From Bugula neritina (taxonomy: Eukaryota > Animalia > Bryozoa), in NCBI GenBank assembly GCA_964035545.1, contig OZ037770.1, positions 10,484,973 to 10,548,972 of the forward strand: a stretch of DNA of 64,000 nt. The letters run 5' to 3'. This document shows, in pieces, positions 1-64,000 of this stretch (positions are counted from its first letter, which is position 1; each line of letters begins with the position of its first letter). The translations under genes and the position numbers were made by a program. The notes below the pieces were generated by a model. That model made no database searches. It had not been told where the DNA came from and saw nothing but the letters and a program-made list of their open reading frames with translations.

Positions 1-247
1 ACTGGTTACTGGTGAAGTGTAGAAGCTAACTGTTGTTGCAGCAACTGGTAAATTGAGTTGCAACAGCAGCAACATCACATAACCCAAGTTGTAATGCTGC
101 TATACTTATGCTCTCTGAAGGGTGATTTTTAGTTTCAGCAACTATATTATTTAATGTAAAATATCAGCAGTGACAGAAAGATGTCAAGTATATATTGGTT
201 ATTGTGTATCTGTCTAGCAACTGTTCATATGTGGTCACATGTTACAG

Positions 248-2014
248 GTGGATCTGGTTGAAGGATTTGCAGAGATTAAAGAGAGAATACAGAGACTGAT
301 ATCTGTTGAGATACCTAAACTAGAGTTGTGTGATGTCATGTCTCTAGAGGTCAAAGGTTAGTATACTAGACTAGAGCTGTTTGATGTCATGTCTCTAAAG
401 GTCAAAGGTTAGTATACCAAACTAGAACTGTGTGATGACATGTCTATAAAAGTTAAAAGTTATAACTCTACAACCAAGCAAGTCAATCTTCCCTGACAAG
501 ATTTCAATTCCTAATCTGTTGTATTGGTATTTCAATGCAGGTATAAGATAGATACAAACCTCATATACATAGACCAGAATATCGCCACCTTAGCTATTAT
601 AGTAAATTATGGAAATAGCTAGGAGGAAGTATTACATTAAATATGTATATAATGATAAGAATAGTTCCTACAGTCTCCCTTACTAACTCTCACATAACTT
701 GTACTTTGTAGAAGAGAAGAGAGAAATAGAGGCAGAACTGGTTCCTGCAGCAGACATGATTATTAGTTTAGATCAAGGAGTGACAACTCTCACTCTTCCT
801 AAATCTCTCAAACTCCTACAGTCTGTTGATGTTTCTAATGGCTGTAGGTCTGCTTGTAAATATGAGGGCAACACTTATGTAGGGCTGGAAAATGATGCAG
901 GGATAGACAGAATAGATGAGAGTTTCAGTGTTTCTAAGTCTTTTGTTTCTGTTACTAAGAATGTAAATGGAGTAGCAGCTTGTACTAACCAGTTGTATGC
1001 TTTAGTTTTTGTCAGTGATCGCAATCCTTCTTGGGTGGTGAATGTGTATGATCTTACTGGGAAACAGGTGACCAGCTGGTCGCATCATGATAATAGTGGT
1101 GGTGTAAACAAACTTGCTATTGTTGATGACCAGGTTGTAGTTCCTGATAGACACAGTAAAAGACTTACAATCTACTCTTTTACTGGGGAGGTAATTAAAC
1201 ATGTCCCCTGCCCTCTACTCAGTAATAGTCGTACAGCAATATGTGCAGCAGACAGACATTGTGTAGTAGTTTCTGACTCTGGTTCCTCTCAAGTATTTAA
1301 ATTAGACTTGACAACAGAGAAAGTCATCTGGACATGCAAGGATGTATATAAACCACGAGGTGTGACCTGCTATAGAAGTAAATATATTCTTGTGAGTAAC
1401 TACAGCAGTAAAACCACCATCTGGATACTGGATGTGGAGACAGGTTAGTGATTCCAGTATTGTAATGTATGTGTGCAAAATAGAATATATTTAACATGGA
1501 AACTTTGCTTCATATACGCTACATAATACTGTATGATAATACATTAAATTGTATACTCAAACCACAATCAGTGGATGGGCTGTTGGTAAGCCATTCAATA
1601 ATAAAATTCACAGCTCTACTGTATGTAATGGCGTTTATAATATAAATATATAGCTACATTTACCTTCCATTTAGGTTGTACACTATTTACACATTTGCTG
1701 TACAGTGCACTTTACAAATTGATAAGTATATTGTTAGGAAGTTGCTATTATAGGCCCATTGACTATATTTATTGAAACACATGACTAAAATATATTAAAA
1801 CAATATGCAGTCACAAAGGTTTCTCCCCAGTGTCAGGATACATATTATATTCAAGCTATATTGAACTTGTTATATTGTAGGTAGACAGTTATCTATGCTA
1901 GAAGATACAACTGTTAGGAGTGAGAGTAGTGTACTTGATCTCCATGTGTATGAAGACATGCTGATTGTACCCAGATGTCAAGAGAAGAAAGTTCTATTCT
2001 ACCAACTCAACTGA
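248..2014 (+). CDS. TRIM-like protein copy 1, 3' part (end of coiled coil plus beta-propeller/NHL-like domain); exons 248-356, 712-1443, 1881-2014; 5' exons lie outside the window
   Basis: GT-AG junctions keep phase (1,1) and give one frame ending ...KVLFYQLN*. TACTAAC branch site at 681-687. Collinear with the last three exons of complete copy 2 (26879-29247). Confidence 0.85.
311..463 (+). repeat. Three ~51-bp tandem units spanning the exon donor site
   Basis: ATAC..ACTAGAG.TGT.TGATGTCATGTCTCTA.AGGTCAAAGGTTAGT occurs three times (third degenerate); copy 2 has only two units (26942-27045). Confidence 0.85.
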
Positions 2015-4529
2015 ACAGGTATTATGTATATAGTAGGAGTTATGTCTCTTTCATGAACTTTTGTCTCGTATGAAATTTTGGTAGCCAACCTGCACCCTAC
2101 CTGTGATTTGTCTACTAGTGTATGTCAAGAAAGGACAACTACATCAGTTTCTGTATCCTGAAGTCTGCGTTCAAAGTTCAAACTCACCTGACAAGCAGGA
2201 ATATGTGCCAATGTTGGAAAAACCCAAATACTGATAACATAGACTGTTTCTGATCCAATAGAATCTGTTAATTCATATACTGTGACATCACACAGCAGAA
2301 ATAGTTCAAACTTTTTTCTGCTTGCAATGCTATCCAATTCAACTTACTTGTTTGTTATGTATGCTTATCTCGACAAACTCAGGAAAGTTATTTGCCCAAT
2401 CAAAACATCGCCTTCTCTATATAGCATAAATTTTGTTGTTTGTTTCTTGCAGCACCTCGTCACCAAAATTAATTTTTCTGTAATAGCCAAATAATTGTGT
2501 TCAAGCTTTGAGCTGTATTTTCTCCTTTACATCCAGTTGGATTCGTGAGTCAATAACATAGTGCCTAATTACATAGCTGCGTGAGCGTGAGTACAAGATA
2601 ACTTACTTCTATTCCGCAAGCTTCCACTTTATATTACTAGTTGCAATATCTCATAGGCAACTAATAGCCGTGGTACAATATTCTACTTTTTAGAATAATA
2701 TTTAGTAATCTAAAAGTGTCTTCATACTTCTTTGATCCTTTATCTATTATTGGCAATGTTTCACAGGTGGTTAATTGTCAAAATACTATAATTGTTCTTC
2801 ATCTGGTGCTGTTTTAATTTATTACAGAAAATAGACTGATGTGGAACAGGAAGTAGTTTCTGCAGCAGACACATCTAGTTATTTGGTTTAGAAAGTGACA
2901 AGTGAAAAGGCAGCTGATTGGTCCATTCATCTGACCTAGTAACACTCTATGGTTACATTACCATGTCATTCATATGATACTTATTGTAACATTATTCTAT
3001 ATTATCTATCATACAGGGCTGAGAACTGAGTAGTAGCAGTTATTGTATATTATCTTTCTTATAGGAGTGAAAACTCTGTAGCACATGATTTCTATTACTA
3101 TTATCATGAGTCATATTGTATTAATATTAACCACATACTAGTTACATTACGTAATTTATGCTCTTCAAAACATATTTGGCTTAGAGCTTCTGTACTTATG
3201 AAATATTTTTTTGTAAAAGATGTGCTGAAGTGAAGGCTTATTCATACTGTAAACTAAAGTGGAAGCTTTCACAGTGTAGAGTATTAGAGATGTTATATTC
3301 TTAGTTCTGACTTGATAGAAGTCAGTCTCTGTATCACCTTACTGCACTGTCTTTATTTTACTCATTGGTGCACCTTGCATATGTCAACTGAGTATTAAAT
3401 ATATTCAACAGTTCAACAGAGCTAATAGACCAAATAAATTCTTTACACTGTATCACAGTTATGATGTAGTATTTTATATCTACAGCGCAACAAGGCATAT
3501 ATTGATGGTAGTGCTTACTTATTACTCTCTACATAGTAACAGTAGAAGCGTAAATTTCAAATCTCACTGATGGCATATATCAATTAAACAGCATATTATA
3601 ATTATTGGAAACTTACAATATGTAATATTGTCTTAGTAATATTATGTACATCAAAGTGTGGTACACTGACTTATATACATTCAAGGGGCATGTTATATTC
3701 CCTAGCATGTCATCAGTAAACAAAATATTATAAACATTATGAAGGCTTACTGCTGAGACTACCAATTGGCATAATATAATAAATAAATTTGCTGCCTCTA
3801 ATATGCACTCAGTTTATCATAATGGAAGGACAACTCTAATCTACCACAAACAGCCATGGAAAACTTACGTAATTACACTGCTTGCAGTTCGTGTATATTT
3901 TTCTATTAAATGCGAGTATTACTCAGTTATTCAATGACTAGTATTTGGCAATGCACTGTTGCTATTCTTTCATATGATAGAGAAAGCATTAGCCAATTGA
4001 AATCATCATACCATTCCTACTGAGGAGGGGCGTGACTACAATTACAGTTTGCATTCTAGTAGTAGGTAATGCACTGTTGCCTTACAATCATATAGAAAGC
4101 ATTAGCCAATAGGAATCATTACATTCTGACTGACAAGGGGCGTGGTTACAAGAAACAATAATTCAAGTTGGCATAAATTATTCAAAGTTTATTTACAGGC
4201 TACAGGTAAAATATTACTGTTTCATAATGAATAGATACACTATGAAGTAGAACCTAAAGTACAGCATTATACAGAATCATTAAAACATGATGAGTAGAAT
4301 TATAACTTACTCACCTTACTGGAAAATATACACAATAGTTGAGTATGTGAATTACTGGTTGTATAATAGTGAAGCAGCTATACATTATAAGATATTATAA
4401 AATATTTACTGTATAAACATAATGTCACATGTATTCATTATGTAACACATGTTTCTAATGTATAAGAAATACATAATTAGAGAGACAGAAAAATATAAAA
4501 ACAGTATAAAATGCAGTTTAGAAGTCAGT

Positions 4530-4960
4530 GGACAATGCTATGTAACACAGAGTAAGCCTTTGAGCTCTAGAAGTAAGAGATATTATTGTTGTCAGGTCGA
4601 GGTCAAATGACTCAAACAGGATTATGTTTAAATTAGCTGTAAACAAATAAAGATACATACAATATTAGGTTAGACAGAGAAAATGATGGTTGATGTATAT
4701 TATGTGTGTGAATTGTACTTTTCAAAATGCCTGCTACCAACATGTTGAAGTATAGTGAGTTGGTTGAAGCAGAAACATACGGCAAGTGTGAAAAAACAGA
4801 AAGACAATTAAAGGATAGAAGGGAGTTTTTGCATAAAACACACCCAGATGTAGGAAAATATCATAGCCTCAGTACCTGTACAACCACTTGTCAAGGAGAG
4901 GGCGACTCCTACTCTGATGTATATATGTGGCCATTTTGTTGAGGAGCTCAACTCTATCTT
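4530..4960 (-). pseudogene. Relic of the last three exportin-4 exons carried in the duplicated unit
   Basis: 4530-4572 matches 37900-37945 (LELKGLLCVT*), 4577-4650 matches 39215-39290, and 4860-4950 matches 39439-39540, with deletions between the pieces. Confidence 0.8.
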
Positions 4961-5047
4961 TATCATCTCAGTACTTACAATGTTATTAAGATTTACAGTA
5001 AAGTATATATTTCATATTTCACCAGCTAGGTCCTTTATGTTCTAGTA

Positions 5048-6737
5048 CAGGGCTGTCCAACAGGCGGGCCCGCGGGCCGGATCCGGCCCCCCAGCTATAT
5101 TTGTGTGGCCCCCCCAAGGTATAGCAAGTTACAAATTTTTGTTTATCAAATTTGCTAACTAGCCTGAAACAGCAGCACATAGGATAGTTGAGAGCATCCC
5201 ACTAAGAATTGCTATTAAAATGTAGTTTAAGTTCTTCTACAATATTGTTCTATGGGTGGCATGCGTGTTGCCTACTTGTCATTGTTTAGCCTGAGATCAC
5301 ACTACAACCAATAACAGCAAGCTAGTCATTATAGTTTGTTAGCTAGCAAGCCTGCGACTTATAGTAATGTAGACCCCTATATTATATGCTCATCTCTACG
5401 CGTTCACTGAAGCATGAAGTGATGCACAGCGCTTACTACTTAAAAAGAAATATACCATTTCCAGTGCATAAATCCACAATTTATATAAAATCTAAGTCAT
5501 TGCTTTTTTATTCAGATATCATGTTTTCCTGCTAAGATATTTTATTGGTACTAAAAATATCAACTTTTGAGGCAAAATTAGCCAAAAGTGTGCTGTTTTT
5601 TTCTATAACTTTGCAAAAGAATAAAAAAATTCCAAAAAAGTTGCACTGGGAAATAATAAGATTCACAACATAGTTTTTAAATTTTAATTCTAGTAGCCTT
5701 CAATCAAATGAGATTGCTTTTACTGGTACTGAATTTTTACACAGTTACAATGCAAACCTCAGCAAGGCAGTTGCAGCTAAAAAGTTACCTGTAACTATCC
5801 TGTGCAGACAGATATTTTAAAGACATTTAATCAGGACTGGCCATATAGAGACAAGACTTTTTGAAAGTATAACTAAGATCTCATTTTTATTGATTGTATT
5901 GTGAAAGATAAGTAATTGAAGAATCCCTGACACACTTCACTTATGCAGTACTAAAATATTTTTGTGTATATGTTTGTTTTCATTTACATACCGATTTAAG
6001 GTTAGATGCCTAAACAATTTTGTTTTATAATGAATTTTGCGCGGGTATGTACTGAAATTTAGGATTTGTAATTGCCTTGACCTTTGACTGTTTGTTAGAT
6101 GCTGCACTGCACAGCATTATCACTGAGATGGAAGGTTTGAACTTTGAACTTTCAATTTTCAGTCAAATGAAATACACAAAAATAGATACTACACTTCACT
6201 CACTAATCAGCACTTAGTCCAGCAACTAAGGGTTGCATGTTCTGATACAAAACTAGATATTAACAGAATTGTTCTGGGCAAACAGTACTCACTGTGTACT
6301 CACAAGTGTCTCACTGATGGGTACAGAGGTATGAGTGCAGACTCTTAGCACTGGTGCATCTTGTTTAAATTTGCATGTGCAATCATGAATATATACTTTG
6401 TATGTATATATGTATAATTTGTTATGCACAAGCATTAATGCATATATATAATTTTTGATTATTAAAGTAATAAAAATGAAATCGCTCTTCTTACCTATTT
6501 TATTTAAATGCATATATACGCACATACACATATAAGTAATATATATCTATTCAAATATGTTATGATTTCAATAAACATGCAAAGCCTAGCCCTCGCTTAT
6601 AATTATAATACATATAGCCTGCAGATGTTTAATGAATCTTGAAAATTGATTCTAAAAACAGAAAAAAAAATTGTGGCCCTCGGCCCAAGCTGAAACTTGC
6701 AGACTGGCCCTCGGTCTGAAAAGGTTGGACACCCCTG
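5048..6737. mobile_element. Non-autonomous hAT (Charlie-like) DNA transposon, 1690 bp
   Basis: TIRs CAGGGCTGTCCAAC / GTTGGACACCCCTG (13/14). 8-bp TSD TTCTAGTA at 5040-5047 and 6738-6745. Subterminal GGCCC repeats. Empty site at 32240-32247. No transposase ORF. Confidence 0.93.
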
Positions 6738-8086
6738 TTCTAGTACAATGTTTCTCTATAATATGTCACTTTATATTACTCATTGTAATTCATATGCTAA
6801 TGAAGTAAATATAAATAAAGTATAATTAATAAACTCTTACAATTCAGAGCATGTATATCAAATGACAATAGATCTTCTGTAGTCCTGGGGAAGTAGACTG
6901 TTGCATCAGAACTGAATAACTAAATATATATATATAATTATTTTCTCATCATGCTGCAGTATAGACATTCTTCAGCTCTGATATTTCCTAACTATAGAGT
7001 TATATTTATAGTTGATAGTCAACTGCGCATATTTTTAGGTCGAAATACCAGATTTGTGTAAAAGCTAGTATATATATGATTTTTAAGTTTTAACCCTATA
7101 AACATAACAACATATGGTTTCAAACTATTTAATGTGGTGGAGAAATATATAATATAATGTGATAATCTTTCATGTCATGCTGAGGTATATAACATGTGAT
7201 GAGACGGCCAAGCCTTTAAATCATTCCACATTTGTTGTGCTTGTTATGCATTATAAAACAGTAGAATTGTACAGAGGTTGTTCACTATTTGCTGTTAGTA
7301 GTTAAAGAAACTGTTTTGCGAAGTTAATGATTTTTGCAAGCCAGTCATTTGTTCCTGTCATCTATTGCAGTTTTCAAGACTAATTACAGTCGCTAGAATT
7401 TTATAAGCATATTTAGAAAAATGTGGTATTCATTTTAATTCGAAATAATATAATAATTTGGTATAATAAATGTCTAATGATGTGTCAGAACGCTATATAG
7501 GCCTACAGGCTACAGCTGTTTGCATATAATGATAAATTATTATTTTGTAAGGAACAAACACTGAGCTGGAATATTATTGAGTTCATTGGGAACAAGCATG
7601 TCAACAAGAGCAAAGTGTAGAAGTAAGACAACCCCGTGCTTTCGTCGCAGTGTGGTATATTTAAGAGTGTTGCCATTAGCAAATCTTACGGAATCACATG
7701 GGCGCCATTATGCCGAGATTGGTACCGCGAGTTTATATAAGTTATAAAGGAAAAATTTTGCCACTTTTGTTATTTTATTTTTTTTCTATTTTATGTGTAC
7801 ATTTTTTTTAATTTTTTTATTGGTAAAGTTTTTAAACACATTTTTAATGCACATAAAATTAAAAGAAAAATTAAAACTCAATCATGCACATAAATACAAA
7901 GCTATAAAGTTAAAGCTTCGCTGTGATTTTAATGTGAATATGAATTGAATAATGCTTGCAATAACCATTATACACAAAATACGTTACAGTTGCTATAAAT
8001 GTAAGACTAGTTAATTGGATGCAAATAGGCACGGTAATACTACTTAATTTATGCTATTTTTGAATTTTGTATTAAATATTTGGCAC

Positions 8087-8087
<1 letters not shown>

Positions 8088-8145
<58 letters not shown>

Positions 8146-8813
8146 TTATATATATATATATAATATTATTATATATATATATAATATATAATATTATTAT
8201 ATGTATATATATATATATTATATATAATATCATTATATATATATAATGTATATAATATAATATATAATATAATAATATATTATATATGATATTATTATAT
8301 ATATAATATAATATATAATATAATAATATATTATATATATTATATATGATATTATTATATATATAATATATATATAATATAATATATAATATAATATTAT
8401 AATATATGTATATATATTATATATGATATTATTATATATATATAATATATAATATATTAATGTATAATATATTATTATAATATATATATATATATATATC
8501 ATATATAATATAATATATAATATAATAATATGTTATATATGATATTATATATATATAATATAATATATAATATAATAATATATAATATATTATTAAAATA
8601 TATATATATATTATTATAATATATATATATATTATATATAATATTATTATACTTGTATAATATATATATATATAATGTAATATAATATATAATATATAAT
8701 AATATAAAATATATTATTATAATATATATATATATTATAAATAATATAATATAATAATATATTTCATATGATATTATATATATATAATATATATATAATA
8801 TAATATATAATAT
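8088..8813. repeat. (TA)n / A+T-only low-complexity core, part 1 (continues at 13570-14086 and 21279-21585, where ~80-bp units repeat)
   Basis: Directly visible; split by two LTR elements, each flanked by a TSD. Confidence 0.95.
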
Positions 8814-9008
8814 TGTTTATGTTATGTTTGCTTTATAGATTCAGAGACTGGTCAAAGAGTTTAAGATAGTTTATTGCTCAAGATATTAAAGGTCCACTCT
8901 GGATAGATCTAAAAGCACAAACTGACTATTATTAATAACACGAATAACATAGTATAAAGTATAAGCCTTTACAAACAAAGACAAAGCTTATTCAGCATAT
9001 CATCAACA
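8814..9008 (-). repeat. 3' LTR of the minus-strand Gypsy; PPT (minus strand AAAGGGGA) adjacent at 9009-9016
   Basis: Direct repeat of 13375-13569. Confidence 0.95.
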
Positions 9009-9280
9009 TCCCCTTTACAAATCTTTGACAATATTGAACAAACAAACGAAAAAAAAACTAAACAAAAATTAAGAATTGATACATGAACAAGTAATACGAT
9101 TTTGTTATTAATAGTCTATAGCAGATTAGCATATTATTACAAGATTGTCTCCCTTGTTAATTTAAAGTACATTATATTATTTTCTGGGTTCGGGCTATTT
9201 AAATCTGAGTTTTTTTTTTTTTTTTTTTTTTTTCAAGAGTTTATTGTCCGATTGCCTTCGGTCAGATTAGGTATAATTAT

Positions 9281-12200
9281 CTAGTATAGTTCGTATTGTT
9301 CATATTTAGCTGGGGTTTTTGTTTGTCTTGACCGTTGCCATCTAACTGGGGCTGGATCAGGGTTTGTATTCACTTCTGTAGGAATTGCTGTTGCGGCTGA
9401 TTGAATCTGTGCGTCTGGAACAGAATGACTGGATACTGGGTCATTGGCGTCTGTTGGTATTTCAACTGTAGTCAATGGCTGACTAGCTTCCACATCACTC
9501 AGAGGGCGCAAATCGGCCCTGTTTCGCCTCACAGCCATGTCTGTGTCTTTGTTTGAGACAAGGTATGATCGGTCCGACAGCTGTTCAACCACTCTGCCCT
9601 GCTGCCATCTAGTCTTTTGTGACACAAAGTCTCTCAGCAGCACTGGCGAGCCAATAGCCAACTTTGTCAAATCTTTAGCTGATTTATTGTAGCTGCTCTG
9701 TATCACTTTTCTCTTGTTAGCTTTTTGCTGTAAGACATTGTTATTTGGCATGTCACCTGTAGGAAGAATAGACCTCGTGGAATGCCCAAACATCCTCTGA
9801 GCTGGTGATGAGGTCATCCCTGCAGTCGGGGTATTTCGATACTCTAGCAGAGCCAAATATGGGTCTTCTGCTCTCTTCATCAGCCTTTTGATTATTTTAA
9901 CTGCTGCTTCTGCCTTTCCATTCGACTGCTGATGTCCCGGAGATGAGGTTGTATGGCTGAAACCCCATTCAGTGCTAAATCTAGCAAAGTCGGCCGAGGT
10001 GAATTGTGGTCCATTGTCTGATTGAAGCTGGTGAGGGATTCCATGCCTTGCGAAAGTTTTCTTGCAAGCCTTGATTACTGCTCTAGATTGTGTATCAGAT
10101 AAAGGTTCACATTCAAAGAAGTCAGAGTAATAATCTACCAGCATCAAATAATCCTTATGCTTATAGGTTAGTATGTCCATGCCTACTTTACTCCAAGGTA
10201 AGTCTGGTATGTCATGGTTTTGCAGAGACTCATGCTGTTGTAAAGGTGCATCCATTGCACATGTGACACACTTGTCAGTTTTCATTCGAATGTCCTCAGC
10301 CATTTGAGGCCAGAATACCGCATTGCGAGCTCTTCTGATAGTGGCAGCTGTTCCTTGATGGCTAGTGTGAAGCTTGTTGAGTATCTCACCTCTGGCAGCT
10401 ATGGGCACAACCAGTCTAGATCCTTTATAAATAATCCCATCTAGTACTGCAAGTTCCTCTTTGTATGAATAGTACGGCTTCACCTCTTCTGGAAGTTGAA
10501 ATAATTTGTTAGGCCATCCTGAGGTTATCAGAGATTGCAGCTGCACCATTACTGGATCATTACCCGTATGCTGTTGGATCAGTTTATAGGTCGCTTCTGA
10601 CACTGGCAGGTCTTGCTTCAGACCCGTTTCGCTTAGGTCAGACATAAATGACTTTAATTGATTAACTGTGAAAATCTGTTCTTTTGATGTATTGTTCTGG
10701 GGTTCACCAACAGGAGCGCGAGACAGCATGTCTGCTGTAACTTGTTCAGAACCAGGTTTGTAGTGCACTTTAATTTGGTATCTTTGCAGAGCTAATAGCA
10801 TTGATTGCAGGCGTTTAGGCGCTTTGTTCAGAGGCTTCTTAAATATTGTTTCTAAAGGGTGGTGATCCGTGTGTACAGTTACATCTGGGTTTCCAAAAAC
10901 GTACTGATCGTATTTCTGCATCCCATAGACGATGGCCAGAAGTTCTAGTTCAATAGGTGCGTAGTTTTTCTCACTATCTGTTAAACTTCTAGAGCCATAG
11001 CTTACTGGTTGCCCCTCTTGCAAAAGTACAGCTCCGAGCCCTTCTAGACTTGCATCAGTCTGTACAACTACTGGCTGGTTCATGTTGAAGTATTTGAGTG
11101 AAGAAGTTTTCGTGATAAGTTTTTTAATCTCATCAAACGCTCTCTTTTGATCTTGGCCCCAGACAAACTCTTCCTTGCTTACACCAATCAGCCGTCTTAG
11201 TGGTTCACATTCAGCAGAGCAGTGAGGTATGAACTTTGATAGGTAGTTCACATGACCAAGAAACCTCTGTATTTCTTCACTGTTGACAGGGGGCTTCATG
11301 TCCGTTATGGCTCGGATTTTATTAGGATCGGGCTTCACTCCATCTTTTGTTATCAAATGACCAATATAAGGTAGCTATTCTAGAAGAAACTTACATTTTT
11401 CTTTGTTTAGCTTGAGATTAACCCTACGCGCTCTGGCTAAAAGTTTTTCGAGCTTTTGGTTATGGTCTTGCACTGCTTCCGCTTGAGTAGCTCCTTTCCC
11501 ATAAATTAGGATGTCGTCTGCTACTACAGTTACTCCGTCGAGACCGCTAAGTGCATCTGAGAGTCTCCTCTGGAACTCTTCAGGACTTGAGGACAACCCA
11601 AAAGGCATCCTCAGCCATTTGTATTTTCCAAATGGCGTCCAGAATGTAGTTAAATCACTGGACTTTTTGCTGAGCTTTATCTGCAGAAAGCCGTCCTTGG
11701 CATCACACAATGAGAATACTCGAGCACCATCCAGCTCGCTAAGCACATCGTCCAGCGTCGGCATTGGAAAATGATTTCTTTGAATCACTTGGTTTAGGTT
11801 GCTTGGGTCTAAACATACTCTCAGTGTGCCATTGGGTTTTCTCACAGCCACATGATTGTTTATCCAAGCTGTTGGATAGTCTACTGGACTTAAGATACCT
11901 TTCTGGGTGTATGACTGCAATTTTTGTTTGAGATCAGCTACCATCGAGAGAGGCGTCTTTCTGTTGTGACTTTGTCTTGGGATAGCCTTATCATCTATTT
12001 CAATATGGTATTCCCCAGGTAAACATCCAATACCTTCAAAAACCTCTGGGTAACTTCCGAGAATGTCATCTAGGCTGGCATTGCTTATTAGGTTAACCCA
12101 CTCCTCTTTAATGGTTATCAAACCGAGCTGAAGAGCGGCCTCACCAGATAGAAGGCTGTGATTTTGTGTCTTGTGCACCAGAAAATACAGCTTCTCTCCA

Positions 12201-13264
12201 GCTACTTCCAGTTCGCATCCTCCTAATGCTCGAGTGATAGAACCATCAAACTGCTTTAGCCTTGTCTGGTTGTTGTCAAGCTTTGGCTTACCGAGATCAA
12301 CAAAATCTTTGTGATTGAGAATGTTACAGGATGCTCCTGTGTCAATCTGAAACTGTGTCGGTTTGTGACTATCATTCACACTGGCTCTTATAGTTGTCAT
12401 CAACTTTTTGTTCTTTCTGACTACCTGTATGCTCAACAACGATTCACTTGAGCCATCACTGTCTTCTTCTACCATGTTTACTTGCTTCTTTGAGCGACAT
12501 TGAGATCTCCAATGGTTGTACTTTTTGCAGTTATGACACTGGTGACCGTATGCAGGACACTTTCTGGGAGGGTGAGACTGCCCACAGTTGCCACAACTTC
12601 CTTTTGAGAAGTTTCCTGTTCGAGTGGACCTTACTGCATTATCATCATCATCTTTGCTTGGCTTATTAGGCTTCTTTCTGGAACCGATGAACTGCACTGA
12701 TTCTTCAGACTGGATTGCAGCCATGTCATTCCTTGAATTCTCAGCAATACGACATTTCTTTATAGCTTCTTCTAGTCCTAAGCCAGTATCCCCGCTGGCA
12801 TCATCAAATAGCTTCCTTCTTAGTTGGGCATCGTTGATACCCAGGAGTAAAGCTTGAAGCATGAAATCGTCATACATTGTGTCCAGTTGACACCCTCGAG
12901 CGATTTTGTGAAGCGAGGTGACATATTCATCAATGTTCATGGTATTCTGCTTGGTTGATAACAGTTGATGTCTTTTTACTACTTTATTAGTGCCTCGTTG
13001 ACAAAAAGCATCAAACTTCTCCACAACATCAGCATAGACTTCTTTTGATTTACCATCTGAGAAAGTGAATGTTTTGAATATGTCGTTGCCTCTGGGGCCT
13101 ATGCATCTTAACATAATGGCTACTTTGACTTTATCATCAGAATTTGCTTTCTCAGCTGCTGTGAGGAATAGCTCAAATTCTTCTTTAAATCTCATCCACT
13201 GGTTGGACAAGTCAGAGCCATCTTGAATAGGCTTGGGGGCTAAAAAGTCAACACTGATACTCAT
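9281..13264 (-). pseudogene. Single-frame gag-pol polyprotein interrupted by one in-frame TAG (11375-11377)
   Basis: Zn knuckles CGNCGQSH..C / CHNCKKYNHWRSQC, protease IDTGAS, RT VVADD, RNase H QTDAS, integrase HTSH..CVTC and D-D-E (GMD, SDNG, KAE). ORFs 11375-13264 and 9281-11356 share a frame. Confidence 0.9.
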
Positions 13265-13357
13265 CTTGATATTGTGATTTTTTGTTGTTTTTTGATTTAG
13301 TTGTATTGTTTATTGTCTCTCTTTCCAGCAAACACTTTACTTTTAGTTTCTTTAAGT

Positions 13358-13374
13358 CCTCACTCGGGGCACCA
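13358..13374 (-). promoter_or_regulatory. Primer binding site complementary to elongator tRNA-Met
   Basis: Minus strand TGGTGCCCCGAGTGAGG directly after the 5' LTR; resembles the complement of the tRNA-Met 3' end CCTCACACGGGGCACCA (one mismatch, from memory). Confidence 0.75.
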
Positions 13375-13569
13375 TGTTTATGTTATGTTTGCTTTATAGA
13401 TTCAGAGACTGGTCAAAGAGTTTAAGATAGTTTATTGCTCAAGATATTAAAGGTCCACTCTGAATAGATCTAAAAGCACAAACTGACTATTATTAATAAC
13501 ACGAATAACATAGTATAAAGTATAAGCCTTTACAAACAAAGACAAAGCTTATTCAGCATATCATCAACA
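13375..13569 (-). repeat. 5' LTR of the minus-strand Gypsy
   Basis: Direct repeat of 8814-9008. Confidence 0.95.
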
Positions 13570-14086
13570 AATATAATAATATATAATATATTATTCTAAT
13601 ATATATATATATTATTATAATATATATATATATTATATATATTATTATTATACTTGTATAATATATATATAATAATATAATATATAATATATAATAATAT
13701 ATAATATATTGTTATAATATATATATATATATATTTTGTAAATAATATAATATAATAATATATTTTATATGATATTATATATATATAATATATATATAAT
13801 ATAATATATAATATAATAATATATTATATTATTATATTATATAATATATTATTATAATATATATATATTATATATAATATTATACTTATATAATATATAT
13901 ATAATATAACAATTCTAATATAAAAATATATAATATATTATTATAATATATATATATTATATATAATATTATTATACTTATATAATATATATATAATATA
14001 ACAATTATAATATAAAAATATATAATATATTATTATAATATATATATATTATATATAATATTATTATACTTATATAATATATATAT

Positions 14087-14643
14087 TGTAATGGATTTTC
14101 ACCCTCTTTTAGTTTCGAAATAACAGCGTGCAACAGTATATTATAAATACTGTTGCGTATCATTCTTAATTCCGTAATTATAGTTAAGTAAGTTAGCTTG
14201 CTAATGCCTAAGTATGGTAATTACTGTTAAAGCTCAACATAATGTAATTTTACTGAAATACGCATTCTGAAGTTATGTAATATTTCTTTTACTAATGTTG
14301 CTTTCTTTTGTGTGTGTCCTTTGTTGCTGAGATCGGCATTTCGGTCTTCCGAAATGCCGATATGCCGAAAATCGGCGTTTCGGCATTTCGGAGTCCCGAA
14401 GTGCCGATATTCGGCATTTCGGAACCCCGATCTCGGCAACAAAGGAATGTCTTTGTCTCGCTTGTATATAAAAGCCAGCGAGTTCCAGTGTAGTTCAGAC
14501 TACTACTGGAGCTCGCTGGTAGTAGGACCACATAAGCTGTATTTGATGCTAATAAAGTTATCTTCATTCGTATTCAGATACTTGGCTTATTCTCTCTAGA
14601 GCATGTAGGCACTAGTTGCATTCAAAACCCACAGTTTACTACA
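14087..14643 (+). repeat. 5' LTR with TATATAAAA (14465-14473) and AATAAA (14551-14556)
   Basis: Direct repeat of 20722-21278. Confidence 0.95.
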
Positions 14644-14644
14644 T

Positions 14645-14663
14645 TGGTGGCAGCAGTGGGATT
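14645..14663 (+). promoter_or_regulatory. Primer binding site, tRNA-Leu type
   Basis: TGGTGGCAGCAGTGGGATT, 1 nt after the LTR; complementary to the 3' end of tRNA-Leu (..AATCCCAC.GCTGCCACCA). Confidence 0.8.
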
Positions 14664-14693
14664 TTCGAATAACTAGTTGCCGAGCGGCACGCC

Positions 14694-15599
14694 ATGGCCC
14701 CAGGGGACACAGCCCCTGAGGCAGCAACACCACCAGCCCTCACTGTTGAGGCGCTGGTCACAGCCCTCCAGGGATTGCGGGGGCAAGGACAGGCATCACC
14801 TGGTGACAGGTATCGCCTCCAGCCCCCGAATTTCGGAGGAGAAGGAGACGTAGAGCAATTCATCAGGGAGTTCCAGGATGTGGCCACCATCGCTGAATGG
14901 CCAGTACAGGTGCGCATCCTCCAACTCCGGGCCTGTCTGACAGGCCGGGCCAAGAGCTTCGCTCTTGGGCCTGATGAAGAGCACATCATGCGGGCTCTCA
15001 GAGCCCGGTTCGGCCTAACAGCCGAAGAAGCAGCTGATCGTTTGCAGATAATGAGGAGGGACCGGAGGACTCCTCTGGAAGATCACGCTAACGAGGTAGA
15101 GCGCCTGGCTCAGGCTGCTTTCGGTCAAGCCACTGGCGACGACCGGAAGCGCCTCGTTTATAACGCGTTCTTCCGGAGCGTGAATCACCCGGACCTGCAG
15201 CGATACTGGCTGGCCGCCAAGGTCAACAGTATAGAAGAAGCACTGGAAATGGGGAAGGCTTACTTCCAGGTGGAAGAGCCTAGGCGACCGAGCTATACAG
15301 CCCGCCAAGTGGTCGAGGAGCATGAGGAGACCACCCCACTTCCAACTCCACAGGTAGCAGCAGCTGCAACTAAATCACCCGAGCAGACGCAGCTCACCAT
15401 GTTAATGGACATGATGAAAGGCCTGCAGGCTACGGTGACGAGGTTGCAGAGCGAACAGGCGGATAGGCGGGCTCCCCGATCACGGGACAACCCTGTCCGC
15501 CCATCTCTGCTAACCTGTTGGGGGTGCGGGGCGCAAGGGCACGTGAGGAGGCACTGCCCTAGAGGCCAAGGGCCTTTAAACACCCAAGGCTCACGGTAA
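14694..15599 (+). CDS. gag: Gag (301 aa) with a C-terminal CCHC zinc knuckle
   Basis: GCCATGG start; CWGCGAQGHVRRHC. Confidence 0.92.
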   Translation: MAPGDTAPEAATPPALTVEALVTALQGLRGQGQASPGDRYRLQPPNFGGEGDVEQFIREFQDVATIAEWPVQVRILQLRACLTGRAKSFALGPDEEHIMRALRARFGLTAEEAADRLQIMRRDRRTPLEDHANEVERLAQAAFGQATGDDRKRLVYNAFFRSVNHPDLQRYWLAAKVNSIEEALEMGKAYFQVEEPRRPSYTARQVVEEHEETTPLPTPQVAAAATKSPEQTQLTMLMDMMKGLQATVTRLQSEQADRRAPRSRDNPVRPSLLTCWGCGAQGHVRRHCPRGQGPLNTQGSR

Positions 15600-15619
15600 C
15601 TTCCGCCAACCGTGGGCCT
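15575..15619 (+). promoter_or_regulatory. -1 programmed ribosomal frameshift signal
   Basis: T_TTA_AAC in gag phase (15575-15581), 5-nt spacer, then 11-bp stem AGGCTCACGGT/ACCGTGGGCCT. Pol is in the -1 frame and open from 15578. Confidence 0.88.
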
Positions 15620-18600
15620 CACGCCAATCCCATCCGGGATAGGACTCGGAGAGGAGAAGAAGAGACCTCCACAGGGTCTGCCGATACCGAGTGGCAGAGG
15701 CCACGGAGATCTCGGAGACCGCAAGGTCTACCCGATCCTCCGGCCGTGCCACTCGAGACCCGGATGCAGCTAGAAGAAGCAGGATGGCAGGCACCTCGGC
15801 GATCTCGGAGACCGCAAGGTCTGCCCGATCCTCCGGCCTGGCCACTCCAGAACCGGTTCGCGGGGTTGCCCGAGGAGATTGTGGAGGAGGATTCAGCTTA
15901 CTCGCAAGAGTACCCCAAGCTACCCTCCCGACCTCAGAAAACCCCCGTTGTCTCTAAGACGAAGAGGAGGCCCGCTGTGCGGACCCAAGTTGTGTCTCCC
16001 CCAGAGACTGACCGCTCCAGGAGCACCCAGCCGTATGGAAGCAGCTACTTTCTGCCCGGAAAGATTTCGGGTAAAGCTGCCACATTCCTACTGGATACTG
16101 GGTGCACTACCAACCTGCTGAGTAGGCGTCTCTTTGACACTCTTGGTGCACGAGAGCGGGCGAGCCTCGAGCCGTATGAAGGTGCGCATGGTACGTTGGC
16201 GGACGGATCATGCATTCCTTTCTACGGCGTCATTTCACTACCTGGACGCGTCCGTGATCAAGCAATTCACGAGACGTTCATAGTCAGCCAGCTGAAAGAG
16301 GATGCCATCCTGGGAATGCCGTTTCTGGAGAAACACCAGTGTCACATGGATTTCCAGAAGTCAGTGGTGGTGATGGCTGGGAAGGAGCTTGTCTGCGTCG
16401 ACAAGTTCGGAAGGCCCTTGGTGGGCGGAGTCCAGGTAGTGCGGGACTGCACGGTTCCGGGAAGATCCCAGGCGACTCTTCGCTGCAGAGTCAACTGCAA
16501 GGGGATCGCCGGCCTGGGGGTGGTTGAGGGAACGCACGGAGCGATCCGACTAGCAAACAGCCTGAATCGGCTAGATTGTCGGCAGGAGCTCCTCGTGCAG
16601 TGCATCAACCCCTTCACGGAACCTGTCCGATTATCGGCTGGAGCGCTGGTGGGGAAGTACCACTCCATCCAGGAAGCGGATGTGGGTCCGGCACTGGAGA
16701 CAGTGGCCGACACCCAGGGGAACCCCCCTCACACCAGACGAGGAGCAGTCCCGGAGCATATGGCTGACCTATACGATGGAGCGTGTGGAAACTGTACAAG
16801 TAGTACTGAACGCCAAGTACTGGCTCAACTACTTGCGGAGTACAGTGATGTCTTCAGTCGTGGCGATGGAGACATGGGGCTGACCAAGGTCATCTCCCAT
16901 GAGATACCCCTGGCAGCCGGCACCACTCCCATCAGGCAGCCTACCCGGCGTCTAGGCCCGGAGAAGGAGAAGGAGGTGAGCCGACAGGTACAGGATCTTC
17001 TCGACCGGAATCTGATTGAGCCTGCCCACGGTGCGTGGAGCTCTCCAGTAGTCCTGGTCAAGAAGAAGGATGGTAGCTGGAGATTCTGCGTGGACTACCG
17101 CAGACTCAACAGCGTTACCATCCAGGACGCCTACCCTCTCCCACGGATAGATGAGTCTCTAGATGCCCTCGCGGGTAGCAAGTACTTCAGTACTTTGGAT
17201 CTGCTTAGCGGGTACTGGCAAGTACCCCTCAGTCCTGATGCCCAGGACAAAGCAGCATTCATCACTCGCGACGGGCTCTGGAAGTGGAAAGTACTGCCAT
17301 TTGGACTAACGTCCGCTCCGGCAACTTTCCAACGGCTCATGGAGCAGGTCCTCAGTGGGTTACACTGGAAGACCCTCCTCATCTATCTAGACGACGTCAT
17401 TGTCATTTCCCCAGACTTCTCGACTCATGTCAGTCGTCTGCGGGAGGTCTTTGACCGTCTCCGGGCAGCTGGACTGAAGCTGAAGCCCTCCAAGTGTGCA
17501 CTCCTGCAACCGGAAGTCACGTACCTTGGCCATGTGGTTGGCCGTGATGGGGTCGCTACCGACCCAGAGAAGGTACAGGCTGTGAAGGAGTGGACTGTCC
17601 CCCGTGACCTCCCTGAGTTGCGCGCATTCCTGGGCCTAGTAGGGTATTACCGGCAGTACATACCTGGCTTCGCAGGAGTGGCTCAGCCGTTAAATCGGCT
17701 GACCGCAAAGGGGGTCCGGTGGCAGTGGACACAGGAGGAGCAGCAGGCATTCGACCACCTCAAGCAGCGGCTAATGGAGGCGCCAATTCTGGCGTATCCT
17801 GACCCAGCCCAAGAGTACATCCTGGACACTGACGCCAGCGACCACAGCGTGGGAGCTGTCCTGTCTCAAGTCCAGGGTGGAAGTGAGGTGGTCGTAGCTT
17901 ACTACAGCAAGACTCTCGCGGCCGCCGAGAAGAACTACTGCACCACTAGGAAGGAACTCCTAGCAGTAGTCAAGGCGGTCAAGCACTTTCGGCCATATCT
18001 GTATGGGAGAACGTTCCGTTTGCGAACAGACCATGCATCACTGATATGGCTGTGTAAACGTGCAGAGCCCTCGAGCCAGGTGGCTCGTTGGCTAGAGATT
18101 CTTGCCGAGTTCTCTTACCGGATAGAGCACCGTGCTGGCCGGAAGCACGGGAACGCCGACGGCATGAGCCGCCGGCCGGTAGGAGACTGTAAGCAGTGCC
18201 TGCACATTGAGAAGCGGGACGGGGGACCCGCTCGCCTTGACGTGGAAACAGAGTTAGGGGAGGGCGCCGTCTATCGGTGGGAGCACGGCCATCTTCGGAC
18301 CGAAACCCACTCAGACGACGTCCAGGCGCTTCACGCCAACCCCACTCTATACCAGAACGTCAAGGAGCTGTGCCGACTCCAGGAGACGCTACCCGGTGCG
18401 GTAGCGGACATCTTCCGGGCCAAGAAGGAGGGCCGACGACCTAGCGAGGAACAGCAGCGGCAGGGAGACGTTGAGTTCCAACTCCTCTGTCGTCGCTGGG
18501 ACGCCCTCAAGGTCAGTCCTGATGGCCTCCTGATGATAACGTTAGCAGCAGACAACCGTCAGCAGGAGAGGGACCGCGTCGTCTGTCCACGCGCCCTCCG

Positions 18601-20497
18601 ACGGGAACTGATCTGGGACACCCATAAGCAGGCTCATTCTGGAGTCAGCCGGGTCATCAGGTGTCTGCGGCTGCGTTGGTATTGGCCCGGAATGACTCGG
18701 GACGTACGACTGCGGGTACGGCAATGCGAGGTCTGCCAAGCTAGTAAGCATGGCCGCCCCACGGAAACCACTGGTCGACGCCGGCTATACGCTGGTCGAC
18801 CGTGGCAAGTAGTGGCGGTGGACCTCGTCGGGCCTATGCCGTTATCCGCCAGAGGGAACACCTGGATACTGGTGCTCACGGACCACTTCACCCGGTGGGC
18901 AGATGCTCTGGCTATTCCAGACGCAACAGCCCCCACGGTGGCCCGGACCCTGGACCAACATGTGTTCTGTTACCTCGGTTTACCCGAGCAGATACATACG
19001 GACCAGGGTGCCCAGTTCCAGTCCCAGCTCATGGGAGACCTCTGCCGGATATGGGGGGTGAACCAGAGTCGGACCACCCCATATCACCCGCAAGGGAACG
19101 GAGTCGTCGAGCGGAACAACAGGATGTTAGGTGATGCCCTCAGGAGCCTGCTCCTTGGTCGAGGTCAGGAAGAATGGGACGTGGTGCTGCCGCAAATCAT
19201 GCGGGCTTACCGCAGCACACCACACTCCGCCACGCAGGAGACCCCAAACTTCCTGATGCTAGGCCGAGAGACGCGGGTTCCGGAACACCTGACATACCAT
19301 GTTCCTGCCCCCGAGTCACCGGTACACGAATATGTGGAGGGTCTGATAGACATCATGGGCAAAGCTCATGATGCACTGCGTACCCAGCAGTGGCAGACCC
19401 GCACAGAGGACTCGGAAGAGCCCCCGTTGTACCAAGTGGGAGACTGGGTCTGGATGGTGAGCTACCGTAGGCGACGCGGACAGTCGGCTAAACTTCAGCC
19501 CAAGTTCGTCGGTCCCTACTGTGTAGTGGAGGTGCTGCCCAACCACACATACCGTGTGGAGCGCTCTGGCCAGGTCTCGGTCCAGAGCGAGCAGCGCCTG
19601 AAGCCTTACCATGCCAGCCCAGACGCAGTGGGTGAGGCTCCACCCCTCCTGGAGCCCCACCGCCAGCCCAACCGTCGAGGACAGGCCACCCGCCCTCGAG
19701 AGGTGGAAATTGTGTTCCCCAGAGAGACGGACCAGGAGCAAACCGCCCTGTTGGAGCAGCTGGAGCGACAACAGAGAGAGGAGCGGGAACAAGAACGACA
19801 GCAAGCCCTAGGACCACCACCCCTCCAGGGGGAGGACACCCCCACCCGTGTTACGGGTGAAGGCGGGGACCCCCCTTCAGCGGTAGCTGAGGAGCCACCG
19901 GCACCAGCAGCGCCTATACAGCAGGAACGGAGTCAGAGGGCCAGAAGGCCCCCCGGATATCTGGCGGACTACCACGTGGGACACATGGAGATGTCCCAAC
20001 AGAGGAGTGGTACACCCAGTACGGGTAAAAACTCCGAGCCTAAGTTGCAGAACAGCCCTGGCAGTACCGGACTTCTCCAAAAGCAATTACCCCCAGACCA
20101 GCACAGTCACCTGGACAACAGGTACCCAGCTCTTTCGGGTAATGTTGGCCGAGGTAGGTGGCAATACCCCATACCTATGGCTAACTTGGACCCCCCTCCA
20201 GAAGAAGAAGACGAGGCCACGACCCTACTACCCGCCCAGCTGATTGGAGATGGCGCTACCGCAGCCACCACCCAGCCTCTACGGGTAGCGCTGGCAAGAC
20301 TGGGCAAGGAGCCTGGAGCACCAGGCAGCCAGATAGAAGAGAAGACCCAGCCGACCCACTCACAGTTGCCCCGTCACGGGCAGAGTATGGCACTTCCTTA
20401 CCGAGAGTGCGTCCTAGATAGTGCAATCCAGGCCTGGTCCGGTACCCTTGACCGTTGTACAGAAGGGATAGAAAGCCTGGTGCACCACCTCAAATAA
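15578..20497 (+). CDS. pol: Pol (PR-RT-RNase H-IN with GPY/F motif and a long C-terminal extension), expressed as a Gag-Pol fusion
   Basis: LLDTG, YLDD, DTDAS, H-H-C-C (HKQAH..CEVC), VDLVG/TDQG/VER, KFVGPY. No stops from 15578 to 20497. Confidence 0.95.
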   Translation, partial: KHPRLTVTSANRGPHANPIRDRTRRGEEETSTGSADTEWQRPRRSRRPQGLPDPPAVPLETRMQLEEAGWQAPRRSRRPQGLPDPPAWPLQNRFAGLPEEIVEEDSAYSQEYPKLPSRPQKTPVVSKTKRRPAVRTQVVSPPETDRSRSTQPYGSSYFLPGKISGKAATFLLDTGCTTNLLSRRLFDTLGARERASLEPYEGAHGTLADGSCIPFYGVISLPGRVRDQAIHETFIVSQLKEDAILGMPFLEKHQCHMDFQKSVVVMAGKELVCVDKFGRPLVGGVQVVRDCTVPGRSQATLRCRVNCKGIAGLGVVEGTHGAIRLANSLNRLDCRQELLVQCINPFTEPVRLSAGALVGKYHSIQEADVGPALETVADTQGNPPHTRRGAVPEHMADLYDGACGNCTSSTERQVLAQLLAEYSDVFSRGDGDMGLTKVISHEIPLAAGTTPIRQPTRRLGPEKEKEVSRQVQDLLDRNLIEPAHGAWSSPVVLVKKKDGSWRFCVDYRRLNSVTIQDAYPLPRIDESLDALAGSKYFSTLDLLSGYWQVPLSPDAQDKAAFITRDGLWKWKVLPFGLTSAPATFQRLMEQVLSGLHWKTLLIYLDDVIVISPDFSTHVSRLREVFDRLRAAGLKLKPSKCALLQPEVTYLGHVVGRDGVATDPEKVQAVKEWTVPRDLPELRAFLGLVGYYRQYIPGFAGVAQPLNRLTAKGVRWQWTQEEQQAFDHLKQRLMEAPILAYPDPAQEYILDTDASDHSVGAVLSQVQGGSEVVVAYYSKTLAAAEKNYCTTRKELLAVVKAVKHFRPYLYGRTFRLRTDHASLIWLCKRAEPSSQVARWLEILAEFSYRIEHRAGRKHGNADGMSRRPVGDCKQCLHIEKRDGGPARLDVETELGEGAVYRWEHGHLRTETHSDDVQALHANPTLYQNVKELCRLQETLPGAVADIFRAKKEGRRPSEEQQRQGDVEFQLLCRRWDALKVSPDGLLMITLAADNRQQERDRVVCPRALRRELIWDTHKQAHSGVSRVIRCLRLRWYWPGMTRDVRLRVRQCEVCQASKHGRPTETTGRRRLYAGRPWQVVAVDLVGPMPLSARGNTWILVLTDHFTRWADALAIPDATAPTVARTLDQHVFCYLGLPEQIHTDQGAQFQSQLMGDLCRIWGVNQSRTTPYHPQGNGVVERNNRMLGDALRSLLLGRGQEEWDVVLPQIMRAYRSTPHSATQETPNFLMLGRETRVPEHLTYHVPAPESPVHEYVEGLIDIMGKAHDALRTQQWQTRTEDSEEPPLYQVGDWVWMVSYRRRRGQSAKLQPKFVGPYCVVEVLPNHTYRVERSGQVSVQSEQRLKPYHASPDAVGEAPPLLEPHRQPNRRGQATRPREVEIVFPRETDQEQTALLEQLERQQREEREQERQQALGPPPLQGEDTPTRVTGEGGDPPSAVAEEPPAPAAPIQQERSQRARRPPGYLADYHVGHMEMSQQRSGTPSTGKNSEPKLQNSPGSTGLLQKQLPPDQHSHLDNRYPALSGNVGRGRWQYPIPMANLDPPPEEEDEATTLLPAQLIGDGATAATTQPLRVALARLGKEPGAPGSQIEEKTQPTHSQLPRHGQSMALPYRECVLDSAIQAWSGTLDRCTEGIESLVHHLK

Positions 20498-20721
20498 CTG
20501 AACCGGACAATTGGGAGCCGCCAGCATTGGCCACCCGGACTGTATATATTACGGGTACTACTATCGTTTATATTATTGTGATACGTGTGACTAATCATAA
20601 TACTTTCTGTTAATCGCATATTTTTCTACTTTTGTGTTTTATTTTTTTTTGTTTTCTTTTTGTTTTGTGTGAAATCATCGTTCTGTTATCGAAAAGGGGA
20701 TGCTTTTCGATGGGGGGAGAA

Positions 20722-21278
20722 TGTAATGGATTTTCACCCTCTTTTAGTTTCGAAATAACAGCGTGCAACAGTATATTATAAATACTGTTGCGTATCATTC
20801 TTAATTCCGTAATTATAGTTAAGTAAGTTAGCTTGCTAATGCCTAAGTATGGTAATTACTGTTAAAGCTCAACATAATGTAATTTTACTGAAATACGCAT
20901 TCTGAAGTTATGTAATATTTCTTTTACTAATGTTGCTTTCTTTTGTGTGTGTCCTTTGTTGCTGAGATCGGCATTTCGGTCTTCCGAAATGCCGATATGC
21001 CGAAAATCGGCGTTTCGGCATTTCGGAGTCCCGAAGTGCCGATATTCGGCATTTCGGAACCCCGATCTCGGCAACAAAGGAATGTCTTTGTCTCGCTTGT
21101 ATATAAAAGCCAGCGAGTTCCAGTGTAGTTCAGACTACTACTGGAGCTCGCTGGTAGTAGGACCACATAAGCTGTATTTGATGCTAATAAAGTTATCTTC
21201 ATTCGTATTCAGATACTTGGCTTATTCTCTCTAGAGCATGTAGGCACTAGTTGCATTCAAAACCCACAGTTTACTACA
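20722..21278 (+). repeat. 3' LTR of the plus-strand Gypsy
   Basis: Direct repeat of 14087-14643. Confidence 0.95.
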
Positions 21279-21511
21279 ATATAATATAACAATTCTAATA
21301 TAAAAATATATAATATATTATTATAATATATATATATTATATATAATATTATTATACTTATATAATATATATATATAATATAACAATTATAATATAAAAA
21401 TATATAATATATTATTATAATATATATATATTATATATAATATTATTATACTTATATAATATATATATAATATAACAATTATAATATAAAAATATATAAT
21501 ATATTATTATA

Positions 21512-21587
<76 letters not shown>

Positions 21588-22012
21588 CATGCCGAATATT
21601 TACTACAAATTTCAAAAATAGCATAAATTAAATAGTATTACCGTGCCTATTTGCATCCAATTTACTAGTCTTACATTTATAGCAACTGTAACGTATTTTG
21701 TGTAAAATGGTTATTGCAAGCATTATTCAATTCATATTCACATTGTAATCACAGCGAAGCTTAAACTTTATAGCTTTGTATTTACGTGCATGATTAAGTT
21801 TTAATTTTTTTTAAAATTTATATGTATTGAAAATATGTTTAAAAACTTTACCAATAAACAAAACTAAAAAAAATGGACACATAATATAAAAAAAAAATAA
21901 AATCACAAAAGTGTCAAAATTATTCCTTTATAACTTATATAAACTTGCGGTACCATTAGCGACATAATGATTTTTCATGGTTTAAAGTCAACACTCTTAA
22001 TATACCACACTG

Positions 22013-22215
22013 TTTCGTCGGAGAACTACAAAAGGGTAAAATTGGAATCGCGCGCTTTTGATTATACAATAATATCCGGTTGCTATCTACCGTTGGGGAT
22101 TTCCCGAACGCCATTACTAACTTCCGCCTTTAGTGTCAGTATTCTGCTGAATTGCTGATAAAATTTTAGTTGACTAAATAAAATCAAACTTCAGAGTTAT
22201 CAGTGACTCAAAGGT
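22013..22215 (+). promoter_or_regulatory. Putative promoter / first non-coding exon of TRIM copy 2 with a kappaB site (22095-22105) and an AP-1 site (22204-22210)
   Basis: Local CpG patch, GGGGATTTCCC, TGACTCA and a candidate donor AAG|GTAATT at 22213/22214. Conserved at 33164-33370 upstream of copy 3. Confidence 0.5.
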
Positions 22216-23633
22216 AATTAGATCACACGCTCCAGCTACTGTAGTTTAGCAAAATGCAGTGCTAAATTGTCATTCACTTGCATTCACAGTGATAAAGTGG
22301 CAAGCTTCTACCTGCCACTTTAAGTTTATCACTTATACTCTTAATCTCTTATACTTATAGTTATACTTAATCTTATACTTGTACTTATAGTTATACTTAT
22401 AGTTATTATATTTTAGTTATTTGTTATTACTTAATCCTATTACAGTAGTAGTATTACTATTAGTATCAGTAGTGGTAGTAGTACTAGTAGTACTTTAATA
22501 ATAGTAGTACTACTAGTACTTCACTAGTGAAGTACTAGTAGTACTAGTAGTGCTTAGCACTATCATCTATGGCTATTAATAAAAAATATTTTCGAATTTG
22601 ACTTTCAAATTCAACATTGATTATGAATTAGAATATCATTATGAGTATCACTTTCATACTCAGTATGAGTATCAGCATGACTATGAGACATGATGTTAAG
22701 TTGGAGTATTCATTGATTAGGTTTGTATCACTATTGGTATTAGTTTTAGCCTCTTTCCACTTAAAAGCTATTACTATGACTATGGGTATGGCATTGTAGG
22801 TATCACCATAACAACTAGAAGTGATATACCTTATCAGTTATCATGTTTGTTGTAATTAATGAATAAATCATTGTAATTCTAGTTATTGTAAATGTATAAA
22901 TCATTGTCATTAGTGTTATGAATAATAAGCTATAAGTGTGAGTATCAATATGAGTATAAGTATGATTATCTGAATACCAAAACATATAATACTGAGTCTT
23001 ATACTTATAGTTACTATAAGTATAAGACTCCCAGTATCACTATTCAGGTTGATATTTACCTGCATTAGCCATTCACTGAATCAATAACTTTCAGTTAAGA
23101 TCGAATATGAATATCAAGATGAAGACCACTGTTACCTGTAAATGATTTTTAGTATCACTCTGACAATTCATATTACTAAGAGTGGAAGTAGCAACATCCT
23201 TTTCAAACTTATTGTGAATATTTATAACTATTTGACATAGTACAATATGTGTACAGCATCCTGTTGGTTAATCAAATCTTGGAAATCTTTTCGATTCAAT
23301 ATTTGAAAATTTTAAGCAATTTAAGTCGAATGATTTTATCAAATTAGTTATTATTAATTATCCACTGCTTATAGCTAATGTTTTTACTTTTAATCTGCTT
23401 CTTTTGTTTTGCTTTCTTATATTTGAAAGGCAATTTCAAATCATGGGGTTTTACTATAACTCAGTAATTTAGTGCTGGTTCTTGATAATATACATATTAA
23501 GTGTATTTTAAATGCTTCTAGAAATTTGTTTTGTTTGTTTTATTTTTTCTTATCCATTCTTTGTTGAAACATGTTTCTAAGAAAAAGTGTTTTTATGTAA
23601 AGCTTACATTTCTATTTTATAGGGTCGAGCTAA

Positions 23634-26600
23634 ATGGCTGAGGCTGCAGTGGAAAAAGTTGTGTGTGGATTCTGTTTACTTGAAGAAGGTTTAGAGAATC
23701 CCAAGTGTCTACCATGTGGTCATGTACACTGTTTACTGTGTCTTACTCGTAATGTTGATGTGAATGACATGATCAGGTGTCCCTGGTGTAGGTAAGTTAG
23801 TTTTGTATAAGCAGAGCTGAGATATACTGTTGGTAAAGAGTTATGATTTACATCATATGTTTTTCCTTATATTAATTTGTTGCATTCTGTTATATATAGT
23901 TTTAAATATTACAAAGTTATTATGTGTCTTGTCACAGGGAAGTGTTTGATGTGAGAGTGGAGAATCTTCCATCTGCTGATGTAGAGGACAACTCCATATC
24001 ATGTGACGTGTGCACTAAGAAAGGGATAGAGAAAGTACCAGCAGTAACCTACTGTACTGTGTGTCGAAAACTCTTCTGCAGAAAACATGAGGAGGTAATT
24101 CCTTCACATAACTCTTTTTAACTCAGTTTATGACTGTTTATTTTGTTGTTGCTCAGCATTTCAATGCGATTGTCACAATTAGCTATAAATTTACTTTATT
24201 GTCAAATGCTTTTATTATCTAAAGGACATCCTCCACAATTTGACAATCTTTTAAATCTTTTTTTGCTATGCATAGCTGAGTTTTCTTTATTATATTAATC
24301 AATATTATTGACCCTTGTTCATCACAGTCAACAAGTAGTCTTACATTCTGTAAAAATTTTTTGGGGGTTTACTAAGCAGATAAAATACATTATTTTGTAT
24401 CTAACATCATGAGGATGTAATGCTCTGTAGTGATAGCCTCTAGACTGTGTTCTTAACCTCGTTATGTGTAGTTGAGTTATCTTTATCAATAAATATTTAT
24501 TCTGTTATATTCAGTCACATGATGACACCAATGATGACCACCAGAAGATGACCATATCTGACTACAGAATACAAGCCAAGAGACTGGAGAAAAGAGTTTG
24601 TCCCAAACACACAGCATATCCCTATGTACACGGATGTAGAGTCTGTACTCAACTGTTCTGTGTGCAGTGTGTGTCTCGGAATAACTTGTGTGTTGGAGGT
24701 AACTCTTCTGCTTTTATATCCTTTCATATCATTACTTTAAAGTTTTTTATTTGTATCAACTGTATGTCTAAGTAATTAGTCTTAGTAGGCTACAGTGTCA
24801 ATCAACGATTTCTACTCACCCTTTCCGTTGGAAGTTCGCATTCCGTTATTGTTTATTAATCGAACAAAAGATGGTGAAATACTTAAATAAACAATTTTTC
24901 CAATTATATTTCCAATACTTAGAAACAATTCACCCAATGAAATCAAGGTTAACCCATTAAACTCAAGATTTTAGAGTTTTTATAGTTGAGTCTATTTAAT
25001 TGCATACGTGTGTAGTTTTATGATTTGTTTCATTATTCCTTATGCTTTCTGGTGAACCAATTAATGAACCATGTTGAAAATCTTGTGGCATTTTAAGCAA
25101 ATGAAAATTGAGCCATTCTTATATACGGGAAGTTATCCACTCTTATAAAATTAGGATTTAGACAGTGTTAGTTGGAGTTCATAAGTCTGAAGAGTTCAAG
25201 TAGGGTTCAGTCAGGAAAGACTCGGTCTCATTACTCATAATATCTAAGTTAATCCACAACCTAAATACATGCTAAAATAGTGCTGGGTGGTACTGGAGTT
25301 TGTTAGTTAATTGAAGTATATAATGTTGAGGAAACGAAATTTTATTAAAGTATTAATAGTGATATTGTGCTCCTGTGCCCCATTTGAATAAGTCCTTAGC
25401 CTGATTTAACAAAAAAAACCTTTTTATCAGGGGCTCTCCCACAGGGATGGTGACTATAAGCTTGTGTGAGCCTAAACAATGGTGATATTTTCATTGTTAC
25501 TCAAGCAAATATTAGTGTACATATGATTACATCACTGTGATGTAGATTCAGAACACAAGATGGTTAGTCTAGATGAACTTATCACACAGTTGACAAACAT
25601 AGAACAACTGATAACTACTGAAGATAAGACATCTCATCTCTTCAAACAGATATCTAAGGCTATATCTGACTTTGATACTGAGACTGAAGACTTGCTGAGT
25701 ATTCTTCATACACAGAGAGATGAACAGGTGAGATTCTGAAGAACACAGGCTACTCTCATGTGTTTTCATAGTTCTGTAAGATGTTATTGGTTGGTTAATG
25801 TCTAAGAAACTGTGATAAGTTTGTTTTACTGTAAGTCTCATAGTATGCAGCCAGACAAAGTGAAAGGGCCTAACTGATTGTTTCAAGTCTAGGAAGTGCT
25901 AAGCAATAATCTAGCTAAGAGATCTGAATTTATTTTATTTTGTGCCTCTTTCAGATTTCCAAGTTTAAATCTGAGAATTCAAGATTAACAATAATTTAAT
26001 AGAAATTAAATTTCAGGCAATATGTAACTATACTTATAAAAATTGATTATTAGCTCATAAATAATTAGGGGTGCTGGTTTTTGACCACAAGTTTTTATAG
26101 GCTTGAAGCTGTTTTTATCTCTTTTAGTTAATTAATTAATGTTTATAAACTTTTAGTTCAAGTTTAATTTACATTTGTACAGATAATTCTAGTTCTTGTA
26201 TAAGGTGCATGGAAATGTTATTTAACTACTTTGTGTAATTTGATTTTTGCAGAAATCCTATTCTCAAATTGTCTAATTAGATTTTAAACGTCAAGTATAC
26301 CTAGAAGCTAATATTTTAATCTTTTTTGTGCTACTAAATGTATGAATACCCACCCATTGATTGACTTAGCACTGTCTTATTCTGTGGTGCTAGAAAGTTT
26401 AGCTAACCGTCTTACTTATATAAGTTATGTTTTAGTTGACTGAAGTAAGACTAAAGTATGAGAAACTGGAGAAGGAATTCTTAGCTAGTAGAAAGAAGAC
26501 TAAAGAGGAATTGAACAGATACATGGAAAGAGAAGTTGGAACTGTTTTGTCTCAACTGAGTAACAGTAGAATGAAGATAGAAGCTCAACTTAAGCGAAAC

Positions 26601-29247
26601 AACCAGGCATGTAGACTTCAGTTATCATAGCAATATAGTGACTATTTGGATTAATAAAATAAGTGGTAATGGAAACTAGAAATTATTTTTGATAATCTGT
26701 ACATACATCATATGTTAAACACATTTAATATTTGTAGAGCTATTAATTCATTTTGTTTTATGCCACATCAGTTGGTAGACCACACACGTTGATATAATGC
26801 TCTAGATGGTGAATCTGACATATTGACTTATGTTTAGTTGAAACTCTACTAAGTGTATTTTGTTTTTATGTACTGTAGGTGGATCTGGTTGAAGGATTTG
26901 CAGAGATTAAAGACAGAATACAGAGGCTGATATCTGTTGAGATACCTAGACTAGGGCTGTATGATGTCATGTCTCTAAAGGTCAAAGGTTAGTATACTAT
27001 ACTAGAGCTGTGTGATGTCATGTCTATAAAAGTTAAAAGTTATAATTCTACAACCAAGCATATCAATCTTCCCTGACAAGATTTCAATTCCTAATCTGTT
27101 GTATTGGTATTTCAATGCAGGTACAAGATAGATACAAACCTCATATACATAGATCAGAATATAGTCACCTTAGCTATTATACACCGGCTTTCCATGGACC
27201 GATCTCAGTGAGATCGATCCATGGAAAGACGCCAGATCGATCTGAGAAGTAGAAAAAGACTGCTCGCTACAATGTTGTCTGCTAATAAAAATGATAACTT
27301 ATTGATAATTACTAAGCAAAGTATTAAATAGTTATGATAGCCACCTTTTGAGATACCAAAACTTTGACTTTCAGTACAATGATTAAGAAAACTCAATTGT
27401 ATGCAGTAGAAGGTAAAAAAATGGGGGAATTTAAATTGAATTTCATTGAGTTTCATTAGCTATTTTCTTTGTAATTTTAAGCCTAACAGTCCTGTAAGTT
27501 TATTAATAATCTGCAAGACAGCCATTAATTTTATATAAGCTGTCAAGCTAAAAAATTAAAATTAATCATTTTAAATTGGCCAAATTACCATACACTGAAA
27601 GCTTTGCTGCTTATAGTTTATAGCTGGAATTAAATTTTAGACTACGACCATCTTGTTTTCAACAGTAGTAGCTTTAATCACTCAAATAGGTGAACAAATT
27701 ATACTTTTAAAGTATCCTTCACTTAAGAGGAGGCAACTTCTGACACTCATGGAAAAACGATCTATTTGAGCACATTTCTCAGATCGATCTTAGCGAGATC
27801 GATCTGAGATTGGTACATGGAAAGCCTGTGATAGTGAATTATGGAAATAGCTAGAAGGAAGTATTACATTAAATATGTATATAATAAGAAGAATAGTTCC
27901 TACAGTTTCCCTTACTAACTTTCACTCAACTTGTACTTTGTAGAAGAGAAGAGAGAAATAGAGGCAGAACTGGTTCCTGCAGCAGACAAGATTATTAGTT
28001 TAGATCAAGGAGTGACAACTCCTACTCTTCCTAAATCTCTCAAACTCATACAGTCTGTTGATGTTTCTAATAACTGTTATTCTGTCTGTAAATATGGGGA
28101 TAATATTTATGTAGGACTGCGTAATGGTGCAGGGATAGACAGAGTAGATGAGAGTTTCAGTGTTTCCAAGTCTTTTGTTTCTATTACTAACAATGTATGT
28201 GGTTTAGTAGCTTACACCAACCAGTTGTATGCTTTAATGTGTGTCAGTGATCGCAATCCTCATTGGGTGATACATGTGTATGATCTTACTGGGAAACAGG
28301 TGACCAGCTGGTCCCATCATGATAGTAGTGGTTGTGTAAACAACCTTGCTATTGTTGATGATCAGGTTGTAGTTCTTGATAGAGGCAGTAAAAGACTTAC
28401 AATATACTCTCTTACTGGGGAGGTAATTAAACATGTCTCCTGCCCTCTACTCAGTAAAAGATATGCAGCAATATGTGCTGCAGACAGACATTGTGTAGTA
28501 GTTTCTGACTGGGGTTCCTCTCAAGCATTTAAAGTAGACTTGACAACAGAGAAAGTCATCTGGACATGCAAGGATGTATCTCAACCACAAGGTGTGACCT
28601 GCTATAGAAGTAAATATATTCTTGTGACTAACTGCAGCAGTAAAACCACCATCTGGATACTGGATGTGGAGACAGGTTAGTGATTCCAGTATTGTAATGT
28701 ATGTGTGCAAAATATGATATATTTAACATGTAAACTTTGCTCCATATATACACTACATAATACTGTATGATGATACATTAAATTGTATACACAAACCACA
28801 ATCAGTGGGTGGGCTGTTAGTAAGCCATTTAATAATCAAATTCACAGCTCTACTGTATGTAATGGTCTTTATAATATAAATATATAGCTACATTTACCTT
28901 CCATTTGGTTGTACACTATTCACACATTTGCTGCACAGTGCACTTTACAAATTGATAAGTATATTGTTAGGAAGTTGCTATTATAGGCCTATTGACTATA
29001 ATTATTGAAACACATGACTAAAATATATTATAACAATATGCAGTCACAAATGTTTCTCTTCAGTGTCGGGATACATATTATATTCAAGCTATATTGAACT
29101 TGTTATATTGTAGGTAGACAGTTGTCTATGCTAGAAGATACAACTGTTAGGAGGGATAGTGATGTACTTGATCTCCATGTGTATAAAGATATGCTGATTG
29201 TACCCAGATGGAGTGAGGATAAAGTTCTATTCTACCAACTCAACTGA
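23634..29247 (+). CDS. TRIM-like E3 ligase copy 2, RING-Bbox1-Bbox2-coiled coil-beta-propeller, ~608 aa; exons 23634-23791, 23938-24094, 24515-24698, 25546-25727, 26436-26606, 26879-26987, 27944-28675, 29114-29247
   Basis: C3HC4 RING CGFC..CGHVHCLLC..CPWC; B-box1 CDVC..CTVC..FCRKH; B-box2 CPKH..CRVC..CVQC. Phases are consistent over 1827 nt; intron 5 has a GC donor. Confidence 0.88.
25150..25480 (+). mobile_element. Degenerate SINE-like repeat
   Basis: 3' motif CTCCCACAGGGATGGTGACTATAAGCTTG is shared with 40930-40965 (minus) and 62335-62370. Confidence 0.4.
27182..27830. mobile_element. MITE with CAC...GTG ends (CMC/EnSpm-like), 649 bp, in TRIM copy 2 intron 6
   Basis: TIR CACCGGCTTTCCATGGACCGATCTCAG / CTGAGATTGGTACATGGAAAGCCTGTG. 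3-bp TSD ATA. GATCGATC subterminal repeats. Absent at the paralogous site 599-601. Confidence 0.85.
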
Positions 29248-29523
29248 ACAGGTATTATGTATTTAGTAATAAGAGTTTCATCCCATTACCTAATGGAGGG
29301 TAAGTTTTGCATTTAAATGTTAACAGAGGCTAAAACTACTTCCAATCAATGGAATGTGTCTATTTATATACTGTGACATCACACAGCAGAAATAGTTTCA
29401 ATTTTTCTCTGCTTGTATTTCTATTTAGCCAAAAAAATTTGTTAAACTTTTGAGTCGTGCCTTTTTATTCTACATTCTGTTGATATTGTTAAATTGTTTT
29501 GTTAGCTATTTACATAGTGCTGA

Positions 29524-29760
29524 TGGTGTCCAGTAATAATAGTGCAGGCAAAACTGGCACAGGTGGCAAAGTAGGTAAAATTGGCAAATTTTCAATATTA
29601 GGGTGTTAGGTTGAGGATTTGGAATATATGGGGTTTGGGGATGGGGTTTAAGGGTGTGGGGTTTTGGAAAAGGTAACACAAGTTTGCCATTTTTACTTTC
29701 TTTCCATTTGTGCCATTACTACTTGTGCCATTATTACCTGTTCCATCATTACCTAAAGTC
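29524..29760. mobile_element. Small palindromic insertion with a G/T-rich centre
   Basis: TGGCACA/TGTGCCA inverted arms; AGTGCTGA on both flanks (29516-29523, 29761-29768); not seen in the paralogous region near 2560. Confidence 0.55.
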
Positions 29761-30518
29761 AGTGCTGACTAACATACTAAATCTATGACAACTTTCTTGT
29801 ATGTTTGTCTCCTATATTACTAGCTGTGATATGTCATAAGCTACTAATAGTCGTGAGACAATATTATATGGGTTAGAATATTATTTATTCATCTTAACTT
29901 GTTTTCTCAATCATCAGTATATTTATTACAGAAAATAGACTGATGTGGAACAGGAAGTAGTTTCTGCAGCAGACACATCTAGTTATTTGGTTTAGAAAGT
30001 GGCAAGTGAAAAGGCAGCTGATTGGTCCATTCATCTGACCTAGTAACACTCTATGGTTACATTACCATGTCATTCATATGATACTTACTGTAACATTATT
30101 CTATACTATCTATCATACAGGACTGAGAACTAAGTAGTAGCAGTTATTGTATATTATCTTTCTTATAGGAGTGAAAACTATGTAGTACTTGCTTTCTATT
30201 GCCAATCAAAATAGTTTTATGACATATAATAACTATATATTTTTCAATATTAGGAAATGGTTTAACCTACATACTTTGAGTAGCATAATATCAGAATCTA
30301 GTAACACTTACATCAGTGTCAAAGAAAGTCAACATCTGTCAACATTAGTCAAAATTAGTCATGTGACAGTTTTGCACGGGTCAAGCTGCCCAGTTTCCTT
30401 TCTATTGTTTAAGAATATGATGAGGCTACTCAATTACTAATAACATAATATTACCTCATCCTTTACTCCTAGTGTATAATCTTGTTGATATAATTTTCTT
30501 GTTGTTAGAAAATGTTAC

Positions 30519-30582
30519 AGCTGTAAATTAAACCCAGACCTTTTAGTTGAGATTCATGTGTCCTACCAACTGTGTCATCCTC
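30519..30582 (-). mobile_element. tRNA-derived SINE head (paralogue at 36250-36312)
   Basis: Minus strand shows A-box-like TGACACAGTTGG; the 36250 copy has B-box GGTTCAATTCC. Confidence 0.5.
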
Positions 30583-32035
30583 TCTCTATCATATTAGTAA
30601 TATTTTACTCCATATTACTAGTCATATCATTAGCCATATTGTATTAATATTAGCCTGTCTTATTTACGTAGCTTATTTGATTTATGTTTTTCAAAAATAA
30701 ATATTTTCCTTCTTCTGTGCTTTCAAACTATATTCTTAGAAAAGATGCACTGAAGGCTTATTTGTACTGCAAACTAAAGTAGAAGCTGTCACAGTGTAGA
30801 CTGTAGAGTATTAGAGATGTTATATTCTTAGTTCTGACTTGTTAGAAGTCAGTCTCTGTATCACCTTACTGCACTGTCTTTATTTTACTCATTGGTGCAC
30901 CTTGTATATGTCAACTGAATATTAAATATATTCAACAGTTCAACAGAGTTAGTATGTCAAATAAATCCTTTACACTGTATCACAGTTATGATGTAGTATT
31001 CTACATCTATACAAGGCATATACTAATGGTAGTGCTTATTAATTACTCTCTAAGTGGTAACAGTAGTAACAGTAGAACCATCAATCTCACTGGTGCCATA
31101 TTCTATCATTTAACCAGCATATTATAATAATTGGAAACTTGCAATGTAATATTGTCTTAGTAATATTATGTACATCAAAGTGTGGTACACTGGCTTATAT
31201 ACATTCAAGAAGGCATGTTATATTCTCTAGCATGTTATCAGTAAACAAAATCTTATAAACATTATGAAGGCTTACTGCTGAGACTATCAATTGACATATT
31301 ATAAATAAATTTGCTGCCTCTAGTATGCACTCAGTTTATCATAATGGAAGGACAACTCTAATATGCCAAAAATGCCCATTTGATTTTATCAAGAACAGCC
31401 TTGGAAAACTTGTATAATTACACTGCTTGCAGTTTGTGTATATTTTTCTATGCAAATGCAAGTATTGCTCAGTTACTCAATGACTAGTATTTGGCAATGT
31501 ATTGTTGCTATTCTTTCATATGATAGAGAAAGCGTTAGCCAATAGGAATCATTATTCCTACTGAGGAGGGGCGTGACTACAATAAACAATTACAGATGTC
31601 ATTCTAGTATTAGTTTATGCACTGTTGCTTTACAATGATATATAGAAAGTCTTAGCCAATAAGATCATTTCATTCTGACTGACAAGGGGCGTGGTTACAA
31701 GAACCAATAATTCAAGTTGGCATAAGTTATTCAAAATTTATTTACAGGCTATAGGTAAAATATTACTATTTCATAATGAATAGATACACTATGAAGTAGA
31801 ACCTAAAGTACAGCATTGTACAGAATCATTAAAACATGATGAGTAGAATTATAACTTATTGACCTTGCTGGAAAATATACACAATAGTTGAGTATGTGAA
31901 TTACTGGTTGTATAATAGTGAAGCAGCTATATATTATAAGAAATTATAAAATATTTACTGTATAAATATAATGTCACATGTATTCATTATGTAATACATG
32001 TTATAATGTATAATAATAATAACATTAGGAATCTG

Positions 32036-32130
32036 ATAGCCTCAGTATCAGTGCAAATACTTGTCAAGGAGAGGGCGACTCTTACTCTGATGTATATATG
32101 TGGCCATTTTGTTGAGGAACTCAACTCTAT
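32036..32130 (-). pseudogene. Second relic of exportin-4 exon 21
   Basis: TTGTCAAGGAGAGGGCGACTC..TGATGTAT...GGCCATTTTGTT matches 39478-39540 and 4888-4950. Confidence 0.75.
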
Positions 32131-32559
32131 CTTTATCATCTCAGCACTTACAATGTTATTAAGATTTACAGTAAAGTATTTTTCATAATATTATGCTATG
32201 TATCTGTTGATGAATCTTTCACCAGCTAGGTCCTTTATGTTCTAGTACAATGTTTCTCTATAATATGTCACTTTATATTACTCATTGTAATTCATATGCT
32301 AATGAAGTGAATATAAATAAAGTATAATTAATAAACTCTTACAATTCAGAGCATGTATATCAAATGACAATAGATCTTCTGTAGACCTGGGAAAGTAGAC
32401 TGTTGCATCAGAACTGAATAAATAAATATATATATAATTATTTTCTCATCATGCTGCAGTATAGACATTCTTCAGCTCTGATATTTTCTAACTATAGAGT
32501 TATACTTATAGTTGATAGTCAACTGCATGTATATTGTTAGTGCTACACATTGTAAAATA

Positions 32560-32632
32560 ATTGCCCCCATTCGAACCACAGACCTCCTCCGGCTTGCAAG
32601 CAGGCACACTAGCCAATTATGCTACAGGGGTT
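32560..32632 (-). mobile_element. tRNA-derived SINE head
   Basis: Minus strand TAGCATAATTGG (A box) ... GGTTCGAATG (B box); replaces the paralogous sequence at ~7035-7100. Confidence 0.5.
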
Positions 32633-33163
32633 TTGGGATTCCAAGCAACACACACCAGATATATATGTCTACAAGTACATGATTATAACCCCATAATCAT
32701 TACAAAATATGGTTTCAAACTCTTTAATGTAGTGAGGAAAGATAAAATATTATAATGTGCTAATATTTAATGTCATGGTGAGGTATAAAGCATGTGATGA
32801 GATAAACATTAAGCTTTAAAACTATTTCCTATATGTTGTGTTTGTCATGTATTATAGAACAATGGTTTGTTCTTTGATGGTTGTAGTTGTATGATTATAG
32901 CAAGCCAGTCATTTGTTCCTGTCAATTATTGCAGTTTTTAGGACTTATACAGTTGCTAGAATTTTATAAGCATATCTAGAAAAATGCGGTATTTATTTCA
33001 TTTCAAAATAATATAATAATTTAGTATAATAATTGTCTAATGATGTGTCGGAACGCTATATAGCCTTGCAGGCTACGGCCTTTTGCATATAATAGTAATA
33101 GTATTATGGTAAGGAACAGGGATGCCCATAAGCGCAGGATGTAGAAGTAAGACAACCCCGTGC

Positions 33164-33370
33164 TTTCGTCGGAGAACTAGAAAAGGTTAAAATGGGAGTC
33201 GCGCGCTTTCACTTATAAAATAATATCCGGTTGCTATCTTCCGTTGGGGATTTCCCGAACGCCATTACTAACTTTAGTCATTAGTGTCAGTATTCTGCTG
33301 AATTGCTGATAAAGTTTTAGTTGACTAAATAAAACTAACTTTCAGAGTGATCAGTGACTCAAACGTGATT
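33164..33370 (+). promoter_or_regulatory. Putative promoter of TRIM copy 3 (uninterrupted version); kappaB site at 33246-33256
   Basis: Near-identical to 22013-22215. Confidence 0.5.
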
Positions 33371-35169
33371 AGATCACACGCTCCAGCTACTGTAATTTAA
33401 CAAAATGCAGTGCTAAATTGTCATTCACTTGCAATTTGCAGCGCTTCTACTTGCCACTTTATCACTTATTACTTAATCTTATTACAGTAGTACTAGTAGT
33501 ATTACTATTAGTATTAGTAATGGCAATAATACTAGTAGTACTTTAATAGTAGTAGTACTACTAGTGAATTACTAGTTTTCTACTAGCAGTACATTAGTCC
33601 TAGTAGTAATACTGGTGGTAGTACTTGGCACTGTCACTATGACTATGGGCATGGCAATTGATTTAAAATTCATTTTCATTTTAAATTTGGCTTTCAAATT
33701 CAACATTGGTTATGAATTAAAATATCATTATGAGTATCACTTTTAGACTCAGTATGAGTATCAGCATGACTATGAGACATGATGTTAAGTTAGAGTATAC
33801 ATTGATTAAATTTAATAGTATCACTATTAGTTTTAGTATCACTCTGACTTATAGTTAAAAAATTAGTATTAGTAATAGTATCACTGATACTAATACTAAT
33901 ACTAATACTGTGATAGTTTTACAGTATTACGACTACTACAACTGTTAGAATCATTATCATATTCATACTCATAGCCATAGTGACCCTGTCTACTTATAGT
34001 TACACTACTACTGATACTAATAGTAACATTATCATATGACTAATACTTTTCGAAATAGAATGTGATTAATAGAAAGTGCATGTGAGTGATCATCATTATC
34101 ACTTACACTATCACTCTGACTATGGTTGTTTTGCTGCGTGTTTGTTGGTAACCACTACCCTAACCAATAATGATTATAAATATTAGCCTCTTTCCACTTT
34201 AAAACTATTACTATAGGTATAGCATTTTTGTGGGTAACCACTATCCTAGCCAATAATCATTATAAATATTAGCCTGTTTAAAACTTTAAAATTATTACTA
34301 TAACTATGGGTATGGCATTGTAGGTGTCAGTATAACAACTAGAAGTATCATAACCTGTAAGTTAACATGTTTGTTGTAATTAATGAATAAATGATTAAAT
34401 CATTGTCATTAGTGTTATGAATAATAACCGATTAGTGTGGGTATCAATATGAGTATAAGTATGATTATCTGAATACCAAAACATATAATACTGAGTCTTA
34501 TACTTATAGTTACTATAAGTATGAGACTCCCAGTATCACTATTGAGGTTGATATTTACCTGCATTAGCCAGTCACTGAATCATCAACTTTGAGTATCTAC
34601 ATATAGTTAAGATCGAATATGAATATCAAGATGAATACCACTGTTAAGTGTTAGTGATTATTAGTATCACTCTGACTATCCATATTACTAAGAGTAGAAG
34701 CAACGATATCCTTATTCTATGTTCTAAGTATAAGTATTCAAATTTATTGTGAATATTTGTAACTACATGAAATAGTACAATATGTGTACAGCATCCAGTT
34801 GGTTAATCAAATCTTGGAAATCTTTTCGATTCAGTAGTTGAAAATGTTAAGCAGTCCAAGTCAAATGATTTTATCAAATTAGTTATTATTAATTATCCAC
34901 TGCTTATAGCTAATGTTTTTACTTTTAATCTGCTTCTTTTGGTTTGCTTTTTGATATTTGAAAGGCATACAGTTTCAATTCATGGGGTTTCACTGTAACT
35001 CAGTAATTTAGTGCTAGTTCTTAATAGTATACATATTAAATGTATTTTAAATGCTTCTAGGAATTGGTTTTGTTTGTTTTGTTTTTTCCTATCAATTTTT
35101 TGTTTTTTGTTTCGGAAAAAAATTGTTTTTAGGTGAAGCTTACCATACTATTTTATAGGGTGGGTCAAA

Positions 35170-35988
35170 ATGGCGGAGGCTGCAGTGGAAAAAGTTGTGT
35201 GTGGATTCTGTTTACTTGAAAAAGATTTTGAGAATCCCAAGTGTCTACCATGTGGTCATGTACACTGTTTACTGTGTCTTACTCGTAATGTTGATGTGAA
35301 TGACATGATCAGGTGTCCCTGGTGTAGGTAAGTTAGTTTTGTATAGACAGAGCTGAGACATGCTGCTGCTAAAAAGATAATGATTTCACCTCATACTGAA
35401 TTATTGCCTAACATTACATATAATTTCAATTATTACTGAATAATTATGTATCTTGTCACAGAGAAGTGTTTGATGTGAGAGTGGAGAATCTTCCATCTGC
35501 TGATGTAGAGGACAACTCCGTATCATGTGACGTCTGCACTAAGAAAGGGATAGAGAAAGTACCAGCAGTAACCTACTGTGCTGTGTGTCGTAAACTATTT
35601 TGTAGAAAACATGAGGAGGTAATTCTCTCACATAACTTTTTTTAAATCAGTTTATGACTGTTGCTGTGTTTATTTTGCTGTTGCTAAGCTTTTCAATGTA
35701 AATAATTAGCTATAAATTTACTTTAGTTTAGAGTGATTTTATTTTATTTATGACACCCTTCACAACGTGACAATTTTTTTAAATACATATTCTGTTATAT
35801 TCAGTCACATGATGACACCAATGATGACCACCAGAAGATGACCATCTCTGACTACAGAATACAAGCCAAGAGACTGGAGAAAAGAGTTTGTCCCAAACAC
35901 ACAGCATATCCCTACTCACTGGGATGTAGAGTCTGTGTTCAGCTGTTCTGTGTGCAGTGTGTATCTCAGACTAACTTGTGTGTTGGAG
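35170..35988 (+). pseudogene. TRIM copy 3, truncated: RING, B-box1 and B-box2 exons only (35170-35327, 35462-35618, 35805-35988)
   Basis: Exons are open with intact splice sites. At ~36170 the sequence jumps to the homologue of ~30430, so the coiled-coil and propeller exons are deleted. Confidence 0.8.
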
Positions 35989-36877
35989 GTAACTCTACTG
36001 CTTTTATACCGTATCTATACTTAACAGCTTTTTACTTGTATTTAAAGTATGTTTGAGTAATTAGTCCTAGTAGGCCACATTGTCCATCAACACTGTCTAT
36101 TCATTCTTATTTCGGAAGCTTGAATACTGTTATTGTGTATTCATCACATAAAAGAAGGTAGAAATCAATTACTAATAACATATTATGTCATCCTTTACTC
36201 CATGTACATTTTTTAATTGATTGTTGATTGTCTTGTTAGTAAATGTTGCAGCTGGGAATTGAACCCAGATCTCTTAGTAGAGAGTCATGTGTCCTACCAA
36301 CTGTGTCATCCTCTCTCTATCATATTAGTAATATTTTACTCCATATTACTAGTAATATCATTAGCCATATTGTATTAATATTAGCCATGTGTTAGTTAGC
36401 TTATTTGAGTTCTGTTTTTCCAAAAATAAATACTTTGCTTGTTCGCTGATTTTAAAATATAGTAGAAAACAGTGACTCATTCATACTGCAAACTAAAGTA
36501 AAAGCTTTCATAGTGTAGAGTATTAGAGATGTTATATTCTTAGTTCTGACTTGTTAGAAGTCAGTCTCTGTATCACCTTACTGTACTGTCTTTATTTTAC
36601 TCATTGGTGCACCTTGCATATGTCAACTGAATATTAAATATATTCAACAGTTCAACAGAGCTAGTATGTCAAATAAATCCTTTACACTGTATCACAGTTA
36701 TGATGTAGTATTTTATATCTACTGGGCAACAAGGCATATATTGATGGTAGTGCTTACTAATTGCTCTCTACATAGTAACAGTAGAAGCGTAAATTTCAAA
36801 TCTCACTGATGGCATAGCCTATATCAATTAACCAGCATATTATAATTAATGGAAACTTGCAATGTAATATTGTCTTA

Positions 36878-37343
36878 GTAATATTATGCACATCAAAGTA
36901 TGGTACACTGGCTTATATACATTCAAGGGGGCATGTTATATTCCCTAGCATGTTATCAGTAAACAAAATAATATTATAAATGTTATGAAGGCTTACTGCT
37001 GAGACTACCAATTGGCATATAATAAATAAATTTACTGCATCTAATATGCACTCAGTTTATCATAATGGAAGGACAACTCAACATGCCAAAAGATGCCCAT
37101 TTGAGTTTCTTGGTAATATTATGCACATCAAAGTGTGGTACACTGACTTATATACATTCAAGGGGCATGTTATATTCCCTAGCATGTTATCAGTAAACAA
37201 AACATTATAAACATTATGAAGGCTTACTGTTGAAACTATAAATTGGCATATAATAAATAAATTTACTGTGTCTAATATGCACTCAGTTTATCATAATGGA
37301 AGGACAACTCTAATACGCCAGAAATGCCCATTTGAGTTTCTTG
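36878..37343. repeat. ~235-bp tandem duplication
   Basis: GTAATATTATGCACATCAAAG...ATGCCCATTTGAGTTTCTTG occurs twice here and once in the paralogous units. Confidence 0.85.
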
Positions 37344-37911
37344 AAACAGCGGTGGAAAACTTGCGTAATTACACTGCTTGCATTTTGTGTTATATTTTTC
37401 TATGCAAATGCAAGTATTGCTCAGTTATTCAATGACTAGTATTTGGCAATGCACTGTTACTTTTCTTTCATATGATAGAGAAAGCTTTAGCCAATAGGAA
37501 TCATCACATTCTGACTGACAAGGGGCGTGGTTACAAGAAACAATAATTCAAGTTTGCATTAACTATTCAAAATGTATTTACAGGCTGCAGGTAAAATATT
37601 ACTATATTTCATAATGAATAGCTACACTATGAAGTAGAACCTAAAGTACAGCATTATACAGAATCATTAAAACATGATGAGTAGAATTATAACTTACTGA
37701 CCTTACTGGAAAATATACACAATAGTTGAGCATGTGAATTACTGGTTGTATAATAGTGAAGCAGCTATACATGATAAGAAATTATAAAATATTTACTGTA
37801 TAAATATAATATCACATGTATTCATTATGTAACACATAATAAATACATAAATTAGAGCGGCAGAAAAATATAAAGCAATATGAAATACAGTTTAGAAGTC
37901 AGTGGACAGTG

Positions 37912-40900
37912 CTATGTAACACAGAGTAAGCCTTTGAGCTCTAGAAGAGCAGAGTGAACAGATTCAGTGAACTTTGACATCTCCGTTCTGTGGTGATTTG
38001 TAGACTGAGTGACTGAAGCTATGCTGGAGAATTCAGACAAGTAATGATGAAGAATGTCAAAGTGTGGTTCAGTCTTATGTTTCTCCAGAATGTAACTCTG
38101 CATCTCATTGTACTTAGCCTGTGATACAACATTATAACTCAGTGTAGATGTGTGGAGCATAGTCTATTTATTAATACAAGATGGTATAGAAAGTATCTCT
38201 ATAAGCAGCTCTGAGTTGGAGGTGACTGAGTGCAGTAGTTTGGGGTTTCTCAAGTTGGGAGTTTATCACATTATGCAAATGGATTTTCTCATTCGCCCTA
38301 TGGAAACAGTTGCATCGAAGCAAAACCGCAGCCGGAAATTACACCGAATGGCTCCTTCCATGAAAAACTTCCTTCGCATTATGCGCATGATGGAAATGGT
38401 TCCTTTGGTTAAATCGAATGAAACCTTTTGTGTCGGAGGCAGAAATCAGCATTTGTGGTGGCTAGTTACATAGTTACGCTATGTCAACAATAATTATAAG
38501 TTACAACCTACGCTAAAGTGTACTTCGGCTCTTAAAAATTTAAATTACTTTATTTATCCTAGCTGCTATTATTTGCAATAATTACTAATTAAATCCTAAA
38601 TTTATAAAAAAATTTCCGTAAGCCAAAGCTTTTCTAGGCTAAAAATAAGTTGACAGCTATTTTCATTTTGAAAATTTAAATTACTTTTAATCTTAAGTTT
38701 ATCGATCAAGAAATACTTTATGCTTTCATTGGTTTATGCTTTGTTATTTTAAATAAACTGATTCAAAGTTTGTGTATTTGATTGATTTAATCTATCAAAA
38801 ATGGGGACAGAATTAAAAAAATGCTGCTGTGCATAAACTCAAACTCAAAGTTGGCCATATTAATTATAATTTTAGTTCAGCAGTCACAATTGCAAAGAGA
38901 AGATAACTTCGTAAGGATTGCATAGGAACGCGTGGTTTTTCCTTCGATGTAATCCATACTGGCACCCGTACGCATTCATTCGCCTTCATGGAAATGCAGT
39001 GTACGTTGGAACTTTGAACCCCAAACTACTGCACTCAGTCACCCCTAACTCGGAGATGTTTATAGTTGATATTGTAGGAAATATTGTACTGCAGTCAACA
39101 GAAATCTGTGATAAGTCATTAGAGCTATGCACTGTATAAAAACCTTGTATGTACATGAAAAGTGTGTAGGAAAATATACTTACTGGGTATAAAACAATGA
39201 GGTAGTAGAGAGTGTGAGATATTATTGTCGTCAGGTCAAGGTCAAACGGCTCAAACAACATTGTGTTTAAAATTGGCTGTAAACAAACAAAAACACATTA
39301 ATTAGCCTACCAACATGTTAGAGTGTGTGAGTTGAAGTGGAAACTCAAGGTGAGTATAAAAAAACACAAAATGATAAACGACAAAAAGGGAAATCTTTAC
39401 AAAATTACGTGAAATGCGCCCAAAAATTAGAAAGAAATCATAGCCTCAGTACCTGTAGAAACACATCTAGCTTAGATTTGTCAAGGAGAGGGCGACTCTG
39501 AGTTTGATGTATAGATGCGGCCATTTTGTTTAGGAACTCGAACCCATCTTTAGCCACATCACTTCCATATCTAGAAAACAACCAATCACAGTGCTAGACA
39601 GATATCATCGACATTGTGCAACAGTCTTATTAATACAGTCATACAAATTATTGAGATCATAATTTTACCCCATTCATACATTGCCGCACGCCGTACGCCG
39701 TAACTGCAAATATCCTGCAAATATCGGCCATCTTTGATAACATCCGAGCTGAATCGTACCCGGTATACGCTGTGGCGTTAATCAAGCAGTGCTTGATTCA
39801 AAAAATATTGGGTAAAGTTGATCTAGTACTAAAATTTAAAGAATATTTTCGCTAGTTTATTTTAATTGCTCATTGTTGATTTAATTTAACCAATTTAAAA
39901 GTTTTAAAGGAATAAAAAATCTTCATACAGCTTTTTTAAATTAAACTCAGCCTAAAAATTTAGCTCTCACTACTCACAAAAGCACAAAAACCAAAAAATT
40001 AAAAATTAATTGGACGGCTTAAATATTTATTATTCAAATTAGTTTGCACAATTATTTTAAAGACTCATATATTTAAAAGAGATAGTTCTTTACATTGATA
40101 ACATTTTTAGCATATCTTTTGAGAAGAATGGTGTTACAAATTTGTAAATAATATCCAAAGGGTTCAAATCACCCAAAAAAAATTAACCTCATTATGATTG
40201 GTCACAGATCAACGTCATGTGTTGTACTTTGAACGCCTGTTGACAAAACGTAACAGCGTCGCCATCTTGTTTGTGCTGTTACGGTTTACGATACGGCAAT
40301 ATGTGAACAGGGGGTTCAACTTGCAATAGTAATATGTACCAATAGATATAACACCATTAAAGCATTTGGCATCATGAATTCTTTAAAAATCACTTATAAT
40401 ATTGTTCAGTAACATGACGCAATGCATGCCACTCATCAAGGTGATATATAAGTTGATAAATGTACATCTATATATCTAGAGATATAATATTATATATTAT
40501 ATAAGTATATATTCTTAAACATTGTCCACAATGAAGGAAGAAACAGTGAAGCACCAATAAACAGTTACACACCTGCTATCCAACGACAGCAATATGGAAG
40601 ATAGGATGAGTTCCCAAACTGGTTGGGGGAACTCAATGATGATCTGTGGACTGTAGGATGAAGCCAAAGATAACAGTCTATAATATGCAGAACTGAGACT
40701 AGAGTATTGAAGAAGAGAGGAGTCTATGACTGGGAGAATGGTTTGTATTCCGGCTAGAGTTATCTTCTCTGTCTGCTCTTTCTGTGTCACAGGATCTGTG
40801 AAGTCAGAAAAGGTAAACGTGATTTTTGATTCCGCATTCATACACGTGGCTACGAAAACATATTTTATGCATTATATAAACATTAACTTGTGAATCAGCC

Positions 40901-43900
40901 GCTACGCAGTACACTCTACATATATAAAACTCATGCAAGTTTATAGTCACCATCCCTGTGAGAAACCCCTGATAGAAGGGGTTTTTGTCAAATTGGGAAA
41001 ATGACTTATCCGTATATGAGGCACAGGAGCAATTATGACTGGATGCTCTTCCTAACATCACCAATGGGCTTTGTGGGGGTTTGAACCCATGACTTTGTGC
41101 TTACTGATCCCAACACTCTAACCCCTTGACCACGGCTGCTCCTTTTATACACCCCTTACATAGTATCTATAAATACTCCCTACACACCACCTACACGTAT
41201 ATACTATACTCTACATATAACGTATAATATATTCTGGCAGCTGCTAGTATAATTATATTTCAGTCATTATTAATGTCTGGAAGAGCATCTGGTTACGCCT
41301 ACATCAGATTAAAATTAGATAGTTGCAAACGAAATGGGGAGAATAGGCAATGTCTACCACCTTATCCCTAATCATTTGTGTCAAAGAGACTACTAAGAAT
41401 TCAGGAACCCATAATAGTCTACCTGTTGAAATATTTGTTACTCGCTACACTATCAAATTGACACAAACTGGAGAGAATTATGATGAAGATAATATGTAGA
41501 GTAGAAACTAACTGAGCCTGTTGTACCAGCTGAACTTACCGTGATCTCCATCTTCAGTTATAAACAGATCCAGGGTTAACATACGATCCAGCAACTTAAT
41601 TATCCACAGAATGTCATCAAACTCTGCATCCTTGCTAGTTGCCTTCTTGCTTCCTGGAGGTAGAAATCCACAGTAGATACATGTAAGATATACACTATGA
41701 TAGTAGGTATTCAAATATATCCACTAGTAGTACTAGTGATAACAGATTACAGTATCTATTTGGTGATTTCTAAAAAATAAGACACACTATTATGGAACAA
41801 AATAACATAGAATGAAAAATAATCTTAAACCAAAGGTAAAATTTTTGCAGCAATCAAGAATATAATATATTATATTATCAAACAGCCATAGATACATTCT
41901 GTGTATTTAGTTATGTATATTCTGTGTATTTAGTTATATATACTCTGTGTATTTAGCTATATATACTCTGTATATTTAGTTATATATATACTCTGTATAT
42001 TTAGTTATATATATACTGTGTAGTTATATATATACTGTGTAGTTACCAGGTGGATTATGCTGCACATAGACCTCCAGACACTTGAGAATAGCCTGACATA
42101 ACGTCTCACATTTGTGAAACTGGAAGTACAAGTGGTTGGTTACAGTGTACAACGCCTCCATAGCCAACTCCACCAGCTGGTCGTCAACGTGGTACACATC
42201 TACAGTAACAGATCACAGGGGATATCAGGACAACGCAATACGTTTGGAATATTAATTTACACAATACAAAGGTAAGAATACGTAAAAAAATGAGATCGCA
42301 AAGAATATTAAGAATACGTATGAAGCAGTTCATATCTCATGTATGAGAAATATTAGGAGCCCTTATGAACACAAAAGTGAAAACAAATATGAGATATGCT
42401 AGATATGAAATAATTCAAATCTCATATCTACAGAAATATTAAACCGAAAACTTGAAACATGGAAATTCAACAAACTCATTACAGTAGAGCTAAGTTCACC
42501 CTAGATAGAAAGACAATTGACTACAGCCGACATGCTAGTTTTCTAATACTTAATTTATGCATGGATTTAGGTTACTATTGAATATACTGCAAGCATCTAA
42601 TAACCATGTGAGGTGCTGTGCGTATAATGCCGCCACATTGATAATTATGTTTTCTGGGTTAAGAAGAGCCATGATTACATTGACAAAGTAAAAACTAAAA
42701 GACTTAGTTCTGCATGTGGCTCCCTATTGGATTAAATCTAGGTCAGCGGCAGCACAACTACCTAGGATAGCTCCAGTGGTGTCTACGCCATTCTGTACTA
42801 CCCTGAACAACAGCTCTGCTTTGAACGTATCGGGAACTGCCAGGCCAACACCCATGTCACACTTGAGGGCTGAGCAACAGCCAATGAGCATCTCCAAAAA
42901 GCGCAAAGCATCTTCCTTCAGCTTAGAGTCGTCTTCCCGCAGCTTGAGTTGCTTTCGGGAATTCAATTGTTGACGAAACGTAACCATAGGGTCTACTAGC
43001 ACCTGAAACACATTGTATACTACATTAGAATGTAGAACAAGAAACCACAGGGTAGAGTTTATATCCTTAATCTAGGTAATAGCATACTAAATTTTTCATC
43101 ATATAACAAAATAATATTATATATAATAGAGTATTACAATTCATATAATTACAAGTACAATGCACCAGGGTTGGGGTCAATTACATATGAATGTAATTAA
43201 TTACAATTACAATTACAGTTTTGTACATCAATTACAAATTACATTCAATTACTTGAAGAAATGTAATTAATTACAATCAATCACAATTACAAATTGCAAT
43301 TACCCCAACCCTGCAATGCACACATGAATTTACATTATTACATGCTTGCATAATTAAAATCGGTAGAATATTGATTTCGATGTGATATATAGCAACAAAG
43401 GTTAGTATGAATGTGTTCCACCCACTTCTGCATGTCGAAACCTCCCCCCCCCACTATAATTATAAGTACAAGTACACAAAAAAAAACAAAGCAAGGCAGC
43501 GTGTTTAAGTCACAGAATATAAAAAGAGCATTACAGCTTCAAGTCTTTCATTCTAAAATGATTTACTGCTAGTATTTCTCAGACAGAGAATAGGAAAGAG
43601 TTAGAGGAAGAGGACCCCACCTTGTGAGAGTATTCAGAGTTGACATCACACGTGTTGGATAGAAAGGAGACTACCGCCTTGTACAGCAGACGTATTCCAG
43701 ACGCGGGGAGAGAGTTGAAAGGAAAGACGTTCTCACTGATGGCTGGTATCCAGGACTGAAAACCCGTGGAGACGGCAACCGACTTGCATCTGTATAAGAC
43801 ACCAGACGTACTTAAACTATTCAATCCTTTCAACACAACACATGTACTCCATGGATTCCATGCTGTACAAGACTACCTAGACCAGAGCTATCAAACAAGT

Positions 43901-44584
43901 GGCCCCAGGGCCGGATGCGACCCCTAGCCTTCATTTACGTACTGAATAAAACTATTTTGTACATATAAATGAATTAGAGTGCAAAAACCTATTTATAAAT
44001 ATCTTATTTTTATACACACTACAAAACATGCAGCCTGCAGTAATTATTGGGACTTCATTGTGTGATGCTTCAAATGAATTTGGAATCAAGTTATCTGAAA
44101 TTTACTGATGCTGTGACCCCCCCCCCCCCGATCAAGCTAAAGTTTAAAAGGGAACCTCCTCACTGGAATATTCTCTCTCGGTGACCTCCGCTCTAAAAGG
44201 GTTGGACACCCCTGATCTATACTATAGTGTAACAACAAACTATACCATAGTGTAACAACAGGCTAGACTCACACATCCTTGTTGGAGAGAAGATTGATGA
44301 GTGTATTCAGACTCTCTCTAACCACGTCTGGTTCTGAACTCCACACAGTCAGGTTGACTTTAATCTTTTCCAGAATGCGACTGACCAGGTGGTTGACACA
44401 CTCACTCTTCACACAGTAGATTGGCAGGTAGGGTCTGCTCGACTATTTAATAACATTTAATTGTAGTATTTATACGGTTGAGCTAGTAGTACTAACTTAG
44501 ATATGTATGTGATATAGTTCAATATTAGTTGTAGTGGCAGTAGTAGTGGCAGTAGTAGTGGCAGTAGTAGTGACAGTAGTAGTA

Positions 44585-44659
<75 letters not shown>

Positions 44660-44681
44660 CAGTAGTAGTAGTAGTAGTAGC

Positions 44682-44718
<37 letters not shown>

Positions 44719-44934
44719 TAGTAGTAGTAGCAGTAGTAGTAGTAGTAATAGTAGTAGTATAGTAGTAGTATTAGTAGCAGTAGTAGTAGTAGTAGTAGCA
44801 GTAGTAGCAGTAGTAGCAGCAGCAGTAGTAGTAGTAGTAGTAGTATTAGTAGCAGCAGTAGTAGTAGTAGTAGTAGTAGCAGTAGTAGTAGTAGTAGTAG
44901 CAGTAGGATAGTAGTAGTAGTAGTAGCAGTAGTA

Positions 44935-44972
<38 letters not shown>

Positions 44973-47900
44973 CTAGTAGTAGTATAGTAGCAGTAGTAGT
45001 AGTAGTGGCAGTAGTAGTAGTAGTATAGTAGTAGTACTAGTAGTAGTAGTAGTATAGTAGTAGTAGTAGTAGTACTAGTAGTAGTAGTAGTAGTCAGATA
45101 TAAATAGTTTTCTTACCAACTCTAAACCCTCATCCTCATTCATGAGGTACAAAGCAGTAAACTTCTCCATGAAGTACATGCAGGTAGCATCAACCTGCGG
45201 ACTAAGATACTCGGCCAAGTTGCTCATCACAGCTACAGACTGCACATGGAATAGTCTGAGAACACTAGCCACCAGCCTGCGCACACAGATATTGACTAAT
45301 TAAATGCCAAAATAAAAAAAATCCATGTCATTTTAACACAACAACATAATAAATATTGCAAACAAAAATAACACAGGAGCAGGTGCTATACGAATAGAAA
45401 GTTTCATAGTCCAAATCTCCACTATGGCATATGTACATTATATGGAAGTAAACACACATTGCTATAGCCCAAGTATCTACTATTGCTTATATATACGCAG
45501 GTAAACATACTGAGCTACTACGCAGAGTCCCGGAGTACCAACAGTTTCAGACGAGGACAGTTCGGGATGAATGATGAGATTCTGTGTAAGCTGAGTATTG
45601 ATTTGCTGCACCTGAGAGTTCATGTAGGTTATAACACTAACTGGTCTCTCTCCTTTACTACAGGACAAGATGGAGGCTGCAAAGAATCAACAGAGGGTTA
45701 GTAATATCACATGATATAGTTGAAGCAATACTACACACTAGTTGAAGCAATACTATACACTAGTTGAAGCACTACTATACACTAGTAGAAGCACTACTAT
45801 ACACTAGTTGAAGTACTACTACACACTATCTTAACATCCTTAAAGGTGACTTCTTAATACTTTGGGAGAAAAAAGTAGTGCGTTAAAGTTAATTTATCTA
45901 AACACCCCTCTATAGTTTTACTAAAACTTGCTGAAATAATATTAATTAGATCCCACTCAAACAAGATAGTGTGTACTGAGTGGGTATGTGTGGGTATGTG
46001 TGTGTGTTTCCACACATTAAATTAGTCCGAGATAAGTCCTTTACACACACAAATATAGTGAGCAAACTAGACGAGATTTCTAGCAACGTACATTCTATAC
46101 TACAGTACTAACAACATTATACTAAAGTATATCACATAGACTTACTAGCTATTAGCACCAGCCAATGGAGGTCATCATACACATCATTCAACACCTCCCT
46201 AGTACTAGGGTTGGTTGGCTGTGTAACAACACGCTCCAGTTCTCCCTTCAGCCTGTCTGTCTTCAGGTGAATCAGTCTAAAGCAAAGCAGGTGGCAGCTT
46301 TAGTCAACGCATATTTACCTGCTTTCTTATTTCTGCTAATAGCAGTGTTTGTCAGAATTGATAAGTATATTACTAAATGTGACACAACAGAACAGGTCCA
46401 TTTCAGCAAGCACCTGTTAGGGTAAGCGACTTTAAATCATAAAAATGGCCAAAGCCATCAAGCTTAATGACACTCAGTGACACGTGCCAACAGGTGTATG
46501 CAAGCACCTGTCTGCAAATGTACAACATTCTGCTACTAGTTTTGGTGACATGGTGTTGAAGTGTGTAAAAAATATGTGACTCATTGGCACATGTCAACTA
46601 ACACTATGACACTAATTGACACATGTCAACTAACACTATGGCATTCATTGACACATGTCAACTAACACTATGGCACTCATTGGGACATGTCAACTAACAC
46701 TATGGCACTCATTGACACATGTCAACTAACACTATGACACTCATTGACACATGTCAACTAACACTATGGCACTCATCGACACATGCTGACAAGTACTACT
46801 ATACGTAGTGACATGATAAGCTTCAGGCACTCACAGACAGGTGCTTACAGGCGTGTCTAAACTTACTGAACAACACACTGCTATTCCCTCATAATAACTA
46901 ATAACACCACACCTTGTCAGTATAGGCAGACTATGTCCCAGCATAAGAGATGCTAAATAGCCAATAGGCTCTAACTGGTCTGAGTATTTCTCTTTATCTG
47001 GCAGTTCATCTTCATCAACTTCATCGTCAATACAATTATCCTTTGCTGAAACAATAAATTAAGTCCAATGCAAATATAAATCTTTGCATAACTATCAAAA
47101 AGTGATAATTTTTTTACTACAAAAATATCTTAAAATGCTGAGTGAAATTAAGGCATTCAATAAAAAGTTTTAAATTTGGAACAACTAATTTTTGGTAAAC
47201 TGACAGAATATACCAACAAATTAGGACAGCATCCATAGAGCGCAAGCATTTCATAACAGGCAACTATGAAACACTAAATTTAATATAAATTTGAATTCAA
47301 ATTGGTGAAAATACTGAGTTATCCATTATTTTTACAAGAAATAATACGCAGCAGAATATTATATACATATGTACCACACATCGCAGAAAATCTCGCATGC
47401 ACTGCCAATGGTTCCCTAACTTTTCCCACGGAGTATAGTTACACACTGTATTGGTTGAAAAGGCAATTTGTTACACAAATTACACTATTCAAATATTATA
47501 TTCAACATTTTAACTAACGTTTTCCGTCGTGAAGATGTGTCTTTACATACGCTTCAAATATCTGCTTGTAGTACAGCAGAGGGTCCTTATCCTGGCACCA
47601 GGAGTACGCCCACACCGACAGCATTCTACTCGATGCCTTGTTGTAGATGTCACTGGATGAGTCATCAGCATTCAACTGAAACCAAACAAACTCAGTAGAT
47701 ATCAGGGTTGGGGTCAATTACATATGAATGTAATTAATTACAATTACAATTACTTTTGTTCTCACAAGGGACAAATAGAAATTACATTATCTCACTTCTG
47801 GGGATCCAACTACCGAGACAATTTTGACAGTGGAAAATCTTTTTTGTTCTCAACAATTACTAATAAGTGATACAAAACCACATTTAATTAATTTGAACTT

Positions 47901-50900
47901 TTTATTAATCAGTAGGCATGGTAGGGAAAGTATGAATTTTATAAGATTTAAGAAATTGAAGTAGTTGTTATGTAATTATAAAGAAATTGCAAAAATCAAT
48001 TACATTGGCTATGTAACTAATTACAATTACATATATAAACTACTTCAACAACACATAGCCTATAAAAAGGATCTAGATAAAAAGAAAATATATATACTCA
48101 ATACATGTACATATATATGTGGCTATGCATATTATAATACTGAGCTTCTTTTATCAATGGCAGCATATAAACAGTGTACTACAAATTACTCCTGGTTATT
48201 GGAACATATCCGCCATGAGAGTGCATATATAATACATCAAACTGATGCAGATATGAAAAGAATAAATACTATGAGTCAAATAAAAAAAGAAAATACAATG
48301 AAATTAATCCGAATGCAAAATTATTTTTCAAGTTAAATAGTAGTAATATAAAGATTGTTCAAAAATCCCACTTTCACGCGTGTCACCAAGCAGCTAATAG
48401 GGTATGCCAATTAATTCACAAAAGCAATGCATTATATAGAAGGGTAAAACATAAAGACAACAATGGGTAACCAGAAAAAAAAATTAAAATAAAAACTCAC
48501 AGCTTCAGCGGCAGCAGCTTTACAGAAGAAGTCACATGTGATTGCTGCCATGCGGCTGATTATCGAAGGTTCATATATACCAGACTCCTGGTGAGATATT
48601 ATGAGATGGAAGGTTTCAGCAATGTCTACTGCATCGTACTCTTGTATTTCTAACCTGAACATACAGCATGTGAGAATGAGTTGAATAGTGATCATACATC
48701 TATATCAGTAAAAAAACACTTCTTCCATTTTTTATAATTGTCTGGAAAACATATTGCATAAGTATTATAATCATAATTAAATTTACCAATGCACAATAAA
48801 GATACAGTAACCGAAACATACAGCATGTGAGAGCAATTTGTAGGAACACGTTGCATTTAGTTTCCATGAAGTTCTGAAAAATTCATTGAACAGATTACAA
48901 TGAATATTAAAATCAAAAGATTAGAAATCTACCAATGCAAAATAAAGATACAGTAAATCACACAGTTTGGTGCAATCTAAATCCTAAGAAACCTGCTGCC
49001 TAATGGAAAGAAAAGTTCTCAGCTAATTCATCAAACTCACCCTGAGATAGTTTCTTTAAAGCATTGCACGTAGCTCTTATAGTATACATCAAGGACAGAC
49101 TTTTCTGCGTCAAAGGTGGCTAGTTGCTGAACACAGCGGCTGGCGTGGTAACTGAGATCCTGGTTGTAGTGCACTTTACTATACACCTGAGACAGTTTGG
49201 ACAGAATTGATATTATAACTGAAGTAGGAGATGCTTGATTAAAACTGTGCCAAGTGCAGGAAAAGGAAAACTCCAAGAAAAGAGGATTGCAAACTATGAA
49301 TATGTCATATAGCTAATAACGTTGTTAGGATTGCACTGCTCATAATTTAGAATCTGATCTTAAAGGTTTGTCACCACTCAACACTGAAGATTTTTGCCCT
49401 CCAACATCAAAGATTTTACTTTTCTAAAACACATAATCTGGTATTGGGCAAAACGAGTAAACCTCCAGCGTTCTGATGTAGTGAGAGTGTTAGAGTGGCG
49501 GCGGACACTTAAAGTATCAACCGGTAACCAATCAAATCAAATACTGATAACCAGTAACCAATCAAATCAAGCCTACATATATTAAACTACTAGACCCTGT
49601 AAAGAGCAGAGGTGGTTTATATCATCAGAGGGAATACCTTGAAGAATAGTTTGAGAAAGTCGGGGTTTAGAACTGTACTCAACCACGTGGAGGGAGGAGC
49701 TAACGGAGAGTCTGATAACATATCAAGTGGCTGCACATAACATCTTCTGCCAGGTAAGTAGATACGGTTAAAGAAAACTACCACAGTTTGAATCAAGCAT
49801 AAACATCTCATATCATATTGCAATGTAAAACATGTATATATATTGTAAACACTACCGTAAATATAATTTCATCAACTGTTACGTTTGCAAGCTTGTTTTT
49901 CTATAAACATGCTTGTGATAAATATAATTGTACAAGTATTTCATTAAACACTAATGCAGTAAGCATTCTTTATGAAAAACTGGTAGATTTTCTCTAACTA
50001 GTTTCAAGAGTTGGACATAAAAGCTATTTGCTGAAACAGATCTCATACGGCTAGTAGGGTTTGAACATTTACAGCCTCAATTTGAATAGCCATTCGACTA
50101 CACTACCACGAAAATTCTTGGTTGGGAACGCAAGAGCTCAAACCCCATTTTTTTCAAGATAGAACACACACCTAAAACAATATAACTATCATAAAAACAA
50201 CTGTAAGGTCACAAGGACATGAAACTGATCAAAGGATATCTGTAGGGGTTAGGAAGGTCCAGTGGAGGATGTCGTCTGCTAGAGACAAAACCCGAGTCAC
50301 CACTAGCAGTTCATCACCTGAGTAGGGCGTGGTTAGCTGCACTATGTTGTTGAGTATTTGTAAGGTGAAGAGTAGGGTCTGGTGCAAGTGGTATGCCTAC
50401 AAAACAACACAGAGCTCTACATTAAAACTCCACTAACTTGCTTCAAAAATGTCTACCTTATGTTAAAGATCAAAGAGAGTGCAGCTGGAAAGCTCAATGC
50501 TTGAAGCAGAGTTGATAATTGAAAACATTGCGTTGTTATAAACAATATAAAAAGGAGGTCTATGTGCAACCACATTCAAACTAATTTTCACCAATGACAC
50601 ACATAATCCTCAACAGCAAGAATTCTCCATACTCTGCTTCATATCTCCACTGTATCAAAAAATTTCACAAGTCTCAATGTTAGTTGAAGACTGCAGTGCG
50701 TATAAATGTGGAAAATAATGTGATAATAAAGTTCAAACATTTATATATATATATAGAGCAAGAAAAATGATATGCAAAAAGCTACATTAGATAATGTGAA
50801 ATACTTCTTTTTATACACGCTATTTAAAACCAAGCAAAGTGTAAAATCAAAACATGGATCTTAAATATTTGAAGTCATAATAATATTGAACTTTGAAATC

Positions 50901-53900
50901 CTAAATATCAAATAGATTAGACCAACACCAAGCAATGTTGAAGCTCTAAAGAATTACCGATGTCATGACTATATGACATAAAGACTTTGAGTTTCATTAA
51001 AAGATTAGCATAACAGTTTTTACAGCATCAACAGTGCTTTGAAAACCTAATCAAACTGTATATGTCAAGTAACACAGTTATACCTCTACATGCAAGTAAC
51101 GTGGCTAAACTTCAACAAACCTCGAAATGTAGCTTGCATTTGGAATGGAAGTCCCAAGTGAAGCCTGTGCCACATGTCTTATTGTGATTGGAGAACTCGT
51201 TGAGCAAGGCCGTTAGAAGGCCACAGGCTATAAGTTGCTAAAAAGTATTCAAGGTAAAATAATATAACAACTTGTCCATTAAAAGCAAAGTGAATCCAAC
51301 AGTAGTACCCATTCTGCAACTTCTAGCTAAGAGAATATTCCACATAGTTTTCAATAGAATGTTTTAGAGCATTTAGGAAGCCTGGTTTAGAAATCTTCTA
51401 GAAAAATCTAAATAGAGTGAGAATTGCTCTAAAGCACTCAACTATATAGTTCAACATAGTATGTGAAGCCAATAGATCCGTCGGAATTTCCAGGATTTAA
51501 AATATAATTAACAGAATTGATATGATAGTGCATTTTGCACTAGAAAAATGATAACAAGATAAACAAGTAAATAAGTTCTTACATAGCATGGGTATTTAGA
51601 GTTGTCTACACACAAAACAAAATAAGGGTCGTGAAGTAGATTACTGTAAGCTGTAAAGGACTGCGAGCATTGGCATCCAATCAAATATAATTATTACAAC
51701 TATTGCAAAATTAATAAGACTGGGCGAGTTTAACTAACGACCACATGAAGAAAATTGTTAGTTGAAAACCTGAACCTCTTTTTACTCACACCACATTTGA
51801 ATAATAAAATGGTATGAAGCCCATACAATAACAGTCTTTTTTCACTAATTTTCCAAATATTTAATAAAATATAAGGATATAAGTTAATATAACCTATAAA
51901 ATTACACAGGGAGGCATAATTCAGGTGTATAAAAGTCAAAAGCGGAAAGATTAACCCAGCATAGACTAAGAGTTATTAACCTAGCATAGACTGAGAATTA
52001 TTAACCCAGCATAAACTAAGAGTTATCAACCCAGCATAGACTAAGAGTTATTAACATAGCATAGACTGAGAATTATTAACCCAGCATAGACTAAGAGCCA
52101 TTCTCACCAGAGAGATGTTAGAAGTCTGCATGAGCTGAGAAACTTCATCAAAGATTTTACTACTGGTTGTGTTCTCAGTGTCTAAAATTCCCCTCTTAAT
52201 AATGAGAGCCAGGGCCCGGAATATCTCCTCCCTAACGTAGGGCGTCAGGCTAAAATGTACATAAACACTAAACAGATATATTTCTTGTTGAAAACTCTAA
52301 TGCATGACAGCATTGTGGGTGGCCTTATCAACTCAACGATTTTTTAGATGTCAGTTCTTTAAAAGAAATAAGTGTACACATATATTTATGAAAATGCTGC
52401 ATGGCACATGAACAGAAAAATATTTTTCTCGAGCCCAATAATCAGAAAACAAAATATCATACATTCAGCAATGCATACCCAATCCAAGATTAGATTTATT
52501 TAAAAGGATGACCAAAATTGATAATAAAAATAGAAAAAAATAAAAACATTACTATGTAGCCATTCAATATACAATATAAACGTACATTTGGTGATATTAG
52601 TTGACAACCTGGAGAGTATGCTTTAGTTAAAGAAGCTGGCTAATAACACAATGGATGTATAAAGGACAATATGTGACAAACCTCAAGTTAGTTGTGACAT
52701 AATTGAGTAAGAAAAGTCGTAGCTGTTCGATGATGTTGGTGGACAAACAAGTCCATTCTCTCAAAATGGATGTCTTGATGGTGCACACTGCTTGGAACTG
52801 CACGAAATTATTTCTACTGTTCTCTGCAAAATGTAAGTATGTGTTGGTATAACTGAGAGAGAGAGAGAGGGAGACGGAGAGGGAGAGGGAGAGGGAGGGG
52901 GAGAGACAACTTTACTAACTCAGCATAAAGTGAAAGAGAGTCAAATGGTAGGCACCGAGTACTTAGAAGTCTCAGTTTGGAGCTACATAGCAGAAACAAG
53001 TCTGTTCAACTGCCGAGAGGTGGGAAAGTATAGCAAAGTACTAAATTATGTTCAATTGGCAAACTTTTTGTTTATGAAACAAAGAAACTTACACTATATC
53101 ATAAGTGATGTTAATCGACCATTTTCAGAGGTCCCTGATATCCCCTTTACAATTAGGAGTTGTGTTCTCCCAAAGTGAATAGGCTGAACCTTTGTATAAA
53201 GAGCAAACTCATTAAAAATTTCAATTTTGGCTGCTAATAAAATTCCTATTATGCTATAGAACGGTTATTTTAGGAGATATATATTTTGGTATAAGCACAC
53301 TTCTTAGCAGTTCAAAATTTTTTTTATAAATATTTCTCTATGGATAATTTTGAAGAAAATAAACTGGAAAGCATTTTTGTGGTTTTGGTTACTGAGCAAT
53401 GCTGAAGTGGCACCAAACCCACAAAAATGTTCCCTTTCGGGAAGCCACAACTGTTAATTGTGAGGGGGAAAATTGGGGAGCTCTAAAAAAGGTCTTAAAG
53501 TTATAAGCTGCATTAAAGATAAACTATGCAGTTCCTAAGTTGTCAAACTAGCTCTTTCGTTTTATGTCATAAACACCTTTGTGTACGAAATGATGTAACA
53601 ATAGGCTCACCAAGTAGAAATCTGCATGTCTCATATGGGAATGCAGTTTTTCTGAACTCTAAGAATACTTTCTCTGCTTCTTTCCTCACATCTTTGGTAA
53701 CCACATTGGGTGCAGCCTGTGGAAACCAGAAAGTTCAACTCTGGCTGACTCACATCAAAAGAACAGTTTATTTTAATGTAAGGCTTATATAACTTTTGCT
53801 AAAACCATTTAATACCGTGATACTATTATTAGTAATAGCAATATTTATACTAATTGACTTTGGGTAATACTCATTACTCATAGTCATTACTCATTACTAA

Positions 53901-54534
53901 TCTTAATGGTAATACTAATACTAATAGTAATTATTATTATCAACTTGAACTACCATAACCATGCCCATTGGCAATTACAAACTATTATTATAATACAATC
54001 ACTAGGACTACTACGTCTGCTACTACTAGTACTTGTAGCAGTAGTAGCAGTGAACCTCTAATACTAATACTAATAGTAATCCTATACTTATATTTATATA
54101 CATACCTATAGTTATACTAACAGTAACACTAACAGTATGACTATGACTATGAGTATGAGTAATACTAATAGTAATGCTAACGCTCAACACTAACAGTAAC
54201 TGTCTAATACAGTAATACTAATAGTAATAGTAATACTAATACTAATAGTAATAATCATAATGATAACCTAATCACTAATTACTAAATTAATAATTACTAT
54301 TACTATTTATATTACTATTACTATTAGTATTAGTAATTAATAATAGCAAAATTAAATGTAATACTTTATTAAAAGTTTAAAATTGCTGCATCATTAACTT
54401 GAAGTCAAACAGTTAAACAATTAAAGTTTAACTCTAAGTTAAACTTAAAATTAAAAGTAAAAATTTATTTGTATTTTTACCAGCAAGACTTTGGCGCACT
54501 CCTCAAGCACGGGTAGCCTAAATTTTGTTTCCAT
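37912..54534 (-). CDS. XPO4: Exportin-4, ~1122 aa, 23 exons: 54481-54534, 53611-53716, 52682-52823, 52108-52249, 51121-51237, 50240-50396, 49638-49753, 49041-49186, 48501-48654, 47519-47675, 46913-47045, 46146-46276, 45511-45676, 45117-45276, 44273-44442, 43621-43789, 42762-43002, 42047-42199, 41540-41653, 40573-40795, 39453-39570, 39184-39276, 37912-38118
   Basis: The spliced frame (3369 nt) has XPO4-like motifs recognised from memory: LEECAKVLL, AEKVFLEFRK, YVREEIFRALALIIKRG, ACGLLTALLNEFS, YSDQL, YDDLHWLVLI, NLTVWSSEPD and C-terminal GLLCVT. All phases are consistent. Confidence 0.9.
38200..39064. mobile_element. MITE with ~50-bp TIRs in the last XPO4 intron
   Basis: CTCTGAGTTGGAGGTGACTGAGTGCAGTAGTTTGGGGTT vs AACCCCAAACTACTGCACTCAGTCACCCCTAACTCGGAG; exact ends and TSD uncertain (TA likely). 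Confidence 0.8.
39667..40315. mobile_element. PIF/Harbinger-like MITE (degenerate)
   Basis: ACCCCATTCATACATTGCCG..CCGTAAC vs GTTACGG..CGGCAATATGTGAACAGGGGGT inverted ends; TSD unclear. Confidence 0.55.
40930..41140 (-). mobile_element. tRNA-derived SINE
   Basis: Minus strand TGGTCAAGGGG (A box) and GGTTCAAACCC (B box); 3' motif shared with 25430 and 62335. Confidence 0.6.
43166..43313. mobile_element. 148-bp hAT MITE with AATTAC repeats
   Basis: TIR CAGGGTTGGGGT / ACCCCAACCCTG; perfect 8-bp TSD CAATGCAC. A left-end-only copy starts at 47703. Confidence 0.9.
43883..44214. mobile_element. Older hAT MITE related to 5048-6737
   Basis: Right end GGTTGGACACCCCTG is identical; left end CAGAGCTATCAAAC is degenerate; TSD ACCTAGAC/ATCTATAC (6/8). 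Confidence 0.7.
44530..45093. repeat. (TAG)n/(CAG) compound microsatellite, ~560 bp, in XPO4 intron 14
   Basis: Directly visible. Confidence 0.97.
45715..45830. repeat. Short-unit minisatellite (TAGTTGAAGCA.TACTA.ACAC)
   Basis: About five tandem units. Confidence 0.85.
46575..46785. repeat. ~31-bp minisatellite (CACATGTCAACTAACACTATGGCACTCATTG)
   Basis: About six tandem units. Confidence 0.9.
49754..50239 (-). other. U12-type AT-AC intron of XPO4
   Basis: 5' site ATATCCTTT, branch TTCTTTAACC (49766-49775), 3' AC; joins exons 6 and 7 in frame. Confidence 0.9.
51950..52098. repeat. ~25-bp minisatellite (ATTAACCCAGCATAGACTAAGAGTT)
   Basis: About six tandem units next to the XPO4 exon 4 donor. 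Confidence 0.88.
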
Positions 54535-56174
54535 AGATGCTTTTTAATTTTGTATAACTGAATGGTAGCCTTTTAAACTCAGGTATTGAGAGTGGCAGCA
54601 ACTATAGACACGGATAGCTTTAAAATAAATTAGAATGAATATTGTTATGTCTACAAAGTATAAGGAGACGAAAGAAATAACTTTATCATGGGTGAAAATT
54701 CTAACGGAAACATGTTATTCGGAGAAACCTTTATATGCACACCTGCCTTTAAACCTATCGCAAATCTGTCGTTAACTTACCGTTTAATAATGATTTATGA
54801 ATTAGTCTATTTTAAGCTGTTGCGATGTTTTTAGGAGTTGTCACCTTATAACCGAACCAATCACTACTTCACCCAAGGGTTAAAGTTCGCCATGCACTCC
54901 ACGATGAAATTAATATATCCGATGCTTTGGCAATATTTACTGCTCAGCTTTGTAGCAATGGACAGCTCTTTGAGCTTACTTTGGTGATAAGTGGCCGTAG
55001 CTCATAGCTGTAGGCATGTAAAAAGAAATATGAAAAAATATAGGCATATATGTGTACATGTATATACATATACTTATGTAGTTGTGCTGTTAGAATATTG
55101 TTATATTTGAATTATATAATGTGGTTGATTACTACTAAATAAAAAAAATATTATACAGCTCTAATCTACTTGACTTTAGTAAAGGAATTATAGTACTACA
55201 CACGTATATGCATGTATATGAATGTGTAATCGTGCATTCGTATATTACAAAAGTAAAATAAATAAGAAACAGAAAATTTTGTAATTACTCCTTATGTTAT
55301 ACAAAAATAACATAGATTATTATTTTGAACACACCTGCAGCTTCCATCTTCAGTGTCTGAAAATTAGAATTTAAAGTTACAGCATTATGTTAAATAAATT
55401 GCTGAATACCTGGAGGAGGTTGATAACTTATAGATGGCAATAAGAAAATAATTACAACAATAAAATTAATGGTGTACTTACATTGCTTTCATTATATTAT
55501 ATGGATATATATCAATGTTTTGATGTTCAAAAACAGGAGGTGGAGATGTATTGATACACATCAGCTTCTGTTGTACAGTATTTAATTCGAAAAACGTTAC
55601 CTCCATACGTATTATTTTACCAGTAACATTTTCATTTTCATATATATATATATGCAGGTTTTCTTTTGTTGCAGCTGCCCTAGTTATGTTTTGTTCAAAT
55701 ATATCGGCTATAATTCATGTGTTTTACTTAATTGTAACTTGGTTTTAATAAAAATTTAATAATCCAAATTTAAATTATAGTGTTTACAAAGTTTCATGTT
55801 ATTGGTTCAACAGCGCATTAATAATTAAAAATATATGTACTCCAGGCAAATATTTTTTGCCTGTAATTACAATTTATGCTTGTTTTGTAAAGTTAAACAA
55901 TAAGATACTGTGTCAACAGTTATGTATTGCTGAGGCGCTCTATTATTAGAAAAGCTTTTCTTAAAAAACATGACATAAAGTTAACTTTTGATATATGTAC
56001 ACAACATGTAAATGCAGTTTCTCCTAAGATAAACAACAAATGAAATGGCAGCTTAATTTATTTAATATAGATTTCTGTTACAACTCTTTATTTTCATGAT
56101 AAACAGAATGTTTTGTTGTTATGCTGAATTTAAAGATTGTTATATATTGTAATTTAAGTTAAACAAGTTGTATT

Positions 56175-56252
56175 ATGTGCCAGTGTCTACTTATTTCTGT
56201 GTTATGCTTCATTCTGTTTGTGTTCTTTATTTATGGTACAAACATAGCAGAG
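56175..56252 (+). CDS. Duplicated or alternative signal-peptide exon (MCQCLLISVLCFILFVFFIYGTNIAE)
   Basis: 78 nt, phase 0, ending ACATAGCAGAG|GTAT exactly like 59076-59153; upstream motifs TGTTATGCTGAATTTA and AGTTAAACAAGT are shared. Confidence 0.6.
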
Positions 56253-58094
56253 GTATATTGGCCTGGCCTCACGCTCGTGAGGATGACACAAAATTTGTTT
56301 GAATATCATTGTGAGTTATCCTCTCGTTATGACCAGCCACACACTTGTCGGACGAAACTCATAATAAATAGTCCGTGAATGAGTCTTGCACAAGATACAA
56401 GCAGCAGAAAATTGCCAAACCACTGAACTGAAACTAAAAGTTATAGTTCAATGCACTGAACTGAAACTATAACCCTTATTATAGGATTATAGTTCAATGG
56501 TTCAATGTGCCAAACAGAGAAACGTGGTAGAAATGAAATAATTAATGTTGCTAAAATTCTATTGACCAATCAAATGGTGTTTATTGTTGATTGCTATTTT
56601 TCGTCAATTGTTTTAGGTAGGTGCACCCAGCAAACACTATTTCCTTTGAATTCTCTCAAATTTGACCTTATGTTTGTTTTTTCTTGTCAAATAGACTATT
56701 TCGTGTGATTCCCAAAAGTTTACAGCCAGGCCTTTCTTAATTTTTTCAAAGCTATTATATTTTTAGTCGCTTTTAGTTGCGTGGCAAATCTAGCTGAGAA
56801 ATTATGTTTTAAAAAACAAATTGAACTCATAAAATGCCAACATTGCTGCGGTAGACAACTTCAAGTATTATAATTTTTATAGAGTCTTTATAGCTTTACT
56901 AAAAGAGCGTTCTCATTTTAAAAAGTCAAGTTTGAACTAGGTGATATACATTTCATTAGATTATTATATAACCATTTTAACTCATGTATGGACAAATTGC
57001 GGTTTGTTTGATTTATTTTGTTGTTTCCAAGTCTAAAAGGGAAAAAGTTATGTTATAATCAAAGTAAAGCTTATGCAAACAGAAGCTATAATATATAAAG
57101 CAAAGAAAAGTGTGATGGTCATCTAATAGTCAAGCCAGCATTCAGCATTGTGTTCAGTTTAGCATAGCGTTGCATTTAATTAGGTCACCGCATATTTTGA
57201 TTCCCACCTACGCTACGCTAGTTACCAGTACGCTTATTTGTTGATTAGATAGTTACATCATAGCAGCACTCTTGCCCATTGGCTGTGGCTTTATGCTTTG
57301 GCAGCCTGGATGTTGGCACAAACTTTGAACTAACCACTATAGTAGTAATAATATGTAGATTTCAAAAAGAGTTTGATGGTTTATTCAAACCCTACAAAAA
57401 GCTTGACATTTTACCACAATTTGTACCCGTTTTACAGATTTGGCTAAAAAATTGGAAACAACTTTAAGTCAGTGAAAGGGGCTAGAGTGTGCAAAAGACC
57501 AGCTATCTGAGCTGTGTAACAGTAGCCTTTCTTCTTATATGATAAATATGTATTAATATACATCAGTATTTACAAGTCTATAGCTCCCAGGCTACTCTTT
57601 TGCAAATAGCCTAAGGTAATAGTAGGTTTCTCAGCATCATTGATTAAAATATGTGAATTTAAAATAAAGACTGCAAGCTTTGTTTTACACATGTGCTTTG
57701 TACAGTGAATTAATTGAGATTCTAACCTTTGCAATGAAACTATCTAAGTTGCAAGAATTTAAATACATATATGTAATTCATTGACCCCAAACTCCAGTTC
57801 AACGTGTACATTGCAAGAAAATCTATATATGCTTTCATGTATATGTGCTTGAATTATTCTGTGTTTTACTATAGTTTGCAACTGTTGAGGGTATTGACAT
57901 GTTATTATAGAGTTTTTAATTTGTGATAATATACTGTGTAGTAGTCGAAGCAAGTATTCTATTATTCACAGTGTCGTCTCTACAAGTAGTAAGTATTTTT
58001 TGTGAGTTTTTCAATTGAGTTCTATTAAGGGCTTTTGCATCTGTCTAACTGTTCGCTTTGTTGGAAAGCTATATTATGTATATTGCATAAGATA

Positions 58095-58144
<50 letters not shown>

Positions 58145-58206
58145 AATATGCTTTAGTAAAACTATAAGTTTCTACTATTGCGAAGGTGTGGGCCATGGTA
58201 CTCTGT

Positions 58207-58253
58207 TCTGTGCTGATGAGGGGACAAACCCCGAAACAGCTGCTGTCCACAGA
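58207..58253 (+). ncRNA. Type I hammerhead ribozyme, copy 1 (predicted cleavage after C58247)
   Basis: Stem I TCTGTG/CACAGA; CTGATGA; stem II GGGG-ACAAA-CCCC; GAAA; stem III CAGC-T-GCTG; GTC cleavage triplet. Confidence 0.9.
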
Positions 58254-58478
58254 TTGAGATATTACGCTCTCATTTAATGCTCAGCAATGACATTAAATGA
58301 TTGAGCACTCTCACCATGGTCACAAACTCAAGCTGCTAGCATTTTGCAATGCTCGTGACTCCTAGGTGACCCCTAGAGTCACTTGAGCACTCTGGCTTGA
58401 GTTTACACACCTTTTAAATATGCTTTAGTAAAACTATAAGTTTCTACTATTGCGAAGGTGTGGGCCATGGTACTCTGT

Positions 58479-58525
58479 TCTGTGCTGATGAGGGGACAAA
58501 CCCCGAAACAGCTGCTGTCCACAGA
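58479..58525 (+). ncRNA. Type I hammerhead ribozyme, copy 2 (predicted cleavage after C58519)
   Basis: Identical to copy 1, offset by 272 nt. Confidence 0.9.
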
Positions 58526-58527
58526 TT

Positions 58528-58585
<58 letters not shown>

Positions 58586-59075
58586 TATATATATAATTAT
58601 ATATATATAATTATATATATATATATATAATAACTTAAATTTAATAGCAAAAAGCTCATAAATTACAATTGTCTTTAAATACTACTATAAACAATTCAAA
58701 TTTAAATAATGTTTACACAATTTTATGTAATTATAGCCTCAAAACTTATTAATAATTAACAGTGTATATATGTGTTGCTAGCTTGCTATGCTTGTTTTAA
58801 AATGTTAAGTAATATCTGCTCGATTGATCTAAATAAAGACAGTTTGCTCTTTGAAACATCACGAGAGGTTAAGCTTTGATGGAAACAATTGTGAGTAAAT
58901 GGAGCTGCTTTCAAGTTAAAGAATAGCGTATTTGGAATCGAAGTTTACATAATTTCACATTGATTACCGTTACATTTTTCTTTTAAATAGAACATAATCT
59001 TATCATGCTGTTATGCTGAATTTATAGTCTGTATCTTATGGCAGGCTACATGTACCCAGTTAAACAAGTAGCATA

Positions 59076-62000
59076 ATGTGGCAGTCTATATTCGTTTTTG
59101 CTTCATCATCTGCTCTGTTTCTGCTCCTTACCTGCAATACAGACATAGCAGAGGTATGTTCCTACTTTTCGGTTCGATGCTATCAAGAATGCATTTTTTA
59201 ATATAGATCTTAGTTAGTAGGTAAAAATGATGCTATAAATTAGCTTATTTTGAGAAAAAAATGTTTTGCATCAACTGTTAACATATTATTTGAAACAACA
59301 AGTTAGCACAACTTGAATGCATGGATGTAATTGTAAACTTTCAATTATTTTAGCATTTTTAGGTTCATTAATAAATAAACAATGATCACCTAATGAAAGT
59401 TTGAATTTAGTGACCTATATTTTACTATATTAGTAATATTAATATAACATATATAGCATATATAATATAGCATATAGAACCATTTTAATTTATGTATACA
59501 TGCAGAGGTTACTATATCAATAAGTTGATTTATTATAATAATATTGTTTCTATTAAATTATTTGTTTATCCAACTGAACACTTAAAAGTTGAAGTATGCT
59601 TTTACCTTTACCCATGCAACAAAAACATAATATATGTTTTGTATTGAAAAAGCCAAAATGGTGACTATATAATAATCTATTACAACAAGTATAATTGAGC
59701 ATTTGTTTTTGTTGAGGTTCAAATCTTAATTGTTCATTTGCTACCCAAAAGTATGTATTTATTTCATTGTTATTTAATCAGAAATTAATAACATTAATTA
59801 GTTTTCAAAATTATTTATATATCCAACAATTAATTTTGCATTAATTTCATTTAAACTTGCATTAATTTGTTTTTCTCAATCTTTCCCCATTGCTCTTCCT
59901 TCTTTTTCATTTTACTTTAAAAAGCTTGTAAATTAAAATGTAGCGATTGCATAGAAATTTCTTTTTTACTTTTTTGTAGCTTAATTATCTAGATCTGCAA
60001 TTCATACAACTTTCTGCAAAATTGATTCAAACAATTTGATTAAAAAAAATTTCTTGTAACTACAATGTTTTCAAAACTTAAAATCTTTCAAAATTTTGAG
60101 GATATATAGTGATATGAAACTGTTTGTATTTTTATATAAAGCACTTATAAAATAATTTTAGAAATTTTGCCAAGTGAGTTGATTTTTTTATAAATAGAGA
60201 GTTGTTATATCAATTCTATTTGCCTATTGACACAGAATTTGTTGCTTAAATTTAGAGTAATGATCATTTTTAGCAAAAAGTCAATTATATAGAGCCAATT
60301 ATGACTTATTTTTTATTTTTTAAAAAAAAATTATGAAGATAACTTAACTTATTCCAATCAAAAAAAATGTAAACTGTTTATTCCCTTTATTGTATAAATG
60401 CATGCAACATCACAGAGAACACTGAAAAAAGGAAAAATAGCCTTAATTCCATACTGCTCTTTATTCTACTTGCATAATTATATCTCCATAATGAATAAAT
60501 TATGATCTTAAAGAGTTGAGTCCAAAGCCATTTAAAACATATTTTAGTGCTTTGAGTAGCAAAATTCACATTTGATATTTAAAGAAAAATTGGTAGAAAA
60601 ACATCAGCCTTATTATGCTATGCTTCTATATACTATAATTATATAGTGATAAATACAGTTCGGTCATCTTTTGTACCTAAACGATAAAATCCAATTGAAA
60701 GCGCTGTTGCTCACTTACTATATATAGCAGAAAATATCTGTTAACATATGGTGTAGCGCTATTCTATACATTTTAAGATGTTTATCGGGCTGATAGCTGT
60801 TCTTTTATTAGCAAACAAGTATTAGTTACAGAAACATATATAATAGCTGCTAGAAAATCTTGGTTTGAAGCAACAGGTTTTTTTTGCACGAAAACTTTTA
60901 CTTCAAACAGCTCCGTGTGCAAATTGAACTACAATTTCGCTGAACTAAGAAATCAACCAAGAATCATTATGTACAGATTTAGATATAAAATATGTTTTGA
61001 CTTTTGTTATAGGCAAATATTAGGTCTATGCTGGTGCAGAAACAACCTAATGGTAGCTGTGTGTCCCAAGTTGAAGAGAAAGTACGAAATGTTCCTAGTT
61101 TGGCAAAGTGTGTGTCGAAATGCTTGAGTTCGGCAAGATATTGCCAAAGTGTCACATATGATAGCACCATCACCACCTGTTCAATGTCAAGAGAGACAAC
61201 TCTAAAACAGTGCGAAGAAGTGGACGTTTCCCTTGTAACCTACACTAAAATACAAGATACGGAGCCAATGATCAGTGCAACAACCACAATCCCTACCGAA
61301 ACAACTACAACTCCTACTACAATGACTACAACAACTACAACTTCTACTACAATGACTACAACTCCTACTACAACGACTACAACTTCTACTACAACGACTA
61401 CAACTTCTACTACAACAACTACAACTCCTACAACAACAACTACAACTCCTACTACAACAACTACAACTCCAACCACAACAACTACAACTTCTACTACAAG
61501 CACAACTCCTACTACAACTACAACAACCACTGTTCCCACTACAACAACGACAGTGCCTACTACAATCACAACATCCACGCTTACCTGTAAGAATGAGCAT
61601 GATATATTACACATTAAAAATGCACATCTTCCAACTGCATGTACATGTTTTGCACTTGTCACACAGTCACTCAAGGCAGATTTAGAATAAAAAACTGCTT
61701 TGTTCCGCAGACCAAAGCTTGTTTGTCACTTACGATGTCATGTGTTGAGATCACATTGGGATTGTTGTATATAATGTTACTATATGTTTGTATGTGTTAT
61801 ATTATAATGTTATATCAACATTCTACATCATTTGATATTACTATATTAAACCACATGTTAAACCGATATTGTACTATATTAGATTATATTACGATACGAT
61901 ATCATGCGATGCTACTATGTTATATCATGTATTGTTGCTACATGATGTTATATTATTTCATATTACTGTAATATGTATATTACGTATATGGCGATACTAT

Positions 62001-63441
62001 GATAGCCTATCCTGCTATATATCACTATACCATATCATATCATAATACTGTAACTTGCAGTAACAGTAGACGAGAGTTCTGGGGTACTGAGTGGTGGGGA
62101 CTTGAACTTGCTAACAGATGGAGATCTCGTAACTACCGTCTGTGTAGATAGAGGTAGTGAGGTACGTGAGTTGTGAGTAACTGTTCTTCCTGTGTTGCAA
62201 AGGTTGTGTGGTTAGAGCACTGGCTGAGACAGTATGTTGTTATTCGTTCGAATCTCAGTAGAGGTCATCTGTGATCATCTTCGCCGCAATGGAAAATAAA
62301 TTCATAGACTAATTAAAAAGACTCTTCCAATAGGGGTTCCCACAGAGATGGTAGCTGTACAAACCCAGTATATGTAATTTGATAAAATTGCTAACTATGC
62401 TGCCAATACATGATACTCAATGCCTATGATCTTGGCTGTTTGCAGCTGCATAATATTACTTCCTGTTTCGAAAAATAAGATAACTCCTAATGAGTTTTGG
62501 AAAATAAAATTTAAGAGAATCTGATTCAGTATCATTATGGCCTAATAGTTATGTCTCAATGCCTCTTATTGGCTGATTATAAAGACTCTGTATTGTAGAA
62601 TGTACCAAGGGTCACCTTTCTCATCAATTCACGTATTTCTATTGCCGAAGTGAGGATATGGGCAAGTCCAAACAATTATCGTAAGTTTTAAATAAAAATA
62701 GTTAATTTGTAGCAAACGTTTATAATTATGACTTGTAGAATTATATAACTGTTGAACTATTTTGTAGCTTAATTCAGATTTTAAAGTCTCTTTATTTACG
62801 TATATATGTGGAGTTCAGTAATTTTAACATAATATTAGTTCATTATACTTAATGGTGCTGTCTATATAGTAACTTCAGTATTCTATGTTGCTATGTATTG
62901 CACTATAATTGGCATTCACAAAAAAGTATAAATTTAACTTTTAACATTTCTGTTCATATTGTTATAAAATTCATTTTATACCAATTGAAAACTAAAATAC
63001 AAGCGAAAAATCAACTATAAGCAAATTATATTAATATTGAAAAGACAATTACAACTTTAATCATCTGAAAAATAAAGCCGGCCGGGGAATCCAATCTACG
63101 TAGAATTTTAACTCATAAGAATTTAACAAAGTTATAACTGTGCTTGATCTACAAAAATGCTAAAAAATTGTTTTTGTATTAAATAAATAACACATTTGCT
63201 TTCATTCAATTGTTTTTTATCAATTTCAGATTTAGAACTAACAGAGGTAGGTATCAGGCAAGGTAAACAAAATGGTAATTATCGAAAACTTCATGAGGCT
63301 ACGCATGACCCAGTTAACTCTAACCCTATGGTTTATCCAAACGTTGAACTCTCCTTTGATGGAGTTCAACGAATAGAGATAATCAGAGACATGGCTGACC
63401 CTTTGTGCATGGCAGAAGTTGAAATCATTAAAACTAATTAA
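59076..63441 (+). CDS. Secreted protein: signal peptide, PAN/apple-like domain, Thr-rich mucin stalk, discoidin/F-type-lectin-like beta-sandwich, ~348 aa; exons 59076-59153, 61013-61586, 62061-62161, 62599-62680, 63230-63441
   Basis: Phases 0,1,0,1 are consistent. CVSKCLSSARYCQSVTYD..TCSM is PAN-like; a poly-Thr/Pro tract follows; LLTDGD...IAEVRIW...LCMAEVEI resembles the galactose-binding-like fold. Confidence 0.75.
62195..62375 (+). mobile_element. tRNA-derived SINE fragment in an intron
   Basis: GTGGTTAGAGC ... GTTCGAATCTC boxes; 3' motif shared with 25430 and 40930. Confidence 0.5.
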
Positions 63442-64000
63442 AACCCAATGCTGAGAAAATGTGAAGCAGCTTTTTAAAATAACAATTTTTAGTTTTCATA
63501 TATATTGTAAACTTGTGAAAATTGATTACGCAAATCTATTCGGCTGCATGGCATGATTTGGTCACTGTAAGATGAAATATTAACATTTATGAAACAATAG
63601 TAGACACATAATCTACCATAAATAAGCAAAAATATTGTATGACTATTTTGTGTTGTGGAAGGTTGAAATATTTTGTTTTACTTTATTCCATTTATACTTA
63701 AATATATTGTAAGTGTTGTAACAATTCTACTATTGAAATGTCTGCTGCAGAATATAGAAAACTAAGGGGTTCCAAGTAATAATAAAGCTTATTGTGCAGA
63801 CAAGTCTTCTATAACCACTACAGTTTCCTGCTTGAAGAGAAAAATATCAAATCTCAATTTACTGCATGAAGTTAAATGTTACAATTTTTAATCACCAACA
63901 TTAACACCTTTAGCTATTTTTACTTATGCACACTGCTTTAGTCAAGAAACTATTTTCAGGAGCAAATTGCCATTTCAAGCTAAGTTCCATTTTCAAATTG

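What the first reader, a model, noticed from the sequence alone, without database searches (positions are those of the whole stretch)
58143..58534. Tandem hammerhead ribozymes bracket a 272-nt highly structured monomer: a retrozyme-like circular RNA template
Seen: two identical complete hammerhead cores (CUGAUGA / GGGG-ACAAA-CCCC / GAAA / GUC) lie 272 nt apart in 120-bp direct repeats. Stem I can extend past an internal loop (CUC-UGU-UCUGUG with CACAGA-UU-GAG). The monomer 58248-58519 is densely self-complementary (TCATTTAATG/CATTAAATGA, ACCATGGTC/GGCCATGGT, AAACTCAAGC/GCTTGAGTTT, GTGACTC/GAGTCAC, CACACCTT/AAGGTGTG) and has no ORF. Known: animal non-LTR retrozymes are tandem repeats of a few hundred nt with type I hammerheads that give circular RNAs, and Penelope-like elements carry similar minimal hammerheads. 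Inference: double self-cleavage releases a 272-nt RNA that circularises; the 1.44-mer is the expected product of rolling reverse transcription of such a circle.
Basis: partly seen in the sequence, partly recalled or inferred. Interest (0 to 1): 0.9.

Follow-up and report, generated by a model that had tools for sequence, protein, structure and literature searches.

The report
Hammerhead retrozyme copy in TA repeat
This is one young, 1.44-unit copy of a 271-272-base non-coding mobile element carrying a self-cutting hammerhead RNA motif (an animal "retrozyme", a known kind); its roughly 430 sister copies show it is copied from RNA into (TA)n repeats, as the Penelope-like retrotransposons of the same genome are.

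Summary
Positions 58143-58262 and 58415-58534 are 100% identical direct repeats 272 nt apart. Each holds a complete type I hammerhead (core 58213-58247 and 58485-58519). The 272-nt monomer has no ORF and folds far better than shuffles (z about -8.5).

It is not a singleton. The genome holds at least 429 insertions of this family at 97-100% identity. Nearly all lie in (TA)n and share one 3' end, 14 nt past the ribozyme cleavage site. Their 5' ends are variably truncated (19-541 nt in an unbiased sample, median 119). None of 48 arrays starts at the cleavage site.

The same genome carries several Penelope-like element (PLE) families with a telomerase-like RT, a GIY-YIG-like C-terminus and their own hammerheads. 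They also end in (TA)n. They share with the retrozyme a start site followed by a bulged hairpin (GCUC...UU-GAGCACUCU).

The copies are therefore not terminal repeats of a long Penelope element. They are a non-autonomous retrozyme, most likely copied by a PLE enzyme.

Self-cleavage and circular RNA remain untested, because only assembled contigs of RNA-labelled runs were available. Rfam does not reach threshold.

The kind is known. This scan has already found the family on other DNA of this genome.

The parts
58099..58149 (.). Upstream part of the (TA)n microsatellite that received the insertion. The last bases overlap the element's 5' end by TA microhomology.
   Evidence: TRF period 2, 25.5 copies. 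Nearly every sister array has (TA)n on both sides.
58143..58534 (+). The whole insertion, 1.44 units of the 272-nt retrozyme. It starts at unit phase 168 and ends at the family's fixed 3' end.
   Evidence: Start phase 168 recurs in 3 of 48 arrays.
58201..58258 (+). Hammerhead 1, type I. Stem I runs 58201-58212 with 58248-58258, the core CUGAUGA is 58213-58219, stem II is 58220-58232, GAAA is 58233-58236, and helix III is 58237-58246. C17 is 58247, so cleavage would fall after 58247.
   Evidence: Read from the sequence. Topology recovered by the relaxed Rfam scan. Stem counts.
58248..58519 (+). The 272-nt monomer between the two predicted cleavage sites. It is non-coding, 43.8% G+C and highly self-paired.
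58259..58262 (+). Internal AUAU. This is the point at which all sister DNA copies end, and the inferred site where the (TA)n target primes cDNA synthesis.
   Evidence: The 3' junction pattern is found 429 times and the internal-junction pattern 66 times, with controls at 0.
58266..58312 (+). Bulged hairpin 1. GCUC, an upper stem, a UU bulge and GAGC form the hairpin, followed by the tail ACUCU. It begins 3 nt downstream of the start site.
   Evidence: Fold of -17.6 kcal/mol. One compensatory pair (U-A to C-G) in subfamily 2. The same module occurs in the PLE families.
58351..58394 (+). Bulged hairpin 2, built to the same design (GCUC, stem, UU bulge, GAGC, then ACUCU).
   Evidence: Fold of -20.5 kcal/mol. 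No alternative 3' end was found in front of it.
58473..58530 (+). Hammerhead 2, identical to hammerhead 1. Cleavage would fall after 58519.
58531..58629 (.). Downstream part of the target (TA)n. The element's last bases, AUA(U), merge into it.
   Evidence: TRF period 2, 49.5 copies. 3' flanks.

Best explanation
The 392-bp stretch is one insertion of a young, non-autonomous retroelement of the animal non-LTR retrozyme kind. Shown here: the unit is 271-272 nt, non-coding and strongly self-paired, and carries a complete type I hammerhead. The genome holds at least 429 insertions. They sit in (TA)n, all end at the same base 14 nt past the ribozyme site, and are truncated at variable 5' positions. 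Resident PLEs end in (TA)n in the same way and share a start-site-plus-bulged-hairpin module with the retrozyme. Inferred: a PLE endonuclease nicks (TA)n, and the freed TA end pairs with the AUAU that lies 3 nt upstream of hairpin 1 in the retrozyme RNA. The PLE reverse transcriptase, probably guided by the hairpins, then copies the RNA back across the intact ribozyme site. It stops after a fraction of a unit up to about four units, and the cDNA end is joined to the upstream TA repeat by microhomology. Because this copy runs 1.44 units, it holds two complete hammerheads. If transcribed, it could release the 272-nt RNA, which a host ligase could circularise. That makes it one of roughly 10% of copies able to act as a source. 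The template for reverse transcription had an uncut or re-ligated ribozyme site, so it was either a circle (my preference, about even odds) or an unprocessed multimer.
For: Repeat and hammerhead anatomy.
Copy number and identity: at least 716 first-look candidates, with 72 scored at 90-100% (the whole-unit matches at 97-100%) on all large contigs.
Junction counts: 429 3' junctions into (TA)n against 66 internal unit junctions, with controls at 0.
Unbiased sample of 40 insertions: lengths 19-541 nt, median 119, and 3 of 40 long enough for two hammerheads.
Across 48 distinct arrays no 5' end lies at the cleavage site. Start phases pile up at TA-like sites: 12 (7 arrays), 268 (4) and 168 (3).
PLE partner: a 706-714-aa ORF reads FDIVEFYPSI and YRDDGL, then a CxC...CP..C linker, then IVYQ...YVGIS. 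Several intact copies exist, along with many 5'-truncated ones. The predicted fold (pLDDT 83) is closest to telomerase RTs. The C-terminus matches GIY-YIG only weakly, but a homologue scores above the cut-off. Pseudo-LTR tandems and head-to-head copies are present.
Six PLE hammerhead types among the 13 loci read end in (TA)n 49-135 nt after their own hammerhead.
Shared bulged hairpin: GCUC, a variable stem, a 2-nt bulge, GAGC(A/U)CU, placed next to the start site.
Literature: the non-LTR retrozyme definition and the PLE-mobilisation hypothesis (PMC7229834), (TA)n as a preferred PLE target (PMC8557442), and retrozymes as PLE derivatives (bioRxiv 10.64898/2026.07.22.740005).
Against: No curated Rfam hammerhead model reaches its threshold.
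No cleavage, RNA ends or circles could be observed. All runs were Logan contigs, most only guessed to be RNA. Some contigs run from the element's end into (TA)n, so genomic DNA or read-through transcripts are present.
Covariation within the family is weak, with 2 pairs showing double changes, because the copies are young.
Helix III is short (3 bp plus A15.1-U16.1, with a near-palindromic CAGC-U-GCUG). As in PLE and newt hammerheads, efficient cleavage may therefore need a dimer.
The monomer has no BLAST similarity to the PLE bodies. The partner assignment rests on the roughly 16-18 nt hairpin module, the shared target and the shared end anatomy.
No experiment links any PLE protein to this RNA.
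Confidence: 0.8

Rival explanations
1. The copies are solo terminal repeats (pseudo-LTRs) left by 5'-truncated insertions of a long autonomous Penelope-like element. On this reading it is not an independent element.
For: PLEs in this genome do carry hammerheads in tandem terminal repeats and insert 5'-truncated into (TA)n. A retrozyme copy lies beside a PLE in loci L037, L043 and L047.
Against: Arrays of 1-4 units contain nothing but the 271-nt unit. The monomer shows no BLAST similarity to the 16 PLE loci (L032-L047) apart from separate neighbouring insertions. The hammerhead stems differ from those of every PLE family seen. No PLE ORF matches anywhere in the window.
Confidence: 0.05
2. The element is a retrozyme, but the template for reverse transcription is a linear, unprocessed multimeric transcript of an existing array, primed at an internal AUAU. 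No circular RNA is involved.
For: The resident PLEs are themselves copied across their own hammerhead sites. Their 3' ends lie 49-135 nt past the site, so crossing an uncut site does not by itself require a circle. The longest arrays seen hold about four units. About 50 multi-unit source loci exist. Contigs with genomic (TA)n junctions in RNA-labelled runs fit read-through transcription.
Against: Published retrozymes of this kind accumulate mainly as circles (PMC7229834). No 5' end lies at a cleavage site or at a plausible transcript start. The pile-up at exactly 1.0 and 2.0 units (phase 12, 7 of 48 arrays) fits an RT returning to the same AUAU on a circle. Growing from one unit to several is simplest on a circle.
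Confidence: 0.3
3. It is an ordinary minisatellite or local duplication expanded by unequal crossing-over, with a hammerhead-like motif that has no function.
For: Rfam thresholds are not met. Core-only matches occur by chance in the window.
Against: The 429 dispersed insertions share one fixed 3' end, have graded 5' truncation and lie in (TA)n on all large contigs. All core nucleotides and all three helices are intact in most copies, and stem II varies only between G-C and G-U. Other hammerhead families of the genome keep the same core with quite different, still-pairing stems.
Confidence: 0.03

Closest known systems
Metazoan non-LTR retrozymes (Cervera and de la Pena 2020, PMC7229834)
   Same: Short tandem unit within the 150-450 bp range. 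Type I hammerhead in every unit. No ORF, G+C below 45%, and a highly self-paired monomer. Many dispersed copies. Co-resident PLEs with minimal hammerheads. The proposed mobilisation from a circular RNA by a PLE RT also matches.
   Different: Most copies are single, 5'-truncated partial units rather than long arrays. Insertion is strictly into (TA)n, with one fixed 3' end 14 nt past the cleavage site. Helix III is a near-palindrome like that of PLE hammerheads. RNA circles have not been shown for this family. The search terms I tried in the paper found no description of an insertion site or start signal.
Penelope-like elements with C-terminal GIY-YIG and a CxxC linker (Neptune-like; Craig et al. 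2021, PMC8557442)
   Same: Hammerhead near the 3' end, tandem and inverted arrangements, 5' truncation, and (TA)n as the preferred target. In this genome they share the start site plus bulged hairpin module.
   Different: The retrozyme encodes no protein, is 271 nt rather than 2.5-3 kb, and its hammerhead has different stems, with a stem I internal loop and a 5-nt loop II. Its start site is 14 nt past the ribozyme site rather than 49-135 nt.
Newt and salamander satellite 2 and Schistosoma SM-alpha hammerhead repeats
   Same: Type I hammerhead in a repeat of about 330 bp, transcribed and self-cleaved. The short helix III may need dimer formation.
   Different: Those form large satellite arrays or SINE-like families. 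Here there are hundreds of short, independent, microsatellite-targeted insertions.
SINE/LINE partnerships that share a 3' tail (stringent-type LINEs)
   Same: A non-coding parasite carries the 3' recognition structure of the autonomous element and is copied by target-primed reverse transcription with 5' truncation.
   Different: There is no pol III promoter or tRNA head. The template probably has no free 3' end (a circle). The recognition hairpins lie downstream of the start site and are not copied in most insertions.

Membership tests
Metazoan non-LTR retrozyme | Type I hammerhead with the conserved catalytic core and three helices in each unit | tested here: met
   CUGAUGA, G10.1-C11.1, GAAA, A15.1-U16.1 and C17 are all present. 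Stem I is 6+3 bp, stem II is 4 bp, and helix III is 3 bp plus A-U.
Metazoan non-LTR retrozyme | Head-to-tail repeats of about 150-450 bp, so that two ribozymes flank a monomer | tested here: met
   The period is 272 nt here and 271 nt in most copies, in arrays of up to about 4 units. Only about 7-15% of insertions hold two ribozymes.
Metazoan non-LTR retrozyme | Non-coding, low G+C, strongly self-paired monomer | tested here: met
   Longest ATG ORF is 22 codons and G+C is 43.8%. Fold z-scores are -8.25 linear and -8.7 circular, with 72% of bases paired.
Metazoan non-LTR retrozyme | Dispersed multi-copy family with the signs of retrotransposition | tested here: met
   At least 429 insertions with a fixed 3' end, graded 5' truncation and a (TA)n target.
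Metazoan non-LTR retrozyme | Expressed as linear and circular monomeric RNA | tested here: inconclusive
   The unit is present in contigs of one oligo-dT metatranscriptome and three runs guessed to be RNA, with unit-to-unit joints. Contigs cannot show ends, strand or circles, and genomic junctions are present too.
Metazoan non-LTR retrozyme | Self-cleavage at the predicted site | not testable with these tools
   This needs in vitro transcription of 58143-58534.
Metazoan non-LTR retrozyme | Co-existence with autonomous PLEs carrying hammerheads | tested here: met
   Six PLE hammerhead types were seen, with intact ORFs of about 700 aa, a telomerase-like RT fold and minimal hammerheads.
Rfam hammerhead families (clan CL00010; RAGATH-1-hammerhead RF03152) | Score at or above the curated gathering threshold | tested here: not met
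   No hit at gathering score. The best relaxed scores are 15.2 bits against a cut-off of 56.3 and 14.9 bits against 48.5. This lowers confidence in model membership but does not affect the hand-read core.
Penelope-like element (as pLTR remnant) | Sequence continuity with an RT/GIY-YIG ORF, or homology of the unit to a PLE terminal region | tested here: not met
   No PLE ORF in the window. No BLAST similarity of the monomer to the 16 PLE loci beyond adjacent insertions. Only the hairpin module of about 16-18 nt is shared.

The most novel reading that the evidence does not exclude
The family may give the first insertion-level picture of how animal retrozymes move. On this reading a (TA)n nick primes on an AUAU 3 nt upstream of a conserved bulged hairpin that the retrozyme shares with resident telomerase-like PLEs. 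The template has an intact ribozyme site, so it is a circle or a multimer, never the cleaved linear RNA. Retrozyme subfamilies may also follow different PLE partners. Subfamily 1 has GAGCACUCU in both hairpins, as PLE family B does. Subfamily 2 has GAGCUCUCU in both, as the PLE families of L088 and L089 do.
Probability: 0.4. Interest if true: 0.6.

Novelty: new member of a known kind. Interest (0 to 1): 0.35.

Why it matters
Non-LTR retrozymes and their suspected dependence on Penelope-like elements are already published, so this locus adds a member rather than a kind. Its value lies in the family it belongs to. Hundreds of young copies with one fixed 3' end, graded 5' truncation, a single microsatellite target and a hairpin shared with co-resident PLEs give concrete, testable parts for a mechanism that the literature states only as a hypothesis. 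Those parts are the start site, the recognition hairpin and the target. This copy has two intact ribozymes and would be a convenient template for cleavage and circularisation assays.

Tried and rejected
Rfam at gathering score over the whole window found nothing. Relaxed scans gave only sub-threshold hammerhead hits, plus AT-repeat artefacts such as Pestivirus UTR, Plasmodium snoRNA and mir-297, which I discard.

A genome search with Pfam GIY-YIG found one unrelated locus and missed the PLEs. I then found the PLEs through their hammerheads.

Pfam and PDB sequence searches of the PLE ORF gave nothing useful. Only the fold search identified the RT.

I tested for a second 3' end in front of hairpin 2 and got 0 hits, so I dropped the idea of two start sites in the retrozyme.

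The covariation count on 49 copies yielded only 2 pairs with double changes, and the structure was derived from one of the rows, so I do not use it as support for the whole fold.

Read laying gave contigs only, so it offers no evidence on cleavage ends, strand, level or circularity.

The organism's name was not established. The nearest PLE proteins come from a bivalve and a bryozoan, and the runs holding the element are marine, biofilm or symbiont samples. A full-text search for bryozoan plus hammerhead ribozyme found nothing relevant.

Full report
**1. The observation**

The window sequence and the repeat finder confirm two 120-nt direct repeats, 58143-58262 and 58415-58534. They are 100% identical and 272 nt apart, so the insert is 392 nt or 1.44 units.

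Each repeat holds a complete type I hammerhead:
- Stem I: CUC-UGU-UCUGUG (58201-58212) pairs with CACAGA-UU-GAG (58248-58258).
- Core: CUGAUGA at 58213-58219.
- Stem II: GGGG-ACAAA-CCCC.
- Then GAAA.
- Helix III: CAG-CUG-CUG, followed by U and C17 at 58247.

The second copy lies 272 nt further on.

The monomer 58248-58519 has no ORF; the longest from ATG in circular reading is 22 codons. It has 43.8% G+C. It folds at -104.3 kcal/mol against -66.5 for shuffles, z -8.25. As a circle it folds at -98.4 kcal/mol, z -8.7, with 72% of bases paired.

Rfam does not support the call at curated thresholds. There was no hit in the window. In a relaxed scan of 91 nt, RAGATH-1-hammerhead scored 15.2 bits (cut-off 56.3) with the right open-stem-I topology, and Hammerhead_3 scored 14.9 bits. 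The core pattern alone is not rare, since five stemless matches occur elsewhere in the window. The evidence that this is real comes from the helices and from the family.

**2. The family**

The 272-nt monomer has at least 716 first-look candidates in the 216-Mb assembly. Of these, 72 were scored at 90-100% identity, the whole-unit matches at 97-100%. They lie on all large contigs, in arrays of one to about four units. In the 30 loci fetched, nearly every array lies inside (TA)n. It ends with the same bases, GTC then CACAGATTGAGATA, running into (TA)n, and it begins at a variable phase of the unit.

Two pattern counts make this quantitative. The 3' junction (element end into TATAT) occurs 429 times. 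The internal unit-to-unit junction occurs 66 times. Reversed-pattern controls gave 0.

I then fetched the first 40 junction hits, chosen without regard to length. Insert lengths run from 19 to 541 nt with a median of 119. Only 3 of 40 are long enough to hold two ribozymes.

Across 48 distinct arrays no 5' end falls at the ribozyme cleavage site. Instead, starts pile up at TA-like sites: phase 12 (ATAT, giving exactly 1.0 or 2.0 units) in 7 arrays, phase 268 in 4, and phase 168 (the start used by the window's copy) in 3. BLAST boundaries next to (TA)n are ambiguous by a base or two, and that ambiguity is what microhomology looks like.

A fixed 3' end, graded 5' truncation and microhomology at the 5' joint are the marks of target-primed reverse transcription. 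These are inferred from what is known of non-LTR elements, not shown here.

**3. What the fixed 3' end implies**

Every DNA copy runs through the predicted cleavage site and stops 14 nt beyond it, just after the distal part of stem I. Two things follow:
- Any insertion longer than about 65 nt carries a complete terminal ribozyme.
- The RNA that was copied had an uncut or re-ligated site.

A linear, self-cleaved monomer would give copies ending at GUC and starting at CACAGA. None was seen. The template was therefore a circle or an unprocessed multimer.

I favour the circle for three reasons. Published retrozymes accumulate as circles (PMC7229834). The pile-up at integer unit lengths fits an enzyme returning to the same AUAU. 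Growth from one unit to several is simplest on a circle.

The PLEs of this genome are also copied across their own ribozyme sites, so the linear-multimer reading stays open.

**4. The likely driver**

A genome-wide hammerhead pattern gives 957 matches against 245 for the reversed control. Besides the retrozyme, it reveals several other hammerhead families. Around one of them (family B) lie ORFs of 706-714 aa. There are several intact copies at 92-97% identity to the query, and many copies truncated at the 5' side.

The evidence that this ORF is a PLE protein:
- Its sequence shows FDIVEFYPSI and YRDDGL, then a CNCR....CP..C linker, then IVYQ...YVGIS.
- Pfam and PDB sequence searches are blank or sub-threshold.
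- The C-terminal 177 aa match GIY-YIG at only 15 bits, while a 52%-identical homologue scores above the cut-off.
- The AlphaFold model (pLDDT 83.2) is closest to telomerase reverse transcriptases from Tribolium, Candida, Tetrahymena and human.

Together with pseudo-LTR tandems (L039) and head-to-head truncated copies (L032), this is a Penelope-like element of the C-terminal-endonuclease type with a CxxC linker.

Five further hammerhead types from twelve more PLE 3' ends, whose ORFs are about 45-55% identical to family B, were read. All have a minimal hammerhead, and all end in (TA)n 49-135 nt after it. (TA)n is a published preferred target of such PLEs (PMC8557442).

**5. The shared signal**

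The monomer has no BLAST similarity to the PLE bodies, so it is not a deletion derivative or a solo pLTR. It does share a small module.

In the retrozyme, the start site AUAU is followed after 3 nt by a hairpin. The hairpin consists of GCUC, a variable upper stem, a UU bulge and GAGC, and it is followed by the tail ACUCU (58266-58312). A second hairpin of the same design lies at 58351-58394.

PLE family B has UUUACGCUCU...UAGAGCACUCU 40 nt before its 3' end. It has UUUUACGCUCC...GAGCACUCU directly after its 3' end in the tandem junction. Families in L088, L089, L091 and L096 carry the same design with quite different upper stems. In L091, L094 and L096 the hairpin follows the shorter of two alternative 3' ends.

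I re-derived it here from different loci.

I infer that the hairpin is the mark by which the PLE enzyme chooses where to start, and that the retrozyme borrows it.

**6. Subfamilies**

An alignment of 49 distinct units shows three groups:
- A major 271-nt form, with stem II closed by G-U.
- A 272-nt form with about a dozen changes (subfamily 2).
- The window's form, which is intermediate, with stem II closed by G-C and an extra C in the GUAAAAC/GUUUCUAC hairpin.

Subfamily 2 has one compensatory pair in hairpin 1 (U-A to C-G). It also has A-to-U after GAGC in both hairpins at once. The PLE families of L088 and L089 also have U there, while family B has A. This hints at partner tracking, but it rests on few events.

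Overall covariation is weak, with 2 pairs showing double changes, as expected for young copies.

**7. RNA evidence**

Twenty public runs hold the unit, all as Logan contigs. Laid on one unit, four runs cover it completely and show unit-to-unit joints. These include an oligo-dT biofilm metatranscriptome (depth about 9-19) and an RNA-Seq-labelled symbiont metagenome (word depth up to 40,000).

They also contain contigs that pass from the element's end into (TA)n or into unique flanks. This shows presence in RNA-labelled libraries. It does not show transcription level, cleavage or circles.

**8. Context**

The insert lies in AT-rich DNA with no ORF of 90 aa or more between 50 kb and 61 kb. The window holds no PLE ORF and no other copy of the unit.

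**9. Verdict**

The reading as a retrozyme-like element is right. The alternative that it is only a Penelope terminal repeat is rejected. The kind is already described (PMC7229834; bioRxiv 10.64898/2026.07.22.740005), and the same family has been reported several times by this scan on other DNA of this genome. What remains open is the RNA biology (cleavage, circle) and the proposed start signal.

Noticed in passing
window 61028-61690 (+): An open frame of 220 aa with a PAN domain (Pfam 28.8 bits, above cut-off) followed by a long Thr/Pro-rich, mucin-like run. It is probably an exon of a secreted or surface protein, 2.5 kb downstream of the insert.
   Followed up: partly
alignment A1; e.g. L097:752-1295, L076:635-906, L043:3723-3990: Retrozyme subfamily 2 has GAGCUCUCU in both bulged hairpins, where the major subfamily has GAGCACUCU in both. 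PLE families differ at the same base: family B has A, and the L088 and L089 families have U. This may reflect parasites tracking their partners.
   Followed up: partly
L057, L077, L078, L081 (G000:C1:13288392, C2:17208769, C2:17241803, C2:20906487): Extreme 5'-truncated insertions of only 19-22 nt, made of the last 5-8 nt of the ribozyme plus the 14-nt tail, sitting inside (TA)n. They show that reverse transcription often aborts within the first two dozen bases.
   Followed up: partly
L091, L094, L096 (G000:C3:12297400-12298800, C2:27311100-27312500, C3:12881750-12883150): Some PLE copies run past the usual 3' end. They either continue into the next tandem copy (L091) or reach a second ATAT end 60-75 nt further on (L094, L096). 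In each case the bulged hairpin directly follows the usual, shorter end.
   Followed up: partly
L032:5539-8520 (G000:C1:29603538-29606519): Two 5'-truncated copies of PLE family B joined head to head, each ending in its hammerhead and (TA)n. This is the inverted arrangement described for PLEs.
   Followed up: partly
window 8088-8139 and 21529-21584: Two further (TA)n runs of 50 bp or more in the window carry no retrozyme or PLE insertion, so they are unoccupied potential targets.
   Followed up: no
window 58237-58246: The helix III segment CAGC-U-GCUG is a near-palindrome, like the CUA-N-UAG and CUAU-AUAG segments of the PLE hammerheads. Two ribozymes could pair into one long helix III, which suggests dimer-dependent cleavage.
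   Followed up: no
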